IMG/VR virus record: IMGVR_UViG_3300020043_004032
Coordinates: 1 to 26,271 of that record
Length of the DNA: 26,271 nt
Source of the DNA: a virus
Taxonomy: Duplodnaviria; Caudoviricetes
Reading direction: 5' to 3' (one strand)
Translations under genes and position numbers: made by a program
The notes under the pieces: model-generated
Told to the model about the DNA's origin: nothing
The model's database searches: none
What the model saw: only the letters and a program-made list of their open reading frames with translations
Part shown: one piece after another, positions 1 to 26,271 of the stretch
Numbering within the stretch: the first letter of the stretch is position 1
Layout: each line of letters starts with the position of its first letter

Positions 1-2
1 GA

Positions 3-536
3 GTAAAAAAGGGATGGGATAATGAAAGACCGCAAATGGAATACTTCACTGAGTTATTCAGGGTTTCAAAGGAGCAAGTTATATGGGGTGGTAATTACTT
101 TGCCGATTTACTTCCAGCTTCACGGTGTTGGATTTATTGGCGTAAAGTAATGGGTGGTGATTTTGCTGATGGTGAACTTGCCTGGACTTCATTTGATAAA
201 GTTCTAAAGGAGTACACTAAGAGAAGTGAAACATTTGATAGGATACACCCGACTCAAAAACCTATTGAATTATACGACTGGCTTTATTTGAACTATGCTA
301 CTGCAGGAATGAAGATACTGGACACTCATTTAGGCTCAGGTTCAAATAGAATTGCCGCATATAAAAACCGCTTACACTTTGTCGGGTTTGAGATTGATGA
401 AGAATACTTTTATATGCAAGAGGGAAGATTCGAAAAGTTTCTACGTTCACCTACTCTTTTTAGTATTCCCCGTGCGGTGGGGGTTTTAAATTCAAATGCA
501 CCTACACTGAACTTTGAACAAAGCACAGAACTATGA
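3..536 (+). CDS. DNA methyltransferase, N6A/N4C beta class (5'-partial)
   Basis: Frame is open from base 3 (VKKGWDNERPQMEYF). Motifs include IWGGNYF, HPTQKP, ILDTHLGSGS (SAM-binding motif I) and GFEIDEEY. The catalytic DPPY motif would lie upstream of the window. The last ~22 codons lie in the repeat arm. Confidence 0.9.
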   Translation, partial: VKKGWDNERPQMEYFTELFRVSKEQVIWGGNYFADLLPASRCWIYWRKVMGGDFADGELAWTSFDKVLKEYTKRSETFDRIHPTQKPIELYDWLYLNYATAGMKILDTHLGSGSNRIAAYKNRLHFVGFEIDEEYFYMQEGRFEKFLRSPTLFSIPRAVGVLNSNAPTLNFEQSTEL

Positions 537-565
537 CGCAAATTTTATTACTCATACACGTTGTT
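470..565 (+). repeat. Cassette-like right arm 1 (CCGTGCGGTGGG ... CACTGAACTTT ... GTT)
   Basis: The 12-mer at 470-481 is identical to the reverse complement of 25894-25905. CACTG(A/C)ACTTT sits at +35 and GTT at +93 in both copies. Confidence 0.75.
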
Positions 566-666
566 ATGTGCAGTGTGACGGGCGCGGTGGCAAAAGGTGT
601 GAGCGTGGGCAAGTGCGTAGCTCCGCTGGAAACCTTTTATTGTGGGAGGAACATTGCACATAACAA
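561..666 (+). repeat. Hairpin spacer 1 (GTT..AAC)
   Basis: TTGTTATGTGCAGTGT (561-576) pairs with ACATTGCACATAACAA (651-666), 15/16 plus one G-T. Inner stems AAAAGGT/ACCTTTT and AGCG/CGCT. Confidence 0.85.
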
Positions 667-697
667 TTGGCTATAAGCCATAGAGCCGAAATTACGG

Positions 698-1297
698 CTA
701 TTTCAGCCTTTTTGAGATTACCCAAACAGCGAAAATAAGTATCCATCCGATCAGGATTCCGCCTACCACAGCCTCAAAATATCGGTTCTTAGGCTTTATG
801 TCGTTGTTGACTGCTACGGGTGCGTGAATAGTTCTGGTTACAATTAAAGGCTTTGTAGAGTGCTTTAGGAGTACTGGAATCCCTTTTTGCATCTTGACGG
901 AAATCTCTGTCAGGGTATCGGGTTTAAATGTATAGGTAGAGTCCTTTGCAAAGCCTGTGGCGAGCCTCTTCTTAACCCTGCTTAGTTCTGCGTTGGCTTT
1001 CTTTAACTCCTTAATATTAGGCTCTAATTCGCTTTTAAGGGATTGAATCTCATGCACCAGTGAATCGTTTAAATCTGACACATAGCGGAATGATTCAAAG
1101 TCGATCACGGCCCCAAAATCGAACTCTGCCGAATCTCCCGGAATCAGAACCTTAACAGGAATTTCTTTGAATACCGTGTCGGATTTTATAACGGCACCCA
1201 TTGAGATGGCTTTGTTAAGGTGGTACTTAGACCTCTTTAAGTGGTGGTTTACCCCACAAGAGGAAAGCAACAACGCGAAAATGCAAAAATATTTCAT
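698..1297 (-). CDS. Lipoprotein with C-terminal TM helix, candidate unimolecular spanin
   Basis: Start re-assigned to ATG 1297. MKYFCIFALLLSS|C is a lipobox and the C-terminus is hydrophobic (AVVGGILIGWILIFAVWVI-SKRLK). It lies at the distal end of the lysis module. Confidence 0.65.
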   Translation of the reverse strand: MKYFCIFALLLSSCGVNHHLKRSKYHLNKAISMGAVIKSDTVFKEIPVKVLIPGDSAEFDFGAVIDFESFRYVSDLNDSLVHEIQSLKSELEPNIKELKKANAELSRVKKRLATGFAKDSTYTFKPDTLTEISVKMQKGIPVLLKHSTKPLIVTRTIHAPVAVNNDIKPKNRYFEAVVGGILIGWILIFAVWVISKRLK

Positions 1298-1300
1298 GCC

Positions 1301-1330
1301 CAAAAGTAGCGATTTTAGCCTAATTTCAAA
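1301..1330 (-). promoter_or_regulatory. Bacteroidetes-type promoter for the spanin candidate
   Basis: Minus strand reads TTTG-N18-TACTTTTG-ggc-ATG, a perfect TAnnTTTG -7 element. Confidence 0.65.
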
Positions 1331-1379
1331 GGTTTTAAATATGTTTACTAAAATATTACACTTTTTTCGTAACAACCTA

Positions 1380-1414
1380 TTGACATTTACGTATTAAGTA
1401 GTATATTTACGTAA
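1380..1414 (+). promoter_or_regulatory. Moron promoter with tandem operator-like repeats
   Basis: TTG(ACA) at 1380 and TATATTTA at 1402 (near TAnnTTTG, 19-nt spacing). Direct repeat ATTTACGTA at 1385-1393 and 1405-1413. Confidence 0.55.
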
Positions 1415-1432
1415 GATTTAAACGCAAAAGCA

Positions 1433-1741
1433 ATGACAACTCAAGATTTAACCCAAAACAGAGACAGAATCATCAGGAAGATTCAGAGCCAAATGACTGG
1501 TGATGCCGCTGCACGTCAGTCTATGGTTAAGCCTGTTATGACTAAGATGGTTGCTTACCTTAACCGTGAAGATTATAAGTCAATGAAACCTACGATGGCA
1601 AACATTGATAAACTGACTTCGGTAGTAACGCTATCTTGGATTAAGTACGATTACAAACCATCAATGACTCAATCTGAGAAGGAAGCATTCGAAGACAGAA
1701 GAGAAGAAGCTAAACGTTCATCACATTCAACATTTTATTAA
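1433..1741 (+). CDS. Hypothetical protein (moron gene 1)
   Basis: 102-aa ORF directly downstream of the promoter, with an A-rich leader. No recognisable motif. Confidence 0.8.
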   Translation: MTTQDLTQNRDRIIRKIQSQMTGDAAARQSMVKPVMTKMVAYLNREDYKSMKPTMANIDKLTSVVTLSWIKYDYKPSMTQSEKEAFEDRREEAKRSSHSTFY

Positions 1742-1743
1742 TT

Positions 1744-2001
1744 ATGGAAAAGCCAAATTTCAACACAGAAACAGTGTCAAGTAATCATGATGATTTACTG
1801 ACGGGAGTAAAAACAAAAGTATTCTTATTACATAAGGATGATAAGGAATTATGGAAGCACCTTGATAATGTGGTATACACTGAGTTACCACATCAAAGCG
1901 GTAAACATCCTCAAGTAAGAGTCATAATTCCCTCGGGCCATAAGGCATACTCACACGGTCGAGTAATTCGTGACGGGCAACTTGTTTTCACTTATGAATA
2001 A
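1744..2001 (+). CDS. Hypothetical protein (moron gene 2)
   Basis: 85-aa ORF starting 2 nt after the gene 1 stop. Confidence 0.75.
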   Translation: MEKPNFNTETVSSNHDDLLTGVKTKVFLLHKDDKELWKHLDNVVYTELPHQSGKHPQVRVIIPSGHKAYSHGRVIRDGQLVFTYE

Positions 2002-2200
2002 AGTAATAGTAGTTAATTGGTCAGACGGTCGGGTAGAATGCTACTCGACCTTGACTTTATTCTTGCGTAAGAATCCTACTCCTAAGAGATCACGCGACAC
2101 AATCGACTACCATTTAACGCGTAAAAAGAGCGCTGGTAAGTATCAAGATGATCTTGTTACACTATATCGAGTTGAGGTAATAAGAGGTAAGCCACTTTAA
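1994..2200 (+). CDS. Small basic protein, possible DNA-binding regulator (moron gene 3)
   Basis: ATG 1994 overlaps the end of gene 2. 68 aa, Lys/Arg-rich, with a beta-beta-helix-helix-like pattern. Function is inferred only. Confidence 0.65.
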   Translation: MNKVIVVNWSDGRVECYSTLTLFLRKNPTPKRSRDTIDYHLTRKKSAGKYQDDLVTLYRVEVIRGKPL

Positions 2201-2214
2201 CCGGTGGCTTTTTT
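2189..2214 (+). terminator. Intrinsic terminator of the moron
   Basis: AAGCCAC/GTGGCTT stem followed by a T-run, between convergent genes. Confidence 0.8.
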
Positions 2215-2215
2215 A

Positions 2216-2602
2216 TTACACAATAGCGTAGCATATCAAAGTGATTATTAAAGCCAGAATTTTAGCCGGTAAATGTAGGTTTGGGTGGTTCTTAAAGAAC
2301 CTATCAATGTAGCCCGAATCACCCTCTTTCCGATCGTAATAAAGTAACGGCTTCTTTCTCAGGAAGTTTAAAACGATTTCAAAAACAAGCCAATAGGACG
2401 TAAGGTAAAATCCGAGTATGGCGTAATTTCTCAGGGCCACATGGTCGAACACAAAATAGCCGCCCTCTACGTCCATAAATAGACCAGCGTGAAGTATCAT
2501 TGAAATAGCCCTTAGTATGTTCACAACTAAATAAAACCTCTTTGGGCCTTTGTGGTCAAGCCAAGCGTTTAGTATTGGAACAATTAGGTAGGTTAGTATC
2601 AT
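2216..2602 (-). CDS. Hypothetical multi-pass membrane protein
   Basis: 128 aa with 3-4 hydrophobic segments, located in the lysis module. Confidence 0.75.
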   Translation of the reverse strand: MILTYLIVPILNAWLDHKGPKRFYLVVNILRAISMILHAGLFMDVEGGYFVFDHVALRNYAILGFYLTSYWLVFEIVLNFLRKKPLLYYDRKEGDSGYIDRFFKNHPNLHLPAKILALIITLICYAIV

Positions 2603-2760
2603 GGTAATTTTTTTAGATTCTCTATTTCATCTAAGGCTGCTTTTTCGGCCTCTTCTTTTGAGTAGTAACTATTACTTATAAATCCAACCCTTTCCCATCC
2701 TTCAGCTGCGTTATCTTTTTGAACGTGAATCTCAAACCTCTGAAAAACTATGCTTTGCAA
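2599..2760 (-). CDS. Small hypothetical protein (53 aa from TTG, start uncertain; not in ORF track)
   Basis: LQSIVFQRFEIHVQKDNAAEGWERVGFISNSYYSKEEAEKAALDEIENLKKLP*. It fills the gap, and its TGA overlaps the next ATG (ATGA). Confidence 0.55.
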   Translation of the reverse strand: MQSIVFQRFEIHVQKDNAAEGWERVGFISNSYYSKEEAEKAALDEIENLKKLP

Positions 2761-2775
2761 ATGAGATGTATTTTT

Positions 2776-3234
2776 TCATATAATCAAATGTTTATATTCC
2801 GGAATAGCCTCAAAGCATGGACATTGTTTAATAAATTCCCAAGGCTCAACAATCCCGTTTTTGTTCAAATCGGGCGAAAGATCGCGGTGGCCGACTATTC
2901 TGATAATCTTTCCGTAAGCCATTGATTCTTTTATACAATTCAGAATAGCCGCCTTTTGCGCCTCGGTGCGTGTGTCCTTTGGTTTGCTGTTTGAGTCCAG
3001 CCCGCCTTCGTAACATATCCCGATTGAGTTCTGGTTGTAGCCTTTGCCGGCATGCGCACCCACCTCGTCCAAAGTTCGGCCAATGTGTACGGTGCCATCT
3101 TTCCGAATGTAGTAGTGATAGCCACACTTTCTAAACCCTCTGGCCTTGTGGTCACGTATGCAGTTTTCAAAAGTATAGTCCTGATTTTCCCTTGTGGCCG
3201 AACAGTGTATTACGATTGTGTCAACGTGCCTCAT
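2776..3234 (-). CDS. Endolysin, T7-lysozyme-like N-acetylmuramoyl-L-alanine amidase (Amidase_2)
   Basis: Motifs IVIHCSAT, GYHYYI, GAHA, NSIGICYEGG, GHRDL and KQCPCF, giving the His/His/Cys Zn ligands. Confidence 0.95.
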   Translation of the reverse strand: MRHVDTIVIHCSATRENQDYTFENCIRDHKARGFRKCGYHYYIRKDGTVHIGRTLDEVGAHAGKGYNQNSIGICYEGGLDSNSKPKDTRTEAQKAAILNCIKESMAYGKIIRIVGHRDLSPDLNKNGIVEPWEFIKQCPCFEAIPEYKHLII

Positions 3235-3314
3235 TTGCTTTTTACGTTTAATTTGTTAAATTTTGCCGCAACAACTTACAATAACATCGTGGGAGGTTGA
3301 CCCACAAAGGCCGG

Positions 3315-3345
3315 AAAGGGGAAGTTAGTGGCTTCCCTTTTTTTT
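3315..3345 (+). terminator. Terminator-like hairpin oriented antisense to the lysis genes
   Basis: AAAGGGGAAG/CTTCCCTTT stem followed by T8 (3338-3345) on the plus strand. Confidence 0.6.
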
Positions 3346-3700
3346 ACAACTCCGGTATTTTTATCTTCGATTTTTCTGCCAGAAAGTGTACCAACTTGTG
3401 CGTGATCTCTGCTTGTTTTTTATCCTGCTCCCTGTTATACTTCATCTCTCTAAGCATATCTCTTACTTGCGCATTCATTTCAACGTGTTCTTTATCGTGC
3501 TGGTCGGCCCTGCTTATAAGTAGGTTTACTTTTTTCTGCTCAAACGTAATCATGGCTTCAAACTCTTCATTCCTAATTTTGTAAGCATAGTAAGCGTACT
3601 TTACCGTGTAGTAAGCAAGAACGCAAAACGCGATTACGAATAAGAGTAGTATCAATTGCGAACTACCCGTAAGCCAGATTTCACGAATGAGATCAATCAT
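3344..3700 (-). CDS. Single-TM plus coiled-coil protein, holin/antiholin candidate
   Basis: N-terminal TM (LILLLFVIAFCVLAYY) and a charged helical C-terminus. Immediately upstream of the endolysin. Confidence 0.55.
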   Translation of the reverse strand: MIDLIREIWLTGSSQLILLLFVIAFCVLAYYTVKYAYYAYKIRNEEFEAMITFEQKKVNLLISRADQHDKEHVEMNAQVRDMLREMKYNREQDKKQAEITHKLVHFLAEKSKIKIPEL

Positions 3701-3702
3701 AT

Positions 3703-4077
3703 CTATTCAGCTTTTTTAATTAAGTACTCCTTACCTTTATTTAACCATTTGTAGAACAACCATTGGCCACCGTAACCAAGTATAAACGATGCCAGAATTG
3801 ATGCCACCACAAAAGGAACGTCAATATCTATAATAGGCACGTGAACCATTGCGCTGTGCCATTGCGGAAAGTATGTGTTCAAAAGCAGGTGAAATGAAAC
3901 GTCTGTTACCAGAATTATTATCGAAATGAGTAGAGAACTCCATTCGTTTTCGATAAACAAATTGAATATCTCACGCGCTGATTTTTCAGGAACATGCTTA
4001 TCGAGGCCATAAACTGTTTGCCCAACGCTTGCGGCAATGCCTAAAGTCTGAAATAGAAAGATGAAAAAGTATTCCAT
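3703..4077 (-). CDS. Three-TM membrane protein, holin candidate
   Basis: Three hydrophobic helices and a basic C-terminal tail (KWLNKGKEYLIKKAE), in the lysis module. Confidence 0.6.
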   Translation of the reverse strand: MEYFFIFLFQTLGIAASVGQTVYGLDKHVPEKSAREIFNLFIENEWSSLLISIIILVTDVSFHLLLNTYFPQWHSAMVHVPIIDIDVPFVVASILASFILGYGGQWLFYKWLNKGKEYLIKKAE

Positions 4078-4087
4078 AAAAGTAAAG

Positions 4088-4834
4088 TTAGTTAAGTTTT
4101 ATTTCTTCATTACCAAACACGGCATAGATGGAGTTGCCACGCTTTACGATTTTACCTTCCTGCTCAACCGGAACTTCTACAGGCTTTGCCATGCTTACAA
4201 ACTCATCGTATATCTCCATGCGGCCGCACAACTGCAGCGGCCCCCAATGGTCGCCAGATGTCATGCGCTCATAGCGTGAGGGGTCGTAATTTGAAATACC
4301 GGTAACAAAATTGTCTGTGTTGACGGGATGCCCCAACGCATTAACTAATGGTACTCGGGTGTCGTTTAATGAGTGTGCAAGCCGGTAGGGAATTTTAAGA
4401 TTCGTTCCCTTCTCGCTTATCGCGCTGGCTAATCCTACAACCATAGTTGGCACGTGCTTTGGTTCCTGATTGGCGTACCTTAACGCACCACCACCACCTA
4501 AACTCCAGCCCATAAGCATAAACGGACGGCCCTGAAGAACCTCGTCTAAAAACTGGTTGATATACGAAATATCCCAATTTTTTGCAGGTAGTTGAGGAGT
4601 GAGTATCGTTAAATCAGTGCGCTTGAAAATATCAGGGTACTTCCATGTGTATGTTTGCCAGCCATTACGACCAAATGGCCCTTCGCTGAGTAACTTATGC
4701 AGGTCTGTTCCACTCTGGTCAACTCCATGAAGAAATACAACCACGTTCGGGCCTGTACCCCATTCCCAATAACCGATTCCTGAGCCGGTTTTCTTTTGGG
4801 TGAGTGTTACGCCTTGTAGTGTGTAGGTTACCAT
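4088..4834 (-). CDS. Alpha/beta hydrolase (esterase-like)
   Basis: VVFLHG oxyanion region, GWSLGG nucleophile elbow, HSLND (Asp) and GDHW (His). ATG 4834 overlaps the end of the upstream gene. Confidence 0.85.
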   Translation of the reverse strand: MVTYTLQGVTLTQKKTGSGIGYWEWGTGPNVVVFLHGVDQSGTDLHKLLSEGPFGRNGWQTYTWKYPDIFKRTDLTILTPQLPAKNWDISYINQFLDEVLQGRPFMLMGWSLGGGGALRYANQEPKHVPTMVVGLASAISEKGTNLKIPYRLAHSLNDTRVPLVNALGHPVNTDNFVTGISNYDPSRYERMTSGDHWGPLQLCGRMEIYDEFVSMAKPVEVPVEQEGKIVKRGNSIYAVFGNEEIKLN

Positions 4835-6381
4835 GCTGCTATAAGTGTTTCGAGTGCAGAATAAATTAAGGCCCGGTTTGCACTGTACCGGCATTGTACG
4901 AAGTATGAGTACTCCCCATTGTAAGGCAATGTTACCGAACCTGCATTTAACCGAACGCCACCTAATACCACTTCTTTAGCTACTAAAGCTGTTGGTACGT
5001 GATCTGCGATAGGGTTAAAATCAGTTGCGTTTATGGTGAAATGTAACTTTGTGCCATCACTACCAGCCCCGTAAAAAGTGTTATCGAGGAAAGCCGTTGC
5101 TCCATTGTAGCGAGATAAACTATTATTGTTGTTGTACCCGAATAAGTAATTAGTGTTGTGCTGCGCCAACTGTATTTTTCGTGTGGCATCTTCCGCTCCA
5201 AACATATAGGCCAACGTACCGGCTGCTGTCTTACCATCTTTCAATTTTGCACCCATAAACCAATCGTTCAGGCTTGCCTTAACCCATGATATTGAAGGAT
5301 CAATACTTAGCCTGAAATAATTTGTTGTTGAAGTTGTTTCAATATGCGAATCAACCGTGAACGTTCCTCCTTGCGGGATAGCCGTGTTTGTAAAACTCCA
5401 ATCAAAATAAATATTGTTGTTGTGTGAGGTTTTGAACATGTACAACGCGTCAATATTGTTGTACTGGTTTCCGATTGTATTAATAAAGTTATTTATCAGC
5501 GTCTTTCTCTCGGGGCTTATTTCGTCATAATGGTTTGAAATAATTGCCCTTGCGTTTTTAGAGTACGATTTGTTCATCAGGCTTCTATTAAAAAGCAGGC
5601 CCAGGTAGTCGTAACCAGCTGTTGAAGGATGTAAACCGTCTCCACTATACAACCCCCACGAGCTTGCATTCATAAATGAAGCACCAAAATGCAGGTACGG
5701 TCGGTTCTCCACTTCTGTTCTGTAGAATCCCCGTATCCGAGACACACGATCTTTTGGAATAGCAGAAAAAGACTGACCTAATCCTTCGATCAAAATTTCA
5801 GTATCAGGAAATGCGGTATTGATAGCATTAAGTAAATTGGTTAAACCCGATTCAACCAACGACAAATTAAACGGTGCGTTACCCGATACGTTTGTGCTCG
5901 CATCGTTAATGCCTATCACCAGAATAATAGCTTCAAGTTTTGTCAGCCCTTGCTCGGTTAAAAACGCATTTGCTTTTGCGAACGCTTCACTTCTTAACAC
6001 ATCGCTATCCCCCCAATGCCTTACGGTTGCATCTCCATAAATATACGAACCTGATAAACCAGAAGGTATTATAACAGGCTTGTAACCAGTAGAGAGATGA
6101 TACTGGTATGCGAAGTTGCTTGCTGTGGTGTAATTAACTGTTGCCGTTGTGGTAAATTCGTAACAAATATTTGAAGGTACCGTTACTGTTTTTGCCGATA
6201 GTCCTAAACTTTTACTATCGCCAATAATCAGAAATCCTTGCTTGCCATCGGCTGTAGTTGTAGCGGGGTCGCGGGTTGACCCGCTGGAGTTAATAACCGT
6301 AAACAATCTTTTTTTGTCAGCCTGTGGAAACAGGTCGCAAGAAAAAAGTAAAAGAGAAAGTAGTAATAATTGCGTTTTCAT
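4828..6381 (-). CDS. SGNH/GDSL esterase domain plus C-terminal beta-rich domain, with signal peptide; probable tail-associated protein
   Basis: SGNH blocks IIGDS, GLSGS, IGIND and DGLHP. ATG 6381 makes an ATGA overlap with the fibre stop. N-terminus MKTQLLLLSLLLFSC. Confidence 0.82.
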   Translation of the reverse strand: MKTQLLLLSLLLFSCDLFPQADKKRLFTVINSSGSTRDPATTTADGKQGFLIIGDSKSLGLSAKTVTVPSNICYEFTTTATVNYTTASNFAYQYHLSTGYKPVIIPSGLSGSYIYGDATVRHWGDSDVLRSEAFAKANAFLTEQGLTKLEAIILVIGINDASTNVSGNAPFNLSLVESGLTNLLNAINTAFPDTEILIEGLGQSFSAIPKDRVSRIRGFYRTEVENRPYLHFGASFMNASSWGLYSGDGLHPSTAGYDYLGLLFNRSLMNKSYSKNARAIISNHYDEISPERKTLINNFINTIGNQYNNIDALYMFKTSHNNNIYFDWSFTNTAIPQGGTFTVDSHIETTSTTNYFRLSIDPSISWVKASLNDWFMGAKLKDGKTAAGTLAYMFGAEDATRKIQLAQHNTNYLFGYNNNNSLSRYNGATAFLDNTFYGAGSDGTKLHFTINATDFNPIADHVPTALVAKEVVLGGVRLNAGSVTLPYNGEYSYFVQCRYSANRALIYSALETLIAAW

Positions 6382-9056
6382 TGTCTTGCTACAGTTGCCC
6401 AAATTCTATAATTCCAACCACCACTACCGTTGTCATTAATCGTAACGCGGGGAAATGTTCCCATCGTTATATCGAACGTTGGTGTGGCGTTGCCTACTTT
6501 TAAAACTTCTTGCTCTGTACCTGTTTGAGTAATAGTGCCTCCATCATTTCTAAATGCTGTTGTGTACTTTGCTGAAGCCGCATCGCTTCCGTCTGATTTT
6601 GTTAGGTTTATGTAAACGTCAACAATCAAACTTCTATCCTGAGAATCTGCGCCTGCATCGTCTAAGAATAAATTTAAATCAGCGTTTACCGAAGATGAAT
6701 TTGAAACAGAGCCGTTAGCCCAATTCGCAGTAAAGAATTTGCTTTTACCATCGGTTGTGCCGTTGTGTTGTAGTCCTATTGTGCCGTCCGCTTGTCCGGG
6801 CTTTAACCATTGCCCACCGCTGTTCTTTATTTTTATTGTACCTGCATCGTCTTGTATTCCATAACCAGAAGAACCAGAAGTTGTGCCGAAGTTCATAAAT
6901 GAAGATGCTGGCGCAAGTAGATTACCGCTTTCTGCATGCACATAAAGATTGCGACCGAGTAAAGCTGTTAGGGTTGGTGCGTGGTGTAGTCCTTTTACGT
7001 CACCCGATGCACTACCGGTTTGATTAACAGTGTTAGCCATTCTGAATCCAACCAATCCGGCAGTGCCGCTCGAAGGATTCCAAGTGCCGGAAGTATAAAA
7101 TAATCCGGCTTGATTAACGGCATTGGTAGTCATAAAGGCATGAACACCTGCCCCGTTTGCCGCTGGATTTATCGTAAAAGCTACATTCCTGCCCGGTGTA
7201 AATGTTGTTGTCGCGTTAGTGCTGTTAGAGCTTATATCAATCCCACCAACGTTCGACCGTGTGTCACCGCTTACAATTGTTTGATAGAACCCCATCTGAC
7301 CAGTGGCAGCATTAGCCCATACCGCGCGATTTGTAGTGCCTCCCGTTGCGGATACGTAGATACCTACATTTGTAGATGTTGTGCCGGTATTTGTATTTGC
7401 AAACTGACCTGCGTAAGTAGTTTGTGTACTTGTGCCATTTGCACCGCTCGATGCAACATTTAAAACTGTTTTAGTATTACTCGCTGCTGCTGTTCCGGTA
7501 TTGGTAAAAGATACAAGATTTCCACTTGTTACAGTAGAAGAAGTTAGAGCAAGTCCATTACCAGAAGTAGTAGTGTAGGTATCTCCAGATGTTAGCAGGT
7601 AAGGACTTGTGCCAGTAATTGCGCTTTGAAAGTTAGTCCATGAAGGAGTAGATAAGAATGTTGCAACCCCTGTTCCTAAGCCACTAATTCCAGTGCTTAC
7701 AGGTAATCCGGTTGCGTTTGTTAGTGTTGCGCTTGATGGCGTTCCTAATGCCGGAGTTGTAAATGTTGGTGAAGTAGTCATAGCCACATTACCCGAACCG
7801 CTAACCGTGTACTCACCCAATACGCCTGAGTTGTTGTAAAGTACCCTTGTATTTGTTCCGCTTGTGATTGTAGATGTTCCAACTGTTAGGCCAGAGCCTC
7901 CAGAAGCAATAAGATCGCCACCACTTATTGAAAGACCTGAGCCTATGCCAAGTTTAGTAATGGGTTGCGTTAAACTCCCGTTTGTTCTTAAAAGTATTTC
8001 GTGGCCGCTTGATGCTGACGATGGTTGCATAATGTTAACTGTACCGGTAGGAATGTCTACACCAAAGATTTTTTCAGATGCTGTTATGCCAGCACCAACA
8101 TTTGCATTTGTGGTTGTGTTACTTGGTGAGTAGTAAATGTTAAGGCCGCGCACTCCACCGCCTTGATTATCTTCGCCAAAATTTAAAATTGCATCCGTGT
8201 AGTTAGTATCGTCTGTTGTTTTGCGAAATATTACCTGATAAGCACTTTCTCCGTTTAACGAACCGGCTGAAGAAAAGTGTCTGGCAATTGATTTTATAAA
8301 ACTGTTATTTGAATACCCTGAACTTTGATCGAAAAACGACCCGAAAGAATTTGTGCCGAACGTACTTCTAAAATTGTTTGTAGACGTTATTGATAAATTG
8401 GTATTTGATTTTCTGAACTCTGTAGTTAAATCGTTTCCTAAAATCTGCCCGGCAATATTTTCCGTTACACCATCAACATCCGTTACCCGTGTGTTACTTC
8501 TTACACCGTCATACATCGAGTAATTAAATCCGCTTATGGTATCAAAGTTTATTGCCGCTTGGTTTCTAAATGAAAGGTTATAACCTTGGCCCTGAACTAT
8601 TACATCACTTTGCAATGTTGTAGTATCTCCTGTTTTCCAATACAGAGAATCAAAGTTTGGCTTGCCGGTAACATCTCCCCAGGCAACAGAGCCGCCTGAA
8701 GGCGTAAAGTATTCTAATGCAGTACCTGCACCATTTACCCGTAGTTGTTGGTTAGCCGTACCTAAAGCAGATAATCCAGTTCCTCCGTTTGCTATTGATA
8801 CAATCCCAGATAAATAAGAAGGTGTGAAAAACTCTAACGCTGTAGCCCCTGAGTTAACTCTTAGAAGCTGATTAGCGGTTCCAATAGAAGTCCATCCTCT
8901 TACTAATCCAACTGTGGCTTTTTTGTTAGATGTTTGAACAATAGGCAGGAATTCGCTACCACTTAATGAAGTAGCTGACGGCATTTCTGAAATCTTGATC
9001 CCCTGACCCCTTGCAAAAAATGGAGTAAGCACAAGTAAAACTAAAAAGTATCTCAT
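6378..9056 (-). CDS. Tail fibre-like protein with N-terminal signal peptide
   Basis: Gly/Ser/Thr/Asn-rich. Carries the KISEMPSATSLSGSEFLPIVQ N-terminal fibre-type motif and fibre modules IANGGTG, GTANQ.LRVN and SPTFTTPALGTPSSATLTNATGLP. Likely start MRYFLVLLVLTPFFARG|Q. Confidence 0.85.
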   Translation of the reverse strand: MRYFLVLLVLTPFFARGQGIKISEMPSATSLSGSEFLPIVQTSNKKATVGLVRGWTSIGTANQLLRVNSGATALEFFTPSYLSGIVSIANGGTGLSALGTANQQLRVNGAGTALEYFTPSGGSVAWGDVTGKPNFDSLYWKTGDTTTLQSDVIVQGQGYNLSFRNQAAINFDTISGFNYSMYDGVRSNTRVTDVDGVTENIAGQILGNDLTTEFRKSNTNLSITSTNNFRSTFGTNSFGSFFDQSSGYSNNSFIKSIARHFSSAGSLNGESAYQVIFRKTTDDTNYTDAILNFGEDNQGGGVRGLNIYYSPSNTTTNANVGAGITASEKIFGVDIPTGTVNIMQPSSASSGHEILLRTNGSLTQPITKLGIGSGLSISGGDLIASGGSGLTVGTSTITSGTNTRVLYNNSGVLGEYTVSGSGNVAMTTSPTFTTPALGTPSSATLTNATGLPVSTGISGLGTGVATFLSTPSWTNFQSAITGTSPYLLTSGDTYTTTSGNGLALTSSTVTSGNLVSFTNTGTAAASNTKTVLNVASSGANGTSTQTTYAGQFANTNTGTTSTNVGIYVSATGGTTNRAVWANAATGQMGFYQTIVSGDTRSNVGGIDISSNSTNATTTFTPGRNVAFTINPAANGAGVHAFMTTNAVNQAGLFYTSGTWNPSSGTAGLVGFRMANTVNQTGSASGDVKGLHHAPTLTALLGRNLYVHAESGNLLAPASSFMNFGTTSGSSGYGIQDDAGTIKIKNSGGQWLKPGQADGTIGLQHNGTTDGKSKFFTANWANGSVSNSSSVNADLNLFLDDAGADSQDRSLIVDVYINLTKSDGSDAASAKYTTAFRNDGGTITQTGTEQEVLKVGNATPTFDITMGTFPRVTINDNGSGGWNYRIWATVARQ
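8697..8882 (-). repeat. Internal 22-aa repeat in the tail fibre (120-nt period)
   Basis: GTANQLLRVNSGATALEFFTPS (8817-8882) and GTANQQLRVNGAGTALEYFTPS (8697-8762). Confidence 0.85.
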
Positions 9057-9066
9057 ATTATTTTTT

Positions 9067-10287
9067 TTAAACAACTCCATAAACGTTTGTAAAGTAACTA
9101 TTTTCTTTCAGTGTCAACCAAACCGAACCGGTATTAAATGGGTTCTTTTCGTTTAGTTGCTGCATCTCGTAATTTTCTTCCTTCTCCCATAACTGACCAT
9201 CTATTAAAATGTAGTTATGTTGAAGTATTAATTTTAATTGCTCATGCTTATAGTATGGTACAGGTTCTATTTGTAATAGCTTTTGTTTCTTAACCGATCC
9301 GCTTAATTTAATAACCGACCCGTCTGAGAAACCTTCTGATTCGTTTTCTTCGGGGAATCTTTCATGGAAAAATTTAGCCTTTACATAAGTTCCAAAAATG
9401 GTGTCTAAAGAATAATCCAATCCGGAAAAGTTGTTTTCGTTTGAGTATTGGATATAAACGTTTTCGGAATTAGTTGCTACGTCAATGTAATCTGAATTTA
9501 AAAGGTTAGAGTGAAACTCTCCATTAACGTATTTCTTAATAAGAAATTTAACTTTTTTACCGCAAGCTGAAATGCTATCCATTACAATTGATGCGTTTTT
9601 ATATTCATCTCCAGTGAATGAGACATCACCCAAGTCATTTTCTTCTATATCTTCTGCATGAAGTTTATAAAGAAAAATATCATCTAATGGAGTTATCGTT
9701 CCTTCACCTTCACCAGTCATAGTTCCTGTCACTCTTAACCTTGTTGCTGCTCCGGTTGCTGTTAATGTTATTGTTTGTTCGTCTGCTTCATCGGGATCAA
9801 GTGATATGCTTTCCGGAGACGATTGGTCTGTATTGCTATCATCCATAAGGGCAAAAGTGGCTTGTAATGTCGCTGGGTTAAATCCAGTGGTTACTACTGA
9901 AGCCCCTATTCTAAAAGTAACTGACTCCCCAATTCCTAAAACTAAAGGCATATAGGCACTTCTATTCGTTGTGCCTGATGTGTTGAATTGGTAAAAATTA
10001 TCTTCATCGGTATCTCCACCTGGGAGAACAAAGCCAGTTCCAAAAATTGGTGTCCATTCATTTGGTGGTAAAATAGTATTTACTTCTTCATCTGGTTTGA
10101 ACTGAACCTTGATGGGTTCTGAACAAGAAAAAGGAGCAAAATAACACTTCCTATCAACTCCAGTTTCAACTTTGACGTTAAATGTCTGAGTGCCAACAGG
10201 CCAGAACTTAATCGGATTTGCGTTACTTATCTCCATACATTCGTCTATACAACCGGTTAATATTAGTACTAAAATTATCCATCTCAT
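9067..10287 (-). CDS. Putative tail-tip/minor structural protein with lipoprotein-like N-terminus
   Basis: Lies between the hub-like gene and the fibre. Acidic and beta-rich. N-terminus MRWIILVLILTG|C, with a second Met at codon 18 (10236). Confidence 0.6.
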   Translation of the reverse strand: MRWIILVLILTGCIDECMEISNANPIKFWPVGTQTFNVKVETGVDRKCYFAPFSCSEPIKVQFKPDEEVNTILPPNEWTPIFGTGFVLPGGDTDEDNFYQFNTSGTTNRSAYMPLVLGIGESVTFRIGASVVTTGFNPATLQATFALMDDSNTDQSSPESISLDPDEADEQTITLTATGAATRLRVTGTMTGEGEGTITPLDDIFLYKLHAEDIEENDLGDVSFTGDEYKNASIVMDSISACGKKVKFLIKKYVNGEFHSNLLNSDYIDVATNSENVYIQYSNENNFSGLDYSLDTIFGTYVKAKFFHERFPEENESEGFSDGSVIKLSGSVKKQKLLQIEPVPYYKHEQLKLILQHNYILIDGQLWEKEENYEMQQLNEKNPFNTGSVWLTLKENSYFTNVYGVV

Positions 10288-10296
10288 GAAACAAAA

Positions 10297-12429
10297 TTAC
10301 TCTAAAAGTATGGAATTTCCATCCTCTAAAAGCATCGCCTCGCCCGTCTCAAGTAACAACGAAACACTTTCCAAAGGCGTATCGTCAGCCAAAAGGCAGA
10401 TCAAATCGCACTCACCTTTCATTATTTTCCAGTCATGGCTTAAAATATGGCAGGCGTACCAATGGCCCTCAACCGGAATGGCTACCGCTCTTTCCCTGTT
10501 GGCTAAAACTGTATCATAGCTTGCCTTCCTCATCGGAACGGTTACTTTAAACTCATCGCCCAAATGGATAAAGCTATCGGTTATTTCAAAGTCCTGATTT
10601 TCGCTTAGTTCAATCTGTGATTCACATTCACCAGAAGCGTTTTCGCTTGTCATGGTGTAGTTACCCTCGCCCTTTGTGAATTTAATATCTGCACCGACTT
10701 GCTTTTGTAGGCATCCCTGAAACCATGATTTCCATCTGTTAAAGATTCGGGCTATCCCGTGCCTTATATTATACCTTGTGTCTGAGTTTAAAAGGTTTGA
10801 AACTGAATCAAAATCGGCACCTGTTTCTACTGTATTGTCTGCTTTTAAAGCGATAATCAAAGTATCTTCGTCCAGCTTCCAGTCTTTTCCGGCCTCCACA
10901 CGGTTGCGCCTTGTCTGTTCAATTGCAAGGGATGCCGCGATAAATGTACTCAGTACTTTTTCGTCCTTTCCTACGGTCTTAAATGGCGTTCGGTAGGTGT
11001 GTTTTGTTTGCGGGTCATCAACTCCCGAATCAGATTCAGCGCTCCACTTGTTAAATCCTATTTCGATGGATTTGTAGTACTTTTCTAAATGTACTTTTTT
11101 CTCAATGTTGGATGAACTTTGAAAGAAAAGAACTGGTGATTTGTTGTAGAAATATTCCCTGTTTTCGATTTGTATATTGCTACCGTTGTAAGTCAAACCC
11201 AAAGGATAGATTGGTGCGTACCCGTTCCAAAGATCATCGAAAGACCAGAAAGGTTTCTTGTCAGTCATTGAATACCCGCGTACATGTAACCCTTTCATTA
11301 CAGCATTGTAACCAGCGCAGGTATCTAAGTATGTTGAAGTTAAAACAGAATTAGCCCCTACTATTTTTGAAAGTATCGACTCGAAAGCGTCCTTTATTTT
11401 GTAGGCTTTTGTTGTTGAGTTTGGAAATGTTGAGTTTTGAGATAACTCAATATTCAAATCGGTAATATCAAACTCATAACTTATATCTCCGGTAGTTGGC
11501 CCTACAACTTCATGCGTAACAGTAAAAAGTATATAAATATAAATCCTATCACCCGCAATCGCATTAAGTGTTTTGGTGCCGGCCATGTCGAAAGTTTCAT
11601 CCACTGTGGTATCAGCAACCGGAAACGTATGCGATATGTTTTCTATCTCTGCGCCATTTCTCCTAAAGAAAAGGGTTACCGCTACATTGTCGATAGTTGC
11701 GGTTGAGTCTGCTGAAATTCTTGTGGAGCCGGTTACATTAATTGTAATATCGCCATCTTCCTGAATATTTATGGTTTCGATTACGTCAGTAGCGTTTACA
11801 TTTCTTTCAGCAAATTCAATAGAGTAACTGTCTTTTATCTCAGCAATTGAAACAGGAAACCCTATTTGATAAAGTTTGTCAACCGAAACCACGGTTGTTT
11901 CTATTCCTGATCTTGATTCGCTGCCTTCGTATGTTGTCCTGTTCCTTATTATCTGACAAGGCAAAGGCAGATCAATCGGATTAACTGCCGTTCTCGTTCC
12001 ACCGTCTAAATCTTCTGTGCTTGTCGCGTCAATAGGAATAGACTTACGGCTCATAAATTTAGTCCAAAGATCATTCCTGATTATTGGTGCCGTTACCTTG
12101 TAGAACTTCCCACCATTGGATAACTCTTGTCTTTGTGAGTTATCAATATTTCCATCAAATAAAGTTTGCCAAGTGGTGCTGTTGTAAGTTATTTCAATCA
12201 AACACCTGATTGGCTCCTCTGGCCCGTAGGTATCATTAATAGCGTTTAAGAAATTCCTCGCACTCCCTATCCAAGTAAATGTACCTTTAAAGTATTCGAT
12301 TAAAGAATGGAAAACAGAATCGCGCTCTAAAGAAATAGCCGCCTCTTTCCATCCGATAGGCTCTTTTACAACCGTACCGGATGCGCTGTATATTGGGTGA
12401 AAAAATGTAAATCTAAACTGTGGTGTCAT
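10297..12429 (-). CDS. Putative tail tip/baseplate hub protein
   Basis: 710 aa directly after the tape measure gene. Central beta-sandwich-like region and C-terminal LLLETGEAMLLEDGNSILLE motif typical of phage tail proteins. Confidence 0.65.
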   Translation of the reverse strand: MTPQFRFTFFHPIYSASGTVVKEPIGWKEAAISLERDSVFHSLIEYFKGTFTWIGSARNFLNAINDTYGPEEPIRCLIEITYNSTTWQTLFDGNIDNSQRQELSNGGKFYKVTAPIIRNDLWTKFMSRKSIPIDATSTEDLDGGTRTAVNPIDLPLPCQIIRNRTTYEGSESRSGIETTVVSVDKLYQIGFPVSIAEIKDSYSIEFAERNVNATDVIETINIQEDGDITINVTGSTRISADSTATIDNVAVTLFFRRNGAEIENISHTFPVADTTVDETFDMAGTKTLNAIAGDRIYIYILFTVTHEVVGPTTGDISYEFDITDLNIELSQNSTFPNSTTKAYKIKDAFESILSKIVGANSVLTSTYLDTCAGYNAVMKGLHVRGYSMTDKKPFWSFDDLWNGYAPIYPLGLTYNGSNIQIENREYFYNKSPVLFFQSSSNIEKKVHLEKYYKSIEIGFNKWSAESDSGVDDPQTKHTYRTPFKTVGKDEKVLSTFIAASLAIEQTRRNRVEAGKDWKLDEDTLIIALKADNTVETGADFDSVSNLLNSDTRYNIRHGIARIFNRWKSWFQGCLQKQVGADIKFTKGEGNYTMTSENASGECESQIELSENQDFEITDSFIHLGDEFKVTVPMRKASYDTVLANRERAVAIPVEGHWYACHILSHDWKIMKGECDLICLLADDTPLESVSLLLETGEAMLLEDGNSILLE

Positions 12430-14945
12430 TAGTTAAGCGATTTCTGTCTTATCATTTGTTTGCTTCCGTCTTTCTTTCTTTTCATTTCATAAACAAAATC
12501 TCCCTGAGTAAATAGTTTACTGTTCGTTCTTTCGATGGCGTCAACTATTTTAGCGTCTGAGTTTTTAATTGTCTCCTCAAGGCTTCCAATTTTTGAGTAT
12601 AGAACAAAGTCTCCTTTCATTCCTGAAAGACCCTGAACACCTCCAAGCATTGCCATTGTTTCTTCATTGGTAAATACCTTAGAACCTTTTTCTATGTTCA
12701 TTAAAGAGGCCCGATTAGGGGTAAGGAATGTTTTGCCGGATGGGGTTTTAACCAATTCAGTTCCGGCTTCACCAACTATTGAAATACCACCTTTTGCGCT
12801 GTCTGTTCCAAGTTCATACTTTGGTATTGGCTTAGCTAAAATAGCGGCTATCTGTACGGCACCCAATGCACCGGCTAACGCAGCACGAGCAAACGCAGTA
12901 TAAGGATCACCCTTAGCAAGTTGGTTTATAATCGCTAATGAAGTATTAATGCCGGCAGATATAACGGCACTGGTCTTTTCAAAAATGGCAAACTTTCTTT
13001 GTTCCTCTATCTTCTTTTTATCAAGTGCCTTTTGCTTTCTTTCTGCCTCAACTCTTAATTCCTGTTTTGCCGCTTCGTTGTTACCAGCTAATTCTAAATC
13101 TCTGTTTAATTGTTCTGTTACGGCTTCTTTCTCTCGATCAATATTAGAGATACGATTTGCTGTTACTGCTGAAAAAAGATTCCCAATAGAATTAACTACA
13201 TCGGTATAAATTTGCTTTGTTAGTTCTAAATTCTCCTTAGTCTTTTGTAGTCTGTATTGTCTACCGGCTTCTTCGGCTGCTGCTAACTTCTCTTCAAGTG
13301 CTATCTTTGATTGAAGTGTAGCATCGTTTACGTTACCTTGAATTTTTAACTCAGTGTAAAGTTTATCCCTAACATCTTTAAGCCTGTTGAATCTTAAATC
13401 TTCTTCTTCTTTTTCTCTTTTTGCTACCTCACTCGGAAGTGACTTGATATAATCTTGAACCCATTTAGCCGCATCAGCTTTTATCTTAGCTTCTTCTTTG
13501 GCCGCGTCTGCTGCTTCTTTTTTCTGTTTTTCTAAAATATCCCTTCGCTCTTTATCTTCCTTTCTGATTATTGCCCTGATTTCAATGTTAGCATCGTGTA
13601 TCGTTCTTACTGCTTCTTCATAGGCTGCTTTTTGGTCGTCCGTAAGATTTTTAAACGATAGACCAGATTCTTTCAGATAATCGTCTAACGCTTTTTTAGA
13701 TTCAATTGCTGTCTGTTTTATTGCCTGTTGTTTTTGAACTTCTAAATAAGAAGTCTTTTCCCCGGCTGCGGCTGCAAGTTTTATTTCGTCATCGTATCTT
13801 TTAGAAATAGCCTCAGCTTCTTTCTTTGATGCTGCTACTATCCTGTCTGCTTTTTCCTCTGCCGCAAATGATGTAAGTCCCAGCCAATCGCCAAAGTCTT
13901 TAAGTTTTTGAATAACCCAATCTATCGCGCCACCAACAGCATCAAATACTTCGGTTAAAAATGGTATCTTATCTTTTAACTTTACAACTGCTACAACTAT
14001 TCCAATCACAACTGCGGCAATCAAAAATAATGGATTTGTAAGAAGTGCCTTACCAAGAGATGAGAAGGTTGTGCCCATGTCCTTTACCCCTTTTATAGCT
14101 TCTTTGAATGTTATAGCTTTAGATGCGTTTGCAAACTGCTTTGCTGAATTTGCCGCGCCTCCAAAATCCAAAGCAAGTAACTTCTTACCAGCGTCAGCGA
14201 ATGTGTTACCTAAGTTCTCAAATGGCGATGCCTCTGTATTTTTAATGGCATCATTAACATCATTAATTTGATCTTTGAGCGAACCGGCCTTTTCTGCCGC
14301 TGCGATAAATTCAGGAGATGTAGTTCCAAGTGTGGCCGCTATTCCGGCCATCTGATCTCTGGCTAATTTTAATTCTGTTTTAAGTCCTTTAGTCGCGCCC
14401 TCGTATTCACCAACCTTTAGCTGGTTTTGGCCCATCTCGCTTTTTAGATTCTTTAAATCTTTGTCCTGCTGCTGAATAACAGCTAACAAAGCCTTACCCT
14501 CTTTGGAGTTTCTTTGCTCCGCGCTTGCTAACTTATCGTAGGCATCCCTATTGGCTTTCAGGGCTGCGGTTAATTCTTTTATTGAGTTGTTTTGAGCGTC
14601 AACGTTTTTAGCGTCTTGTTTACCAAGTGCGGATTTTTCTTTTAATTCCTGCTTTACCTGGGCTAAAACTTCCTGTTGCTTGCGGTATTCATCGTTGTTC
14701 TTTGCTACTGCTACCGATATTTGATTGTTGACTTTTTCTAATTCCTTTTGCGCTAAGGTCATTTTATCAATTTCCTTAGCTGCTTTGCCTACTTGTGTAG
14801 AGTTGGCAATAGCTTCCCCGGAAGCCTTTGAAATACTCATCAGCTTTTCAGTTGCCTTTATTGCCTCATTGACATTACCAGCGTATTGAAGAGGTGCGCT
14901 TAGTAAATCATCCGGCCAAATGTCCTGCCTGTTTATGTCTGCCAC
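12429..14945 (-). CDS. Tail tape measure protein
   Basis: 838 aa, Ala/Lys/Glu-rich helical, with a hydrophobic LLTNPLFLIAAVVIGIVVAVV segment and C-terminal YELGT..KGG..IVGEAGTELV motif. Confidence 0.92.
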   Translation of the reverse strand: MADINRQDIWPDDLLSAPLQYAGNVNEAIKATEKLMSISKASGEAIANSTQVGKAAKEIDKMTLAQKELEKVNNQISVAVAKNNDEYRKQQEVLAQVKQELKEKSALGKQDAKNVDAQNNSIKELTAALKANRDAYDKLASAEQRNSKEGKALLAVIQQQDKDLKNLKSEMGQNQLKVGEYEGATKGLKTELKLARDQMAGIAATLGTTSPEFIAAAEKAGSLKDQINDVNDAIKNTEASPFENLGNTFADAGKKLLALDFGGAANSAKQFANASKAITFKEAIKGVKDMGTTFSSLGKALLTNPLFLIAAVVIGIVVAVVKLKDKIPFLTEVFDAVGGAIDWVIQKLKDFGDWLGLTSFAAEEKADRIVAASKKEAEAISKRYDDEIKLAAAAGEKTSYLEVQKQQAIKQTAIESKKALDDYLKESGLSFKNLTDDQKAAYEEAVRTIHDANIEIRAIIRKEDKERRDILEKQKKEAADAAKEEAKIKADAAKWVQDYIKSLPSEVAKREKEEEDLRFNRLKDVRDKLYTELKIQGNVNDATLQSKIALEEKLAAAEEAGRQYRLQKTKENLELTKQIYTDVVNSIGNLFSAVTANRISNIDREKEAVTEQLNRDLELAGNNEAAKQELRVEAERKQKALDKKKIEEQRKFAIFEKTSAVISAGINTSLAIINQLAKGDPYTAFARAALAGALGAVQIAAILAKPIPKYELGTDSAKGGISIVGEAGTELVKTPSGKTFLTPNRASLMNIEKGSKVFTNEETMAMLGGVQGLSGMKGDFVLYSKIGSLEETIKNSDAKIVDAIERTNSKLFTQGDFVYEMKRKKDGSKQMIRQKSLN

Positions 14946-15570
14946 GTTTCAATACTTTAATACATTCGTTAAATCTTGCCAGTGTTATATCGTCCTGAAT
15001 GGCGGCTCCGGGCCAGTAGTAGTTTAGATTCGCCATGATTGAATCAAAACTTTCCTGCTGTTCTTTTGCCTTCATTCCCTCGAGTTCCTTTTGCTTGCTT
15101 GCTGTTTTGGTTATGATGTTCTCAACTTTCCTAAAGCAAGCCGACAAAGTTTCCTCGTATTCGTCCGATGTTCTTAAACTTATCCGATACCCTTTTTTAC
15201 CAAGTTCTTTTACGAGTTCCCGATCTACAGTAAAGGCTAATTTACTTAACGCTCCTTTTACCCAATAGTAATCCTGAATGAGGAGGCCGTAAGTTTTTAT
15301 ATTTTGTAGATAGTTCTCATACTCAAAACTTCCATTTACTTCACTGTGCTTCCTTATAATGTTCTCCCATGCTTCGGTGGCCTTGTCTAAATCCGGCAGT
15401 CCTTCCTTGCAAACTTTTAAAACGTTCTTTGTTTCAATAATCTCTAAGTACAATTTTAGTTTGATGTCCTCATACTGCCAGTACTTTTCTGAAATAGTCT
15501 TTTGATTTTTCCAGAAGGTAAGACCGAGATAAATCTTTGCGATTTTCCTCGCTAAGTTGGATAACATCAT
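14908..15570 (-). CDS. Putative tail assembly chaperone (start uncertain)
   Basis: Helical protein immediately upstream of the tape measure gene, ending DITLARFNECIK. The nearest upstream in-frame ATGs (15570/15567) imply about 100 nt overlap with the previous gene. Confidence 0.55.
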   Translation of the reverse strand: MMLSNLARKIAKIYLGLTFWKNQKTISEKYWQYEDIKLKLYLEIIETKNVLKVCKEGLPDLDKATEAWENIIRKHSEVNGSFEYENYLQNIKTYGLLIQDYYWVKGALSKLAFTVDRELVKELGKKGYRISLRTSDEYEETLSACFRKVENIITKTASKQKELEGMKAKEQQESFDSIMANLNYYWPGAAIQDDITLARFNECIKVLKRGRHKQAGHLAG

Positions 15571-15907
15571 TCCAGTTTCTGTCTTTAGATTCAAGTTTCT
15601 CAAATATTTGTCCGCTCTTTAAATCACTACTTCCGAACTTAACCGGAAAGCCTTCCTCTAACATTATGCTCCTATAAAAAACTCCTGTGTCGTGTAGTGT
15701 CCACGGCCCCGGTTCTTTTCCGAATCTTGTAATAGAGGTCATTGAGTAGTCAGGAAGATTTTCACCTAAAGAATCTTTACCCTCCGATAATTGATCTGTT
15801 ATCATATTCACGGCTGTATTTTCTTCCGATTTAAGAATGACAAACAAATCTTTCTCAACCCGATCAGGCGTAAACTGTAATAACTTTTGGTAATATTCTT
15901 TAAGCAT
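15470..15907 (-). CDS. HK97 gp10-like / virion morphogenesis tail protein
   Basis: 145 aa with an LHDTGVFYRSI motif (DTG.L..SI type), in the tail module. Confidence 0.6.
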   Translation of the reverse strand: MLKEYYQKLLQFTPDRVEKDLFVILKSEENTAVNMITDQLSEGKDSLGENLPDYSMTSITRFGKEPGPWTLHDTGVFYRSIMLEEGFPVKFGSSDLKSGQIFEKLESKDRNWNDVIQLSEENRKDLSRSYLLEKSKDYFRKVLAV

Positions 15908-15910
15908 AGT

Positions 15911-15938
15911 AAAGGGTGCGAGTTTCCCCGCACCTTTT
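15911..15938 (-). terminator. GAAA-tetraloop hairpin after the major tail gene (weak terminator or stability element)
   Basis: Minus strand GGTGCGGG-GAAA-CTCGCACC followed by only CTTTACT before the next ATG. Confidence 0.65.
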
Positions 15939-15940
15939 AA

Positions 15941-16813
15941 TTAAATGGTTACCGCTACCGTGTTGGCCTCGTAAGCAGAGGTAGGATATACAGACAATTG
16001 ATCTGGATCGTCCAGAGTTATTGTACCTGTGCTGAATCCTGTTCCTGCAAGAGTGTAAACACCGTCACCAGTTTCGTTTACTGAGCTTATAGTTTCTGTA
16101 GGGTAAACAAAATCTGCCAATACCAATCCGGTTACCGGTGTACCGTCACACTTCACCTTCACAGATACAACCACGCTCGTACTTGAAGGGCTTCCAACAA
16201 TTTCAAGAACTACATCAGTAAGAGGAGCCAATAAGTTAAGGAAACTTGCTGCAATCATGTGCGCACCGTACACCGAGTCATTAACCTCGTTAGGGTCTTT
16301 CAATGCAATAACGATAGGTGTTTTTGATGAAACCGAACCATCGTTAAACATTAAGTTCTCGGTGTGTAGCACGTCCATTGTGAAACCAGCGTATTGCGCT
16401 ACTCCGCCTTCATCTCCTACGTATGTACCGATAAGGTTGTTCTTTGAGTCAATCAACCATACGCGATCACCACCGTTTGAGCGATGGGTAAACGCTGCCT
16501 TATGGAAGCACCATGATTTTGAAATCATCGCTCTCCAACGGTAACGACCGTCTAAGACGTGGGTATAACTTATCGGTGTATCCTCGTAAGTCGTTTCTGT
16601 TCCAATGAATTCAGGAACGGTAGCGAAATAAGGCCACAAGTAAATGCGTGAAGAACGAGCGGCCACGAGTGCAGCCTGCCATTCTGTTTGATCTTGCGCT
16701 TCTGCCTCACTCAATTTGAATGAAGCCGGGGTAGTAATGATTCCACGAATAAGTCCGGGCAGATCACCACAACGGCCAAAGCCTAAGTTTGATTTGTTAT
16801 CTAAGCATGCCAT
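15941..16813 (-). CDS. Major tail (tube) protein with C-terminal Ig-like extension
   Basis: 290 aa at the expected position, followed by a hairpin. C-terminal V/T/S-rich beta domain (SVKVKCDGTPVTGL, ETGDGVYTL). Confidence 0.75.
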   Translation of the reverse strand: MACLDNKSNLGFGRCGDLPGLIRGIITTPASFKLSEAEAQDQTEWQAALVAARSSRIYLWPYFATVPEFIGTETTYEDTPISYTHVLDGRYRWRAMISKSWCFHKAAFTHRSNGGDRVWLIDSKNNLIGTYVGDEGGVAQYAGFTMDVLHTENLMFNDGSVSSKTPIVIALKDPNEVNDSVYGAHMIAASFLNLLAPLTDVVLEIVGSPSSTSVVVSVKVKCDGTPVTGLVLADFVYPTETISSVNETGDGVYTLAGTGFSTGTITLDDPDQLSVYPTSAYEANTVAVTI

Positions 16814-16814
16814 G

Positions 16815-17333
16815 TTAACATCTGTTTAATTCTTTTGTAATTTTTAAATTCTGAATTTCGATAGCGTCCAGAGGATCGCTAAATATGTATTTTGAATTCC
16901 AGTTAGGGTTTGATGTTCCCCAAAAAGGTCTATCAATCTTTACGTGTTCCGGTCGATACTGATTGTTTGTCCATACAAAATGATATTTCAGTTCGTCCAT
17001 TAATGCTTCGTATATCGGTGAAAGTACTGGCTTGATTACGTTCGTGTATCTTTCTTGTGCATTGTAGTTTTTATCAGTAAATCCTACTATCGCGATGTTC
17101 AAACTATAATCTACCATGTCACCCCTATGTGTTTCCGGAATGTCCATCCGTAGAGCAATAAGCGGGTACTTCTGGTACTTGTAAACCTTATCCTGATCTT
17201 TCTCTTTCAGTCTGTTAGCAATCTCTAAAAAATGCCCATACATGTAGTAAGGCGCATCGTTATCAAGATCAAGCGTTATTCTAACCGCATTGCAGACTAA
17301 TTCAATATCATCAACGATATAGTTTACATCCAT
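16815..17333 (-). CDS. Putative tail terminator/completion protein
   Basis: 172 aa between the connector and major tail genes, with a KYPLIAL motif. Confidence 0.6.
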   Translation of the reverse strand: MDVNYIVDDIELVCNAVRITLDLDNDAPYYMYGHFLEIANRLKEKDQDKVYKYQKYPLIALRMDIPETHRGDMVDYSLNIAIVGFTDKNYNAQERYTNVIKPVLSPIYEALMDELKYHFVWTNNQYRPEHVKIDRPFWGTSNPNWNSKYIFSDPLDAIEIQNLKITKELNRC

Positions 17334-18007
17334 GACTTAAACCCCGGACTGGTAAACCAAAAATCATGATAGTCGGCTTCGTTAGCGGTGATAAATCCGT
17401 AAAGCGTATTTTCAACGCTGATCGGATAAGTAGGTAAATATCTATGACAAACCTCATCAAGTAGTCCGGCCTTTCTTGCGTAATTGTTATACGCGTTCAT
17501 TATCCTTCGGCCCGGATGTCTTAATGTCGAGTTTTCATTATTACCTACCACCACGCCAACTCCGGTGTGATTGTCGAATGTTGTCTCAAGCCACTCTGAA
17601 TAAATCAGAGGTCTTAAAAGTTTCATCATCCCAACCCACCTAAAGTCAACTCCGCCATACTGATACTTATCGCCTTTTTTAAGGCGTAACCATTTGTTGT
17701 TTTCTTCAGACAAAACCCAATTTGTTGAGTCTAAAGATGGCCTCACGTTGTTAGTGTGATCTGTTATTGCTTCGTAAATATTCAATCCATCAACTCTTTG
17801 CTGACCAATTGTATAAGCAATGTTAGTCCACTCTGACGGAAGTGATTCCAGTCCTTCCACGAAAGCATCGTAAAGAGTTTTGCCCAGCAACTTTTCAAGA
17901 TTATCCTGCTCAACTTCCTCAACAAAATCGGCAAAGGTATTTACTACCTTATCCAGATTAGGGATGGTGTAAGGCTGATCGTCAAAATCGCTGTACAAAA
18001 CAAACAT
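17324..18007 (-). CDS. Putative head-tail connector with inserted CBM5/12-like module
   Basis: Start re-assigned to ATG 18007, 2 nt after the previous stop. LEKLLGKTLYDAF helix, and an internal W..Y..G....Y.A...HT....P.....W pattern. Confidence 0.6.
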   Translation of the reverse strand: MFVLYSDFDDQPYTIPNLDKVVNTFADFVEEVEQDNLEKLLGKTLYDAFVEGLESLPSEWTNIAYTIGQQRVDGLNIYEAITDHTNNVRPSLDSTNWVLSEENNKWLRLKKGDKYQYGGVDFRWVGMMKLLRPLIYSEWLETTFDNHTGVGVVVGNNENSTLRHPGRRIMNAYNNYARKAGLLDEVCHRYLPTYPISVENTLYGFITANEADYHDFWFTSPGFKSWM

Positions 18008-18009
18008 AC

Positions 18010-18447
18010 TTATTTCTTTACTCTGTAAATTTTTGCGCCAAAACTTGCGGCCATCGTACCGGTACCAGTCCAACCAACTCGATAGTACAAGAAAGGACTG
18101 CCGTTAAGCCTCCAATGATACACGTTTGTTGCATCGGTCGCTGTTACTGTTGCAAGAGCGGTTTGTGTTTCTGCTATAGTGAGTGCTTTGAATTTTGTCC
18201 CGTCCAAAGAACCTTGCAGATAAATTGTGCCGCCTACAGTGCCGCTAATCTTGGTAACGTTTACCTGAATAGTGGTGTAAGTAACGTTAAGGTCTGCCAT
18301 CTTACGGGTGGTCACGTAAGATGTACCTGTATTGGTTACCGTGTCAATGGTCAGGTTTGTGCCAAGTGGATTGTAAAAATCTGCTACCTGTGCGCTTGCT
18401 GAAAAGGCTACCAGTCCAGCAAGTAAAATAAAAATTAACTTTTTCAT
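18010..18447 (-). CDS. Beta-sandwich capsid decoration-like protein with Sec signal peptide
   Basis: Starts 2 nt after the capsid stop. MKKLIFILLAGLVAFSASA|Q, with LQGSLDGTKF and YYRV strand motifs. Confidence 0.6.
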   Translation of the reverse strand: MKKLIFILLAGLVAFSASAQVADFYNPLGTNLTIDTVTNTGTSYVTTRKMADLNVTYTTIQVNVTKISGTVGGTIYLQGSLDGTKFKALTIAETQTALATVTATDATNVYHWRLNGSPFLYYRVGWTGTGTMAASFGAKIYRVKK

Positions 18448-18449
18448 TT

Positions 18450-19736
18450 TTATACTAATGTTAAAGCTGCAATTGCCGCATCAATGTCAGTGATTTTTGC
18501 GAAGCCTGAAACGTCTGCATTTCTTACCAAGTTGCAAAGGATTTGCTCTGCGCGAATAGTCCACTGGTTTTTCAGGAACTGATCGTTAACAAGTCCCATC
18601 TCGATAACTACACCTTCTTCGATGTAGGTAGTAGCATAAGAGAAATCACCGATCAACAAAGTTCCGGCAGTTACAACAGGTGTTTCAACTACCTGAACAC
18701 CGTCAACCCTCATACCGTCTGCTGATACAAAAGGAGGCAATACATAGTGTCCGTCAGTTGCCTTAATTACTTTCTGCTTGTAAACATCGGCAGGGTTCAT
18801 CAATACTACGTTAGGCATGTATTTGCTTTGAGCTCCGGTTGCATCGGATTTGTTTGAGATGTAAGTTTTCAAACTTGCAATCAAATCATAGATGTTTGGT
18901 TCTTTGGTGGTCTGATAACCGGGTAAGCTGGCCAAAGTAGCTGCTGAAGCGTATTCATAAACACCCTTGATATTGGGCGAAATACCGTCACCCTTGTAAA
19001 GTTGTTGGTCTTTTCTAAGTGCGTGGTTTCTGCGCAAAAGGCGGTCAATCTCACCAGCCACAAAAGAAAGATTTCTGTACGCCTGACGAGTTACAGGTAT
19101 GGTGTCAGCAATTGTTTGAAGGTTAGCTGAATACTCCTGCCATGTAATAGCGGATTCAGGCTTGTTACCGCTTCCAACGGTACGGCCTGTTAATTCTGCT
19201 ACCTCTGCCGCGTTGCGTGTTTCGGCTGTTACGTCCATATAACGGATCACACCGTTAGAATCAGCAATATCCTGAGCGGATAACTGAACTTGTGGGATAA
19301 CGCTTTCCATCACAAGGGCTCGGGTAGGCAACTGACCCATGCCGGGTAAACGAATGCCAAGAGTTGAGTTTGTTACGCTTGCACGTTCAACCATTGTCTT
19401 ATTGGCTGAAATGTAGAGCTTAACTTTTCCGTCCTCTTTAGAAAGTTTTTTGATTTCTTCACCCTTTTCAGCGATGATCTCATCAAATGATTTGCTTTCT
19501 TTTTGTTTGCCTGAGATCATTTTTTGAAGCTCAAAACCTTGCTTTTCAACTGCCTCGGTCAATGCTTTGATAGCGTTGTCTTTGAGACCGGCTTCTTCAA
19601 GTCGTTTAGCTAATACCTCGGAAGTTACAAGGCCCTTCGTTGCGGCCTCAACTTCTTTCTTTACAGAATCTGCAATCGCATGGCCGTTCTCTTTAGCGGC
19701 TTTCAATAACAGTTCTTGGATTTCTTTGTCTTCCAT
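18450..19736 (-). CDS. Major capsid protein, HK97 fold with N-terminal coiled-coil delta/scaffold domain
   Basis: About 110-aa charged helical N-terminus. Motifs KPES, LYKGDG..PNIKG, VLMNPAD, DGHY, LIGDFS and FLKNQWTIRAE. Confidence 0.95.
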   Translation of the reverse strand: MEDKEIQELLLKAAKENGHAIADSVKKEVEAATKGLVTSEVLAKRLEEAGLKDNAIKALTEAVEKQGFELQKMISGKQKESKSFDEIIAEKGEEIKKLSKEDGKVKLYISANKTMVERASVTNSTLGIRLPGMGQLPTRALVMESVIPQVQLSAQDIADSNGVIRYMDVTAETRNAAEVAELTGRTVGSGNKPESAITWQEYSANLQTIADTIPVTRQAYRNLSFVAGEIDRLLRRNHALRKDQQLYKGDGISPNIKGVYEYASAATLASLPGYQTTKEPNIYDLIASLKTYISNKSDATGAQSKYMPNVVLMNPADVYKQKVIKATDGHYVLPPFVSADGMRVDGVQVVETPVVTAGTLLIGDFSYATTYIEEGVVIEMGLVNDQFLKNQWTIRAEQILCNLVRNADVSGFAKITDIDAAIAALTLV

Positions 19737-19737
19737 T

Positions 19738-20568
19738 TTAAATGTGGTTAATTGGTTGGTAAAATTTAATTAGCTCACTTGCTTTGAGTGCTTTTGGCGG
19801 CTCCGCTTGGCCAGTGGTATTATCCGGCTTGCCTTTAGTTTGCTGTATATTCAAAGTTGGTGTTACCCAATTTGAGCCTCTTTTAACTGCGCTGCCCTCG
19901 ATAATCTTGGCCTCTGTTACTGCCCAAAAATATCCGGCTGCAAGCGCATCATCTTTGTTAGCGATTTCATCAAAGTACTTTTCCCAAATCGAAAACTCTT
20001 TTTCATAACGGTCATCATTAACAGCCAATTCAATCTTGACATATTGCATACCAACTGAATGCTGGTTTACTTTTCCTGTCCGGTACTTCTCGAACATGAA
20101 TTCGTTTTCTTCCTTGTCGATTATAGAATCGAATATTAGAGCCTGAGTTTTGCCTTCATAATTAATACCCATCTCATGCCAACTCATCTGCTTTGTAAAC
20201 GCTTTCACATTGTCAGAAATAGTACCCCTGAAATTGAATTGATGTTCTTGAATCAATGAAAACTTACCTTCCTTTAAAGACTTGTTCCATAGTTGATCCA
20301 GATGAACATCTCCGTGTGAGTCAAATAACTTTGTAGTGTTAATGATTGACCTTACCTTAATTTGAGTTGCATCAGAAGGTATTTGATAAACGCCAGAATC
20401 GTCAGCCTTGATAACAGAATCATCTTTATCAAAAATCAATTGAGTAAACGAAACAGCATCAGCCTCTTTGGTTGCGCTTTTCTTTTGAGAAATAAGTTTA
20501 GACTTATTTGCTACCAAATAGCCTATTAACTTTTCCTTATCTGCGAACTCTGGTAATTCGGGTTTCAT
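19738..20568 (-). CDS. Prohead maturation protease (HK97-type)
   Basis: DSHGD, EHQ, HSVG and IIEGSAV..GSN motifs. Directly upstream of the capsid gene. Confidence 0.85.
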   Translation of the reverse strand: MKPELPEFADKEKLIGYLVANKSKLISQKKSATKEADAVSFTQLIFDKDDSVIKADDSGVYQIPSDATQIKVRSIINTTKLFDSHGDVHLDQLWNKSLKEGKFSLIQEHQFNFRGTISDNVKAFTKQMSWHEMGINYEGKTQALIFDSIIDKEENEFMFEKYRTGKVNQHSVGMQYVKIELAVNDDRYEKEFSIWEKYFDEIANKDDALAAGYFWAVTEAKIIEGSAVKRGSNWVTPTLNIQQTKGKPDNTTGQAEPPKALKASELIKFYQPINHI

Positions 20569-20699
20569 TTCTTTACAATTTGTTTTTCTTTGACAATCTT
20601 CTCGCGGTCTGATTTTATTTTATTGATTTCTTTTACACCAAACCTTTCAGCCATCCTATCAATAGAATCTCGCATAGACGCCTTCTCCTTTCTGTTCAT
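20565..20699 (-). CDS. Small basic protein, 44 aa (not in ORF track)
   Basis: MNRKEKASMRDSIDRMAERFGVKEINKIKSDREKIVKEKQIVKK*. TGATG overlap upstream and ATGA overlap with the protease start. Confidence 0.75.
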   Translation of the reverse strand: MNRKEKASMRDSIDRMAERFGVKEINKIKSDREKIVKEKQIVKK

Positions 20700-20842
20700 C
20701 ACTCTTGAGGTAAAAGATGTTTAGGGTCTATCGGGTCAGCGTGTTTTATTGCGCTTTTCTTTTGGGCGATAAGCATAGACTTATTAGTGATTATCCAATC
20801 AACCAATTTTGACTTATCAGCAAATTCAGGAATAGCTACCAT
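20699..20842 (-). CDS. 47-aa paralog of the protease N-terminus (not in ORF track)
   Basis: MVAIPEFADKSKLVDWIITNKSMLIAQKKSAIKHADPIDPKHLLPQE*. 21/32 identical to protease PEFADK..KEAD, and overlaps both neighbours. Confidence 0.8.
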   Translation of the reverse strand: MVAIPEFADKSKLVDWIITNKSMLIAQKKSAIKHADPIDPKHLLPQE

Positions 20843-21300
20843 ACTATTTCAATTGTATCGTTTGCGTTACTCAACTTAAACCAGAACTTTCCCCTCGGAA
20901 CCCTCATAAAGAAAGAAGTCCCTGCAGCGTAAGACGGTGAATTATACATTACGTTACTGTATGTATTGAACTGTACTGTACCTGAATTAGTGGAGGGAAG
21001 TTTTACATACACGTCTATCCATGTGGGGATAAACTCAGGCAATGTGCCTTTTTTGATTCTTATTTCCTGAACCGATGTTGAGCCAACCGAATCAATCAAA
21101 TGAGGGTTTGTGGTTACCTCAATCTGACCAAATGCGCTAAGTCCAATTACCGAGAAAATAAAAATCAAAGTTTTTGTTACAAACTTTTGCTTTGCCTTCT
21201 CTGCTTTCATTCTTAGGATTTCTCCATAAGAAAGTTTTCTTGGCTTTTCTTCCGATGTTTCACGGGAAACCTCTGGATCATTCTTTTTCTTGCGTGCCAT
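20836..21300 (-). CDS. Hypothetical head-region protein with signal-peptide-like segment and beta-rich domain
   Basis: Charged N-terminus, then KTLIFIFSVIGLSAFG|Q. Alternative start at Met31 (21210). Confidence 0.7.
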   Translation of the reverse strand: MARKKKNDPEVSRETSEEKPRKLSYGEILRMKAEKAKQKFVTKTLIFIFSVIGLSAFGQIEVTTNPHLIDSVGSTSVQEIRIKKGTLPEFIPTWIDVYVKLPSTNSGTVQFNTYSNVMYNSPSYAAGTSFFMRVPRGKFWFKLSNANDTIEIVW

Positions 21301-22543
21301 ATTGTATTCCGAATTTTGTTAGTTCTTCCTGATATTGTTGTATTGAAATTGCCTGATCTTGTCTCGCCTTTGAAAGAGCGTTTACCATTGTTGTCAACGC
21401 ATCCCCTCTGCTCTTTAAATCTTCTTGGAAAATAGGTAAGTGCATGTAGTCGGCTATTACATTAGTCTGCGCTCCTTCCGGCTTAAAGTCATCCCATATC
21501 CCACCTACCCACTCGTTAGCCTCTGGTATTATCGTACGGATGTATAAACCTTTTTCGGCTGTGTGCTGATTCTCGTAAGTGCTTCCTTTGTGCCTTACAA
21601 ATAACTCTGCAGGAACCCCAAACGTGTCTAATGTCTTATCGAAGTCCTGCTGTAGCTCTTCAAATATTCCTAAGTTCATCGGGTTGTTAGTACCGGCCTG
21701 TACCCATGCTAAATCTGAATCTGTTACTATGGTTTGATTCTGACCGAATAGTGTACCATGCTTTGAGAACATGTTTTGAAGCGTATCACGATCTTCTTGC
21801 TTCAATGGGATTCCGCCCACAGTGTCTTTGCCTTTGTTCACCCATGCACCATTTGCGCCCCTATAGGCGAGTATCATTCCCCGGCTTTCGTAAGCCATCC
21901 GCATGTTATTGATTACCGCACTTAATGACTTTAGTTTGCTTTCACCCTTGATTAAATCTTTGTCGGTGTTGTTCTTAATAGCTACCCGATTGTCGTTAAA
22001 ATGTATTACTGAGTTTTCGGGTAGTTCATCCCAATCTTTTTCAGATTTAACTTTGTAGGTTACTTTAGGGCGTTCTGAGTGTAAGTAAAACGGTACTGAA
22101 TTGTCATACTTAGCTTTAACAATTAAGGGTGGAAGGGTGTATATTGATTTAACCCGGCTTAACTCTGGGCTGAATCCCAAAGGGAACAATCTGAAAAGGT
22201 ACTCGTTTCCGTGAATCTCCCTGAATAGTTTTGTCTGTATTAAAAACTCTTTGCCGCCCTGAAACCAGTTCGGATTGCTTAAAAGTTTTATTAGGGCTTG
22301 GCCTTCGCTGGTTTGTTTTTCGTTCCCTTCCTGATCGACTTCCTTTAACTTCATGTTAGAGAAAGCGCGGGCCTTCATGCTGATTACTGCGTTTATCTCT
22401 GGTATTTCAAGGAACGCTTTTTCATAATCAACATCTGCAAATGGGGATTTGGTAGATTGGAAAACGTAGAAATACCCATTACCTTCTTTCTTTACAGAAA
22501 ACAGGTTGGATATAATAGGAGGTACGAAATCACTTAGCCCCAA
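21278..22543 (-). CDS. Portal protein (HK97 family)
   Basis: LLSNPNWFQ, HGNEY, VIHF, GESKL, FGVPAEL and STYENQ motifs. Follows TerL. The TTG start is uncertain. Confidence 0.92.
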   Translation of the reverse strand: MGLSDFVPPIISNLFSVKKEGNGYFYVFQSTKSPFADVDYEKAFLEIPEINAVISMKARAFSNMKLKEVDQEGNEKQTSEGQALIKLLSNPNWFQGGKEFLIQTKLFREIHGNEYLFRLFPLGFSPELSRVKSIYTLPPLIVKAKYDNSVPFYLHSERPKVTYKVKSEKDWDELPENSVIHFNDNRVAIKNNTDKDLIKGESKLKSLSAVINNMRMAYESRGMILAYRGANGAWVNKGKDTVGGIPLKQEDRDTLQNMFSKHGTLFGQNQTIVTDSDLAWVQAGTNNPMNLGIFEELQQDFDKTLDTFGVPAELFVRHKGSTYENQHTAEKGLYIRTIIPEANEWVGGIWDDFKPEGAQTNVIADYMHLPIFQEDLKSRGDALTTMVNALSKARQDQAISIQQYQEELTKFGIQYGTQEKE

Positions 22544-22624
22544 TATTAGAATGTTTTCCCAAAGTTTGAAAGAAATCCAATAATGGAAAAACTTTTTATA
22601 AAATTTATTTTTGGGATTATTCTT

Positions 22625-23845
22625 TTATTGGGAAAGGTGAGCAAAATCACCTACTGCTGAGTAGCCACATGCGCTCCAGCAATCGTCATATTTGTCTATG
22701 GTCTCGGATAGTTGTATTCCGTCTACTACCCGATAGCAGAAGTTTTCCTGTTCGCGTTTAAAGTCTAAATCTTGGACTATGTGGATATTGAATTTCTTGA
22801 TTGTGGTAATCCAGTACTCCCGCGATCCGGGGAATTTCTTTGTAAGTAAAGCCCTGATACCAGCCCTGCGCATGTCGGCCACCCATCCTGTACCGGTGTT
22901 GGTGTTGTCCATATTCGTGTCACACCAGATGTGCGGAGGCCCGATTTTCTTTACAGCGTCTATTACCTGATCGGAAGTGTCGCAAGGCGAGTAGAATAGC
23001 TTCTGAAGGAATAAATCATTTTTCGGACTGTTTCTGCGAATGCCTGTTTTGACGATTACGGTCGGGTGAGACGTTCCAAAATCTAACCCGTGACTGATTT
23101 TTTCTACATCATCCGGGAATCGGTCGATAAACTTGACCTCTGGAAATACCAACCCTTCGCGGTTAGCCCTTAATCCTAACCCGTACACCTGCCATCGGTA
23201 CTTGTCTGCTGTTCCGTTGACTACGTTGGCGGGTATTTCTGGATTGTAGCTTTCAATTTCTTTGACTACCGACAAAGGCAAATGCCGATTGTTCATGTAG
23301 GTTGAGTGGGTGAAAACTGTATCGTCCCGCTTGGCGTAGTTAAAAAACCAGTGGTCAGTGTATTTCGGGTTCCAGTCTGCGATTATAAGTTTCTCGCATC
23401 GCATTATCCAGTTCTTAACCCGATCTTGATCGTAGCCTGAAAGAATCTCGTTAAAAAAAATTATGTCGGAACCGGTGGCTTCTTTGATTTCTTTGGCGTT
23501 ATCGTCAAGCCCTCTGAACTTTATCACCTGCCCGAATAGGTTGTAGTTTGGTTTTCCCTGATTGTCGGTATAGTTCCTTTGATCCCAAATACCCATCACG
23601 GTCAAACACGCCTGAAAGTCTTTTAGTAAGTATTCTTTGCAGTTTACCAGGGAATCCCGAAAAAAGTAAATATCAAGGCTTTTTTTTCGGTTCTGGTCGC
23701 ACAGCCAGACTATCAGGTGAATGGCATCCCATGTTTTAGAAGATCGGCTCCCGCCCTCGTTGCCGATTATTAGCTTTGAATCCGGTCGCTTATCAGCAAC
23801 CAGTCGGGCCATTTTGAAAAATAATTCGTTTGGTTCAAATTTCAC
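22625..23845 (-). CDS. terL: Terminase large subunit (PBSX/SPP1-like)
   Basis: Walker A GGSRSSKT, Walker B IIFFNE, coupling motif DWNP, YGLG, nuclease GLDFG and C-terminal DD. Confidence 0.95.
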   Translation of the reverse strand: MKFEPNELFFKMARLVADKRPDSKLIIGNEGGSRSSKTWDAIHLIVWLCDQNRKKSLDIYFFRDSLVNCKEYLLKDFQACLTVMGIWDQRNYTDNQGKPNYNLFGQVIKFRGLDDNAKEIKEATGSDIIFFNEILSGYDQDRVKNWIMRCEKLIIADWNPKYTDHWFFNYAKRDDTVFTHSTYMNNRHLPLSVVKEIESYNPEIPANVVNGTADKYRWQVYGLGLRANREGLVFPEVKFIDRFPDDVEKISHGLDFGTSHPTVIVKTGIRRNSPKNDLFLQKLFYSPCDTSDQVIDAVKKIGPPHIWCDTNMDNTNTGTGWVADMRRAGIRALLTKKFPGSREYWITTIKKFNIHIVQDLDFKREQENFCYRVVDGIQLSETIDKYDDCWSACGYSAVGDFAHLSQ

Positions 23846-23893
23846 GAAATTAAATTCCGTTTTGAAAGTGTTTTAACAGTGCGCATCAGAATA

Positions 23894-24379
23894 TTATTTC
23901 ATTTCCCCATCAATTACCTTACCGTCCACCATTGCCGTAATAACCGGATGCAAGTCCTTTCCGTTGCTGGTTATGTCGGTTTGCTCTTTTAATCCAAGAT
24001 CACGGGCGATTATGTTGGCGTTAAATGCCCCTACACTGGCACCTTCAAACTTTTGAGTGTAGATAATTTCCTCTATTGCGTGTATGATTTCGGGAAAACC
24101 TTTAGTTTTTGCGGCTGCTGTTTGTTTAAATTCACTCCAATATCCGCGATTTGCATTAAGGTAAAGACACAATCCGCTAAGAGTGTAAGGTGTTTCGGTT
24201 TCTCGGACAACCTCTTTGGCGTCCTTACCTACCCAATCCTTTTTTATCCATTTTCTTGCGTCTGTGGCCTCAAAATACTGTACTGCCGCTTCCCATAGTA
24301 AGTCAGGGGTACTGAAAAGCAAGTCCCTGCCATGCTTTGATCTTAGCTTCCAAAACTGATTTAATTTAGGTGCGCTCAT
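23894..24379 (-). CDS. terS: Terminase small subunit, P22 gp3-like
   Basis: MSAPKLNQFWKLRSKHGR..F.TPD.LWEAA..YF, TLSGLCLYL, IYTQKFEGA and NANIIARDLGL match the P22 gp3 pattern. Confidence 0.92.
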   Translation of the reverse strand: MSAPKLNQFWKLRSKHGRDLLFSTPDLLWEAAVQYFEATDARKWIKKDWVGKDAKEVVRETETPYTLSGLCLYLNANRGYWSEFKQTAAAKTKGFPEIIHAIEEIIYTQKFEGASVGAFNANIIARDLGLKEQTDITSNGKDLHPVITAMVDGKVIDGEMK

Positions 24380-24523
24380 AGTAGTGAATCTCGCATTTTA
24401 GATAGCTCTTCTAACCAATATCCATCAATCAATTTTTTTGTAACAAACAGCTTCATTGTTTTCAGTAAAAATGGGCATTCCATTAACGCGGTCGACAATC
24501 TTAAGTTTTGATAACTTCTCCAT
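24376..24523 (-). other. Small split ORF(s) upstream of terS
   Basis: A 32-aa ORF from ATG 24523 overlaps a +1-frame ORF that ends in an ATGA overlap with terS. Removing one A from an A7 run joins them into 48 aa. Confidence 0.35.
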
Positions 24524-24553
24524 TTGATCGGATGTATATTTATGTGGCACTTA

Positions 24554-24585
24554 CAAAACTGGTTAAAAATCCTTTAATTTCAAAG
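24554..24585 (-). promoter_or_regulatory. Candidate late promoter
   Basis: TTTG-N19-CAGTTTTG. Shares the 11-mer CTTTGAAATTA with the promoter at 1321-1331. Confidence 0.45.
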
Positions 24586-24652
24586 TTTCGGACGTAATTG
24601 TAACCTTGTTTCCGTTCCACTCGATATTCGTAGTTTGCCACCAAGTAGTGGG

Positions 24653-25000
24653 TTATTTGGTCATATTATCAATTGTTAATTTATTATGACAACAATCACA
24701 AGTAGACTTGTTTTGCCCTTCCAATATTACACCGTATTGATTTGGTTGATTTTCGGGGTCTGTTATTGCTTGAATAAGTGAACATAGATTGTTTACTACA
24801 ATATAGTAATCATGCGAATCTACACAGACTATTGGCGTATAATCTCCATCGTATCCTTTTTTTGCGTCAGTTTCCGCTGATTTTAAAATACTTAGAATTT
24901 CATTTCTAAGAATTGTTTCATTGTCTGTTTTCATATTATTTAGTTTGTTAATTGAATCACTCATTAGGGTTTCAATTGGTGTTAGGTCAAATTTTTCCAT
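24653..25000 (-). CDS. Hypothetical protein (cassette payload)
   Basis: 115 aa. The ATG directly follows the arm border AAAAAAGCG. Confidence 0.75.
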   Translation of the reverse strand: MEKFDLTPIETLMSDSINKLNNMKTDNETILRNEILSILKSAETDAKKGYDGDYTPIVCVDSHDYYIVVNNLCSLIQAITDPENQPNQYGVILEGQNKSTCDCCHNKLTIDNMTK

Positions 25001-25083
25001 CGCTTTTTTAATTTTTATTTTTAAAATGCCAGTGTTTCAAAGATAGTGTGAGTTCGCCACAAAACGACAACATACACCTGTTC
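25001..25083 (-). repeat. Cassette-like left arm (83 nt, from the spacer AAT to AGCG|ATG)
   Basis: Same position and similar length as arm 25662-25748, with a CACACT..TTT core, an AT-rich tract and a GCG|ATGGAA end. Confidence 0.6.
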
Positions 25084-25232
25084 ATTGGCAGCAATATTTT
25101 GCGCTCTGAGGTGTGGCTTCCATAACCCCGCAAAGCCCCGCTGCTCAAACCCTACGCTCACGCCACACTCGCCAACCCTTCGCAAAATACAGCCGTTGCC
25201 GACACACATGCGAACGCTCACACTCTGCCAAC
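25084..25232 (-). repeat. Hairpin spacer 2 (GTT..AAT)
   Basis: TTGGCAG/CTGCCAA termini, TATTTTGCG (25095-25103)/CGCAAAATA (25181-25189) and GTGTGGC/GCCACAC. GC-rich. Shares GTGTGAGCGT with spacer 1. Confidence 0.75.
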
Positions 25233-25323
25233 AACCGCTATAAACAATGGCCTTAGTTCTGCTCTTCGTGGGACGGTTCATCTGTTAAGTCGGTTTTAAT
25301 AAATAATTTTTCCAGCCGCACGG
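25230..25323 (-). repeat. Cassette-like right arm 2
   Basis: CCGTGCGG border at 25323 and GTT at +91. Pairs with the left arm 25662-25751 through a perfect 20-bp and an 11/12-bp inverted repeat. Confidence 0.85.
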
Positions 25324-25501
25324 TGAAGGGAGGCAATTCCATCCAATTAGTTACATAGTGAAGTTGTTCGCTATGAGTAACCCATTCATTTTTCCAGTAT
25401 TGAGCAACATGGTAAAATACATTACCGTTTTCAATAGTCACTACCAACACATCTCTATTGTTGTTAGGAACAAACTTTTTAACATCAGTCCAGTTTTCCA
25501 T
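25253..25501 (-). CDS. DUF551-like phage protein (cassette payload)
   Basis: MENWTDVKKFVP...DVLV...VTNWMELPP pattern. Start re-assigned to ATG 25501. The last ~23 codons are encoded by the arm. Confidence 0.75.
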   Translation of the reverse strand: MENWTDVKKFVPNNNRDVLVVTIENGNVFYHVAQYWKNEWVTHSEQLHYVTNWMELPPFTVRLEKLFIKTDLTDEPSHEEQN

Positions 25502-25661
25502 AAGGTATGTATTCAAATGATTTAACTTTTGGTTGTTTATCAAGCTGAGCAAGCCAAGTTCCAATTTTACCTCGGTTGTCTTTTACGGGTTTCATCCATT
25601 TTTCTCCATCCCAATACATAACTTTGGTTCCCCCATTTAATTTATAATATCCTTCTTCCAT
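25485..25661 (-). CDS. Hypothetical 58-aa protein (cassette payload; not in ORF track)
   Basis: MEEGYYKLNGGTKVMYWDGEKWMKPVKDNRGKIGTWLAQLDKQPKVKSFEYIPYGKLD*. The ATG directly follows the arm border AGCGCG. Confidence 0.75.
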   Translation of the reverse strand: MEEGYYKLNGGTKVMYWDGEKWMKPVKDNRGKIGTWLAQLDKQPKVKSFEYIPYGKLD

Positions 25662-25751
25662 CGCGCTAAAAATTATTTATTAAAACCTTAGTTTATCATT
25701 CTATTGAAAGTGTGTGCGTTAGTCCGGCCACTGTTTAAACATTCGTCCGTT
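25662..25751 (-). repeat. Cassette-like left arm paired with right arm 2
   Basis: AAAAATTATTTATTAAAACC (25668-25687) is the exact reverse complement of 25292-25311. GGCCACTGTTTA (25726-25737) pairs with TAAACAATGGCC (25241-25252). Confidence 0.85.
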
Positions 25752-25812
25752 GTATGCAAGCCGCCCAAAGTCTTTGCCTTCCAATAAACAGTGTGGGCGG
25801 CCAGCATACAAC
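25749..25812 (-). repeat. Hairpin spacer 3 (GTT..AAC)
   Basis: GTTGTATGCAAGCCGCCCA (25749-25767) pairs with TGGGCGGCCAGCATACAAC (25794-25812), 17/19. Confidence 0.88.
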
Positions 25813-25905
25813 ACTGTGTTTGTGCTATTGAAAAAAGCGTTGAAGATTGCATTTCATAGAAAGTGCAGTGAGCAAAATTAATAACTAAAATCACCCACCG
25901 CACGG
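25810..25905 (-). repeat. Cassette-like right arm 3
   Basis: CCGTGCGGTGGG begins 7 nt after the upstream stop. CACTGCACTTT at +35 and GTT at +93, the same register as arm 1. Confidence 0.8.
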
Positions 25906-25912
25906 TTAAGAG

Positions 25913-26269
25913 TTATTCCTTAGTATGGGTTTCAGTTAGTGATTTGTTAACATTAGGCTGAATCCATCTGTTTTGTGAATCGTAGTATCCGGTTTGTGTT
26001 TCATTATCAAAAACAGTCTTTCTAAATTCGGTATTTCTAACCAAGCCAAGGGCTACACCATTAGCAAATGTGGTTTTATCTTTTTCAGCCTGTAATTGAT
26101 ACTCAAGAGTTTTTACTTTCAAATCACGCTCTTGGATTTCGCAAGCCTTTTCACGGGCTTCAAGTGCAGCATTTCGCTCATCAAACTTTTTGTAGTCCGC
26201 AATTGTGGCTTCCAATTTAGTTACGTATTGGTTACGGTTGCTAAGTTGTTCCTCAAGTTGTTTGATTTT
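25913..26269 (-). CDS. Coiled-coil hypothetical protein (5'-partial; cassette payload)
   Basis: Frame is open to the window edge (KIKQLEEQLSNRNQYVTKLEATIADYKK...). Confidence 0.75.
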   Translation of the reverse strand, partial: KIKQLEEQLSNRNQYVTKLEATIADYKKFDERNAALEAREKACEIQERDLKVKTLEYQLQAEKDKTTFANGVALGLVRNTEFRKTVFDNETQTGYYDSQNRWIQPNVNKSLTETHTKE

Positions 26270-26271
26270 TA

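Follow-up and report, generated by a model that had tools for sequence, protein, structure and literature searches.

An integron-like cassette array with genes inside attC-like sites in a tailed phage

Organization of the two array ends

The stretch of DNA analysed here (the window) spans 26,271 bases and is a linear virus record, estimated to be about 74% complete. Profile matches place terminase, portal, capsid, tape measure, amidase and methyltransferase genes in it, and related arrays suggest that the phage has a Bacteroidota host. An array near 25 kb lies upstream of the terminase small subunit gene, and a second array end occupies positions 1-695 on the opposite strand. Among terminase relatives, array sites were present in 3 of 43 stretches upstream of the terminase versus 0 of 54 downstream control stretches; at 3 of 43, we rejected the idea that the array is a fixed trait of these relatives. 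Elsewhere in the window, a 47-aa ORF repeats the N-terminus of a 276-aa ORF of the prohead region (20699-20842 / 20459-20508; 50-nt repeat, 82% identical). The features of the two array ends are as follows.

25810-25905, minus strand: right arm of the upstream long site, whose left arm would lie past the contig end
25749-25812, minus strand: empty body A, a strong hairpin, part of the upstream cassette
25085-25749, minus strand: complete cassette, 665 nt between two putative AA|C(T) crossover points, comprising the long site and empty body B
25230-25751, minus strand: long attC-like site, AAC to GTT, 522 nt, outer parts 64 + 62 = 126 nt
25668-25687, minus strand: left arm of the inner perfect repeat, 20 bp, A/T-rich, followed by GCG and the ORF1 start codon
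25485-25661, minus strand: payload ORF1, 58 aa, weak match to phrog_5066, with a 98% identical copy in phage contig L214
25253-25501, minus strand: payload ORF2, 82 aa, weak match to DUF551 below the cut-off
25292-25311, minus strand: right arm of the inner perfect repeat, with the CCGTGCGG motif (25323-25316) directly before it
25084-25232, minus strand: empty body B, GTT to AAT, 149 nt, GC-rich, pairing at its ends only
24998-25086, minus strand: left arm of the next long site, whose right arm is absent from the contig
24653-25000, minus strand: payload ORF3, 115 aa, no family match, the last unit ahead of the terminase small subunit gene
3-565, plus strand: second array end, with an N6/N4 DNA methyltransferase ORF (3-536, 5' end open) and a right arm (470-565)
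563-664, plus strand: empty body C, a hairpin, with a near-copy as the last body before the recombinase gene in L252
662-695, plus strand: terminal attI-like docking site, AA|C at 663|664

The original prediction for this locus placed the ORFs in the loop of an AAC..GTT palindrome between mutually complementary arms. Both pairings that it described are present, a perfect 20 bp (25292-25311/25668-25687) and 11 of 12 bp (25241-25252/25726-25737), as are the minus-strand copies of CCGTGCGG at 25316-25323 and 25898-25905; a third copy, on the plus strand, occupies 470-477. Taken alone, the 20-bp repeat is modest evidence, since 5 of 100 whole-window shuffles reach 20 bp when self-overlapping palindromes and any distance are counted. 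The decisive evidence for the fold-back layout is the recurrence of its arms in metagenomes. A scan with a 20-base right-arm pattern returned 28 loci, 26 of which carry the same right arm, and in 18 of the 28 a partner repeat lies 236-511 nt upstream, around other genes. Further copies, and the gene-in-loop arrangement itself, were thus borne out. The 522-nt site is a standard attC-like site of ~124 nt, split mid-way by a perfect 20-bp stem that encloses two ORFs. ORF2 runs through the CCGTGCGG motif and the inner right repeat and stops just ahead of the outer stem.

The intervals between sites were expected to be hairpin spacers. This holds for body A, which folds far better than shuffled sequences (z -5.6 and -6.2), but not for body B, in which the ends alone pair (z 0.0 and -0.9). 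Both lack ORFs as predicted; rather than separating units, however, such an interval is the cassette's own self-complementary body and travels with the site upstream of it.

Units at the contig borders are partial here. The ORF of the upstream unit (25913-26269) is open at its 5' end, and relatives in at least four runs join the end of ORF3 to a right arm. A full-length homolog of the methyltransferase ORF lies within an 826-nt site in L230. Three different cassette ends precede a docking site of the 662-695 type in the window, L221 and L237. In the window this docking site lies where a convergent gene ends, beside the lysis region, and it recurs in L221 and L237; Polaribacter phage P12002L has its own terminal site in the equivalent position (L261, about 29165-29235), present twice in that genome. 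The outer arms of the window's long site (25749-25726, 25252-25230) form a mixed pair, the left matching the right-arm type of L216 and L231 and the right matching the left-arm type of L214 and L218. A TAnnTTTG octamer (25043-25036), presumably akin to the Bacteroidota -7 promoter box, lies in the left arm that precedes ORF3.

Two cassette types and exchange of units at AA|C

We collected 51 non-redundant phage sites with a strict site caller, taking sites of at least 240 nt as long; the window's own site (score 31) falls below the cut of this set, and two long calls are possibly merged units. All 30 long sites (252-1279 nt) hold an ORF of at least 58 aa and are followed by a body of at most 210 nt. 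Such a short body follows 5 of the 21 compact sites, and a longer one the other 16. A gene comes after most compact sites (about 75-130 nt), while long sites carry one or more genes in a central stem-loop and are then followed by an empty body. The wider integron-like system has two cassette types, of which the gene-in-loop layout is one.

A perfect inner repeat of at least 12 bp is found in 19 of 29 long sites, compared with 3% of mismatched arm pairs, and its sequence takes many different forms between units. The outer parts sum to 114-126 nt in 18 of the 20 long sites with an inner repeat, close to the modal length of compact sites (~124 nt). Because the outer parts keep this length, a long site appears to be a normal site opened at its midpoint. 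Both arms covary, and in some compact sites the start codon already lies in the loop, with the ORF continuing through the right arm. Shuffling the inner repeat did not lower predicted outer-stem pairing (18 sites: higher in 2, lower in 2; p 0.73), so a role as a thermodynamic clamp is unsupported; the role of the stem may be geometric, kinetic or exerted in RNA, or the stem may be a by-product of template switching.

The payloads are diverse. Thirty-six loop proteins fall into 35 clusters, carried by few arm families. Among the 30 that were scanned, 22 had no PHROG match, 2 were methyltransferases, 1 was a pyrophosphatase and 5 belonged to families of unknown function. Arms are at least 90% alike between units, and chimeric arm pairs occur, the window's included. 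Similar payload proteins at L215:4985-5320 and L237:470-808 sit in different arm families, and payloads and arms therefore seem to reassort.

Several observations concern the wider distribution of these elements. Three host arrays (L307, L311 and L312) carry a repeated 94-95-nt site and a 36-nt empty hairpin body before their gene cassettes, so empty bodies occur in chromosomes too. The arm family appears once in a Saccharibacteria MAG (L244, at the end of a 2.3-kb contig), possibly mis-binned phage DNA. Of 5 matches to an 18-base arm pattern in genome contigs, a single one was real, and it lay where a short MAG contig ends. A long perfect inverted repeat at L248:5597-6924, recovered twice in both orientations, is possibly an assembly artefact. 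Five pattern scans of viral contigs returned almost entirely chance matches: the first gave 1 real locus among 117, three gave that same contig alone and one gave none.

The 665-nt unit is found in three contexts, the window, L214 and L221. L214 is a 73.5-kb phage whose gene content is unlike that of the window. Its copy of the unit, at ~95% identity, comprises the left arm, ORF1, a portion of ORF2 and the last part of body B, and has a 213-nt internal deletion. The cassette sits at AA|C within an ORF of L214, with no target duplication, and deleting the 452 nt between its two AA|C(T) points restores an open frame. A natural protein (P0002) is 97% identical to the downstream half of this ORF and continuous across the insertion point, and so represents the intact allele of the empty site. 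The target has no arm homology, just AAC and a loose half-site, and the insert begins at the first base of the long site.

Other junctions change at the same triplet. Body B is followed by five different sequences in the window, L214, L219, L221 and L223, switching exactly after AA, and loose contig ends fall at 25080-25086 in at least 4 of 8 runs. In the pairs window/L221 and L224/L226, the same long site has a different upstream neighbour and the same downstream one, one partner's left end being damaged. L219/L225 gives a clean upstream switch, with one long site behind two different upstream bodies. L227/L242 switches at the GTT end, and this pair is better read as a probable chimera formed by recombination inside a shared methyltransferase gene. 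From these comparisons a site and its downstream body form one cassette (25749-25085), and the crossover falls at AA|C where the left arm starts, read on the gene strand. On the plus strand this is the G|TT foreseen by the original prediction; it is not, however, at the GTT after the right arm. In L224, a short shared sequence links body B to the end of ORF3 (compare window 25205 and 24719); this join is a decay product of the same array.

Exact steps are also visible among cultured Polaribacter phages. Seven of the 10 Freya records were compared, with Freya_10 as the reference. Freya_1, 5, 8 and 9 carry deletions whose ends overlap in AAC alone (3-4 nt), an additional unit of about 470 nt is present at the terminal attI-like site of Freya_6, and the length of Freya_2, compared at its end only, is consistent with a fifth deletion. 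Gene shuffling, as originally proposed, is thus supported by related phages in which units were gained, lost or inserted at a conserved triplet (L214, the body B junctions and the Freya isolates). A blastn comparison of the array with cultured phages gave nothing relevant, and the RNA run X15 yielded four short pieces only, which are not evidence of expression. Excised circles had also been anticipated, and no circle junction appeared among the matches listed in 7 contig sets; the one run of raw reads (X24) contained 0 reads from this stretch.

The four Freya deletions all have their breakpoints away from long sites, which weakens the case for long sites as substrates; that case draws mainly on L214 and L219/L225, both metagenome assemblies. 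The long sites might then be passive, the compact ones alone being real, and be moved in larger blocks or by homologous recombination between arms, much as the PeSL modules whose recombination is described as shuffling T4-type genes (PMC2839356). Arms that are nearly alike between units, chimeric pairs and 35 payload clusters spread over few arm families would all be expected on that account. It is harder to square with L214, whose target lacks arm homology and whose insert starts at a long site's first base, or with the covariation of both arms and the retained ~124-nt outer length, and we consider it unlikely. The reading that we prefer is exchange of both cassette types at AA|C.

A short tyrosine recombinase beside related arrays

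The arrays of L216 and L232 terminate at a conserved site, immediately followed by the gene for a 276-aa tyrosine recombinase (P0001), and a conserved AA|CAA site precedes the recombinase gene in L216, L232, L248, L250, L252 and L253. A conserved attI-like site thus closes these arrays, with the recombinase gene immediately after it. As at an attI docking site, varying cassettes abut the equivalent site in the Freya phages, and the Freya and Leef integrases (32-35% identical) also follow arrays. Relatives of the recombinase were found on 5 distinct viral contigs, 4 of which have the same docking site; 3 have called upstream cassettes, and 2 have less than 600 nt of flank.

The recombinase falls below the cut-offs of IntI, XerA, XerC and XerD (166.8 bits against a cut-off of 265 for TIGR02249). 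It has PF00589 and SAM_4 domains, and its best solved relatives are archaeal XerA proteins. Residues 171-195 of P0001 span residues 175-241 of IntI4, and the catalytic motif spacing is 58-59 residues in the short enzyme versus 100 in IntI, ~41 residues shorter; the C-terminal insertion of IntI (I2 helix) is thus lacking. A quick-method tree with weak deep branches and only two distant outgroups places 13 IntI proteins on one supported branch with the short enzymes outside it.

In a sample of 201 genomes of the phylum, centred on a Hymenobacter genome, 69 encode homologs of the short enzyme. Arrays were called beside 9 of 20 fetched host homologs, upstream of shorter recombinase forms and downstream of N-terminally extended ones. 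The original prediction assigned the enzyme to the host or to DNA outside the window. Consistent with this, the recombinase adjoins related arrays and was not found in the 74%-complete window, nor in G001 or G002, all three incomplete, nor in P12002L. Plasmids carry further homologs: pHH1107 (L322:3956-5977) encodes TnpF, which is 44% identical to the recombinase, immediately upstream of tet(X3), the interval between the two genes holding a 48-nt AAT-to-GTT hairpin (4748-4795), and a Myroides plasmid (L323:7950-9928) pairs a 31% identical homolog with an IS91-family transposase in a resistance-gene cluster.

The AAC-first strand folds better in 44 of 47 phage sites and 25 of 30 host sites, in a list that includes a few mis-called duplicates. 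When orientation was set by the recombinase gene, independently of folding score, this was so for 12 of 13 sites in four host loci. Of 17 phage gene bodies, 16 lie on this strand; of 22 in hosts, 21 lie on the opposite one. Because the same strand folds better in hosts despite the opposite ORF direction, a DNA substrate is favoured for the outer stem, and covariation together with the strand bias suggests that the recombination substrate may be a folded single strand. That the arms are mainly RNA structures bracketing a gene, as a processing stem or translational fold-back control with mobility secondary, is very improbable: in phages the coding strand is the one that folds better, an A-rich stretch ahead of the start codon is covered by the inner left arm and predicted DNA folding is unaffected by the inner repeat, but host arrays have the opposite gene direction, an RNA role leaves exact AA|C junctions unexplained, and no Rfam family matches.

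Movement by a canonical integrase is a further alternative, in which these are unusual attC sites acted on in trans by the host's IntI, the short recombinase being a mere neighbour or acting at the docking site only. IntI exceeds its cut-off in 67 of the 201 phylum genomes, the overall AAC/GTT geometry is identical, and IntI1 is reported to recombine P12002L_attC2 (PMC9892861), which we find to be that array's terminal, docking-type site. The IntI arrays in these genomes, however, have their own sites with 2-3 extra bases; P12002L_attC1, a compact site and the sole folded member of this family tried with IntI1, is reported to have failed (PMC9892861); and two near-complete phages with arrays (91% and 99%) carry the short enzyme as the only one of the two. 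IntI and the short enzyme co-occur in 26 genomes against about 23 expected, the level of chance. Movement by host IntI is thus an improbable explanation.

We propose that the window contains array ends whose units recombine at AA|C; the probable enzyme is a short XerA-like tyrosine recombinase, which would act on folded single strands. The window phage would obtain its recombinase from the unsequenced part of its genome, from its host or from another phage. One strand would be exchanged and the product resolved by replication, as in integrons, between partners sharing AAC alone, by an enzyme with no need for extrahelical bases. With phage ORFs on the recombined strand, phage transcription would read through the array. 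Payloads might be swapped between arm pairs by homologous recombination or in a capture step at GCG..GG motifs.

Relation to integrons and other mobile systems

The system is integron-like in behaviour but is not an integron by its integrase, extra bases, site length or orientation; its enzyme assignment and single-strand mechanism are probable readings of the comparisons above. Integrons exchange one strand, resolved by replication, and also insert at secondary sites. Shared with them are fold-back AAC..GTT sites, a G|TT crossover with three common bases, self-complementary cassette ends, secondary-site insertion and a docking site that adjoins a tyrosine recombinase gene at its 5' end, the gene lying on the strand that is recombined. 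The differences lie in the enzyme, which lacks the IntI insertion, in sites without 3'-arm extrahelical bases, in long sites that hold ORFs, and in phage ORFs on the recombined strand.

Sites of the attC class are defined by two or three extrahelical bases on the R''-L'' arm (PMC2727003), and the IntI insertion is described as contacting them (PMC3053210; PMC2727003). By one aligner, 3'-arm extra bases occur in 40 of 40 IntI-linked sites (at least 2 in 39) versus 0 of 30 long phage sites; of the compact phage sites 4 of 21 have them, and of the host sites 1 of 27. Since the insertion contacts the extra bases and both are absent here, site and enzyme lack matching features. In an integron-like subgroup the insertion is described as essential though not fully conserved (Smyshlyaev et al., PMC8138268). 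Published attC lengths are 57-141 bp (PMC5371416), with no gene inside, compared with 522 nt in the window. An integron cassette places a top-strand ORF before its attC, an orientation that the host arrays share and the phage arrays reverse. The IntI-linked arrays that we recovered (L337-L349) often have uniform attC sites of 112-119 nt, and IntI is far commoner in these genomes than reported for RefSeq Bacteroidetes.

These comparisons bear on how folded-site recombination works. The IntI insertion and extrahelical bases are held to enable it, and this system appears to lack both, as a matched pair. Whole genes in a site loop bear on how cassettes are assembled and on the length limit of a folded site; a DNA methyltransferase cargo would matter for escape from host restriction; and the exact steps between cultured Freya isolates make the mechanism directly testable. 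IntegronFinder is reported to find hardly any complete integrons in Bacteroidetes (10.1101/2022.02.28.482270), and current tools may therefore be overlooking a large gene-shuffling system. More tentatively, and with rather less confidence than in the exchange proposed above, Bacteroidota and their phages may share a second integron system parallel to the classical one, in which an insertion-less recombinase reads bulge-free folded sites of fixed ~124-nt geometry. The phages would have reversed it, opening the site at its midpoint so that genes of whatever length can be placed behind a perfect stem. This could be a visible route to new cassettes, and the enzyme may resemble a pre-IntI state.

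No known MITE, IS or ncRNA family accounts for the arms. Inner repeats differ between units, the L214 insertion lacks a target duplication, and Rfam gave 0 matches at the gathering threshold in the window and five array loci, four weak E-value matches lying far below the cut-offs. Flavo-1, a candidate RNA, had no Rfam support and was rejected. With XerA, XerC, XerD and IS91-associated recombinases the phage enzyme shares length and domain set, and it has 30-44% identical plasmid homologs, one beside an IS91 transposase. It differs from XerA, XerC and XerD in lying below their curated cut-offs, in heading cassette arrays and in partner sites without a homologous spacer. The PeSL of T4-type phages likewise are repeated intergenic modules that drive phage gene shuffling, but are described as promoter and terminator units, unlike these cassettes (PMC2839356); here breakpoints fall on one triplet, arms pair across a gene, and a dedicated recombinase lies beside related arrays.

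The closest described elements are CALINs, attC clusters reported in virulent phages by Qi et al. 2023 (PMC9892861). A CALIN, as called by IntegronFinder or HattCI, is an attC cluster with no integrase nearby; in the window, which is about 74% complete, no integrase was found. P12002L, one of the phages reported there, carries the present site family and methyltransferase cargo, and has no integrase; we called 5 sites in it, one of 403 nt with a 117-aa ORF. In the available text of that study the sites are treated as ordinary attC for IntI1, and loop genes, the short recombinase and the reversed polarity are not described. The word 'integron' is absent from the available text of the Freya isolation paper (PMC8776804), and a literature search, largely outside subscription papers, found neither genes inside attC loops nor this recombinase as a cassette integrase. 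The original view that the array matches no described element therefore stands for the gene-in-loop layout but not for the compact sites. By that search, phage attC clusters of this site family were already known, and what is new is the gene-in-loop layout and the short enzyme as a candidate cassette integrase.
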